64,000 nucleotides of DNA, taken from assembly GCA_904063045.1 (NCBI GenBank), contig CAJFCJ010000012.1, positions 1,550,001 to 1,614,000 of the forward strand, in the 5' to 3' direction. This stretch comes from Dimorphilus gyrociliatus. Taxonomy: Eukaryota; Animalia; Annelida. The notes under the pieces are model-generated. The model ran no database searches and had not been told where the DNA came from. It saw only the letters and a list, made by a program, of their open reading frames with translations. The stretch's first letter is position 1; every line of letters starts with the position of its first letter. The position numbers were made by a program, and so were the translations under genes. Below, piece after piece: positions 1 to 64,000 of the stretch.

Positions 1-2429
1 CCGCATTTTATTTAATCCTAATAAGATTAGTATGAATGGGAAAATTTTTCCATAGCCGGTTTTTATCGTTTCCTGAGTTGTTTAATACAATATTACAATC
101 TGCTATTGTTATTTACCTCCCTTTACTCCTCCTCTTTCTCCTCCTCCTGCCTTACCTCCCTCTACTTTCCTCAGTCTGTCTCCTGTTTCTCTCCCTCTCT
201 CTCTCTTCGCACTCAGCAGAATAATTTTCCTAAATATTCTCATTTACTAAAAGGATAAATACTTACAAATATACTTATCTGTTCCTCTTTTTTTCCATTA
301 TTAAAATCTTTCTTCCTTGTAGTATTATACATGTTTTTTTGTCACTTAAAGTTATAATTTATGTATAAAGAAGGAAAAAAAACACTATGGACATTTACTT
401 ACCCGCGTATATTGTTTTAAGAATGTGTACATCAATAATTTATATAGAAATATCGTATACGAACTGCTGCAGCCTGTACATATCCAAAATTCAATTTGTA
501 CTCAGTATATGCATACAATTCTAATGAATATGTATGCTTTTAACTATTTTATATTTTTATTTGTATATATAAAGTCTGTTTTATGTTTAAATTAGGAATA
601 GAAATGCATGTAAATACATTTAGAACCGTGTTGAAGATCTAATATTACACTTTGAGTCTTATATCTCTCTTGTTTTGTCACTCAGTCTCTCTGTCTCTCT
701 GTCTCTCTCTCTCTGCCTCTCCCCTTGCCTGCCTCTACCTCTTTTTTTCTCTTTGTTATATTTACCTCGTCGTAAATAAGATTCTTTGTGTAATAGAAAA
801 ATTTTCTACCTGAGATTATTGTCTGTTGCTATAGGAACGTGTATATTCACGGAAAGGTCAGATTGCTCATTATTAGAAGGTTTTTATCCACCCTTAAACA
901 TCTAGAAACTGTTAATTCTACGATCGATCTCATTAAGCTATCTAGGTGTCAAATTTGCGTAGCGTAGGATAAAAAACATGTAATATAAATAAGATTACGG
1001 TTTGGTTTATAATAATATAATTCATTATTTTTAACGGTCTCAAGTGACATTTGGTCGTCGCTCTTCAGCTACTTTAGTTTGTCAATTTACTTTTGACAAA
1101 CCCCGCCTTTCCCTTTCTTCCTGATCAATAAAAGTAGTAAATATGTACATATATGCAGGAGTCAATGTTTATGCGAGAGACCTGACTTTTACGACTTTTC
1201 CCAATTAATAAATTCCACAATTAGAAAGGGCTACCTAGTCGGAGGTCGGCTTTTACAACTGCAATTCGTTTTTTATTTGCTTTTCTCTCGCTAGCAGCTT
1301 TATAAATAATATAGATCATTTTACCACAGTTATTTTTTCGAGTAAACACCCTCCTGGCTTTAAAAGGCAGTCATATTAATTCAATACCTTTACACGCAAT
1401 TAACGTCAGCTTTTCGCCTTATACTTTAAACAAATAGAAAAGAATCTGCTTAATCCATCGCTTTCTCTTTTATGTCTATATTTGTACAGCGTGACGGGTA
1501 CAAGGCACCAGGTGGCGTTCAGTGGGATAATTAGGGGTTAATTTGCGGTTAATCTTTACACTGATCTCTTTACCTTAAGTCGACATGTTTGCGCTTAATT
1601 TTATTATGTTTGTATTCGTTTTCTACAGTTTATTCGCCCAAGTCTGACACGCGTTTTTGGTTTGGGGCTAGAAATAAGAGGGTATGGATAAATAAGTTGA
1701 AAATTGTGTGGGAATGAGAGGATGGGGGGTCGAAGTGGCGCTTGGGAATCGAACTCTTTATTCTAAACGGCTTTAAATAAATCGACAGTCAAATCCATAG
1801 ATAAATAACGGCTGGGAATCGATGTAATTATCAGTCGAGTATCTTATCCCGTACAAAGGAGTTCCGATCTTCCACAAAGACTCACGTAAACATGAAAGGA
1901 ACGGTTGGAAGCACGTAAAATCAACACGATGACCACCGGCAATATAGGAATTTTTTCTATTCGAAAACCGCTATGCCCACTTAATATTACCCTCTAATTC
2001 CTCTTTAATTCGCATTTAGAAATTCCTTATACTTCCTACTAACCGCCGTTCATTGCCAAGATTAAAAAGATCGTAAGAAGCCTAGCCCCAGCTTTATTTA
2101 ATTCCAGTGTTTATCAATAGAGGGCACCGCAGTTCCCACATTATTCAGTTTTCAATCTGACGCTCTAGACGAACAACGTTGGATTAGGACGTACGGATAA
2201 AAAATTCTCTTATTTCGTGCATTATTTTTCTAACAGTACGTTATTTTTATTTTTTTTATTTCTATTATTGTCGATCGAAAGATATTCTATTGTCTCTTTT
2301 TTTCTTTCCTTTTCCATTGCTTGTCCTCTTTCTGTTTGTTCACAACTATATCCGTAGCTTGAGGCATAAGATATCAAAAAGCCCCTGTTGTATCTGCCGA
2401 TGTAACGTAAATAGTCGGATTCAAAAATA

Positions 2430-2608
2430 TATTCAGTAAACTAAGATATAAAATAAAATTTTATTTCTATTCTACCTATTCAGATACAAATCGACTCAAG
2501 AATCGACTTATTGTGACATATACGGATAATAAACTTATTCGGCCTATATATGTATATATATATCTAGTAAACATACTATATATATATACATTTATTTATT
2601 TGTACAAG
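2430..2608 (+). other. Possible upstream non-coding (5'UTR) exon of teneurin
   Basis: Strong donor AAG|GTAAGC at 2608/2609 and an Inr-like TCAGT near 2433. The first coding exon is preceded by an acceptor at 8743, so an upstream exon must exist. Its location is inferred. Confidence 0.25.
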
Positions 2609-2643
2609 GTAAGCCTTTTCAATTTTTGCTTGTTAAGTGTGCT

Positions 2644-2666
2644 AGAGAGAGAGAGAGAGAGAGAGA
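2644..2666. repeat. (AG)n microsatellite
   Basis: Direct reading of an uninterrupted AG dinucleotide run. Confidence 0.95.
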
Positions 2667-5600
2667 CGCGATAGGAGGAGAGAGGGAGGGACGGATAATA
2701 GAAAAGAGTTACAGCTATCATTCTTTACTAACTAGTGACATTTAGATAAATGATCTATTGCGAAATGCAGTACGTAAGTTTATCGTGATGCAGTTTGTAA
2801 TCGAGTAAGGTCAGTTGGTATGTTTATGGCTGCTTGTAAAATGATTCCATACCGTGACATTTCGTGTTTGTCCGTGCCTGTTTGTCGGTGCTTATTGTAT
2901 ATATTTACATAGTGAATTTTTAGTCCTGTTAAAAGCTAGTAATTGGAAGAAAGGAAAGAACACAAAGTAGCAGTTCCATGTCTGCAGGCTGTCTACTCTG
3001 TCCCGTTGAGTTTTTACAATAGATATAAATACGTATACGTCTATGAGGGATTCTATAAACGTATCAGAGGGAAAGAGAGAGAAAAAAAGAGATTTTTTTC
3101 TTTATACACATCTGTGTACATAGTCTATGTAGACGCTTTACGCTTGGTCGGAGTTTAGACAAAAAGATGCACTGTGGAATATGACAGATGCGTGTGGAAA
3201 ACAACTCATAAATACGATTTCGATATAAGGGATTAGCAGTATGTTGACGCGTTTTACCACCTTCTTATTCCCTTTCTTCGTCTATATCTTTAATAGAACT
3301 TGGTATTTCTTTAAACAAGTTGAAAAATTTGATATAAATATCTTTTCTATTTTTCATTATCCTCTCTTACAATTTCACATGTCAAAACCAGTACATTAAT
3401 ATCGTCACGCACCGTTTTTCTGGCCTAAAATTACAAGGCGAACAAGCGTCGGATCCGAACGTCTAATGACGCCTTTCAACGGTCTTCCTGCTAGACGTGA
3501 CTACCTTATTAAGTTCGACACCAAGTCACGCTTTAGACCTACATCATATTTTATTAGATAGTTACCAATAGTGGTTTGTCGAATTGGTTCGAGCGATACC
3601 TAAGAAGTTCTAAAATTTAGTTTATTATACAGTATATAAGATCCAGGCAAAAACCGAAGCAATTACACGACAATCAGTCGATTGCGCCCGAAGCGACACC
3701 GCCATAAATTTATAATGGTTTTGTTTGCTCCGTATTTTCGTAAGGGTGTAATTAAAACTGACTGTACGCTAATTTATTTGCCCTGGAAACGGATGTTCCC
3801 GATGGATTTTGGCTCATACGCAATCCAATATATTTGATTTCTTTCTATTTTTTTATGAGCCCTACTTCTAAAAATGGAGAAGCAGATTTATAGAGGAAAA
3901 AAATTGTCGATATCAGTTTGTGGTTAAGATCGTTATTCAAGTGGTTCGGACAGTTATTCGATTTTAATTCTGTAATACTGGTATTTGTTATTATGCTAGC
4001 TAAGTCGGCCGTGAAATTCTATATTCTCTCTAAGATCCGGATTTGTACATAATTACCATAAGAAGATAGAAACATCTTAAGGAGAAAAATGAAAAGTGGA
4101 TGAAATAGTTAAGAGTTGACAAAAAATTTTTAATTGATCCTTTGGAACTTGTCGAAATGTTCCAACATTAATTAACAGCTGCGTTGGTAATTACGTTCTG
4201 TACGATGCCATACGCCAGGTTCGCATTTAACTCTGTGGGGCGTTACTTCTCAGACAAATGTCTATTGTTTGTGCTGATGAATTTGTTTGAATAGAGTTGC
4301 AGGGAAAAAAAGTAATAAAGAAAACGTATTTCCCCCCTCAAAGTAAGGTTGAAGGACGTAAAACGTCGTCTCTCGTTTCCAACAGATGTCTTAATTAGGC
4401 AATCGCGCCGAGAATATCGGCTATTAAGGGGGCGTTTCAATAAGGGTAGCGCTGAGAAATGAAGCGTTCAAGTCAGATTATTTGAGTAGAGGTCAAGGAA
4501 CGGGTCACCGAAGACGAAGAGGTCGTCAAGTGCCTCCAACAATAAAATGCATGCAGCGTGCCGGCTTTCAACAGCATTCCCTATAAAAGAATTATTTGAA
4601 AATATTACATAATCCGCGTAACGTCGTTTCAACGGGCGGCCACCCCTTTAGTTATAAAACTACTGTTCGATTTAGCTGATTAACATTCATTTGAATTTTA
4701 TCGACCGAAACGGAACGTTTTGAATAGACTGTATATAGAAAGGCTACCTTCTCTTCTCACTTCTAGACAAAGACTTTATTGTTATTATTCTATCAAACGT
4801 GTCAGAGTTTTGACGGACGTACTAGTGGGGTAGATTGGAGCAGAATTATTTATAACCCTCCCTTTTGGGGTAGTGAGGGGAGAAAAGCGTCTGGACGGGC
4901 CGACATCTTATGGACGTAAATCTCTATTTGCGCCCTCGTCGAAAGACAATAACAGTGCCTAGTAGCACGCCATCGTCTAATCATCTTTTCCTCCATCCGT
5001 GACCGGGCAAAGCCTATAGAATTTATCTGCGGTTTGAAGAATGGGAATATATTATACGGTTTCAATTCATTTACGATTGTAGGCGGATGAATGATGATAA
5101 AGAATAGAAAGAATCGTTTTGTTCGTATCGCCCTTAAAGTCGTGTGATTTACCAACGTCACATCACGTTCTTGGGCTTTTAAGGGTTTCCTATTTATTGC
5201 TCTTCTTACGCAATTTAGACAAGGCGTAAACGAAGAGGAACGATAAGATCATCTTCTTGCACCCACTTCTAAAACGTCCTAGCGATAAGGCGAAAAGAAA
5301 TAATGTACCATTCTCCTACTTAACAAAGGTGGGTGGGGCATCTCAGAATCATACCCCCTCGTAATGACGTAATCCGTTCTGCATATCCATTACCATCATT
5401 CTCTTTTCTTTCAATTCTATACCTCAAATAAGCAGTAATTGTTCCAGCTCTAACGCATATATCGTATACGCCTTAATTATTAACGAAGTCAATGAACGTA
5501 GGGCGTTACGTATATGTTTTTTGTGCTGTTTATGGGAGAATAAATGTGTGAACAAGCTTTTACTAGTTTTGACTAGTGGTGCGTCGAAGCGTTGAATCTG

Positions 5601-8600
5601 ACAAATCCGCAAGGATATCACTTTGACCGTTCGTTTTGCTGTCCACAAGCAATCTTGTAAGGAATCTTGGGAGTCTTAGTGAAACGGATCTATTGCCTTA
5701 ATTGCCTAGTTTTTTGTCCTCTCTTTTTGTAGACGCATGCGGAAATTGTAAGCGAAAGTCTGTTGGACGTTAATTGTCTAGAGGATGTCCAAAAGCCTTT
5801 TTCTTCCCTTCCTATTGACTCTCGCCAACTGCATTGCTCTCTCTCTTTTTCCTTCCGTCAATTTGTTCGAGGTTAATTTCCCTGCTTCCTCGTTTTCTTT
5901 AGTTGCCACGCTAATTTCTTCGTCATTCTCCCAACCTTTTAAATCAATTTGCTATAGCTTTTTCTAGCAGTTTCCTTCCCTTTCCTTCCTCTATTACTTG
6001 TTTTCATCTCGAGCTGAAATTTTAATTAGACAATGGAACAAAGATTTCATGAACTTTGAACTTATATATATATTTGTTGTCTGTCAATTTTGTTCAACAC
6101 CGTCAACCAACTGTTAAAATAAACTTGATTATTGGAGCAAATAACTTCAAAGCTCTTTTAAATCAACTTTATTCAAAAACTAAATCCAAAACGATAACAG
6201 CTAGAAAAGTCTCTATCTTTTTCAGACTCAATAGCTTTTTCACAACTTTTATATAAATATAATTATAATAGGCCTTTAAATTTTTATTCTATATTGGTTA
6301 ATAGCGTGTCTAAATAGGTTATAGAATCTTCAAACGGGCAATATGTCATTTGGTAAATAAAGAGATCGTATACTCTTTCTATGTCTAGCTGACCTTTAGA
6401 AATACTAATAGTTTAATAAAAAGGGAATGAAGCTTAGTAAGAGTGTTGCGTGATGTCTAAGGTATAGAACTTAAATTAGGCTTAATTAATGCTATTCGTA
6501 CTTTTGAAATTAAGTTATTTATTCGCCTTACACAACGCCAAGGGTGAAAACTTTCATTTCATTAGCTTTTTTTCACCAGAGTCTATTCTATTTACAGCTT
6601 CTAGCGCAGAGTTTTTTTATTCAAATCTCGAGTGTATATTAGTCAGAGCACTTGATTAATCTTCTCAAAAATAATTATTGTAATTTTCTGATGATGCGAC
6701 TCATCTTAATCTATACAATTAAGCTGTGCATTGAAAAAGAAAGAAATATATAATAAAATAGTGCTCTATACATAAGAGAAAGAGAAGAAAGTACTTTTTG
6801 TTTATTATTTCCTGCAACAATTGAGCGAGAGAGTGTCTTTAGCGGTTTGTTAATATATTCGTTTTGTACAAATATAAGAAAAGATTCTTAATATATTGAA
6901 TTATTAGTTTTACTCTCATAAGTAAACTTGACAAAAAACTGCTAAGTATTATAAAAAAAAGATGAATATACCGTTTTCTACTGTGTATGTTCTACTCTTT
7001 TTTTTGCTTCCATTTTCATCCGACTACTATAAAACTGTGTAAATTGTTGAGTGTACACAATCTAACCTAAAGCGGATATAGGGGCATTCGTCTATGAAGA
7101 AAAGAGCGGTTTATAGAAATCGATTATATTGGCAAATTATTACGGATTTTGCCGATCCAGTTTCTAGCCACTAAAACCCAGATGGAGCAATCAAGTCGGC
7201 AAATATTGCTGCGCCATTGATATTCGAAGTATTTACAGTAGGGTGTAGAATGTCTTTGTTCTATTGTCGATGCTGATTAGTTCTAGCTTGTTCTCCATTT
7301 TCCGGAACGAAAAGTGACATAAAAGGTAAAAAGTGTTTGTAGGACAGAGACGGTTTAGGGAAAGTGGGTGAGAATAAAGAATTACAAATCTTAGATAGAG
7401 TCACGCCATCCCACTCCTGACTCGGGACGGGGAGTAATTGGCGTGAGAAATTAGACAAGTTTTAACGGCGAATATCTATTGAAGTATCGACAAATAGTCG
7501 TGGCGGCTAATCGAAGTTATTGTGTCTACAAAAAGCCTCCTTAACGGGAAGCGTTAGAAATCGACGTCGGCAAAGTGTCAAAACCTGTCAATCAGACGTC
7601 AAACGTAGACGCGCTTCGTCGCTTACAAACAAAAAGAACGTTTTCCCCATTCGATTTTGTCACGGCTATAATGTATACGGGGGTGCATTAGAAATTCAAT
7701 GCTTTGTATATAACGAGACGTTTTTTTTTCTGTTTACCCCCGCCATCATACATTGACGTCACGCCCGTAGACGCTCGAGTAAGAGTGGAATGGACAGGTG
7801 CGCTCCTACCTTACTCCATAATAACTGAGGGTAACAACGGCTGCTTTTTAAAAAAAAATTACTTACAGAAAAGAGTTTGCTACCCCACAACTTGTATAAA
7901 AAGCGTAGATACATGGAATTATTATACGCAACGCCTCGTTCCCCAAAGATCAGCATCGCTATTATTGACAATGTCTATACGGCGTCGCAAAAAAACGTCG
8001 ATGCGTAATGAAACACTATACATGTATGGGAAAAACTGAAAGTGAATTCGAGAATCGTGCGAAATAATGCAGATGTACCTTTATTTTCTGGTTCGATTTC
8101 CTTTTCTTATTTCCCCCGAAATCATTTTTAACTTCATTTTCATATTATTCGAAACTGTGAAACGCCAGAGGAAAGCCACGACTTGAATAATAATTAGAAT
8201 CTATAGCCCTATAGCCCTCCCCTAACGACTAAGTGAGGGAAACCCCCCTCCTCCCTTCTCCACATCATCATTCTGGTTCATTAGCAAACACCCAATATAT
8301 TATGAAGATAATGATACAATGTTACTGTGTAAAGAATATGTATATCTTTTTTCTCTTTCTTTCTTTCTATCCTTTATTTTCTTTTCTCCCACCTATTCTC
8401 CTTTCTCTTTTTATGTTAGCATTAATCAGATTTCCTCGCTTCATGTTTTTCTTTCCGTATGTGTTTCCTAATTAAAAAGTCGGCGGGGCCTGTTAGCGAA
8501 TGATAGTGACGTCGCCAACAATCTTTAATCTAGGGCCCAGGAGCCTATTAGCATTGTGAATGTAATCCTAAGCCCACGGCTCTTGTCACCTCCATCACAG

Positions 8601-8781
8601 CCGGCTATGCATTTTGATTACTTTTGTCAACATATTGTCTCCGTGCGCGTTGCCTTACTGCATATTTTATAGCGTATATCATCGTTAACTTTTTGTTTTT
8701 GTTTTTATTGTATCTGATGGAAGATATTTTTTTATCCTCTCAGGTATGAAATGACCTGACAACTTTAGATACAAAATAAAG

Positions 8782-11700
8782 ATGGACAGGAATGGTAGTA
8801 GGCCCAAGCCCTACTCTAGGCCTAAAGTGGCAGCTCGAAATATTGAATATCATCCATCGGATGCTGAAGACGAGGAATCTCCACTTCACAGACCCACTCC
8901 ACCGATTCGTAGTGCTCAGAAAAGACTTATCGATATTGGCACCATCGGTAAGTAATGTTTTTTGTGGTATAAGGTCGATTGATCCCGTAGGCCTGGGCAA
9001 CGTCCGTTTCTTTCGGGCTGATTGATTCTATTGTTAAAGAGAAACTTGCCGGCTTTTTCCTTATATTTTATTTTACTTTAATTTTCTTTCCTTTTTGCCG
9101 ACCTCAATGCGATGTTTCACGGTTAATTAAGCCCAATTAAGACCTTATCGCCAGTTTGGGTGGAAGCTTAACGAAAAAACCAATTTGCACTTCGGAGAAT
9201 AAAACGGCCGTTAAAAAAAATCGATGTACCCCTTCAAATTGATTTAAGTGGAATTTGCGCTAGACGTAAAGTCGCTGTTCTAGTACGCTTAAGTTGAAAA
9301 TCTTGTTAAGTTTGTAAAGCGTTTCGGACTCCCGACGGCGTTTTAAAAGCGGCGTCTCTCAAAGAGATAATTCGGTTGAAGCGTTTTCATTATAAACTCA
9401 GTTACGAGTCCTACTCCACTCAATTTTCAAAAATACCCGATTGTTTTCTTTATGCAACTTTATCCGCGCCAAGAGTTTTAGCTGATTTTTTTATTGGAAA
9501 ACCCAAGTATAAAGCTATTACGCAATGACGTCGTCAAGGGAATATGCCGGGCTTTGGCTTGTCACGTTGACCGAATGATAAAAAAGCGTTGAAAATGCGC
9601 TAGACGTTAAATTCCCATACGACAGCAACTGTCGGCAGCAATCCGGTAGCAGAAAAAAGAGGTTTTATTAGAAATTCCCCTTCGTCCACAAAAGTCTTTC
9701 TTTCTATCATTCTGTCTTTCTTTTCATCGCTTACGTTCCAGATATCCTTCTAGAGTACTGGAAATCCTTCGGGAATGCTTTGGCCTATCTCTTATCCCCC
9801 AACAATAATTCGTCTCCTTGCGCTCGTCTTATACCAAAAGAGCAATGTACGGGCTATCTCTTTGAACGTCTAATCGTTTCGGCCTACGGCGCTGTGTAGA
9901 AGGGACTGGCGGATGATTTGCAGTCGTCGCCTGAAGCGGAGTACGCTTTGTTAAATGTTTGTACGACGTTTCCGGGGACCGACGTCCACTGTTTGACTCT
10001 TACGCCGATCGATTCGTAAATCATGCATAAGTTTTTTTTGCAACGTTTTTTCCTAGCTTTTGCATCCTCTAATTGTATAAAAAAAAGCACTAGCTACTAT
10101 AATTATTTACGGACGAAATTTTAGCCTATTAAGGAAACAAAGGTGTGTATGTACGAGTCGGAATCAAACGAAACTATCCGAACCGGCCAACGCTGCCACT
10201 GAGAAAATTGGCTTGGTTATACAGTTTACCGCGTTCGTTCTTTTGATATTTTAGAAACGCGTCTGTATCCGCTTTTTCCGTTGTGGAACATTGATCGGGG
10301 GAGTCTGCTTTAGACTTCTATCGATTACACCGTAATATCGTTTCTATAACAAACGTTCCGATTTTTTTCCCGACAATAGACCCCCGTAAAGGGGGAGAAA
10401 AAACAAGGGCGTTAAACCCAGCATACATATTCTTGGGAGAAAGTAGTTAAAGCAATCCGTCAAGCTCTCTTACCGGATGTCTAATGTCAGTAGGGGGGCG
10501 TCGAAATTTTGCGGTGGTTTCGTTAAATATGTAGCAACCGTAAATCACTTTCTAAGCTTTTAGAAAAGTAATATATTCTGTGCTAGGCAGTAAGAGTGAA
10601 AGAATAGACGGCGGGTGGTAACATTCAATATTTAAGAGCAAAAAGCTGATTGCGTCAGCAGGGTGCCAACTTGTAGTTTACGAGATGCATAGAATCTTCT
10701 CATCGACCGCTCCCCAATTTTTTTAATATCGGTAATTAGCCAGAGAGAATCGATAAAAAATTACCAGCGCCATCTATCGTCTGTCTATCTATCTCGCTAT
10801 CTATCTTAAGTAACCAACCCTCTCCCTCCCAATCCAACCCTTCAACGTCTTTGTTTTGCTTTCATAACTATAATATTACTATTAAGAGTGGAATGCGGGG
10901 GAGCGGAAGGGGCGCTTGATGAGACGGAGCAGATGGATTTTATCAGTAATCTATTTTCCTTCAGTCGAAATACTCACTGTTAGGGTATTGTCTTTCAACA
11001 GTTATTTACACGCCACTAATGAAATTCTTGATTACATAACAATACGTAACTGACGCCTTGTTTAAGTTTGGGACACGATATCTTATCACCAATCCCTAAT
11101 CCCCCCTCCATTGCTTTTACGTAATCCGGAAAGAAAACTTTTGGCAATGTGGGAAAGAGGTAGCAAAAAACAGGATACATAACGAATTAGAGTAAAGAGA
11201 AAATTCCGTTCCGCAAAACTGCAGCTGTTTGGAAAAGGAGAGCCTTTGATCAAAATATTGTCGATAGTCGCTCGCCGAAATAGAGAGAATCGTGAAAATA
11301 TTTATCTCATCTGGGCCTATAGAGCTCTTGGAAGGTGTAAACAGTTTTTTTTTATATATTCCTTAGCACTTTGTAGAATCCTAATCTATCTTTTTATCCT
11401 TTTAAAACGTTTTATTCCAACTGCAAAAGGCGTAAATTCACCCCCTCCCACCTCCTTAACGTCCCCTTACTACTCTTTGCACTTTTCTGAGGCCTTTGTT
11501 ATTTGCAAATAGTTCCCCTCCCCCCTTTTCGCGTTTAAAATCATTCGAAAGGCGTTTTACTATTTGAGAGAAAAAGGCCCAAAATCGTCTTTTTTTTAAT
11601 GGAAGCAAGTAGGATGAGATGAAAGAAATAAAAAAAAAACTAAGAAGTTAAAGGTGGGTAATGGAAAAGCCGTTATGCATTAGCTCGCCTGCATGTATTG

Positions 11701-14700
11701 GGTAGAATGCCAGTCAAAAGATGGGGTTTGGTTGAAAGAAGCGATTGGATACGGGTCGATGGGCAAAGAATTGTACAAGATTACGTAGATCCAACGAGGT
11801 CGTGTTTATACTTTAACAACTTGTTTATTATGCAAATGCTCTGGTGCTGACGGTTAGGAATCTTTGACGGCTAGTCATCACCTACCGCCCCTACTTTTGA
11901 TGGGGGCATCTCTTAGTTTGATTATAGTTTGCTATGGTAACATAATTCGTATATTACCCAAACGTTTAGAGGCAGTACATTTTGAACTTTGACCTGTTAG
12001 CGAGCCCCGCTCTTTGTTTATCTGGCCGTCTCAATCCACTATTCGTCCATTACCGGCTACGCCTACATGTATACTCAAAAATAGCGGAATATGCAAATAT
12101 TCTGTGTACCTGGAGCGCGTATCTGCGCCACAGCCCCAGTGCAAATAGCCCTGATAACTCGCATCTGCATTCTGCTCGTATTATTACCATTTCTCCCCTC
12201 TTTTTATTAGCCTTTATAAAGGCGCATGCTTCTCGCTTGCTAGCCGGTCTTTTCTTTCTTCACTCGTTTATTGTTGCCACATCCGATAAAAGGTTGGTAT
12301 GAAATGTGCTAAAGAAAAATTTGCCCCTTCCCCTACCACCTATTTGTATTGATAACGGCCGTATTTAGTAGCGTCGACCCGATTTGCCTTATCTAAATTC
12401 CTTTTGACTTTTGAAAACAAACGAACGACAGATGCTTTCGTACAACCGTTTTCCGGTCGTATTTTATTACGGAGCTTCGTGATGCGGCCTATTTATATAG
12501 CGTCTGTATCGATTTAACAAACGTCTACGCATGAGAAGCGTTTCCTCTTCCTGGTACTGAACGCACTTTAATTACTCATCCACGGGGAGTTGAGAGCTTA
12601 TAGACAGGATATAGAGACGTTCATTAGGACTGAGGGTGGACGAAACGAAGGCGGTCCAAAAGTCATTTTGTCCAAGCGCAATTTTACTATCCTACCACCC
12701 CCCTCTTTGCCCCTTTTAAATTTCCCAACGCCGTTCCGGATTCGTCGACGATAACGGTTGTTAACAACAACCTGGGCGATCGAGGCGGTTATCTGATACG
12801 GGTGCTGCCGCCACTGCCTTGGTCTTAAACTCCAGCCAGCCGGTTCCCACTTATTTGCCGATAGCCGCTACGAAAACACTGGCAGTTAGGCCGGAGGATA
12901 TTTTCTATTTACTAGAATATGAGTACGGAATACGATTGTAATTATGGATAGCGAAGCGTTTAGGATGAGTAGGCTTAACAGGCCTATATCCGGTTATATC
13001 ACCAATGTTCCGTGCGATTGCCCAATTCAGGGGAGTAAGTATCAGAGTGCGCGCTTATAAATTGGTACAGATTACTACTAAAAGCCGTTCGTTAATAACA
13101 CCCGATTTTGCGTAAACTACAAAGTTACAAGAGAAAGAAACTATATTAATAGGAAATATTATTTTTACAATATCTTGATCTATTCTAACCTTCTATGCCA
13201 TCCTATATCCATAGCTATCTGTATAGCTCTAGTCTGATCACGTATTTTCAAGCGATGCGTAGTTTGCGGTCGACAACGGTTCTTGTTGGGCGAGTGGTTT
13301 TTATTGATTTTCTCCTTGTCCATCCCTAGGTTTAACGAGGGACGAGCATCATATATCTCCAATAGAAGCTGACCAACTACCGTCTAAGAGGGACTTCACT
13401 GATAGGGCTTTTAGTTACAATAGTGGTTCAGATGGAGAGACTGATGATCATTTAACTTCACCGTCCGACGAACCTCCACCACCAGCTCCCGGTACCTTAT
13501 ATACTCCGGTTTCTGAATCGGAAACAGAAAACGATCCCTCAGAAAGATCGACTTTACCAGTTAAAAATAGACGTTCGGATACATTGAGGAGTACCACAAC
13601 AGAAAATCATTATTCAAGGATAAGCGAAGCCGGTTAGTATATGCAATCAATGTCATAGTATTTTTTTTATAGTAATTGTTACCATGCTACGTGTAATGTT
13701 CTAGTTTTAAGAAATCACGTACGGTGAAGGGTTGCAGTAGGTTCATTAACTCAAATTGCACGGTCGTTTGCTTATTTATAGAAAAAGTGCCACGCCCTGC
13801 TCACACGTTTCTTCTTTTCGACTTCCTCATTTCTTCTTTTCCTATTTCTATAATTAACATTCGCGACAGCATTTAACCGTCAGCGAATCGATAAAAAACA
13901 TTCGTTTCTGTTGGGCTCCTTCTCCCTACCCATATTTGCCGCCATTTTCTACTTAAGATTCTAATAATTCTTCCTCTGTTCTTTTATTCTTTTCTTCTCT
14001 AGCTGTACACCCCCTTCCTCTCCCCCACCACCTTTTTCGTGCCGAATTTCTTTATAGCAAAGGATTATAAAACTAGCTTTCTTTAAGGCACAGTTCCCAC
14101 TCGAGAAAGCGTTAGTGCTGTTTGAGGTAAAGCAAAGTAAGGGCACTGTGTTGGTAAGGCACTTGCCGTAAATAAATATTTCAAGAGAGCAAGAGTCGCG
14201 CAAGTCTTGCTCGAATTACTAAATATTTACATTACCTAAAACTAAATAAACGTAGACGCCTTTTTGCACTCATCTGCCCTCCTTCTTTCTCCATATTCGA
14301 CCTGTCTTTTATGTCTTTCAACGCCTAGGCGTTTGGCTCGATTTCTTTCTTCAAACGTATCCTATTCATTCATGTTTACTAACTTTTTGAAAGAATGTAA
14401 AGTAATGGTAATAAACGTTGGTATGTTATGCCAACAGAGACTATGCCCCGAGGAAGAATTAACATTGGCGAAGAGACGATCGGACCGGATGTGCCTCCTC
14501 GCTTTCCCACGCTTCATACAAATCATATAGCCGGTGGTGATCATCACTACATAAGGCAGGACGCTTCAGGAACTGTCTTCATTCCTCAGCCGGGAATGAT
14601 GACAATGAATATTCCAAGGACTAACATCCGACAAAGAAATGGAGCATCGCCCGCAACAAATTTTAATGATATAAACTCTCCAGCATTATTTAATGATTGC

Positions 14701-17700
14701 AGTCCTGACAGGTTTGTAACAATTACTTTGTTATTTTATCATATATGCAGTATTTTTTTGGCAAGGAAAGAATTGAATTAATTCAGCTTTACTACTTTAT
14801 TTTATCTTGTTTTTTTGAGCATGTCTGCTTTTCATTTATTTTTTCCTCAAAAAAAAAGAGAAAAAGTTTGCAGTGTTAATTTTATATAGGTTAAAAGTAC
14901 AAGGTAAAGACGCGGATGTGAGCAGTGATTCGTATTGGGCGAGGTTTGCATTTCCTATCTTGTTTTTCTTTTGATTCGTAATCCCGTTTAGCCCGTTAGA
15001 AATAGTTTAGTCTTTCTGTTTTTCTTCTACAATATTTTTCACTGAACTTTGATTCTTCATTGTTATAAAATAATTCTTTGTTCTTCACTGTTTTTGTTAA
15101 AAATCCTTGTTATTGTCAAAAATTACTAGCCAAAAAAAGAATGAAGAAAATATCCATGTAATTAATGTATAGAAAATTTTTTTATATCCTCTTTTTTATG
15201 TAGTTTTCTAGCATTATCGCTTTAGTTACCAATCTCTCTCATCGGTTGTCTTGTGTATATGTATTATGTTTACATAATTGTTTCATTCTCTTTCTCTTTT
15301 GCTTTGTTTCATTTTCTTATTCGTTTCTCTTTCCCCATTGTTTATTCTAACCGAAGAAAGTATCCCTAATCTTTCACACTCTCTTCTCACTATCTTTCTT
15401 TTTATTTGTTTTTTACTATGAAAACTATTTGTTTCTTTTTCTTTATACTTTCATTATATTTATTATACATTCAGGCAAAATGCTGCTCACTTAAACATTC
15501 CACCGTTACCGGTCGGAAGTTATCCACCTTCTAATTCCGGAGTCGCACCTGCTCACGCGGCCGCTGATATATATTCGCGATTCTCGTCTGATTATTCTAG
15601 GTGATTTATCAAACGTTTGTTCTATATATAGCTTTTTTTTATTTGCAATTAGACTAACATTTCTTCTGAGCTTCTTGCTAACTTAATAGATAGTATTTTT
15701 TTTCTCTAACTTTTAATTATAGCTTAAATCTTATCTATTGCTTCTTACAAATTCTATACAAAATGATAACGTTAGCTATCCGTAAAAAAAGATACTGTAT
15801 ATAGTTTATTTATTTATCCTATGTATCTAATCTCACTTTGGGAGGGTGCTATAGGATTTATTTTACAGTGGTACAAAACTTTTAAAAAATAAGTCGAAGA
15901 GAAACATTATATCAATATCCGACGTCTGTAATAAAAACAAGAAAGGGAATAGTACGGAAAGGCTTCCTTCAAGCAAAATTAGTCATACGACTTATATTAC
16001 ATATATAATGATAAAAGATACCTTATTTTCATCTGAATTTTTAGATCGTAAAAAATATATTATAGCAGAGCTAAAGAACGCCTTTCTATGCGACTTCCGT
16101 TTACCATAAAACTACCATTACTACCCACTTGAAAAATAGTTATATTTTCTTTTCTATTAATAGAATGAAACGGGAATCAGTTCTACGATGCTGCCTGGAA
16201 AAATGTTCCTGGAAAATAACAACAATTCTCTTTGTCCTTCTCTTCATATTTACATTAGGGACGGCAGTATACTTTATAGGTTTGTATAAAATTAATTACA
16301 TTTTACTTGTATTTCGCTATATTCGCTAGATCCTTTATAAGTTCATTTCTATAGATAAAATCAAATTAAAAAATAATGCAACGTATATAAATTTCTCCAT
16401 TTATATTTTATTATTTTCTTTAATTAATATCTTTATTTTACTGTTTTATTAAGGTTGATTTTTTTTGTTCTTTTGTGAATGATTGTTGTTTGTAGCGAAG
16501 TTCCTAGTTGATGCAACGAAAATTGAGACAATCGCCTTGGAGAATAATATTCCAAAAGGTGACACAATATGCCGAGATAGATGATTAATTTACTTAATAA
16601 ATTAATCTTTAATACTTTACTTAATTAACTTAACATAGTCTTTTTATTATTATTACTAGAATAACTACTATACTACTTATTTTTTATACCCGTTTCTGAA
16701 AAAAAGTTTGCATTTCACGCTAAAAAATAAAAGGAGAGACGCTAATTAAAAAAATTACCCTTAATTCTTTTTGTACTTAAATATTAATACTTCAAATGTG
16801 ACGTTTGTGATACCATATTACCTTTTTCCCGTTATAAGATATTGCTTGTTAAAACGTAATTAATAACAAACTAATGTTAGACAACATAAAAATTAAAATT
16901 TATGTGTCGCTGTGAACTTTAGACCCCTTTTTCTATTTTGCTAAAAACTACTCAAAATATCCTGTTTGTCAGAATATATCGTATATACAGTATATATCTA
17001 TATATATACGCCTTATTAAAAAAAAAATATCCGTTTTTTCCCCTATAATTTCAACCCCGTTTGTACACATATCTTATGTAAATAGTTAGCGGTATATATA
17101 TATTATATACTATATATAGACAGACATATATATATATAGATGAATGTATATGCCATGAATACTCTTGGAAAGAGAGAAAACAATTTCTGCCCTCAGGAAA
17201 CTTCATTCTTGCTTCTTCTATTTAATTAAAGGGAAAATGTAGAAAGAAACGTAACACTTATTATACTAGACGTTTCCTCGTTGTTTTCTTTCTCTATTGT
17301 TGCATATATTCATAGTTTGTTTGCAACAACAATAGGGAAAAAAAAAGAAAACAGAGAGAATTAGTGAGTAAGGGAAGCATAAGAGTGAAGATTTTTATTT
17401 CTCGTCTGTTGATTCTCTAGCATTAGAAAGAGAGATATCTTTATTTAGATTCTTTTTCTTTCAGCTCAACCAACCGAACCAATCGAGAGAAGGGAGCCTG
17501 AAAAAATTAGCCTGATGAATGGAAAGCGTATGTCGGTTACACTCAAACCGCATAGTTTTATAGTTAACGAATTTAGAATACATGCCGATCGCCATTACAT
17601 GGTAAGTAATATTATACTTGTTTAAGTACAAAATATGATTAATCGTTTGCTTGTCTTTTCGTTTTAATTTAATTTTGCTTATTCTCTTTCTAAACAGTTC

Positions 17701-20700
17701 AATTTCTCTTTGCCACGCTACTCCGTTTTGGGTATATTTTTGAGGAGAGGAGATACTCCGTCTTTTGTACAGTACGATGAAATCTTTCGTGTTTACGGGA
17801 TATTTACTGATAGAGCTAAGAGATCTATTAGTGTGAGTAGAGGCAGTACACCCATTTAGAGCGATTATCTTAACAGCCATCCCCCCTTGAATAATTAATA
17901 AAATTGCATTTAATTTTTTAATAGAATAAAGAAGTAATGAAAGATACTGGAGACGATCGATTCTACACATTTTTACATAGCGGTCTTTGGTACATGATGA
18001 TTTATAATGATGGGAAAGCGGACGTTGATTTTTCATTCGAAGGGAAAGTTTATAGTACGTATTAGTCAGATTACCCCCCGTTAATCATACTAGGTTGTAT
18101 ATATTATCTTTGCGGATATAGGATTCTCTTATACAATATATTATATATTTATGTTATGCTATTTTTTCTATTGTTTAACCGTCTGTAGGGATGAAAGGTG
18201 GGAGGAACTGTCCGGGAAATTGTAACGGAAGGGGAAAGTGCTACGAGAATGGAGATTGCGCTTGTTATAATGGTAGGTAAACCGTTTATGCCATATCATT
18301 TATACACAAAACTCTTAACTTAATATAAATAAATATGTTATTAGGTTGGAGAGGTGTCGATTGTTCGGTAGAGCCCTGTCCAATACTATGTAGCAATCGG
18401 GGAGTTTACATAAGAGGAAGATGCGAATGCAAAGAAGGCTACAAAGGAAACGAGTGTGAATATTCCATAAATCAATGCGAAGTACCTAACTGCAATGGCT
18501 ATGGGAAGTGTCAGGGTGGCAAATGCGTTTGTCATCCGGGCAGGACCGGAAAACATTGCGAGCTCGGTAGGTATTATTTGATAAATATTGGGAATTAGAT
18601 ATGTCACAAATCTTAATTTTTCTTTTCTTGGCTAAAATCCCATCTTTATTGCTTTTAAATCAACTTAGATTCTCTATTACTTTTTTCCTTAATAATGGGA
18701 TAACAGGGACTTGCAGCGATCCGAATTGTTCAGGGAACGGCGTTTGCGTCAATTCAACTTGTTACTGCAACGCCGGATTTTCAGGCGATAAATGCGAGTA
18801 CGAGGGTAACGTTTGCCCGCAAGCTTACTGCAAATATCGAGGATATGTAGGCAGTAATCGGCCGCTCTGTACTTGCAATAGCGGTTATTACGGAACGCAA
18901 TGTGAATTTGGTGAGGAGCTAGCAAGAATAAATCAATAAATAAAAAGACTAATAAATACATCTGATTGCTCTATGCATGATGTTAACAAGGAGTTAATAG
19001 TGCCTGGTTTTTTTTTTATATATACAAATGCAGCCTAGGAGTAATATATATATATTTTTTATTAACCAAAACGACCATTTCCAATAACCGCATGGGATCA
19101 GTAAAAAAGTGCTTCAACTACTATATTAATAAGCTTTAATGATGTGTATATGCGTGTACGAAATTTCCTATAGAAAAATTCTATACGCATCCGTGAAATA
19201 TAACCCATCAAGGTGTATAAATATATACATATACATATATGTTTATATATATAAATGTGTATGTGTGTGTGTCTGTATACTGTATATATCAAGCATACAC
19301 AAACACATATACTGTATATAATCTATAAATAAACCATAGGGTTAATATGCGTATACAGTATATACAGTATATAAATTTATATATATATATATATTTATAC
19401 AAATAAAATATATGCTCGATATTAATCAATTTTGTAGAAGAATCATTATTAAGTTAATACCCTATAATTTTACTGCAGAACAATGCAGCATAACGTGCGG
19501 ACCGCACGCTGAATGCCATGGGAAAGTATGCAAATGCCACGAAGGTTGGTCAGGGACGTTCTGTAATCATAGAACATGCGATGCCAGGTGTGAAAGAGAT
19601 AATCATGGTATTTGCATGAACGGAACATGCGTATGCAATGTAGGCTTTCACGGAACTTTGTGTACATTTGGTAAGTTTTGGTCGGTTGGCAAAGTATTTT
19701 AAAATATTTATTTTACTACTTAGATTGTTACTCTTATTTGCTTTTTATTTGTAATACATTTTACAGATGATTGCCGGCTGAATTGTAACGGACATGGAAA
19801 GTGTGAAAAGAATTCGAATGGTGAAGGATACACTTGCCTCTGCCAAAGGGGCTTTGGTGGTAAATACTGCCATATTGAAGAAGAAACGTCTCATGATAAA
19901 TGCCATGATGGTAAGGATAATGATGGAGATGGATTGACAGATTGCCAAGATCCGGATTGTAGTAGGAGAGAATTAACAGCACCATGCAAGACTTTCAATC
20001 CTAGCCAATATCGACCATTTGATTTGTACTTGTTAAGGCCACAATTCGTTCCGACCTCGTTTTATGAGAGGTTCAAATTTCTTCTTGCTGATGGGAAACT
20101 TCAAAATATTGCCACATGGACGATGCCCCAGAAGAGGATGAGCCTTCTCAAAGGAAGGGTTCTTATGCACAACGATGTACCCGTTTTCGGTATTAATGTC
20201 AGCATTTCCGGCCAGCCTTTCTGGGGATGGACTTTAACAGACAGTGGCAAAAGCAATTACAATGAAGGCGGTGTCTTTCACATGTTAGTAAGCGGAGGAG
20301 GATCGCTAGAAATAAAATTCGAGCATTTCCCTCCGTCTGGTGAAAAACCAGTATTTAAAACAAAAACCGTTCGAGTAATGGTCCCTTGGAATGATGTAGT
20401 TAACATTGGAAACGTTTATATTGAATTAGTCAAAAAGGAGCCAAAGAAAAAGAAAAGTGATTGTACAGTTAGACATGATAGACGCCTGCTGCACCCAGTC
20501 ATTGTCTATTCCTGGATAAATTCGTATAATGGAGGTTGCAAAGAGGGTTGTCTGTTTCCTCTATCAAATACTCATAAACAAGTGATACCTATTCTCGATA
20601 CTCCGTTATCGTTAGTATATGTATCCTCAAACGCTAACAATTTTGAATCAAAGTTAACCGTAAAGGTTACAGATTCTTACGTTCCGGAAGACTTACAGGA

Positions 20701-23700
20701 AATCCGTCTTATTTTAGATGTTGAAGATTGGAGAGAGCATGGTGTTATTGAAGCACTTCCTCATCAAACTTTTACATTCTATTTGAAGCGCCAGCAAACT
20801 GCTTTAATGATTCAATATAGTTATGGAAATGTTTTAGCAAAGATTTCAATAGGATATATCTATCGATCTTGTACTCAACCACAATGGCATCATTTAACAT
20901 CAAAAATAACTACTGCTTCTGCTCTGACATCAAAAATTTACAAGTGGAACTTGAACATCCATCACTTTTATAGCATTGCAAACAATATACTATTTAAAGG
21001 CGATGGTACACTTATCGATTTCACTGAGAGACCTCGTATTTTAGTTGATATATTTAAGGGACGAAAATGCAAAAGAAAGAAGAAAGCTTGCCGTTTGCGT
21101 TCTCCTAGATCGTTAGCCAGTGACGGAAACGGAAATGTTTACGTATCGGACGAACGTTTTATATGGAAATTTGATGACAAGGACGGATATGAATTACATA
21201 TGGATTTTATTAGATTTAATCCATCCTATCTCCACTATATCGCCGTTGATCCAACGACGAACTACTTAATCGTATCAGATCCTAGATCCAGAGCCGTTGT
21301 TAAGCAAGAAACTCCCGACCCGAAAGAGAATGGTTTCAATATGAATAAGATAGCTGGGGGCGGTGGAAAATGCATACCCGGTCAACCGGACGAATGCGGT
21401 GAAGGGGGATACTCGGGTCGTTCCAGTTTGCAACATCCGAAAGGCGTGGCTGTGAATAAGCACGGTGAAGTCTATATTGCTGACGGAGCCGTTGTAAGAA
21501 AGATCGATAAGAATCGTAATATTCATACGGTTGTCGGTACAATTGGATTACCAACAAAATTAAAGAAATTTCCATGCAATGGTACCATACCAGCGAGAGA
21601 AGTTACCCTTTGGGATCCATCGTCGATAGTTATATCGCCTGTTGACGACTCATTACACATCTTAGATGGTAATGTTGTTTATAGATTATCTGAAGATGGA
21701 TATCTATCGATAATAGCTGGTAGACCACATCACTGTCCGCCCATAACTAAACGAGAACAGTATATTGATATTGAATACACTGAACCGTATCCAGCTTTCG
21801 ACGCTATTCTATATGAACCGCGTGATATTGCTTTTGATTATAATGGTCAATTATACATATTGGAATCAGATGGCAAAAAAATAAATCGTGTACGAATAGT
21901 AACGTCGGATGGTTTCATCAAGTTATTTGCTGGTAGAGTTTCAGAATGCGACTGCTCAAAAGAACGTTGCAATTGCAATGAGCACTTGGGAGTTTCCGCT
22001 CTAGATGCCTTACTCAATTCGCCGTCTAGTATTACTGTAACGCCGGATAATACCTTATATATTTCCGATACGGGAAATGGAAAGATACTTAAAGTCGTCA
22101 GCCAAGTGCCTAAATTAGAAGAGAATAAATTCAATTTCAAATCGGTTGATTTCTATAAGGCTAAGAAAATCTACCGTATAATGGATAGTGAAACTAAAGA
22201 AATGTACGTCTTCAAGGATAATGGTCATCACTTATTAACAATTGATTTGCTGACTGGAGAAGTGAAGTACAAATTTAAAATCGATTATCGAGGAGATCTT
22301 AGACAGGTCATTTCTAATGGAACAGATGATTCAAAGTTCAATGTAACTGTAGATCGTAAATTGTATCAAAATAGGGGAGACGAATGCCTACTCGTTAATA
22401 ATCAATGTTATAAATTGGGTAAAGATGGTTCTAAGCAACTGAAAAAGTTCACCTATCCTAACGGTCAAGCCTATCAATTTGAATTTAACCTAGAATATCA
22501 GCTATTATCAAAGGTCGAACCACATGGTGAGCTGACATTTTTCGAATATGATCAAAATAATCACTTGAAAAGTGTGGTTGGACCTACTGGCGACGTTATT
22601 GAACTTAAACAAGATGATTTGAGTGATCTTTCAACGTATGACCTATACGTAACTGGTATGAATAGTATTAAATGGAGAATAAACGACGGCTCAATTACAT
22701 ATTCGCTCCAAGACTCCACGGCTAAGAATATTATTCGCAGAGTTAATGATGAAACCTATGTGGTAATTCACGCTAATAGACTCGTATCAGTAGTAGAAAT
22801 GACGCCTCGTTATCTCTCAACCACAGAACAAACCATTCAAGTAAGCTGATTATCCATTATTATTCATTTTGATGTGTCTTATATTGACTATCATTTTCAG
22901 GAAAGACGTAAGCTGATCATTCCGAAAGAAGTAGGGAAATTAGAGTTGGATTTTACAAAAGTTCTACTCAGATATATCGATCTAGATAATAGAGAAAGAT
23001 CGAGTAGTGGAAATACAAATAATTTTGGATCTTATTGGAATTTCAATTTGAACTCTACGACCGGATCGGATGCTCCAATTCCGCCGTATAGATATTTTGG
23101 TACTTCTTTGAAATTAAATAATATGGAATTTCTTCGTATTCTGTTTAAAACGGATAAGAATAGACCTCAAGAAATTTATTATAAATCATTAGGAACTAAA
23201 AGGCCTTCCGAAAAGCTATTTACGATAGAAAAGCTCCCAGGAGGTTTACCAGTCAAATTTATACCTAGATTTAGTCCAAAGAGCTTAAATCATATAGTAA
23301 TTCATTACACTGCGAGCGGAAAACTCTCATCTTGGGCTGAGAAAAAGAACACGTTTGAAGTACGAAACATATCATTCGTCTATGATGACCAAGATCGCCT
23401 TACGAAAACATTAATAAATCGTAGGGCTGAGTATGATTATCGTTACCATAAAGGGCACAAAGTTCCAAGAACTATTGAACGTTCATCCGGTAGACAATTT
23501 CACGTTAAAATGGATGATAAAGGATTCATTAAGGAGATAATATCTCAATCATTAGCTCATAATAGATTTCATAAAGTTTTATCACCAAATCTACACCGTC
23601 TTGTCTATCAAAGACATCGTAACGAACGTGTTTTGTTTGATTTTGACGCCTTCGGCCGTTGCAAGTATATTCGACTGCCTTCGAACGAAAGGAGGATATC

Positions 23701-25981
23701 CTACAATTTCCTAACAGATGGCCGCCTTCTCGAGGAAAAGTTTGACATGACATCAGTCAAGTACATGTATCAAAGTCATTCGAACGAATTAGCTTCAATC
23801 CATTTAGAAAATGGTATAGAAGATCAAGGGAAAGTATCTTTGAATTATTTTGGGGATATTGTAATTAACTTGCACAGAATTGAATTTCAAAACGAGGAAG
23901 TTAAATCAATTGAGTTTAACTATAAGAGGGATGATTTACTTCGTGTAACAGAGATAAGTGGCCATATTGGAGAAAGAATCTTTACTACACTTACGTATAA
24001 ATACAATGACTATGGAGACGTTGAATATATAAATAGTAACTATTTTAGAAAGACTTCTGATTCAGTAGACGTTGTAGGTGTCAGCCGTATACTCATTGAA
24101 AAGAAACACGATCTCTTTAATAAAATGGAAGAAGTAACTGTTATGTTCGGAAAGCGTAAAGTGAGTAACATCATTGTTAAGAGAGATGCGAGAGGACGTC
24201 CAATAAGACAGGAAAAATATAGACACTCGTCTGGCGGTGGCATGCAATTCGTACAAGAATATGCCTACAAGGATGAAGCGATCAAGGTTTATAAGGAGCA
24301 GTCGAGAGACATTTTATCTTATAACTTCAATTTTGAGGAGAACGGCGGTTTTGTCATGAAAAATGACTTGAAAGGTAATCAACAAGAGTTTCGCATGAAT
24401 GTCACTGGAGAAGTTCTGTCTATGAAAGTTAAAGGAACCGAAACGACATTCCACTACGACATTGACGGATACTGCATCTATTCTAAATCGAAAAAACAGA
24501 AAATTGTATTTGAATGGTCAGCTAAAGCCCAAATCCTAAGGATTACTGATCATAGCTTTGACATTCGATACGTTTACGACGGTCTCGGCCGACTAACCGC
24601 TAGAATAAAGGAAAGTAGAGTAATTCAATTCTTTTACTCCGACCTCACTAACCCGGGACGAGTAACGCATATTTATGATAACAAGGTTGGAAAATCCGTT
24701 TTCATCTACGATCGGAATGGGCGATTAACCGTCATAATACAACGTAATAGAACGTACGCTGTCATCCTGGACGGGTTCGATAACGTTGCAGCAATCTACG
24801 ACGCCGAAACAGGCGAGGAAGTAGTCAGAGCAAATTACGACCCTCTAGGCAGGATAAAAATTGATGGTCAATTTGAGTTCTACTTGGGTTACCGTGGAGG
24901 AATACATGAAATAGAGAATAACTATGTCGTGTTATTAAACGGTCGTATATTGCATACTATCCACGGAATGTACTTGGCTCCCGATTACCAAGCCTTTATT
25001 AAACAGTCTCACAAAGTATTGACTCACCCGGAAATGCTATACCTCTATCTTCCGATATTCCCAGACTTGATAGACCTACAACCGCCTACAGATCCGAAAT
25101 GGTGGCTAAATACCTTCGCTTTTAACGTTGATAATTTTATCCATAAAGTCGGCGCCGACGGCTCGTTAAACTCTATATTGGATTATCGTACATCGCTAAT
25201 ACCTACGGTGAAGCATACTTTGTCGGCATCCACAACTGTGGAAGCTTCGTATCGGGAACGTGAAAGGATTATTTTAAACGAGTTATCTCCTTTCCTAAAA
25301 CCGAATTTGTATTATAAAGATCTGCTATTTACTCCCCTTACTTCCAAACACGGCTATCCATTAGGGGAAGGAATGCTATTGGCGGTTCGACCTAATTTGG
25401 ACGTTCGTCTAAAGTCTTGTAAGCCCTTGATTTCAAAAGAAAATAAAAAGCTGATGGAGAAAATGACAAGAGTATTCAATCATACGAAAAAGATTGACGG
25501 TGTCTATACAAAATTCGGAAAGGACTATCATTATTTTGCCTATCAAGCATCCGACAAAGTCGGATCAATGATAAGCCAAGGTTTAAAACGAACTGAGGAT
25601 TTAGGTAATGTCTCTTTGAAGATAGAGGATGTTGTGGAGGCCAATTACAACGTTAGAAAATCCCATACGGATCTAACTGTAATAAGATTGGATAACCATC
25701 AAACTACCTTCAAAGTCAGAGATGGCATGAGCTATTTAGAAATAAAGGACAAGATTAAAATGGAATACGAGGAATACGCGATCAGAAGAGCTTGGAAAAT
25801 GGAAAAAGAAAGGGCAGAATTAGGTATGCGAACCCGCGCTAAATGGACTAATAAACAGATGAAAGAGTTACGGGAAGGCGAGAATGTGCAATCAGCTAAG
25901 ATAGCTTGGAGGTGGGCTGTTGATCCTCAGGCCTATGATGACCCCAACAATATTATATTTGATTTTGTCGAAGAAAGTTGA
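8782..25981 (+). CDS. TENM: Teneurin (Ten-m/Ten-a family type II transmembrane receptor), 15 coding exons, ~2768 aa
   Basis: Hand-assembled phase-compatible GT-AG exons: 8782-8947, 13330-13632, 14438-14711, 15475-15600, 16164-16279, 16496-16558, 17465-17601, 17698-17832, 17925-18054, 18189-18272, 18345-18566, 18707-18910, 19479-19670, 19767-22840, 22901-25981 (8307 nt). Proline-rich ICD (EPPPPAP), CSWK plus TM helix, RAKR furin site, 8 EGF repeats with odd-cysteine EGF2 and EGF5, NHL region, YD/RHS repeats, Tox-GHH-like C-terminus. The exon 2/3 junction is ambiguous (see findings). Confidence 0.96.
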
Positions 25982-26025
25982 TCTTTAACCGAGCCGATTC
26001 TCTCTCTCTCTTTCATACTCTCTCC

Positions 26026-26056
<31 letters not shown>

Positions 26057-26391
26057 TCTTTCTCTTTCTCACTCTGCATTGGTGCTGAAACCGACTGCTT
26101 TAACTGCATTTTTTTTTCATATGAAAAGACAAAAAAATTTTTACGTTCGTTTAATTTGTATATTTAAATATCGTCAGAAAAAAACAAGAAAACTATAATT
26201 GTTCTCTTTTTTCTTCGTTGTTCGTGCCTTATAGCGGAGCGTACGAAGCGTATTTTTCTAATAATCGTTGTTGTATTATCTAGTCAAATCATGCGAAATT
26301 TGTAGATAATATAAATAAAGTTCGTATATTATATATAAGCTATTTATATATAAATGTATATACATATATCATATACACACTAAGTTTATAA

Positions 26392-26396
<5 letters not shown>

Positions 26397-26423
<27 letters not shown>
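26397..26423. repeat. (AT)n microsatellite in the teneurin 3' region
   Basis: Direct reading. TC-rich low-complexity sequence also lies at ~26000-26070. Confidence 0.9.
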
Positions 26424-26914
26424 CTTCAAATATAAATATCGAAGAACAAAATATTGCTCATAATTATTTATTTTCGTCATTATTCATTCTTTTATTATAA
26501 CATTAATTGACAGAAATAAACTATGCTTAAGTTTTACGACCAATTTAGTAATTCTTTCAATTTTTTTATTTATAAACGATCTAAATGTCAAACTGCATCA
26601 ACATACAGTACATTGTTTCTTTTCTGCTAACATGCATATCTGCTAACCTCGCCCATCTCGACTTTCTCCTAAAAATCGATAGATGGCGCCAACGAGTGAT
26701 CTTTTCAAAGCGTACAAAGAAAATTTCATTTCTGTTAATGTTTTAGACAGCTGATACTATAAATACTAAAAAGAAATCTATAAAAACATTCAATTTATCG
26801 ATTTAAAACGATTTTTACATAAAATTGACATCTTTTATCGAATATTGAATAATTCTCTTTTAAAAAAGCCATATTATTATTTAAATTGCTGCTTTGGTAG
26901 CTGCCTTACTGTGC

Positions 26915-26986
26915 GGGACAGTGGTCTAGTGGTATGATTCTCGCTTCGGGTGCGAGAGGTCCCGGGTTCGATTCCCGGCTGTCCCC
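26915..26986 (+). tRNA. tRNA-Pro-CGG: tRNA-Pro (anticodon CGG)
   Basis: Acceptor stem GGGACAG/CTGTCCC, D-arm TGGTCTAGTGGTATGA, anticodon arm CTCGC-TT CGG GT-GCGAG (anticodon 26947-26949), T-arm CCGGG-TTCGATT-CCCGG, C discriminator; 72 nt, no intron. Confidence 0.97.
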
Positions 26987-26991
26987 ATAAG

Positions 26992-26999
26992 TTTTTTTT
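26992..26999 (+). terminator. RNA polymerase III terminator (T8) of tRNA-Pro
   Basis: Run of 8 T beginning 6 nt after the tRNA 3' end. Confidence 0.85.
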
Positions 27000-27948
27000 C
27001 TGTTCTTTTTAGAAAAATTAAGGATTAGGAAATAGTGTTTTTTTCGCTTGACCTCTCTGTTTGTTTGTTGATAATGAAAGGGCGAAAGAGGAGGGAGAGA
27101 AATGAATAGAAATGAGACAATAGTGTAGAATTAAGAGTGTCCACACTTTTCCTCTCCTCTATCTCTCTGTCATTCTCTCGTTTTTTATTTTTATTTATTA
27201 TAAATATAAAACTTTTGGTTTTTACATTAAGATTTCTTTTTATTTTAATGGTTAAATATTTATTGTCTTCCAACAACAAACCTTGTCATCTATTTACCAA
27301 TAGGCCTAAATTTATTGTATAATAAAATTCCCAAGGGAAAGACTATAACAAAGTATAGAGCAATAATAAATTGTTTGTCTGTTTGTTTATTGTCTAGTTC
27401 AAACTATCATAAAATAAAGGAAAGAATTAATCAAAGAATAAAAGAAATATCATTAAAATAATTTCCGTCTATAGATGGCGTTAATAGTAATTTAAAAAAA
27501 AACGTTCGAATATTCGAAAATGGGATATTTGTCCTAAAATGGTACAGTGTATTTAAATGATAAGATATGAGTATAATTCTTCTTTTATTTTAAAGGTATT
27601 TTATAGAGTAACATTTATTAAGCGTAATTCTCTTAAATCGATATGTTTCTTGTTCATTAAAACAAAATTATTTAATGTTAAAGACGATATTTAGACTGCA
27701 GACAACTTGTCCTCTGCTTTCTAGAATACCGAGGCACAGATTGAAGAAAATCACCTCATTCCCAATGTTTAACCGGACCCATAGATTTTCAAAAACTAAG
27801 GAATCGATAAACCAATATAAAAAGATTATACAAGTATATACGAAAATACATGTATAATATAATGTAACCTATATTATACATATAATATGCATGTAATTAC
27901 ATAAATTTTATGGGACAAATATGTGGAAACAAAACAAAGAAAACAACG

Positions 27949-29816
27949 TCATTCGTACAAGTTTGCCAAGGCGGGAAAATTATAGAAATCCCTTGATTTT
28001 TTATAAGGTACATAATGGCTTGTACCCTGGGGTCTATGATAAGGGCTCTGATGCGTTGTACTTGACCAGTTTTGTGGATTAAAATCATTGTGGGGGAACA
28101 ACGGTGAAGGCGTAGATGCCGTTGAAGTTTGGCAAGGAATTTGAAGGTCGTGATGTAAACCGTTAACCGGTTGTTCTTCTTTTGGTGAAAAAACTCCAGC
28201 AGCCGATAGGACGGAACTCCTCTGAGCTACTACACTTCTTTCGTTCCTTCTAAATTTAGCTCTTCTATTTTGAAACCATACCTGAACTCTTGCCTCACTC
28301 AGGTCGACTCTCTTTGCTAACTCTTCCCTGACGAAAGCGTCCGGGTAGTGGGTCCTCTCAAAGACTCTCTCTAGAGCGGCCAATTGAGTACTATTAAACG
28401 TCGTACGATTCCTTCGGGATTTCTTTTTCGCCGCATCATCGTTAGCTCGTCGACAATCTGTTTGAAATAAAATAGTAGTTGAGGGAGAGGAGATTAAGAA
28501 GACAAAATAATTAAATGCAAGAGGAGGAGAGTAACCTACAACCACAATTACAATAGCAACCACAAAAATGAATTAAGAAAAGAAGGCATATCGAACTGCT
28601 TTATAAACCGGGTGATAAATGCTCACTATCGTTTCTCTTCTAACGTGAAGCATATGTTATGAGATGCGGTGAAAGGGAAGTATTACGCAGCTTCTATACT
28701 CCCATACTGTTCTAGGCTTACCAACATAAAATTTTATATTTTTAAGACAGGTAAAAATCTTAACGAAACTTGACAGTTGGTAAAGCGACTTTTTAAGTTG
28801 CCGAACCATGTCGGGGCGCGAGCCTGCTATTCGCAGCTGTTTTATGGTCTCGACGTTTGCCTTTTTCTTTTTTATCAGTTTGTCGAGGCTTTATCGCGAT
28901 GGCGAGATGCGAGAATTTCGCCTTTTTAATGTTAGTATCCGATTTCGGATCGACCGGAACAGATGCGTCAGAGAAAATGAGGGCGACGCACATAAGGCTA
29001 TAAAAAATGTAAGAGAATCCTTCGTTCAGATGTTCATTAGTTCACTACTTCTGTCTATCTCTTTTACGTATCTTTAAAAAATCTCTTTGGTTCTCTTTCT
29101 CTCATCGCTCTAGGTCTCCTTTCTTATCTCCTACGACTTTTTTTCTATCGGTTTCTTTTGAAGAACTCCACCAGACGTTGGACTCTGTTGTACTGGTAAT
29201 CTAGCCACATGCTCTCCATTTATTATAGCTGTTGACTGAAATGACTGTCCAAAGCACACCTTTTGGCCCTTATAATTTAGATTAGGAGAATATTTTCACA
29301 CTTTTTAATAGGTTATTCAATTAACGATAGTATATTAAATATGAATAATAAAATGCTTGAATATTTTCAAACAGAGAAAAAAGTGACGACTGCACCAACA
29401 CATTATCGAAATAATATTGTAAACTGTTGTCAAAAATCCAAACGAATACATGAATATGTATGATAAATTTCATCACCTTGGGAATTAAAGTACGAGATAC
29501 ATAGATACTTTACGAGCTATTAAGAAAGTCTAATGTGTAGAACGGAGGGAACAGGGGAGGAAAAGGAAGAAAAAAATAAAACACATGCAAAACACATTTT
29601 GCTAGGTACTCAGTCAAGCTTATAGTAAATGAGCCAGTTCTAATAAGAAACAGGTTTGCGAATGACGCATAGCGTTGATAAGTACCCGGCGTGTGCGCCA
29701 CGGTTTTTCCCGATGTTTGTACAGAATATATGATAATCACATACCTCTCTTATAAATGTTTACTTTTCTCACCTGTTTCATTTTAATTTCATTTTAATAT
29801 TACTCTATTCAGTTGC

Positions 29817-29857
<41 letters not shown>

Positions 29858-31838
29858 CTCCCTTTCTCTCTTCTGCCCCTCTTTACTTATATGTGAATAT
29901 TAAATGTGAATATTTAATTTTCTTTGTAAATTGAAAAATTCTTACAAAAAATGAAATTTAACCAGTAAACAAAATCTTTATTATTTATTTCCATAAATTT
30001 TCCATCCTCCTCCTCCTCCTCCCATCCTATCACTTTTGACTCCTCCCCATGCTTTTTCTACCTTTTAACATTTAAAGGTGTCGTTGATAAAAAGAAAGCT
30101 AATTATTTGTTTCATTATAATTATTATCCATTGAAATTAAGATTCATGATTGAAAATATGTTCGCTTTCTCGGAATTCTGATAGTAGTTTTTTTTTAAGT
30201 TTCTCATTGAAAAGTCTTATCACTTTTATTGGAGGAGAAGAATTTGGAAGAAAATGCTAAGAGAAGGAGATTGATAGGATAACTCTATTATTTTCGTAGT
30301 GGTTCTCACACTCGATACTATAGTCTTATGCCTTTGGAACATAAATTTATTGCCTTTGGAAGACTATACACAATAAGATAAAAAATAAGCCCGTTTACTA
30401 AAGAGGGAGCGTGTTTTCTTTTGTCCTTAAAAATCTATTAGAATCGCGATTATTCAACTCAAAATGGCTATGTGTTTGACTTTTGACGTTTGAAAATCAA
30501 TCATTATCAGTTTATACCGTTGAAAAGTCGACTTACATAAATATAAATTACGTTGGAAATACGATAGAAATAATAAAATCCTTCTATTTGTCTAACTTTT
30601 TCATGTATTTTCATCTTTAATTACTAAAAATAAATGAACTTAATCTAATAGTGTTCTATTTTCGTCTGTACTGACAGATATTTATTATCTATATCTCTTT
30701 CGATCTATCTATCTATCTCTCTCTTTCTCTCTCTCTCTCTTTCTTTCTATCCTACCATTTTTCAAGACTTTCCTTTTTTGTTCTATAAATAGGAAATCTG
30801 CGTTTTTTATTTACTTTTTTTGTTTAATTTCTTTTTATGCAAATTAAAATTTTTTTAATTGCCCTAATATTTTTCATTTTCTCTTCTCTTCTCTTCTCTC
30901 TCTCTCTATGGCCAGCCGCCAGACTGTCCGCCTAGTTTTGATAATAATGTATCCAATTTTCGCACCATAAGATGTTTTAAAGGTCATTCGCAGCCAACAA
31001 ATGGTCGGTATAACCGCTACAGTATTGCCTTTACAATTTCTTTAAAGCACTTAAATCAAGCAAAAATGTTTCCCCGCGTAAATTTATGCCTATGTATATA
31101 CACATTTACACACATGTGTATATATATAATTACATATATATTTAGATATGTAATTACTTTAAATAAACTTACAAAATATTCCTTTGCTTTTTCTTGACAT
31201 GTTTTATATAGATAAATATTCAAAATAGAGAAACTTTTAAAGTATATATAAATTTATATATAAATCTATATACTGTACAGTAATATACTGTATATAACTT
31301 TTGCAACCTTACGGAATATTACACTGTTAAATATATATTAACCCGCAACTTATTCTACCCGTATTCCAACTGCAATTTTCAATGGTATTTTTCTTTCTAA
31401 TAATAATTATAAATATTCTATTTTCCTGTAATTTTTCTCAACTTCCTCCATCGCTTCTCCTCCATCTTTTAACACAATTATTATTATTATTATTATTATT
31501 ATATATTTTAATATCTAAAGCTTTCTATAAAACTTTCATAAATCCATTTTATTTTGTATAGGACAAAGGAAAGTAAAAAATTATGGAAGACTAAATGTTT
31601 TTTAAGCGCGAAAACAAAAAAGAACAACAACAATATAAAAACAAATATACATAAATATGTAAATTTAATATTTCATCTTCATTTGAATAATTGAAATGTT
31701 ACTGATTACTTATAATTAGCATTTATAAAATATTTATAATTTACCTTTTGGACTATTAGAATCCATCAATGTAGTTTGTTGACTATGCTCCGCATTAAAA
31801 TGTTCGGTCATGTTTATTTGAGGAGTAGAATTTGCCAT
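27949..31838 (-). CDS. PRRX: Paired-class (Q50) homeobox protein, PRRX1/2-like, ~200 aa
   Basis: Homeodomain [60 protein letters not shown] matches the Prrx signature. Exon 28457-27949 has a phase-1 acceptor. Candidate first exon 31838-31745 (MANSTPQ...DSNSPK, phase-1 GT donor) gives 603 nt in frame. An intervening cassette near 29178-29234 is possible. Confidence 0.9.
29822..29853. repeat. (TC)n microsatellite in PRRX intron
   Basis: Direct reading, about 16 units. Confidence 0.95.
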
Positions 31839-31859
31839 ATTCGATAATCGACTAAGTGC

Positions 31860-32010
31860 GAGTTTGTTTACGCAAAGGCGCTAAACGATTCTTATTGGCT
31901 GAATGGTTAGCCCCGCCTACCGTTTTTTTTATCTTTGCCTTTTAAAATTGTATGGGAGAGAAAAGGTGGCAAAACGAGGGGGAGGAGGGCGGAAGGCGGG
32001 GGGGTTAGTT
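31860..32010 (-). promoter_or_regulatory. Putative PRRX proximal promoter (CCAAT box, GC boxes, G-rich tract)
   Basis: ATTGG at 31894-31898, CCCCGCC at ~31911 and GGGCGG/GGCGGGG at ~31987-32004, immediately upstream of the candidate start at 31838. Confidence 0.5.
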
Positions 32011-33114
32011 AGGTTAGAATCTATTATAAAATTTTTAATCGTTTGGCATCTAATATGGTTATTTCTTGATTAGGATAATAAAGAGATAATCTATTTATTA
32101 TTGCCATTTTTTTATTATTACTGTTAATAAACGCAAATCAACGAATTATTTGACTTATTTAAATTCATAAAAAGGCAAAAGAAAGCATAAAAACAAAATT
32201 ATTATCATTCTTATCTTAGTCTAATCTTTCTTAAATTTATGATACTTAATTTTCTAAATTTACTCATCCACCTTATCTTTTTACTCTTCATTTAATAACG
32301 TTTTTCATTCATAAAAAGTTTCCCTTTTCTTTTTACTTATATGTCATTAAAAATTAATTAAAATACGTTAAAAAGAACAAAAAACACCATAAAAACTTAT
32401 AGATAGAAAAATAGATAAAGAAGAAAGAGAGAGAGAGGGAGGGAGGGAAGGAAGGCGGAGAGATGGTAAGGAGAAAAGATGCAAATTCCAAATACGTAAA
32501 TATTAAGATAAGAATCTTTTTAACTTAATTTAAATAGTTGTATATAAAGTATTTCCTGCAGAGAGAAGAGTTTTTTCCAAGTTGTTATAACTATAAAATA
32601 ATTAACAGCTAACAAGGATATCATCAATAAAAAAGGAGAACTTAGATAAATTTATTTCATCTTTTACTTTTTAAAAAGATAAGCCAATGTTTTTGTTTGT
32701 TTGTTTTCACAGTTACATTTTTCCCGCCATTTTTATATTAGTTTTTGAGAAATTATCTATGTTACAGAAGAAATAAAAAAAGAAAAAAAAATAAGAAAAA
32801 GAGAAATCGGGGCATTTCAAAATTTCTGTTGATTGGATCTGATTTATTTGCCTCTCCTGAGAGCGGATATTAACAGAAGTCTTGATATAAGTGGAATGTG
32901 TATGCGTGTAGTGTCTATAAAGTATATTCTATAAAATTCATTATTCTATACCAGTTTTTTTACTATTTCCTTCTTAAGTGCAATATTTTACAGTAATTTA
33001 TTATTGATATTTATACTAATAATTTATGAATTTATAACAAATTAGTAGTTTAAATTGTCAAAAATACATTTTTTTCTTTTAATATAAACAATCTTTATCT
33101 ATATATCTATACAG

Positions 33115-33120
<6 letters not shown>

Positions 33121-33154
<34 letters not shown>
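33121..33154. repeat. (TA)n microsatellite
   Basis: Direct reading, about 17 units. Confidence 0.95.
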
Positions 33155-33157
<3 letters not shown>

Positions 33158-33650
33158 GTTTTAATTAAACAATTATAAATAGATTGTCTATTATAGTTAC
33201 ACTATTCAAATTTAGTTGCATAATGCACAATTATATATATATGAATCTGCATATAGCATTGTTATAGCGAAGTAAGCTAGAACGGCATAAAAGAGTTTAT
33301 ATACTTTTGGCCTACATCCATTGCCTATAACCAGTTATACTACGTGTTTTTTATTTCTTTTCTTCAACAATTCAATATATTTAAAGCATTGTCCTGTTCT
33401 CTAATCAATATTATACTATCGCTTTTATCGCTTTCTTATTTTCTATATTGAAAATTTTTTATTGTTAACAAGTCTAAGGAATTTACATTTTCATCTCTTC
33501 TTTCAAAATTTTCATTAATCAGATCATTACATATTATCTATTTTAACCTTCCCCTATATGATTTAGAATATAATCTTCTTAGAGTTCCCTGGGATGACCT
33601 AGTAGGCTTATAAGAAACAGATATTTTTTTCTTCTTTCTCCCACATATAC

Positions 33651-33653
<3 letters not shown>

Positions 33654-33688
<35 letters not shown>
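33654..33688. repeat. (TA)n microsatellite
   Basis: Direct reading. Confidence 0.95.
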
Positions 33689-33691
<3 letters not shown>

Positions 33692-34192
33692 TATAAATTT
33701 ATATGTATATACAGTATATATATATACTTTGTATTAAATTTGTCACTCTATTAAGTTGTTTTTTCCAATTTCTTCATGTCCCATCTCCTCCTGTTATCAA
33801 GAGATTTCAGAGATAAAATTTCGGGAGTTTAAGACCTATTATGTTTGCTTGTTTGCTTAGAAGAAAATTGTAAAAATATTATCTTTTCCTCCTTCTCCTC
33901 CTCATCCTCCGTCTTCTTCTTCATAGTGTAAACTTGTAGACAGGAGAGATAAATAGCTAGATAGATAGATAACTAGAAAAGAGGGTCGAGTGAGATTAGA
34001 GAAAGAAAGGAGAGAATAAAAGAAAAAGTGAGAATGAATGATACATTCTTTTTTCTCTTAAGTCGTAATTATAGCAAATATAAACAGATGTTAACAGGGA
34101 AAAAAAATAGTTCAGATGAAGGTGAAGATCAAAGTGAAGGAGAGAGGGAGAGAGAGAGAGGGAGAATAATAAGAATAGAAATGAAAAATACA

Positions 34193-35876
34193 CTATTGTT
34201 TGATATTCTGTAAAGAAATTTCCATACTATCAACATTCAAACGGCCGTACTTTTCTTTGAACACCATTAAAAATGGTAGACATATCACTATACTTGCAAG
34301 TTGAGTCCAACTCATCCATTTCGTACCAACTCCATTAATACTTAGAACTAGCAGGAATAACAATTGGCTGATGTAGTAACATTGAGTTAAAAGAACTGTA
34401 GTAATGCCTTCTGCTATTGGATGCGTTATTTCGCAGAGCGCCTCAAAGAATAGAGGAACTGCTCCATTAATAAAACTTGTTGTAAGCATCACTGAAACGT
34501 ATAAGGATGCTGTTTGAAAGTAAAAGAATGTTGTTCAGTATATACAGTAGATACAGAGAGTAAAACTTACGCATATTCATCGGTATCAACTCCTCTACAA
34601 TAAGAGTAAACCATAGTGACATTGCCGTCGCCAAAACATAAAGAATGACCAAAAACATTTTTAAGCGTTTTGTAAAACGATCCGCAAATCTGGAATGTAC
34701 AAATTCAGCAAACTGTATATAATGGAAATTGCGTAATTAATTAAGATATTTATGCTTACTTTCCAATAATAATACCAAAAATACTAGAGACAACTGTTCC
34801 CAAGAAGGCTATCCAACCAGCTTGGATTTGCGTTATACCCAAAGGTTTTAAATTAATTTCAAGAACAGAGCTCCATATATTAAATACACCTGATGAGATT
34901 GCGTAAGGTATCGCTAATATCCAGAAATAAGGTAATCTAAATAATTGAAATACGCCCTCTCTGAATGATTTTCGTTCAACAACGGCTGCTAAGCTCGGAG
35001 CCGATTTTGGTTTGGCCGGAAAGTAGACGAGGACAAGTATAAATATAACTCCAACCCAGATTGAACCTATTTTTTCAGTTGATAAATTCCATACTATGAA
35101 CAGCGTTGAAATTTACATATAAATAATGTATGACTTACTTATATAATTGAGTAACATGATACGATCTTTAATTGTTTTGATAAAGTCTGTTGAATTATTC
35201 GTTTGATTTAACGGAATTTCTGGTACTATAGACGGTCCAGTGATAAATGATATATCGAATACCGAGAAGTGAGAAGCTATTGCTGTTGCTATTCAGTTTT
35301 ATATATGTATAGAAGGAACAGTAATAGTAATGGTAGTAGCAGTATATATGAAAAAGGGGGAGAAAACATTCAAATACGTTATTTACGAGTATATACGCCT
35401 GATTTTGATTTACCTAAGATACGCTCCTCAACTGGAAACCACGTAATTGATAGCAAAGGGGGTGCCGCGAAGACGACAGGTAGAGCTAGGGAGATGAAAA
35501 CTTGCCCTACGTGATTTAACCAAGTAACATGTGGTTGTTCGCAAGTAATACATCTAAGAAGAGAACCAATTACACAAAAGAGAGAGGTCAATAGCACAGC
35601 CCATCTCAATCCTTTGTTATCCATTATCCAGGAGAAGAAGAACGAGGTAGCGACAAAAACTATAGGCCCATAGTTACTTAACGTAGCTATTGTAGCATTA
35701 GACCAATTAAATGCTCTTTCAGCCGAATTGGCTATAGGACCCCAAATATTCCATAGTGAACCAACGGCTAATGTCAAATTACAAAATATAAATAGTATAT
35801 ACCATCTTCTTTTGTAAATAACAGGCTTGTTCATCTGAATTAACGACTGTTCTTCTTTATTTTTGGTAAAACCCAT
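34193..35876 (-). CDS. SLC49A4: MFS transporter of the SLC49 (FLVCR/DIRC2) family, most like SLC49A4
   Basis: Exons 35876-35414, 35288-35139, ~35093/35066-34760, 34689-34571, 34509-34193. Family motifs VYKRRWYILFIF, WNIWGPI, GLRWAVLL, WFPVEERILATAI, YFPAKPKSAPS, PLFFEALCEITHPIAEG. Confidence 0.85.
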
Positions 35877-36738
35877 ATTTCTTATTGGAAAGAATCTGTT
35901 CTGTTTCTCTCTGAATTTTTTAGATATATTTTAGTAATATTTCATCACTTTTATCCTTAATTTGTAAACACTCTAAATCCGTTACATATAATAGAAATTT
36001 AAGTAAAAGAACCGAAAAGATATACTATACATTTGTTTAAAGTAAGGCCAGAATCAATATTGATAACTTTGTAGTTTTTGAAAAAAATATAATATTCAAA
36101 ACTAACCTTCCGACAATACAGTTGACAATTAACTATAACTATATTACTCTTTAATTAATTAATGTCTTATTTCTTATGTTCTCTATTACATAACTAATCA
36201 ATTACTTCTTTAGTATACGGCAAATATTCTCAAAAATTTACTTTCTCCTTAGATATCTCTTTCTTCCTCTATCTAGGTGCTCAGTCTACAGAAATTGGCC
36301 TTTCAAATGCTACCCAATTGAGAAGAACCCTTTTTCCCCTTCTTTATTTTCTCTTTTGTTAAATCTATTTAAATAGCATTACTCTCATTTTGTTTGGATT
36401 ACTTAGGTTTATATGCTAATATTTCTAATAAACAAGTTTACAAACATGTATATAAGTGTACTTAAAGAAAATAAAGTATTTTTGTGGTCACTGGATCATT
36501 GACCAATTTTCAAGATAACATCCTACTAAGATTACATAATCTGCACCCTTCTGATAAGGAAGTTATCAATCTTCTTATCTTCTTTTTGTGGCAGTTTCTC
36601 CCCTCTACCACATCCCTGTTCATCTCAGCATTTTCTTCGTGTTTGTCAAATTTTTAGGTGAAGAAATAAATAAATAATAAAAGAACATTTTATTTGTTTT
36701 TGTTATGTTTATTTTTTGGCTTTTATTAATAAAGTCTT

Positions 36739-39700
36739 CTATGTTTTTCTGTCTAGGATATTTAAAGGAAGTAAACAATTTTTAATTGTAGCCTTGAACT
36801 TTTCCTCCTCCAATTTTCTTAGTCCGAATAAACAAGGTTGACTTGTTAAAAAGTTATCAATTAAATTACAAATATGATATTTATTATCTAAAATCATCTT
36901 TGCCGAACCCTAAAATAGATTTAAATGGAATTATGTTATATAATTTTTAATAAATCCAAGTTCCAGAGGTGAAAGGAAATGAATGTACCTTTATTGTCTG
37001 CGCAGCAATATCTAGCGAGACATCTCTCGGTAGATCAACTAAAACTCCACCATCAGTTAGAGCTTGTAAAGCCGTAGCCGCCTAATTAATAAAATATGTG
37101 TATATAGACTGTAGACTGTATACTGCTTAAATCATTAATTTTCCCCTTACAATAACTAAACCATTCTGAGTTATAGAATATACTGCTTCCAGCTCTTCTT
37201 CCTTTATAATTTCTACTAGACCAATAGTTTTGAATAGTCTAGAAACAAAATCCAAATCTTCCAGAAGCACATCTCTACCAGCAACGCAAATAGCTATACC
37301 AGTTTTAACCAGTATTGTTAAATTAATAAGAATTTTAAGGATAATCCCTTGATTATCTAATATCTAGTAGGAAAAACAAATTAGATTATAATAAAGATTT
37401 GTCATGGGAGAATACATAATTATTTTTACATTTTCTATCTCATCTATACAAATATTGCATTGAATTGAATTCAGGATGATAAGTAACATCTTTCCTCTCA
37501 ATTTTCTACTTAATCTCTTAAGCACGCTTAAAACATCTTTTGAACTTTTAACAGATTGATATGTTATTAAAATGACGTCACTATTCTCGACTATATCATC
37601 GTAATTATCCGAGAAGGTATCATTACTCGAGTTGACGAAAGAATTCGTAACGTCAAAAGAATCTTTGATATATAGCACACAAAAAAATACGATTAAAGAC
37701 TCTTCCTTCCAATCAGATTAATTAGATTATTACCTTCGTTAAATATCGATATCAATATATTATTGATTGATTCATTTCCAATAAATCCAAGCTTGACTTT
37801 ATCCCAATTATTTTTATTCCTCCATGATTTATCATTGACTTTCGGTACGTTTTCATCTTGAATACTCTCAATTGTATTTGAACATTCCCAATCTTTTACT
37901 AGGTCAATTTGTCCAGGAGAAGGCGAGTTCAATATTCCAAAGGGTATTGATCGTCTCGAATCGTACTTTTCGACCTCCTCCTTCTTTATTGGAATTCCTG
38001 GTCCAATATGTGTTGACGACGCTAATATATCTATTTCTCTTCTACTTGCATTACCGTTTGTTACCATACTATCACTATAGCTAAGTGTGTGTGGTTCTGT
38101 TGAGGGGAGGAAGGATGTTAAAGTTGGTGTAGAGGTAGGATATTCGACTTTTCCCTTGTACGTACAAGTTCTCTTTCTCTTTTTCCTTAAGATATTTGTT
38201 TGACATTTAAATAAATCGGCAGAGGAAATTGATGAAAACTTATTTGGTCTTCCTTTCAGCTTAACTTCTTGCAAATCGAAGGAGATTGTTCTATAGGAAG
38301 ATGCGGATGATTTATCAATGTGTGTACTCTTAGGTGCTCTTTTTCCTTGACCTATTTGAGTGGACTTTGGAGATTGTTTCTCAAAAGTTGTTTCCATTTT
38401 CATCTTCGGCTTTGTCTTCTTTGTCATGGATTTTACTTTTTCACCACTAAATTTATTAAACGTCTGGTTCTTTTCTCCACTTTGTTTTATTGTTCTATTA
38501 TTTAAAGTAGATTCATCTCTAGATCCTGTACCTAATTCGCAAACAACAGACCCAGATACTCTTTTCGATTCACTAGAACTGATACAATCAATCTCGGAAT
38601 GTTGAACTTTTCCGGTAATTTTTATCTCTTTCTTCTTCTTCTTCATGGAAATCTTCGTCTTCGAAGTGCTCGAGGAGTTGTTTATTTTCCTTGGTTTATT
38701 GCGATTTAAAATAGATGTTATAGACTCTAGGCCTGAGCAGCTTGATACGTTACTCAATTTTTCTTTATTTAAATGATCAATTTTGAATTTAGGATACTTC
38801 GAACAAACAGGCCACCATTTTGAATCCTTTTTTAACCTATTAATATGTCTCTTACAGACGTTTTTATCATTGTTTTTGTCTTCTAGTTTTTTATCTATTA
38901 ATTTAATAGATTTGTATTTTTTCAGTTCTTTATTACACCAATTTATTAGTTCTTGATTAAGTTGAGATCTATCACTTAAAGTTTTAACTAAGTGTTTATC
39001 TACTGTCGATTTATTACCAGAATTGAGTAGTTTAATTTCTGACTTAACGTTCAACTTTTGCGGTTTTAACTCCCTGAAAAGAATACGTTGTTGGTAATTT
39101 ATCATTGAAAAACAAATAGTACGTTTACCTGTTTCCATTGATCTTATACTGTTGAACGATATCATCGGTCAGAATACAATTATATTCTCTTTTTAATGGC
39201 GTATTTGTATTCGTAGCATCTGGAATTGAGTACGATTTATTTACTATAGTATTATCCCTCTCTCTCTTTTCAGAGTTCTTTCCATTTAAAGAAGGATTTT
39301 CGAGCGATGGAGAAGCCTCTATTGAAAATCTTTCACTTTGTTCGCTATTCATACATAAAAGTAAAAAATCGACGTATTTTGCGTTCTTTTCCGTAAAGAT
39401 ATTATTTAATTCATTTTTCTCTGAATATTTTGCCAATTTATCATCTTTTTCGAATTCGTCTAACTTAAGTAATGAATCTATTGAATCGTTACGTTCTTGT
39501 TTAAGAGTATTGGTAAACAGTTCCCTATTCTCCTCCTTTATCAACTTTTGATGTAACAATTCTAAGGATGGATTTTCTTTATCACTTAAAATGGCACCCG
39601 AATTTATTTTGCAATATAGAAGATCACCTTGAGTTTTATCCCAATTTCCGTTATTATTCAATTTTAATGAATCTTTTAATAAATATTCATTTTCATATAT

Positions 39701-40823
39701 TTCTCTTTCTTCTTTCGTAAGTGCACTTTGTCTTAGGAATTTTTCGAATTCTTTATTTCCAATGTAATACTCATTTGCGTAATAATCTTTTAGCATTGTC
39801 TCCATGGATGATTTTCTAGTTTGTCTATTTTTATAAGATAACGGCTCATCCTCTATTTCTAGTTCAGAAGAGCATCTATGCTGTTCATAAATTCTGTGAT
39901 TCTTAATAATATTTAAAACAGAAATTTCTCTTTTTATATTTTTTGCCTTTTCTATTTCTTCCCTTTGGGCTTCTTCTTTTTCTTCTTCTTCTTCCTCTTC
40001 CTCCTCCTCTTCTCCTTGTCTTTTCCCTACTTTCGCTTTAGTTTCTTCGTTTTCCTGTCTTTGTTGTCCTCCAACTTCATCCTCTTCTTTTTTTCCATCT
40101 ATTTCTTGCTGTTCTTCTTCTGCTTCTATTTTATTATCATCTCTTCCTTGTTCTTCTTCCTTAACCTCATCCTCTTCTTCGTTATTTTCATCTCTTTCTT
40201 GTCCCTCATCTTCATCACCTTTTACTTTAGCTTCGTCTCTTTCTTGTTTCTCTTCTTTTTCCCCTTCTTCTGAGGAGAGAATTGATGCAGGAAGCATTGT
40301 TGTTTTAAAGGACTCTGATGAAAAAGTCAAACTTTGTATTGTACTTTCATCATCTGAATTTTTTCAGTAAAGCAAATTGAGAAAAAAAGAGAAAAGTATG
40401 AAAAATATCTCTTTCATGAATAATTGTTCCCGTACCATCATAAAACTTATCATTTAATGATTCTTGAAGAGTATTTGAAGGGGATTTTGTCAAATTTTCT
40501 ATTTTTTTTTCTTTTGATAAAGTAAAACTTAATTATGATAAAATTAATAATAAAACTTCAATCAATTATTTACTGAAGAAATCATAGGGACAAACTTCTT
40601 TATTCAATGAACTGGAATATGATAATTTTGTCATCAAAACGTCTCTTTTCGTTGGTTGGGTGTTTAAATCAAATTCTGGATAAGATTTTAAATAGAATTA
40701 AAAATTAATTAATAAAATAATTATAAATATGGAACCAATTTCAGATTTTCTCCAGATTTCTACTGATTGATTGATAGGGTTATCTTCAATTGATTGCTGA
40801 GATTCTGCTGAACTAAGAGCCAT
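36739..40823 (-). CDS. ~1179-aa protein: long Glu-rich and Lys/Ser-rich low-complexity N-terminus fused to a degenerate pyrroline-5-carboxylate reductase (PYCR/ProC) domain
   Basis: Phase-compatible exons 40823-40736, 40675-40574, 40510-40436, 40353-39129, 39073-37734, 37662-37430, 37363-37151, 37081-36989, 36909-36739 (3540 nt). C-terminal [40 protein letters not shown] is a clear P5CR dimerisation-domain match, and KLGFIG is the first Rossmann strand. The start codon choice is uncertain. Confidence 0.8.
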
Positions 40824-41464
40824 AGTAGATTGACAAATATCTAAATGACAAGAAAATGAAACGCTTTCTGACACTTTCTAACTTTGAATACGTAAAAAAA
40901 AAGAAACTTACGTAAAGAATGTAAATCGGTTGTAGAAGAGAAAGTTAACGATAAATTTTTGCTACTTTGAATTAAAGAAAATAACGTTTTTCTCAGCCAA
41001 TTTGAGTTGCTATCATTCAATTTTCGATTAATTAACGTATTTATAGAGTCAATGTTAAAATTTACATTGAATTTGTAGAATTAAAATCATAAAGGGTATT
41101 ATAAGGGAAAAGTAGATTTATTAAGATTATCTATACAATTGATTTTTAAATGATTATTCATTTAAGTCTTGTTTTAAAATAGGAATTTATTAAATTTTTT
41201 ACGATAGAGAATGATGTTTTGAATTTTTCAAATTTTAATATTTATTAATATTAAAATTTAACGGTCATTCTCTTTTAATGATTATACATCATTTCATTTA
41301 TATTTAATTGATTCATATATTTAATTAATATATGATTATGTTTAATATCTGTATTTATTTATTCGTTTTCTAAATTCTCCATAAGAAAATAAGAGAAAAA
41401 CTGCAGACTTTACACGATTTCTATCTCATTGATTAATTTCATTTAGAATTCTATAATTGAATGA

Positions 41465-42566
41465 TTAAGCTAAAGCTAATTCGTGCGCTGCAGCATATCT
41501 TCCATATGCACAATGGAATAATTGCCTTTCGATATCTCCAAGCAAACTAGAGGCACCCAATCTAAACATTTCATTATTCACCCATTCATCACCCAACTCT
41601 TCTTTCATTAATGATAGCCAAGTAAGAGAATCCTTAGCTGTTCTTATACCGCCAGCCGGTTTAAAGCCAACTTTTATTCCAGTTTTTTGGTAGTAATGTC
41701 TTATCGCTCTTACCATAACCAAGGCAACTGGTAAAATAGCATTTACTGATTCTTTTCCAGTAGACGTTTTAATAAAATCAGCGCCAGCCATCATACAAGT
41801 CATTGACGCTTTATAAATGTTTGTCATACTTCCTAATTCACCAGTCGCCAGAATTGTTTTCATGTGAGCATTTCCGCATGCTATTTTCATTTCTTTAACC
41901 TCTTCGAAAACCTATCGATTTTGTTTAAAGTTTTAATATAAGTGATAGATTTCAGAATGAGTAAATGTGTTTATGCTTACCTTTTCCCATTCGCCATTCA
42001 ATGCATAAGTTCTATTGATTACAATATCAATTTCTGTTGCACCATCAGCAACTGCTCTTCTAATTTCTTCTAATCTACAACTCAATGGTGTTTGACCAGC
42101 TGGAAAGCCAGTAGCTACAGATGCAATTTTAATACTAGTGTCGGCACTGCAAAGTAATACAAATTATTTGTCATGTTAGACTTTATTCATTTGCAAATAA
42201 TAAAGAATAAGGAGAAGAAATGTACTTTAAGCTTTTCAAGATTTCCTTACATTCGGCAACTCTGTTTGGATAGACACAAACTGCGCCTACTTTAATCCCT
42301 TTAGTTTGCATACCAAAATAACGAACAATATCATCCCTTACAGGTCTGACGGCCTTATGACACAGTCTTTGAACATTAGAGCGAGTGTCATCTCCTGAGA
42401 GAGTAGTTAAATCGATACAAGTAACAGCTCTAAAAAGCCAGGCGGCTTGATAGCTCTTTTTAACCGATCGTCTCTTTCCAAGTTCTCCTGCTCGTTTTTT
42501 AATGGCAGGCAAATTAAAATTTTCCTCTGTCAACCACGATTCATTGAAATTAACGCCGTTGTTCAT
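41465..42566 (-). CDS. DERA: Deoxyribose-phosphate aldolase
   Basis: Exons 42566-42226, 42146-41981, 41911-41465. Motifs IDLTTLSGDDT, AVCVYP, VATGFPAGQ, KTILATGEL, ADFIKTSTGKE, GFKPAGGI. Confidence 0.97.
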
Positions 42567-42849
42567 GCTTTTCGTAATTGATAGTTCAAATGAACTTTGT
42601 CCTTCTGATGAGCGAAAATAAGGAATTGATCATATGCGGCGGAAGTATTGGTGGACGATGTTTCGCTCAAGTTTCAAAACTAGTTAAACCAGTTTATAGA
42701 TAAAGTTGTAAAAAATAAATAAACTATTTTATATAAAAAATAAAAATTATTAAATTGTATAAAAGATATAATTATTTCATATATTCCTTAAAAAAAAGCA
42801 ATACAATTTCTTATATTTAGTACCATCCTGAAGTTAGTGTGTCCGTAAG
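42567..42849. promoter_or_regulatory. Bidirectional promoter DERA/COPS8
   Basis: Head-to-head start codons 283 bp apart; ETS core GCGGAAGT at 42639-42646. Confidence 0.7.
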
Positions 42850-43507
42850 ATGGCTACTGGAGAAGGCTGTACGACCAATTTTCAGCGATTATTAGCTGAA
42901 TTGGAACAGAACGAACTTGAACATCCAAATGAAAATAACGAACAGAACTATAGCTTACTTATAGCTTTATATATGCTCGAAAATGACTTGAACAATGCTC
43001 GTTATACGTGGAAACGAGCGGCAGTTTGTTCTCCAGCTTCGTCCAGTGAACTTCAACAAGTTTGGAATTGTGGTAAGAGACTATGGGAAAAAGATTACCA
43101 AGGTTTTTATAAGGCTTTAAACTTTAATTGGAGTGAACGCCTAAAGCCAGTAATGTTTGAATTGGAAGGTAAAAATCTTTTCACTATGATCAATTGTATA
43201 TCTCAGTAAAATAGAACTTTGAAATCGATAACTGACATTTTTTCTAACAGGACGAATAAGGCAAAAAATGTTAGATCTTGTGGCGTTTGCCTACACTTCA
43301 GTTTCTCTCACTGACTTGTCAGCATTTTTTGGTCTACCTGAGAATGAGGCGGTCGATATGGTACAGAAACTAGGCTGGGCTTACAATCAAGAGACTAGAA
43401 TGCTTTCTCCAGTATGCAGGGATAAATCATCTGTTGCTGGGCCCTCAACAAATGATCATCTAGAAAGGTTGACTAAATTTGTAAACTTTTTGGAAACTAT
43501 GAATTAG
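42850..43507 (+). CDS. COPS8: COP9 signalosome subunit 8
   Basis: Exons 42850-43168 and 43251-43507. Motifs ELEQNELE, LLIALYMLENDLNNARYTWKR, VWNCGKRLW, LVAFAYTSVS, LERLTKFVNFLE. Confidence 0.93.
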
Positions 43508-44010
43508 CGTAATAGACAATACATAGCATTGTTGCAAGTAATGTAAATATTGGATGGAAATAATTTTTGTTTCTACAAATTGAATAAAGGTTATCTGTTT
43601 TATAATTAAAATAGAAACAACTTTTTGTAATAAGAAGTTTGTTGTATTTTATATGATGTTGAAGACAAGATATTGTAGTACACATATTATATTTTGCTTT
43701 AAACAAACTTCTTAAAAATAAGATTATTAAGAATTTAAACTCCTATTAATTTCCCCCTTTATTTCATCGTAATGCTTTCAAGTGTAACAACGCGACTATG
43801 GAAGCCAAATTGAGACGATTCTCTCATACTGATATACATTGTCATAATAAATTGCGACAATATTTGTACCATTATATTATAATATATATTGTATATATTC
43901 CATAACGAAAGTCAATATTTTAATTGTCACACCACTCCAACGTATTCTCAAATCAATTTAACTTTTGAAGAATTTTCCCAAGTTATTTAATTTGATAGTT
44001 TGATAGCCAT

Positions 44011-45581
44011 TTAAGCCACCAATACGACGAAAATGATGAAGAAAAAAATTAAAATTCCGAATACTTTTATCATAAGCCACCTATTAGATGTTACTGATTG
44101 AAAATACTTCAGAATTTCACTATGTGCAGCTTCAACATTTAACTGAGTATTCTCAACATTCGAATCAATCCTATAAAAAAGCAATTTTTTGGTTAATAAA
44201 ACATTAAAATAAGATTGTCTTTTATTTTAATACAAACCTTTGAACCATTTCTTCCTGCTCGTGAATCATAACAGCTAATTTCTCAAAAATACTTCCTAAT
44301 TCAACAATCGTTTCTTCAACCTTTTTCATATCATCTGCTCTATCTTGTATATAAGCATCTTGTTGTTCGATGAGCTGCAATTGTTGTTGGTATTGTGGAG
44401 ATCCGTGAGATGACGAAGTATCCATGTTTATGCTAACAAGACCATTTTGCGAGTTAGCTGCCGCAGCTTGAGCAGCAGCTTCATCCTTCATAATCAATGA
44501 ATGCTCTGAAAACACAAATTATATAATATATTGTACATTACATATAAATACATATAAATTTTAATTATTAGACTATTGCTTACTGGCTTCTGCTGCTGCC
44601 GGCGGTGCAGACGATAATCTTTGAGGTTGGGTAAATTGTTCTCTTCTTGCCTTTTGTTCCTTCATACTCTATTGTTTTTTGCACAACAAATATATTAGTA
44701 TGTATATATATATATATATTTTTGTATATATAATATAAAAATATAGAAAAAAACCTCTGTTCGAGTTTCCAAAACATTTTTTAAGTCGCATGATACATTA
44801 GCCAAACGGGACTAGAAAAATAATAAAAGAATATAAATTATTTACTAATTAACCAAGTAGAAAAAGAAATTAAATATACCTGTAAAGAGATAACTACAGT
44901 ACTAGAATGAAGTTGTTTATGTCTACTATTTGACTGTTTTTCTCTCGAAAACTGTTAAAAATTTTAATTTTAGTGAGTATATTTTTCTAATCGATCGAAA
45001 TGTACAGAAATATATTACATACTTTCTGCAGATTATCGATATCAGAATTCAATTGATTAATGTCTTGTTTAATTATATATGTTAATTCTTGAATTTCCAT
45101 AGGTTGATCATCGAAAAGAGACTTTCTTTTTACAACTAATAATGATAATAATAATAATTATTATTATAAATATAAGAAAAACACTCCTATTAATAGTTTA
45201 ATAGTAAATTTTCTTACGTAGAGAGAGTTTTTCTAGTTTTTCGCAAGTATGTGCTAAATCTCGCCCAATTTTTCTGTTTTATTCGAATTATATAAATTTA
45301 AAAATATTTTTAGTTTCCTCATCATTTATTTCGTAATCCTGTTAAAGATTTAATTATAATTTATCTCACCTTGCTACTTGCATGAACTGACTTCTTTGTT
45401 GTAATTTATTTACAGGTTTAACAACTGATCCATTATTGAGTTGCTACAATAAGGTGTCGGAGTTAACGAGGAAGAGTTGTTAAATATGGTTTTTAACTTA
45501 AAAATATATCCTTACCTGTTTCGATGATATAGATTTAATAACCGATTGAAATTCTCCGGTTCTGTCTCTGAAGTTATTCAT
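44011..45581 (-). CDS. STX5: Syntaxin-5 (cis-Golgi Qa-SNARE)
   Basis: About 9 short exons between 45581 and 44011. N-peptide FRDRTGEF, KRKSLFDD..EIQELTYIIKQDI, SNARE motif VEETIVELGSIFEKLA..EQEEMVQRIDSNV, C-terminal TM SNRWLMIKVFGILIFFFIIFVVLVA. Confidence 0.95.
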
Positions 45582-45930
45582 ATTTACTCCACCTTCTATT
45601 GATAAACTTTCTTCGTAGCTTTTATTCGTTGAATTTATCCACAAAAGGTTCTTTGAAAAGCTTTCTGAGTTTATTCTTATTTAGAGTTTTTCGTCGACTT
45701 CTTCACTTTGAGATTAGAGGATAAGTTAGTAGGATAATGTTATGGTTGCAGTGTGGTAATCACGACAAAAATATTTTCCTCAGAAATAGGAAGATGATAA
45801 AAATTCTTGGTATAATTAACAGAGTCGATTTGCGATTTCGATTGTCATCAATAAATCTAAAGCTTTAGCTATTAGCTCTTAATTACCTGCAGTTAGCAAG
45901 ACCTGACTCACAAGTTAAACGCAAACTTCG

Positions 45931-45960
45931 CCAATCGTCCACGAAACCACCGTGACGTCA
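45931..45960. promoter_or_regulatory. STX5 upstream CCAAT box and palindromic CRE
   Basis: CCAAT at 45931-45935 and TGACGTCA at 45953-45960, ~370 bp upstream of the STX5 ATG. Confidence 0.45.
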
Positions 45961-46435
45961 TAACAGTAACGCACTAAAAACCTATCTATATAGAGTGGTA
46001 CCCGGGAGTCCACAGATGATTTTTCATTCTCAAAGTCAAAAAGTAGATGGTACAGTGATAACATCATTTTTATTGGTAAAAAAAATAGTAAAATGAAAAA
46101 AGTAATTTCAAAGCGCAAAAAATTTCAACTAGAAGTATATAAAAACTTGAGCAATCATTCCATTGTCGATAAAGAGTTTTTTAAGTCGAGAAAAACTCAT
46201 GTAAAATTATTTCCTAATGGAGATTTTAGTTTAGCAGCGATTTTCTCCTTGTTTAGAACCATTCTTCCCTAATAAAAATACAGAAGTTTATAAAATTATC
46301 AAAACATAAAAAATACTGTTAAATATTGTATTTTACAAAAGATAAAAAGTAAAATAAACAATTTTCTCCATATTTAACATTTAGGAGATAATGTTTAATA
46401 ATGGAATTGTTCTAATGTTCTAATTAGAATCATTT

Positions 46436-46847
46436 TTACAACGAACCATTCTGTTTATACTGCCATGGTCTTCTGCACATCGGACATAACTCTTGAGATT
46501 GTTGCGAACTTATCCATGCTTCGATACAATGCAGATGAAAACAATGTTTGCAAATTCCCCAAGCTTTAAAAATATTATTTTAACAATTATTCAGAGTTGT
46601 TTTCAATATAATAACATTTTAAAAAATTTCATACCTAATGGACAATCATCTCCTGGAATTTTGCAATTTGGACAACAAGATTCAAAAGACATGCGGCAAA
46701 TACCGCAATCATCATCCACAGATTTCCATTTCCAAACAGCTACTCCAGTTATATCTGTTTTTAATAATTATTTAGAAATATGTTAAAAGAATTTAATAAA
46801 ATACTTATCAAACCTCCATACGTTATCTTCAGGCGACAATCAGTCAT
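46436..46847 (-). CDS. ANAPC11: Anaphase-promoting complex subunit 11 (RING-H2), 93 aa
   Basis: Exons 46847-46814, 46754-46635, 46563-46436 (282 nt) encode [93 protein letters not shown]. Absent from the ORF track. Confidence 0.96.
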
Positions 46848-47019
46848 AATAATAACATAAGATTGTTTTTTACCAGATTTGTAACAGGAAGTCGACAGTA
46901 TATAAGGAGCTAGACAAACGTTGATTGGTTAATATCAAGTTAAAATCTATACATTCGACAGTCTTCAGGCAGTGAGCGGTATAGCTATAAACAGGAGGCA
47001 GTTTATCCATAGTATCAAT
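46848..47019. promoter_or_regulatory. Bidirectional promoter ANAPC11/OXCT1
   Basis: Start codons 172 bp apart; ETS core ACAGGAAGT at 46884-46892; ATTGG near 46924. Confidence 0.7.
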
Positions 47020-49497
47020 ATGGCGTCTGTTATGCAAAGATTTGTGTTTCGAAAATATTTTTCGAAAGCCTTTTTAAAACATCAAGTGGTTTCTTCAGTA
47101 AATCAAATTAAAATTATTAAATATTATTAAGTTTCCATACTTTTTTTATTGTTTATATAAGTGTAAGTTAACTTTGCAGGCTTCAGCTTTTTCAACGTGC
47201 ACAGCTAATCGAGCAAAGTTATACAAATGTACAAACGAAGCAGTTGCCGATATTCCCGACGGTTCAACTATTCTTGTAGGAGGTAAATAAAGTTTTGAAT
47301 AGTAAAACTTTTACTTAATTTGCATTTGGTGTATATAGCTATTTAATTGATAGATTTGTATCTATAGTGTTGTACTGTTGATACGGGTATAACCCGCTTT
47401 TTATTGTTTACCTTTTAATTGCCTTTCTACTTTTATAATTTCCGGAGTATCTACTATATTATATCTAAAATAGATATTTGTGAGCTATACCAACCCTGTT
47501 GTATTTATTTAATGGATAGTTTAAATAGACAAAACCTTTGACTGTAGTGTTCAAGGTCGTCAATAACCATGAAGATAATTCACAATTTTTATCAATTTTC
47601 GATGAATTATCCGATCATAAGTCGTGAACAGAGTTTACAGTTCAGTTGATAAATTGATAAAAAAATGTATCAACAACCTAATAACTTGTTTATTTTTATG
47701 AAACTACTAACCTTTTACCTTTGAAAGGTTTCGGACTTTGTGGAATTCCTGAAAATCTTATTCTTGGATTGTTAAAGTCTGGTAGTAAACAACTAACAGC
47801 AGTCAGCAATAATGCCGGAGTTGATGATTTTGGACTTGGACTACTCCTCCAAACGAAGCAAATTAAACGAATGATTTCGTCTTATGTTGGCGAGAATGCA
47901 GAATTTGAAAGGCAATACTTAGCTGGAGAATTAGAAGTTGAATTAACTCCACAAGGAACTCTTGCTGAAAGAGTAATTATATCCCACATTTATTTATTCT
48001 ATGATAATAATGTTTTTGTTTCAATTTTTAAGGTCAGGGCTGGAGGAGCAGGAGTTGCCGCATTTTTCACACCTACCGCCTTTGGAACTTTAATACACGA
48101 AGGTGGATCACCCATTAAATATAATCCAGACGGAAGTGGTATTGAAATTGCCAGCGAAGCTAGAGAACACAGGGTTTTCAATGGTAGAGATTTCATCATG
48201 GAAACGGCCATAACTGGAGACTTTGCATTAGTTAAAGGTAGAGCTAAAATTTAGAATTAGTGTTGTTTCCTTTTTTTTAACTTTCGCTAATTTCATTTTA
48301 TAAAATAGGCTATAAAGCTGATGAAGCTGGAAATGTTATATTTAGAAAAGCAGCTAGAAATTTTAATCCAGCTATGGCAAGAGCAGCAAAGACAACTATT
48401 GTCGAGGTGGAAGAGATTGTGCCTGCGGGAAGTCTATCTCCTGAAGAAGTGCATTTGCCTGGTGTCTACGTTGATAGAATTGTTAAAGGCCCAAAATATG
48501 AAAAACGTATTGAAAGAAGAACATTAACTCAACCAGCATCAAAGAAAAATGATAATAAATCAAATCCTGCTATGGAGATGCGTCAAAGAATAATAAAACG
48601 TGCAGCCTGCGAATTTAAAGATGGCATGTACGCCAATTTGGGTATTGGAATGCCAATGTTGGCTAGTAACTACATACCAAAAGGTATGTCCGTCAATTTG
48701 CAAAGTGAAAATGGCATTTTAGGATTGGTTAGTATTCTATTATCAATGAGAGTCTTACTATAACTGAAAAATAATTATCTTTTCTTTATTATTAAAGGGT
48801 CCTTTCCCAGTTCCGGGCGAAGAAGATGCCGATTTGATTAACGCTGGAAAAGAAACTGTAACAGTTTTACCTGGTGCATCATTCTTTGGTAGTGATGAAA
48901 GCTTTGCAATGATTAGAGGGTAGGACAACAAAAATCAAATTTATAGACAACATCTATTTATATATGATGATAAAAAATATTTCAACAGTGGTCACATTGA
49001 CTTGACTATTCTTGGAGCCATGCAAGTTTCGCAATATGGAGATATTGCCAACTGGATGATACCGGTATTTTTTTTCTTTTAATAAAATCGAGTATGAAAG
49101 TTAAACTGAGCAATCTCTTTACTTTTTCAGGGTAAAATGGTTAAAGGAATGGGAGGAGCAATGGACTTGGTTTCGAGTCATGGCACAAAAGTTGTTGTCA
49201 CAATGGAACATACAGCCAAAGGCGGAAAACATAAGATATTAAACGAATGCAATTTACCTCTTACAGGAAAACAATGCGTTGATATGATTATTACAGAAAA
49301 GGTATAAACAATATATTCATATACTGTTCTTAATACTATTATACTTGAAATGTTTTCAGGCTGTATTCGAAGTGAATAGAGAAAAGGGTTTGAAGTTAAT
49401 CGAAATTGCTGATAATGTTGATGTACAGAACGTCATCGAATCAACGGAATGTGAATTCGAAGTAGCCGAGGATTTAAAACCAATGCAAATGATCTAA
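47020..49497 (+). CDS. OXCT1: Succinyl-CoA:3-oxoacid CoA-transferase (SCOT), mitochondrial
   Basis: Exons 47020-47097, 47180-47282, 47728-47972, 48033-48237, 48310-48727, 48798-48919, 48989-49064, 49131-49301, 49360-49497. Presequence-like N-terminus, [47 protein letters not shown]. Confidence 0.97.
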
Positions 49498-50372
49498 ATC
49501 AGTAGATGAACAATCATAAAATTAAAACATAGTATAAATTGTTTTGAAAAAAGAGAACTTTATTGATATCGAAAAAAATGAATGGTACTACTTAAAAAAC
49601 CAATAATAACGGTATTCAAATAATAAATATGTTTGCTTAAAACAAAATGAAAACTTTAATAAATTTTAATTAAGTAGAAAAAAGAAAGTTTCCTTTTTGT
49701 TTACCTTCCATTTTTTCGCATTTTCAAAAAGGTCCAAATTTGTTAATCTGTGCTTTTTTTCTTTTGAAATAAATAATAAATACATTTTGAAATATGTTAA
49801 AAATGAAGCTTATGCATTCCGGACTGAGTGTGCTATTGATTTATATACTCCATATTTCATGTAGATTAATTTATATTCATCATTTTGATGGGTATATAGA
49901 CATTATTACGATACATGTATATATATATACAGTGTATATAGATATACTTTATACTTTATTTATTTCAATATAAATTCGATATTTTTCAACATAAATGCTT
50001 AAGACATTAGATCTGCAAAAAAAAAGAAAACAAATTAATTTATCTACGCCCCTTAAATCAATAAAAATAGAAGAAAAGTTTAAGGGAAAAGTTAAAGCAA
50101 AAATATTATTTTCTTATTTTTTTTTTTTCATTTTTAAAAGATTAGATTTGAACTTTTTACAAACATGTTTAGAATAAACGTTTTGTTAACTTGAACAGCG
50201 TTTTTAATACTGAGCAACATTTGTGAAGGAAATTCGTTTAAATAGCTTAGATCGATTTATATTAGTCATTTAGATTATTAATTGTGAATAATTTAATTTC
50301 TTTTCATTTCCATTTTAAAATCACAGACTAATTATAAAACATCACATTTTTTCTATAAATTTTAATAAAATT

Positions 50373-53300
50373 TTAGTTGTCTGAATCGCAAGAGCGATCT
50401 CTTTCAGCATTCGATGCATTTCTTGCATGTTTTTTAGCTGATTGTCGAAAGCATTTAGGGCACTTTGTTGAATCATAGCAGGCTTTGTGGAATGACGCTC
50501 TACATGCTGTAAAAGATTTGTTTTTTAAAAAAAAAATTTTTAACTTAGATTGAATCATTTATTTTTAACTTACCTTCGCAAACTATGACTTTTTTTGTTT
50601 GAAATGGAAAAAGAACTTCACTTGACCGACAAAATTCGCAAATAAAACCTTTCGCTTGGCATAATTTGCAATTTTCAATGTGTTTTATGCAGGTTTGAAC
50701 AGTATTGTTAAGTGTATATTGTATTTCTCTTGAATGAATCTATAATAATTACATTGCTTATGAATAAATATAATAGTGATTGATTATTTTAACATACCTT
50801 AATAAGATCTAACAAAGTATAGTCATCTATTACATGATACCAATAGCGTTTCCATTGTTCTAGTTGAACTTTTACCCTGTTAATAAAAACATAAAGTTAT
50901 ATATATTAATATATATACTTGTTATCAGAGATATTTTTTTAAAGCAAACAAAAAACAATTTACCCTTCTTTTTCGGCAAATCGACAGGTAAGAATAAATG
51001 CATGTATATTCATAAGTTGTTTCCTTAGCCTCCAGACGTCTCTCAGTCGTTTCACCTTCTTATACAGTGATGCATTCCACACTTTAATGCTGAATGACCA
51101 AATTTCAATATTATCCATATTTCTCTTGATTAGGTCATGTGCAAAATTCGACACTGGGTACTGGTTAAAATCCCATCCCCTTACTACTTTTGCCGGAACA
51201 TAAAATGTAGAATTACTATGGCAACAAGGACAGAAGTATTTTCCAAAATAATAGCAGAATCTCATTCTTGGAAAATAGGCTTCATTTACTTTTGATCCAC
51301 ACCCAATACAACGCCAATTTTGCATAATCATTCTTTCATTTTTTTTTTTTGGTAAAGTATAACTATTATAAATTAATTGCTGTCTAGGCGGTGCCCAATC
51401 AGGAGTCCCTCGTATTCGAGTCTAGATACAAAATATCAAGTTCTGACCGTAAATACAATATATATATACAGTCCCAACAAAAAATCTTAGGAAGGGTTGT
51501 CCTTAAAGTGGAAAAAGTGAAATATTTACCTAACAGGACTTGCTTAATTATTTTTTTTGTTTAGATTGAAGGATAAATGTCTAATTATACAACTGAATTT
51601 AAAGAAAAATTCATTTAAAAATTTTTTTTACTTTCCAGAAATTTTTGCAAAAATGGAGGAGGTAAAATTTCTGGCAGGATGCCTGTTCCTGGTAAAAAGT
51701 TAAATGTTAATTAGATAGAAGCCCACTTTTTTAATTTTTTATGACATTCCTGAGTACTGTCAGACTATTCTTCGGAACAAATTATTGCAAAACTTTTAAA
51801 ATGGGTAAAATAAGCCTAGAAATGCGAGAGAAAATTGTGGAACTGAACAGAAGAGGGTTAAGGCAAGTAAAGATCTCCAAAGAGCTAAAAATTGCTCGCA
51901 GTACTATTCAGTACAATCTAAAAAAGAAAGCAGAACATTTTACTCTGGAGGACAGACCCAGGTCTGGTCACCCCAAAAAAATTTCAGAAATAGACAAGAG
52001 AAATCTTATTGTGATTCAAAAAAGAATCCCTTTTATACAGCTAGACAAGCTTAAAGCCAATGGGTTATAGCAGATAAGGTGAGTTTATCTTCTCCTAAAA
52101 AGAAGATATTATTAAATAATGGATTAAAAAGCTTCGTGGCAAAAGTAAAACCTTTGACAAGATTTTCTTTTGGGACTGTATATAAAAAATATAGTAAATC
52201 TTACCCTCCGAGAAAGCGCATCGTCAGCGCTTACTGAAACAGAATTTGGAAGTGGTAAAAGTTGTTGTGGAGCATCCTGTTCTGAGACTAGCCATTCCAG
52301 ATCAGATGCTCTTGGCAGATCACATTCCCTATATTTTTTTAACAGACTTATTGCAACACTTTCCGCACATAGTTGATCGGAAGTAACTCGATTTTTTTCT
52401 ATTGTTCTAGCTGCTTCTCCTCTGTGAAGATCTTCATCTATAATAAAAAAAAGACAAAATTGTGTAAAAGAATTGTTTATGACAAGATAAACAATAAAAT
52501 AAACTAAACCGGAAAATAGAGATCCCATAGAAGAACTAAGTCCACTTTCTCGTAATGATTGATTTGATGCCTCATCTTCAATTATAATGCTATTATCATC
52601 GTAACTGCCTGAGGTTGAGCTTGTAGCTGTAATCATAGAAAAGAAGTTGTGTAAATCTTTCTACGCTATTCTTTTTTAATTACTTACCATTAAAACTATT
52701 GTCAGATAAAGTTAAGTTATTTTTAGGTTTCCATAAATTCCTCTCTTTCTTTATCCGTATTCTCTGCTTAAAATGAGGTACTTCAGCATCGTTATCTGTT
52801 GACGTTCTTTTCCATTTCATCAATTCAATGGCTTCGATGACCGCTTCACAGATCCAGAAATGAGCATTTTCCTATTAAGTTCAAATATAAAATTCTGTAT
52901 GCTGCATAAACATAATTTAAAATAAGAAGAATAAAAGCTTACTCTATCTAAATCAGTCCCTGCATAAGTATCCTGAATTTTTAGGAAGTCCTTTAAAGAT
53001 GGAGAAGAGCCGTTACTTAGATCGGTTTCTCGATAAGCATTGAGTCCTTGAAACAATAAAGTAATAAAAGACAAATTTTAGAAATTGTTAGAATATTTTA
53101 ATTAAAAAAAATTGCACATAAATACGAAAATACCATCAAACAAAAGGACAAATTAAGCCTATAATTTGATAAGCAAGAACACATCGATATTAGAGTAAAA
53201 ATAAAATATGATATGAGTAAGATGTAAAAATAGAGATAAAAAACAAAAAAAGACAGCTTTATAGATTTTCTTTAGAGAAAAAGTAGACCAAAAGCATAAA

Positions 53301-55906
53301 ATAATTAAATAAATGAAATTTCCTCACGGAAATGAGAAAAAAATTAAAAGTTTTTACTAGGCGGATTTTCAGGACACGGAACACCAGTAACAATCTGGCT
53401 CCAGAATAATGAAAAATCTTTCTTCCCTTGAATCATTTCATCATATGCTCTTTCTAATAGATTTGCCAAGAAAGGTGATCGACCAATTTGTAGCAACGAT
53501 ACAGATACGAAAAAAAAATTAAGGCCTATTTGACATAAAAACTACTTTGGCCTCTAAACTGTCAATAACGATTAAGAATGATTGCATACGTTGCATTGTA
53601 ATACACTAAGATTCTATAAACGTTTATCATACTGAAATACATAAATTTTTACTCTTTAAGAGATGACTAAGACCCTAATATGTTTATTAATAATCAAGTA
53701 CAAACCAGTTTCTAAGCTATTAGTAAGCACCGAAGATCTTCTCAAAGCTATGGCTTTAGTTCTATTCCAATCGGAATTTACTTGTCTTCCCTGAGAATGG
53801 CTAACGTCACTTTTAGACCTTTTATGTCCAAACTTTAACTTAATCTCGGAAGGAGGTGGCGGAGGGGAGAGTTTTCTTCGAAGTTGATAATCCCTTTCTT
53901 TATATTTTTCAAATATTTTTTGGACGGTTTCAAAACGTGCGATGGGAAATTCTTTCTCATCAACTAAGGTACCTCGTGATTCCCTCCTCTCACTGGTAAC
54001 AATTTGATGAGCCGGTGATGGGGTTGAAGTGAAATGTAATTGATGATAAGCTTCTGGTAAGTGTAACTATTTAAAGAAAATCAAATTACAAATCAATAGA
54101 ATATCATGTAAAGCAAAAGTAAAAATAAGAAATTAAAGATAATTACCAAGAGTGGATCGATATCTGCGAGAATGGCACAATTATTGTGTTCAATTGCTTT
54201 TAGACAAATCAGCAAAGCATTAACGTAATCCTCATTTCGAAGGAGAGCGTAATCTAAGAATAAAATTAATATAATTAATTAGATATAACTGTTAACAAAC
54301 GATATTGCACATAAAATAGAATGATAGGGCAGACAAACAACTTTAATTATCTTGATATAAGTAGGTTTTCCTTAAAACATACTGTAGTCGCTCAATTATG
54401 TTATTTTATTAACTAAATATAGAACGATGTCTCTACTGAGTATATCTACGTAAATGCATATTAAAATACCACCATATCCATCTGTGCGTGTTAGAATTAG
54501 GCATAGAGAACGAATGATTATAAAGACATAAACCATACATATTAAATATTAAGTAAAAAACATCATAGATTTTACCAATCAATCCAATAGTGTATATTAA
54601 ATATGTATTTGTATATATATACTGTATAAGAATACCATCATATTTCTATAAATAAGATATGATTTGAGCATTCCTGCGGGGTTTACTAGAAAAGCTTAGC
54701 TTCTTTTTATCCAAAATTAGTATAGATATTCTACATTATAAATATTCATTAAATAACAGCTAATATTAATAACAATTACTTAATTAATCAATTAATTTAA
54801 AATGATAAAATGATAAAAAAGATCATTATTCATAGTATAAAAGGATATTTATAACTTTCTAAAGAATGTAATATATTTCTAAAATCAATGCCAAGTTAGA
54901 GTCTTTGAGCCTATGTTTAACAACTAAAAATTCTGCAATTTGATATATTAAACACAATAGGAAATAAGCTAAACAAGTTTTGCTCCTTTGGAATAAAAGC
55001 TATTCTCTTTCCTTATAATCTTTTCTCATTTTCGCGGAAAAATAATAAAACTAGTTATTGTTACTATTGTTAAAGATAAAGAGTAAGATAAAATAAAGGA
55101 TATTACTTAAATGACATGTTAAAACGGTCCACATGTCATTGGTTAATCCATTATCATCAGATATGTTACAAGACTGTAATTTAGATAGCACCTTTTCCTG
55201 TTTGTTACGAAGTTTTTACAATTAAAAGACAACATTAATGTAAATAGTCAATATTTGATTATTGTTCAATATAAATAGCAATACAAACCGGACATTATGA
55301 CTATATAATATTTATAAAAGGATCTTATAACTTAATTACTAAACAAAAAAAAACCTATATAGATTCTATATTAATTGTAGTAAGCAGTAGTAGTAGATTA
55401 AAAGTTATCTATTTACCTTCGTAAAACTTTTCAGTATATTCTGAAGGAATAAGAGCTTTTAATTGTGCAGATAGTTTATGTTGCAGTAGGCTTTGGCGTA
55501 ACCAATCAAAACTTAAAGGAATCTGAAAAAATACAAGTTATGTTTTAGGTTAATGTTATATATTTTTTATACGGAATTACTAACCGTATGATTATGATAA
55601 TTAACTCCTACAGCCAAGTCTGGACGAAGGCATTGGATGGATTTTGCGTAATGCCAAAAATCCTTCGATCCACCCTGTAGTTTTATAGTTATTTTTTGTC
55701 TCATACATTTTCAGAATTGTTAACTTACTGAATCGATTTTTAAGCCATGATATAAAACTGTTTCTAAACAAGAAGAGACCTTCTCTAATCCACCGTATGT
55801 ATTCCAAACGTTGGTTGTTTCTGTTGTTAACAGGTATTCGACGATTTTCTTTAAATTGTGAAGAATAGAGCACAGTTCTTTGCGATTTTTCCAATCATTT
55901 TTTGTG
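50373..55906 (-). CDS. RUBCN: Rubicon (RUN and cysteine-rich domain Beclin-1-interacting autophagy regulator); 5' end unresolved
   Basis: RUN domain NVWNTYGGLEKVSSCLETVLYHGL, GHKRSKSD, DLDRENAHF, LPRASDLEWLVSEQDAPQQLLPLP, IRGTPDWAPPR, RH zinc region CIGCG..CYYFGKYFCPCCH, C-terminal FHKACY..CPKC. A probable 5'UTR exon donor lies at ~56258. Confidence 0.92.
51469..52178 (+). mobile_element. Internally deleted, non-autonomous Tc1/mariner-type DNA transposon in a Rubicon intron
   Basis: TA flanks at 51467-51468 and 52179-52180. Terminal inverted repeats CAGTCCCAACAAAAAATCTT versus CAGTCCCAAAAGAAAATCTT (18/20). Contains an N-terminal transposase remnant. Confidence 0.9.
51801..52070 (+). pseudogene. 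Truncated Tc1-family transposase (paired-like HTH only)
   Basis: MGKISLEMREKIVELNRRG..ISKELKIARSTIQYNLKK..LEDRPRSGHPKK is the Tc1 HTH plus GRPR-like linker. The frame shifts at the NPFYTARQ segment and the DDE domain is absent. Confidence 0.85.
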
Positions 55907-56191
55907 CTATATAAAATTTAATAAAAAATTGTGAATGAGATTAGATAGGAGGAGAAAAAGTTCTGAATCCCGCGTTTACGAATTTAAAGAGTTGGTCAGA
56001 ATTTGAGAGATGGAAACAGAATGTACTTTGTAAGTCGTATATGTTAGATATTTCGCTTATATCTTCGTGCCTAATAATTTCACAGAATTTTCGCCAACAA
56101 CATTATTAATACAAATCATTACAAAATGACAAGTAAACATCACAAACCTTAACAATGCAAACGTTCGATTCCCAACCTCCTCCATCGCTTA

Positions 56192-56435
56192 ATCACGTGA
56201 CCTCTGATCATGTGACTCATCAGATTTGTAAACTGAATTGAGTTGTGCTAAGTCTTACCTGAGAAAGAAATACGGCGACGTCCTTAACTTGAGATTGTAA
56301 AATATTAAAGCAAAGCAAAACAAAAACAATTTTCAACTCTTTTTGCCTTTCGGCTGAATTGCTTTATTTGTCTGATGTTATCAACATTAAAGGCGTGGAA
56401 GAGTTGTCATAATAGCCTTATACTAGTCATGTGAT
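56192..56435. promoter_or_regulatory. Cluster of MiT/TFE-type E-boxes (CLEAR and M-box) at the Rubicon 5' end
   Basis: ATCACGTGAC at 56192-56201, ATCATGTGAC at 56207-56216, AGTCATGTGAT at 56425-56435. Confidence 0.6.
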
Positions 56436-56628
56436 CCTTTTTAAAAAACCGCCCTCAAATTTTTTATGGAACTAATCAGAGTTCAATAATAATTAAGAAC
56501 TAAATTATTGTTTCATTTAACATAGTCCTCATATCAATTGTATTAAAGGAGTTAACAATGAAAAAAACCATTAGTCAACAATGACGAAAATTTTTGTGTT
56601 CGATAATTCAAAGAAACTTGAAATATTC

Positions 56629-58855
56629 CTATTTTTTACCCCATCCCCATAAACTTTTAATCATACCACCAATACCACCTCCAGCAGCAGCCGATTTCTT
56701 CTCTCCAATCTGGTCGTCCAAATTTGGAAACTTCAGTAGGGATAAGGCCAAATCGAAAAACAATGGTTTGCATGCAACTGGCTCAAAATCGGGAGGTAAA
56801 GATGTCAAGTTGACTTGATCTCCAGTTAAGCTTCTATCTTCACCAAAGAGGTCGAGCCGTTCGTCCAAAGGTATTTTTAAGTCTTTTACTGATAATTTTT
56901 TCGTTCTCTTATTTAAATCATGTATATCTGATACTTTTGAAACCCTGCACACACTTTTTCCTGCATCCGCTTCATTTATTAAATTTAATATGTCAGACTT
57001 GAAAGCATTATCTGAGTTCGTATTCTCTAATTGCTCAAGAGCTTTAGTTCCTCTTACTTCAACCAAATCGTATAATGCCATAGTTTCGCCCCATTTACTG
57101 ACATTCTGGTAAGCTCTAGCGGCATAGTAGCATCTATAAGTTTTAAATACGGCAATCTTTACTTTACATTCTCTCTTCAATTCCAGGTCTTCTTCTAAAC
57201 CTGGAAGAGTCGTTATATCGTTTGCATTTTGAACAATTGTATCATATAATCTTGCTAGTTCGTGTGGTTTCGTCTTCTTTTGATCTGAATTACTTGGTAC
57301 TTCTAAGTTTTGTTTTGCCTGATTGATCATTAATAGATAACGATCTATATTATGATTCAATCTCTTGTACATTATATAAGAATATAAATGTACGCTTTGA
57401 GGTACACGTCCCTCAATTTGTTGTCCTCTGATGATACTACGGAAAGTTGGATCATCTTTAGATTCTTCTTTCAAAGCAGCAGCAGAGTCAATTAGGTCCT
57501 TCAGTAGTGATTCATAAATAGAAAGCTTTGCTTCTGCATTTTCCGATTCAGACAAAGAACGCTCGAGTTCTTGGACATTCAGTAAATGAACTCGTATAGT
57601 TTCAGACTTGATAGGTATAATTTTACCTAAAAGTAATATTTAAAGTTAAAATTGATTCGAAACATTTTATTATTTTAAAAGTACCTCTCCAAGAAACTTC
57701 CGATAGAGTTGCAACTTGCTTTGCTTTAGTTTTTTCTATGAGCTCATCTAGTTGACTGGATAAAGCCCCACCTTGGGTCATTCTTAGCTTCCTTAGTTCT
57801 TCCATGGCACTCTTGTCGCCGATATTGTATTCGCAATATCTTAGAATTGGTGTTATTTCATCGCACCTTATTTTATATAATTCTTTAGAGTCATCAGTTA
57901 TAGCATCAAATAATCGATTATAAATTGTTTGAGCTTTTTGAAACCCAGTGACAGCTTCTTGCCATTTTTCTAATTCAAATTCATAGCTTGCCCTCATCCA
58001 TGATTCGTAAGCTTCTGCTTCAAGCTTAGATCTAGCATCGCAGACTTTAGCAGAACATAGTGCATTTAAAAGTGAAGCGTGTTGTACAGCTTTTCTTAAA
58101 CGGCTTAGTTTATGATACTTTTTACGGGGTTCAGTATTCGATTCGGACTTGAGAGCAACAGCATATGCCCAAGCTCTTTCGGCTTCAAAGAGAGGAATTA
58201 ACAAAAATCTGAAACGAAGATGTAAATTATATTTTTTTGTTTAGGAATAATAAATTTTAAAAAGATTTGATTGGTAACTTTTTTTAGTGAGTACTGTTGA
58301 TTCAATACCCTCGCCGATATGATTGTCCCTATTATCGCCTACAGGCAATTTAAAAAAAAATAGACAAAATTAAAAAGGAACTTACTTAACATCTTTGAGG
58401 TGATCCTCGGTAACCTTTTTAGGTTGTACCTTCCTCATATTTCCTTGTGGAAAATGCAACGATTTACGAACGCGTCGTAAACGTCTGGCACAATATTGCC
58501 TGAGTAAAATATTGAGAGAAATATAAGTATTTAAAACGCAGCAAGATTTTTATAAGATTTCAATTAATTCTTACCTGTATCTATGATAATCATCATGTCG
58601 CAAACCATGTTGTTGCTGTGCGTCCTTTACAATTCTTAGAGCTATTTAAAACAGGTACAATTAAGATATATGCCATGTGGCAACTTACTTAAATTAATTT
58701 AAAATCTAAGTTATCAGCTGGATACATCTTACAGAAAAAAAAACAAAATTTGCCTGCTAACCTTCTAAAGTTAAAGAATCTTTTAGCTCAGGTTTTGTTT
58801 GATCTTGAGTTGTTTTTTGTTCACTTTTCGAATTCTCAATATCTACGTCTGCCAT
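56629..58855 (-). CDS. SRP68: Signal recognition particle subunit SRP68
   Basis: Exons 58855-58762, 58641-58575, 58499-58386, 58208-57685, 57626-56629. Motifs QQQHGLRHDDYHRYR, EAERAWAYA, LRYCEYNIGD, CKPLFFDLA, IKSLWGWGKK. Confidence 0.97.
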
Positions 58856-59135
58856 TTTAGCGGAAGTGATGGCAACAATTTTTCTCCTGCAGCTCGAAAT
58901 CAAAAATTTATATTATCGTATAATGAAAGTTAATCATTTACGATTCGTGTCTTTTCGCTACGAAAATACTAGCTGTGGCAAAACACTCTTTCATGATTTG
59001 GTTAACAGAGGAATTAGCCTATATCAGGTAAGGAAAACTGGTAATAAACCAAAGGCTTTGATAGGTTGCTCATAGACTTTTAGAGATATATATAGAAATG
59101 AATTCTATAATTACAGCTCCATTTCGTGTTTTCAT
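58851..59135. promoter_or_regulatory. Bidirectional promoter SRP68/TPMT
   Basis: Start codons 280 bp apart. YY1-like GCCATTTT overlaps the SRP68 ATG; ETS core GCGGAAGTG at 58860-58868; CAG|GTAAGG donor at ~59028 suggests a TPMT 5'UTR intron. Confidence 0.7.
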
Positions 59136-59819
59136 ATGGCTTCGAAACAAGAAAAAGCTTTTCGTGATGATATGACCATTGAATTTTGGGATGGATACTA
59201 CAAAGATGGAAGTCATCCCTGGCATGAGAAAAACGTAAATAAGGGCTTAAAAGCAAATATAGAAACTTTCATAAATGGAAGAGATCATATAGTAGCATTT
59301 TTTCCGCTTTGTGGAAAGGCTGTTGACATGAAATGGATCTATGATCTAGGTCACACAGTTATTGGAGTTGAGGGTTCTATACAAGCAATTGAGGAATTCT
59401 TCAAAGAGAGTAACCTGGAATATGATGTAGACGGAAACAAGTATTCAACCCCTGATAAAAGATTGACGATATTTGCTATGAATATCTTTGATTATAATGT
59501 TGAACTGATGGGTGAAGTTAGCGCTGTTTGGGATCGTGGTGCTTTTGTTGCAATCAATTTTTCAGAAAGAGCAAAATATTCAGAGTTAATGAAGAGTATA
59601 TGCACTAAAGATTGTCGCTATATACTTGATGTTTATGAATACGACAGAAGCGTATACGGCGGACCACCCCTTTGCACCACTAAAGAAGATATCGATGAGC
59701 ATTTCTCCAGTTGGTGTACTTCTGAGAGAATTTTTGAATCTGATGAAATTACAGACCATTGGAGAGAAGTAGGATTTCAATCCTTTATGAGATACGATTA
59801 TCTCCTGACGCCTAAATAA
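59136..59819 (+). CDS. TPMT: Thiopurine S-methyltransferase-like SAM-dependent methyltransferase, 227 aa
   Basis: Single ORF with FFPLCGKAVDMKW..DLGHTVIGVE, VWDRGAFVAIN, GGPP. Confidence 0.92.
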   Translation: MASKQEKAFRDDMTIEFWDGYYKDGSHPWHEKNVNKGLKANIETFINGRDHIVAFFPLCGKAVDMKWIYDLGHTVIGVEGSIQAIEEFFKESNLEYDVDGNKYSTPDKRLTIFAMNIFDYNVELMGEVSAVWDRGAFVAINFSERAKYSELMKSICTKDCRYILDVYEYDRSVYGGPPLCTTKEDIDEHFSSWCTSERIFESDEITDHWREVGFQSFMRYDYLLTPK

Positions 59820-61530
59820 ATAAATACCTTACTGTTGTGTGTTTTGTATTGTATGATTTTTTCTGCATCTTTCAAATTAAATTTTATGAGAATACAGAAA
59901 AAACATTTTAAATAGGAATCTATCACTTATTTTGCAAGTTTACTTTCAAGATATCTTTTTAATTTCCCTTAGCTTTAGAAATTTTTTCCAACGACCTAAA
60001 TGTTAACACAACATATGGTCTACATGTCCTGAAAAGTTCTTGATTGGGGAAAACTTTCTATTCATTAATACACTAACACAGTAATTGTATATTTATATAA
60101 TATTAATATTATTTTTATTAATTAATTCATAAAAACCAGGATGAATTTTATGATGATGATAAATAACATCCTCAGTAGTTATTTATAAGTTTATAATAAA
60201 GATTACTTAGGTATTTTATGGTATAGCTAAATATAGTTATCTTCTTTCATCGGAATACATTGCTTAATCTTCAAGAAAGGAACCAAAATTTCGCAATATC
60301 ATAAACTTTGTGTCAATAACCTTGAAAATTTTCTGCGTAACGTGAACAGTGCAACCTAGAAGAGTTTTTTTTCTGTTAATATAATATTGTAGATTATACC
60401 AGTCGTTGAGCTTATTCTTTTTACTTTTTATCAGTAAATTTTCTTATTTCTAGTTCATCTTATATCAATATACGATTATAGAATATTTCATTTTGAAATT
60501 TTACTTAATTTTATCAGGAAGCTTGATAAAAAGGAAGATGATAACAATTTTGAACGCGTCTAATGGAAATTTGTATGCTTATTTTTGAAACATTTATACA
60601 AATATATTAAATAAATAACTTTTTACAATGTTATATCTTAGGCTGATTAATGGAAAGTAATTAGACTGAAATTCTTCGCTAGACAAGTTACAAAGTTTAA
60701 GCTTCATAAGTCATGGCTATCCTACCCTATCTGTTGAATGTACCAAACAAAAGTTTTGAAGTTTTACTTGAACACTGGCTTACATTCAGTATCTTACTAT
60801 TTTAAATGGGTAAAATGACCTCAAAAAGATATGATATGTGTTGATTGGGGTAGGGAATTCTTCCACTACTGCTAAAGTCAAGTTAAACAGTTTTTACATT
60901 AACTTCAAAAACTTTCAAACTGTTTGATAGACTATAGATATATATATATACAGAATTATGAAAATTTATGAGAATAATTAGTTAAAAGTAGGAATTTGTG
61001 TTTGTATAGCAAACTCTGGTATCACAAACTTATACGTAAAGATTGTGTTCAGGACTTAATAATCTAGACAATTGTGATACTTTCTAAATAAAGAGTCAAA
61101 GGACCATAGAATTTCGTAATACAGTAATTTATTTCAAATATATGAATCACCTTGGACAAAAATAGCAACCTAGGTTATCTCTTGACGTAGCATATAAAGT
61201 ACAATCCATAGATATTCTACAATTTTATTGTAAAGTATTGTACATGTTTTTCATTTGTTTGGCAATGGATTTTTAAACTATTCATCAATGTTGTAATGAT
61301 ATTAAGTATTAATTAAAGTTACTATAATATTCAATCGCTACCTGATCAAAAACTTTGAATATGATCAATTACTTGATAGTTTTGGTTCAATAGATCAATT
61401 GAAAATTGATAAAGTTTTATTTATTTTTCATTTGATGAATATGATTTGTAACAAATTCTTAATTTTATAGTTCTATAATAGCCTAATATTTAAATAAGTT
61501 TAATTTTTTTCATTCCAATAATAACAGTAC

Positions 61531-63959
61531 TTAATTATCTTTTAGTGTGTTAAAACTGCTAACGTTATATCCTCCTTTAAGACAGTTGTCTTCTAAGTAA
61601 AAGCTATTAGCGGGTAAGTCATCCTGTAAGTGAAGATTTGATAGAGAAAATCCACAATTGTTATATTTAACATAATATCTTACTTTTCTTTTATCAGACA
61701 AAGCAAGCATGTCGGTTCTTAATTTTTCTAAAATTTTTTCATGTGCATTTTTCTTTGGATCAACAGAATCTAGAATATTTAATTGCTTCATCTCCTCACT
61801 TCGAATCTAAATGACAAGAAAAAATATTATAGTATTATATATCTTAAACAATAACAACACATACTCGGCTCTCTTCAACGTGTTTCTTACAATTTCCATA
61901 TAAACGTAAAAGTCCACCATAAAATCGAATTTGAGGATGCATTTGCTATTGAAAAAAAACAACAAAAGAGTTTCTTATTATTTTCAATTGAATCTGAAGA
62001 AATAAGATATTTAACCCGTAATATCTCTTGAGCGGCTAGTTGTTGACCAACTTTTTTCTTTTTATAAAAAATCTATAAATAAATGTAAATTAATTATATT
62101 GTATAATTTTCCTTCTATAGCGTTATTTTATCATTTTTTACCTTTGCCGAAAATTTTCCAACTGTCATTGTTAAAGAATTTTTCTGTCCGTGAGCGCTAT
62201 GATATTGTGTATCAATCTTTCCATGACTAAAACCATAACTTGCATCTACCGAGAATGTTAATAATTGAACAGGATCAGGCGTACCAGTCCGTTGACAGAT
62301 CTCGTGAACTCGAGAATCTGTTATAGATATCTCATCAAACAGCTACATAAATAATTTGCTGTTGTTAAATTGATAATTTTTTGGAAAATTAAACAAAGAA
62401 TACAAACCTCAACGTCATTTAATTTATCCTTTTTATCTTCATCTGTAACTTTACTTATTTCTGGTGCTAAGGCTTGTAAAGTAACTTTTGCTATATTAAA
62501 AAAGTTAACTTTCAGTAAAACACTCTCTCATTGACAAAACGAATTAAAATATTTAACCTGCTTCTAACTTTGCCTGTTTCTTTGTCGCTGCATATCCAGT
62601 ACCATAGCACGTCCCTTTTATGTAAACATTTGCTGCATAGGGCAAGGCAGAGTTGGCTAAAAAAGGAATTGACGTTTACAATTGCAAGTTGAAACTAAGA
62701 AAACTTTTTATTACATCTCTCAGTAAACTGAATTTGAGGAGCCTCTCCCATAGATAATTGAACAAACTCGTGTAAAAGAGCAATATGTGTTTTTCCTGTA
62801 GGGTTAATTGTAAACTCTTTTCTTTTTCCGTTTGGCGCAACACACGATATCAATTTAGTACCAGGTGTCATATTAGCATATCTAGAACTTTTAAGATCGA
62901 TTCGTCTCTTCTTCCAGCTCCTATAATAATTGATTTTCTTTTTATGTCTGATATATTTCTCAAGAATTAATTGCTTACTTGAATCTTCTTGTTTTAATTC
63001 TCTCAAATTCAAAAACTTTTTCGCAATACTCCAGGAGTTCATCGTGAGCTGAAAGTTTCCACATGTCCCCTTCATTAAGATTTTTAGTAATAAAATGTAC
63101 TTACTTAAAGTTTTATTATATTCATCAGCGCTGTGAACCCGAACCGTAACGTCTACGCTGCCAGCTGTTTCAGTAACATCTTCCTGATTTTTATCTTCAG
63201 TTTTCACAAGTTCTCCCTGACATTCATCTTGATTTTTTTCTTCCATTTTTGACTTTTTAGCAACTGGACAACTGTCTTCGGCATTAGGTTGATCCCTTTT
63301 TTCTAAACCACGTTTATACGCAAAACAAGGAATAGCAGCAAGAGGAACATTATGCCTCTGAATTTAGAAAATTCATTCATTTATGTATATAAATTACTAT
63401 ACCGAACTCACCCTTGCACTTTCTTTTCCTATGTGATATGGCATGCTCATTGTGCAAACTCTTGACTCTCTGTGTAGATAGACATTCATACCAGAGAAAT
63501 GCCTTATCTCAACCCACCCACTCGGTAAAATAACATGGAAATGTTTGTTCAGTTCTGCAAAAAAATAAAAAAAATTAAAGATTAACTGAAGTATTATCTA
63601 AATGAAATACCTTTCAAAACAACTCTTTCAAAAGTCTCTGGTTCCCCTTCTCCTTCACCGTCACCCTCGCCACCCTCTTGTTCTTCTTCTGATGTGAATT
63701 CATCATTTTTCTTTTTTTCCTTAATAACAGTATCTTCTGCCTGATTACTGTCTTGATTACTATATGACTGAGTTAATTTTGATTGAGGCGGAGGCGGGGG
63801 AGACGGTAGCTTGGGTGGAGCCTCATTTGGTGGGGCTGGTTCGGATGTCATAGAATCTGTTAGAGTTTTATTACTTGATGAAGTAGGTGGTTGGGATGGA
63901 GGAGCCGGAGGCGGAGAAGGAGGTCTATCTTCTGGAAGAGGAGGAAAGAAATCCGACAT
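61531..63959 (-). CDS. DGCR8: Microprocessor subunit DGCR8/Pasha
   Basis: About 10 exons. WW/Rhed region LPSGWVEIRHFSGMNVYLHRESRVCT, heme-ligand-type AIPCFAY, dsRBD1 KEFTINPTGKT..LLHEFVQ..YGTGYAATKKQAK, dsRBD2 KKKVGQQLAAQEIL..HPQ..GGLLRLYG, C-terminal ILEKLRTDM. Confidence 0.94.
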
Positions 63960-64000
63960 TTTTCAAACTTTTATAATTCTAACTGATGATAAAGATGGAT

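Follow-up and report, generated by a model that had tools for sequence, protein, structure and literature searches.

The window, a stretch of 64,000 nucleotides of Dimorphilus gyrociliatus DNA, carries an expressed single gene whose C-terminal domain, derived from pyrroline-5-carboxylate reductase (P5CR) and stripped of that enzyme's motifs, is most likely a non-reducing self-association module; we give this reading a probability of about 0.6. Since the motifs are lost and the domain is nevertheless kept by selection, the protein has the appearance of a new pseudo-enzyme.

Gene structure and transcripts

The gene lies on the minus strand (40823..36739) and consists of nine exons, all with canonical GT-AG borders and compatible phases, which add up to 3540 nt, that is, 1179 codons and a stop. 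The features of the transcript are listed below, with amino acid (aa) positions.

40912..41062, minus strand: upstream non-coding exon (5' UTR); a loose RNA contig end lies at 41062, and the 5' limit is provisional
40736..40840, minus strand: exon 1; start codon at 40823-40821, coding part at 40823-40736
40574..40675, minus strand: exon 2, with RNA joints
40436..40510, minus strand: exon 3, 75 nt; an RNA joint fixes the acceptor at 40510
39129..40353, minus strand: exon 4, aa 89-496; acidic tract and conserved islands 1 and 2
37734..39073, minus strand: exon 5, aa 497-943; Lys/Ser-rich region, islands and start of the P5CR-like domain
37430..37662, minus strand: exon 6, aa 944-1021; continues the Rossmann-like half, without VKP and AAG
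37151..37363, minus strand: exon 7, aa 1022-1092; KILINLT for RVMPNTP and TQNGLVI for SGSGPAY
37082..37150, minus strand: intron 7; 81% nucleotide identity to a relative, which is unusually high; retained in one NCBI isoform
36989..37081, minus strand: exon 8, aa 1093-1123; P5CR dimerisation domain, 87% aa identity to a relative
36739..36909, minus strand: exon 9, aa 1124-1179 and TAG stop; remainder of the dimerisation domain

Spliced RNA contigs from a public run (X1) omit exactly the predicted introns (CT..AC on the plus strand), with every junction seen, and a single contig of 2257 nt runs from the tail of exon 4 through exons 5 to 9 to the stop. This bears out the nine-exon model of about 1179 aa, read as one transcript, that had been proposed from the sequence alone. 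Further upstream, an RNA joint from 40912 to 40840 bridges a 71-nt gap whose ends are GT..AG; the reading frame of the 5' UTR exon runs into the ATG of the gene without an ATG of its own. Another joint, from 38912 to 41042 (TG..TT, 21-nt side, depth 360), was rejected: like the loose contig ends at 38892 and 41062, it appears to stem from chimeric contigs.

The exon translations are found in order in NCBI CAD5120337.1 (UniProt A0A7I8VXS0; DgyrCDS8911, 1179 aa, D. gyrociliatus). The gene model is therefore not new, and the public annotation already lists three unnamed isoforms. In the supplements of the paper on the D. gyrociliatus genome, the gene goes unmentioned.

Homology of the C-terminal domain

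The homology to P5C reductase covers residues 915-1179 and lies far beyond chance. The best PDB match was human PYCR2 (E 3.6e-19), the P5CRs of Medicago and Plasmodium followed at about 5e-17 with matches spanning the whole length of the enzyme, and aa 921-1170 could be aligned with chain residues 3-250 of 2rcy. Two Pfam families had been put forward as a check on this assignment, and one of them was found: P5CR_dimer reached 45.6 bits (cut-off 25) over profile positions 1-95 of 105, whereas F420_oxidored, which stands for the Rossmann half, gave no match at E <= 1. When P5CR_dimer was searched exon by exon, the scores of 18.6 and 13.3 bits were sub-threshold and fell at consecutive profile positions. 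Homology of the Rossmann half was detected by phmmer (2rcy in the PDB, E 3.6e-5 over 166 residues) and in a search against 1.84 billion representatives. The TIGR00112 proC model matched at E 1.3e-8, with 34.8 bits, which is below its equivalog cut-off of 196.75. An AF2 model of the Rossmann-like half, built with no alignment, was weak (pLDDT 48); its top fold matches were P5CRs. These comparisons trace the C-terminal 260 residues back to a pyrroline-5-carboxylate reductase of the eukaryote type.

The first strand of the domain is placed as follows.

37777..37794, minus strand: KLGFIG, aa 924-929, beta-1 of the Rossmann-like half, with NESIN next, in place of GxGxxG

Exon 5 thus carries this strand and the degenerate glycine loop together with the end of the N-terminal region. 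The nearest upstream Met is at 833, which agrees with the proposal that the domain is not independently initiated.

Loss of the catalytic motifs

A set of 34 P5CRs served as the canonical reference, in which 52 positions were conserved at 70% or more. The worm domain keeps 19 of these 52. The GxGxxG loop has become G-N-E-S-I-N (929), with Glu at the second Gly, a residue conserved in 97% of the canonical set. VKP is lost (K to Q, P to S), and so is AAG (G to N; NSIQC at 1008). RxMPNTP is replaced by KILINLT (1031), without its R and P, and SGSGPAY by TQNGLVI (1086), in which the P, 100% conserved canonically, is now L. In the substrate loop, SPGGTT reads TSQ-PC (TSQPC 1145), with one Gly deleted and T changed to C at the equivalent of Thr238; in PYCR1, Ser233 and Thr238 contact and hold the substrate (PMC7560826). 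The strings named in the sequence-only reading thus align opposite the claimed cofactor and substrate motifs of solved P5C reductases, and the same motifs are degenerate in the relative L001. The glycine loops of the two relatives read GNQAIN and GNQSLN, and the substrate loop of one reads K-T-L-P-C. These alignments give good support to the inference that catalysis has been lost.

The dimerisation helices had been described as the best preserved part. This holds in that exons 8 and 9 are the most conserved between species and are the sole part above a Pfam threshold.

Conservation and selection

The gene was found in D. gyrociliatus and in two dinophilid-like relatives, one of which came from a word search with exon 5. 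In relative L001, exon 2 has a tblastn match at 5643-5720 (E 7e-4), and the frames and splice sites of the P5CR domain are intact. The gene order DeoC, gene, MFS is conserved.

A dN/dS near 1 would have meant decay. For exons 6-9 summed against L001, pN was 0.25 and pS 0.68, that is, dN of about 0.30 and dS of about 1.8; the latter is saturated, so that dN/dS is an upper bound estimate only. In the aligned N-terminal exons dN was 0.55-0.64, and the domain has changed at roughly half the pace of the N-terminal part. Together with the intact frames, these values support the maintenance of the domain by purifying selection. The motif loss is older than the split of the compared species, and the domain has been kept since.

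It had been claimed that no protein with this architecture was described. Searches of protein representatives, profiles and metagenomes found none beyond the three dinophilid-like worms; that part of the claim stands, but the gene model itself was already annotated. Among the 1.84 billion representatives, 45 proteins matched at E <= 0.001; those outside the clade were about 40 P5CR-sized proteins and a single low-complexity match due to chance.

The N-terminal region

The N-terminal 920 or so residues look mostly unstructured. Two features were located here.

39914..40282, minus strand: acidic tract, aa 113-235; 37% Glu, net charge -33
38170..38187, minus strand: RKKRKR basic cluster, aa 793-798; also basic in the relatives (KRGKKKK, RRGKQKK)

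The acidic tract includes a run of 11 Glu at aa 203. Nothing equivalent is seen in the aligned ORFs of the two relatives, and the comparison is confined to these ORFs, which start beside the tract. The region after it is rich in Lys, Ser and Asn and contains seven or eight short islands conserved across the three species, the first two being in exon 4 (aa 294-348 and aa 396-427). The islands include two basic NLS-like clusters and one psi-K-x-E/D site.

All the strings pointed out earlier in this region, namely RKKRKR, KGRP (770), IKKE (859) and the poly-Glu tract, could be located in the public protein. For KGRP, however, the proposed AT-hook was dropped, because the relatives have LKRINKF and LRKRTKF and do not keep GRP. 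A Pfam scan found no domain in the 920 residues, PWWP included, and a profile search returned the same three proteins and nothing else; nor did a metagenome scan yield relatives of the region. An AF2 model of aa 285-943 from three sequences had a pLDDT of 33, which ruled out its use in fold searching. Owing to the weakness of this model and of that of the Rossmann-like half, neither fold geometry nor disorder is demonstrated.

A proposed self-association module and its alternatives

The C-terminal domain of P5CR forms an obligate intertwined dimer and is capable of building a decamer. In PYCR1, the C-terminal helices make up the intertwined dimer, and the assembly is a pentamer of dimers (PMC7560826). 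Our preferred explanation is that P5C reduction was lost and that the domain would be reused for self-association through these helices, so that the long, motif-bearing N-terminal arms would become multivalent. Oligomerisation is a reasoned inference; a nuclear location, and a scaffolding role in the nucleus or in condensates, are putative. The canonical decamer is not assured, because only 8 of the 26 canonically conserved positions of the dimerisation domain are kept and its last helix is degenerate.

The domain may instead be alive with a new function, as a tethered sensor or enzyme that would handle another ligand or reaction through its GFIGN[EQ]x[IL]N and P-C-L-x-G loops. The replaced loops are indeed conserved in themselves (KLGFIGNxxxN in the three species, and PCLxG), and the slower evolution of the domain relative to the N-terminal part fits such a role. 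However, nearly all canonical cofactor contacts have changed together, including the glycines for the tight pyrophosphate turn, and the position equivalent to Ser233 is T in one species and K in another. We regard this explanation as rather unlikely.

The isoforms lead to an extension of the self-association reading. In DgyrCDS8912 exon 6 is skipped and a stop follows ..NEDIR; in DgyrCDS8913 intron 7 is retained and a stop follows VRGKLMI. Both events would remove the self-association module. It is conceivable, though we hold it to be a long shot, that the dead P5CR core forms a dimer or decamer displaying 2 to 10 motif-bearing arms as a multivalent nuclear scaffold, and that the conserved intron 7 and exon-6 skipping act as a splicing switch to arm-only, non-assembling isoforms. 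An alternative in-frame RNA joint from 40574 to 40314 leaves out exon 3 as well as the initial 39 nt of exon 4. A stem in intron 7 was considered as an RNA structure and rejected: its 8 A-U/G-U pairs are invariant and show no covariation, its energy is -3.8 kcal/mol, and it hence gives no evidence of structure.

A dead subunit might also join a presumed active PYCR of the worm, as a hetero-oligomer or dominant-negative partner, and regulate or relocate proline synthesis. The stretch of the dimerisation domain most like canonical enzymes, which is identical to Medicago P5CR at 16 of 27 residues and also close to human PYCR2, would suit such co-assembly. The N-terminus, with its acidic start, is in our reading unlike a mitochondrial presequence, and we find this explanation improbable.

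Assignment to NOXRED1 had been named as an outcome that would speak against the pseudo-enzyme reading. NOXRED1 is, as here, an animal P5CR-family protein whose function is not known, and no functional study was found among the papers that mention it, so a fast-evolving orthologue had to be considered. Among the significant matches scanned or named, none is NOXRED1-like: 33 of the roughly 40 P5CR-sized matches were scanned and all fit proC models, every named one is a pyrroline-5-carboxylate reductase, and the one other match outside the clade is the chance low-complexity one. The strongest signal, moreover, sits in P5CR_dimer, with which NOXRED1 is presumably not annotated. We consider orthology to NOXRED1 very unlikely.

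Finally, the gene could be a pseudogene remnant in decay, or its model could be mis-joined, and two annotated isoforms that end before or within the domain might hint at this. The explanation is largely refuted and barely credible: spliced RNA joins all exons; in two species the frames are open, exon borders are conserved and dN is far below dS; and in each of the three species a single exon holds both the first strand of the domain and N-terminal sequence.

Comparison with known systems

With the P5C reductases (PYCR1/2/3, ProC), the worm domain shares whole-length homology, the two-part layout and recognisable dimer-domain helices; it differs by its lost motifs and, as a protein, by the 920-residue N-terminal extension. 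In NPAC/GLYR1, the oligomerisation scaffold is a dehydrogenase-fold domain that is inert and forms the C-terminal end of a longer protein, part of which is disordered (PMC13144531). The likeness is an analogy of design only: NPAC combines PWWP, an AT-hook and a beta-hydroxyacid dehydrogenase, whereas the worm protein has a P5CR fold, no PWWP and an AT-hook-like KGRP that is not conserved. NPAC, furthermore, lacks only the catalytic Lys and still binds NAD(P)H tightly, while in the worm domain the nucleotide loop itself is gone. CtBP, a 2-hydroxyacid-dehydrogenase-like corepressor, also uses a dehydrogenase fold for assembly beside a long disordered region (PMC13144531). It belongs to a family unrelated to the worm domain, however, and has retained the binding of NAD(H), by which its oligomerisation is driven. 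The disordered region of CtBP lies at the C-terminus and is far smaller than the N-terminal region described here.

NPAC/GLYR1 and CtBP are pseudo-enzymes in which metabolic folds have been recycled for assembly and regulation. A search of one paper library found no paper naming both 'pseudoenzyme' and pyrroline-5-carboxylate reductase, and P5CR would therefore be a new parent fold for dehydrogenase pseudo-enzymes. If the splicing switch were true, alternative splicing would set the oligomeric state. The practical weight of the finding is limited, D. gyrociliatus not being a genetic model. In a genome noted for its compaction, the gene offers a clean case of a lineage-restricted gene, made of a presumably duplicated housekeeping enzyme and a long region without detectable relatives.

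A single transcript spans the N-terminal arm and the P5CR-like domain

The window DNA is AT-rich and eukaryotic. Nine minus-strand exons (40823-36739), with GT-AG borders and compatible phases, add up to 3540 nt, that is, 1179 codons and a stop. X1, the sole public run containing this stretch, is stored as contigs; these omit precisely the predicted introns, with ends GT..AG, and X1 therefore represents spliced RNA. A single 2257-nt contig covers the final 193 nt of exon 4, exons 5, 6, 7, 8 and 9, and 15 nt beyond the stop, while the joints E1-E2, E2-E3 and E3-E4 are supplied by other X1 contigs. One mRNA thus carries the P5CR-like part together with the long N-terminal region, as the sequence-only reading had supposed. 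Likewise, the domain's first strand, KLGFIG (aa 924), does lie within exon 5, the nearest Met being 91 residues upstream. The X1 RNA also places the end of an upstream non-coding exon at 40912 and the exon-3 acceptor at 40510. A minor in-frame joint (40574->40314, minus) leads from the exon-2 donor to an acceptor within exon 4 and drops 38 codons: the whole of exon 3 plus 13 codons (39 nt) of exon 4. Another joint, 38912->41042, is non-canonical (TG..TT, depth 360, 21 nt on one side); together with loose contig ends at 38892 and 41062, it probably reflects chimeric contigs or a repeat.

A word search with a relative's ORF led to the D. gyrociliatus protein DgyrCDS8913, whose 90% cluster consists of three isoforms:

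DgyrCDS8911 (P0049), 1179 aa: all nine exon translations, in order
DgyrCDS8913, 1099 aa: intron 7 retained; ends after VRGKLMI
DgyrCDS8912, 946 aa: exon 6 skipped; ends after NEDIR

The gene model is already in the public annotation, but without a name; no paper on the gene was found, nor is it covered in the supplements of the genome paper (PMC7854359). Exons were searched individually, and P0049 was used for whole-domain searches.

Homology to P5C reductase

Exons 8 and 9 separately matched Pfam P5CR_dimer at consecutive profile positions, and P0049 scored 45.6 bits against this family (cut-off 25). Residues 915-1179 matched human PYCR2 (E 3.6e-19), PYCR1 (E ~4e-16), Medicago P5CR (E 4.7e-17) and Plasmodium P5CR (E 4.8e-17), the last over the entire enzyme (query 7-255, chain 3-250). 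The Rossmann-like half alone matched 2rcy (E 3.6e-5) and TIGR00112 proC (E 1.3e-8; 34.8 bits, equivalog cut-off 196.75). With this half as query, a HMMER search of 1.84 billion representatives yielded 45 proteins (E <= 0.001). Besides the protein itself and exon 7 of a relative, these comprised a Macrostomum PYCR model, a chance match and some 40 proteins with the size of a P5CR. Of the latter, the 33 that were scanned all fit proC models, and every named one is called pyrroline-5-carboxylate reductase. The NOXRED1 family had been raised as an alternative assignment; no protein of that type appeared among the hits scanned or named. The chance match, a protein of 1832 aa with CARDB and FG-GAP domains, is a low-complexity one. 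The Macrostomum lignano model (P0004, UniRef100_A0A1I8HBL3; 676 aa) combines three intact N-terminal domains, in tandem, with a single dimer domain; tandem duplicates were probably merged in this model. Because an animal enzyme gives the best match among solved structures and the gene contains spliceosomal introns, we infer that it most simply derives from the animal's own PYCR.

Loss of catalytic motifs in a domain kept under selection

The domain was aligned with 34 canonical P5CRs, a position being called conserved if shared by at least 70% of these. Only 19 of 52 conserved positions were retained, and all motif comparisons of the sequence-only reading were borne out.

Table. Canonical motifs and their state in the domain (conservation in brackets)
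GxGxxG: GNESIN; second Gly (97%) now Glu
VKP: K to Q; P (100%) to S
AAG: G (97%) to N
RxMPNTP: R (100%) to K; P (97%) to I
SGSGPAY: TQNGLVI; P (100%) to L
SPGGTT: TSQ-PC; one Gly deleted; T (97%) to C

PYCR1 binds NAD(P)H through its N-terminal Rossmann domain and holds the substrate with Ser233 and Thr238, in the SPGGTT loop (PMC7560826). The domain studied here is predicted to lack enzymatic activity. The retained positions, including G926, I928, G929, D972, N1035, G1043, F1065, G1069, E1076, G1089, T1121, G1124 and L1139, look structural.

The order DeoC aldolase - studied gene - MFS transporter is kept on L001, a 12.9-kb contig of a dinophilid-like relative. Features of the window, besides the studied gene, are:

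19934-25981, plus: teneurin, two very long open exons
27949-28563, minus: homeodomain protein
35379-35876, minus: MFS transporter exon (L001 10544-11029)
41465-41890, minus: DeoC/DERA aldolase exon (L001 4235-4660)
56629-58204, minus: SRP68, two exons
59136-59819, plus: thiopurine S-methyltransferase-like protein

The teneurin has TTR, FN-plug, NHL, YD-shell and C-terminal Tox-GHH domains, a set usual in animal teneurins.

Exons 6-9 are intact in L001, with borders as in D. gyrociliatus and amino-acid identities of 41% (E6), 54% (E7), 87% (E8) and 56% (E9). Summed Nei-Gojobori counts for these exons (pN 0.25, pS 0.68) gave dN 0.30 and a saturated dS of ~1.8, so that dN/dS, proposed earlier as a check for decay, is at most ~0.17. 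The L001 motifs are just as degenerate (GNQAIN, NSLQT, KILIDSS, AHNGLLI, KTLPC); motif loss is therefore old, and the domain has been kept ever since. For exons 4 and 5, where aligned, dN was 0.55-0.64, which puts the evolutionary rate of the domain at about half that of the N-terminal arm. A dead enzyme retained by selection is well supported by these comparisons.

The N-terminal 920 residues

This region matched no Pfam family. Residues 113-235 are 37% Glu (net charge -33), while residues 236-920 are rich in Lys, Ser and Asn (net charge +34). A length-filtered word search over 5.8 billion proteins found no relatives of the region, and a scan of JGI metagenome contigs gave none either. Logan assemblies contain two single-exon ORFs, P0001 (768 aa) and P0002 (783 aa; source run listed in a coral-microbiome study), that match exons 4 and 5; at a splice donor, each ends in KLKLGFIGNQ[AS][IL]N. 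The acidic tract has no counterpart in either as aligned, both ORFs starting beside it; further upstream, the comparison covered one weak match, between L001 and exon 2. Over aa 236-945 the three sequences share 27% identity, clustered in islands:

aa 294-348: ..YLLxxSLKLNNxGNWDxTQG..
aa 396-427: NIFTxKNxKYVD
aa 529-608: LNQELIxWC.., WPxCSKYPKFKID
aa 679-755: EKNQxFNK..KVKSxTKKTKxKxK..QSPKSxQIGQGK
aa 773-795: KFS..KCQTxxL and a basic cluster
aa 854-893: GPGIP[IL]KK[ED], SIPFGILNS
aa 908-945: runs into the P5CR-like domain

The NLS-like basic clusters and the psi-K-x-[ED] (SUMO-consensus) site are conserved across the three species; the KGRP 'AT-hook' noticed earlier is not. AF2, run on this region with three sequences, gave a pLDDT of 33 and a few helices (best ~aa 534-555), which fits, weakly, an arm that is largely disordered and carries short motifs. 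P0049 has two copies of the string N-x-N-W-D-K, at aa 320-330 (NNNGNWDKTQG, first island; 39589-39621, minus) and aa 916-921 (NKNNWDKVK, just before the domain; 37802-37819, minus). The relatives' second copy is reduced to N-W-x-K, and the repetition may be due to chance.

Intron 7 and a possible assembly role

Intron 7 (37082-37150, minus; L001 8882-8948), directly upstream of the dimer-domain exons, is 81% identical at the nucleotide level to its L001 counterpart despite saturated synonymous sites, compared to 39-57% for introns 5, 6 and 8 and 70% for exon 7. Its conserved blocks, GTAAGkGGAAAATTAATGATTT and ACACAyATTTTATTAATyAG, are able to pair (8 A-U/G-U pairs); no covariation was seen between D. 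gyrociliatus and L001. Intron 7 may be a splicing control element. DgyrCDS8913, which retains it, stops short of the dimerisation domain, a hint that a form lacking the assembly module is made in a regulated way.

In P5CR, six helices make up the C-terminal dimerisation domain, and PYCR1 is a pentamer of dimers (PMC7560826). Live alternatives for the studied domain are a new ligand site and hetero-assembly with an active PYCR. Given a dimerisation-type domain kept under selection without catalytic residues, the simplest reading is a self-association module. In NPAC/GLYR1, comparable in design, an inert dehydrogenase domain forms tetramers and acts as a scaffold for partners (PMC13144531); however, the fold family differs, and NPAC retains NAD(P)H binding, whereas the studied protein lacks the glycine loop. 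Only the conserved basic clusters suggest a nuclear location. Self-association would make the motif-bearing arms multivalent; a role in scaffolding and oligomerisation is plausible for this protein.
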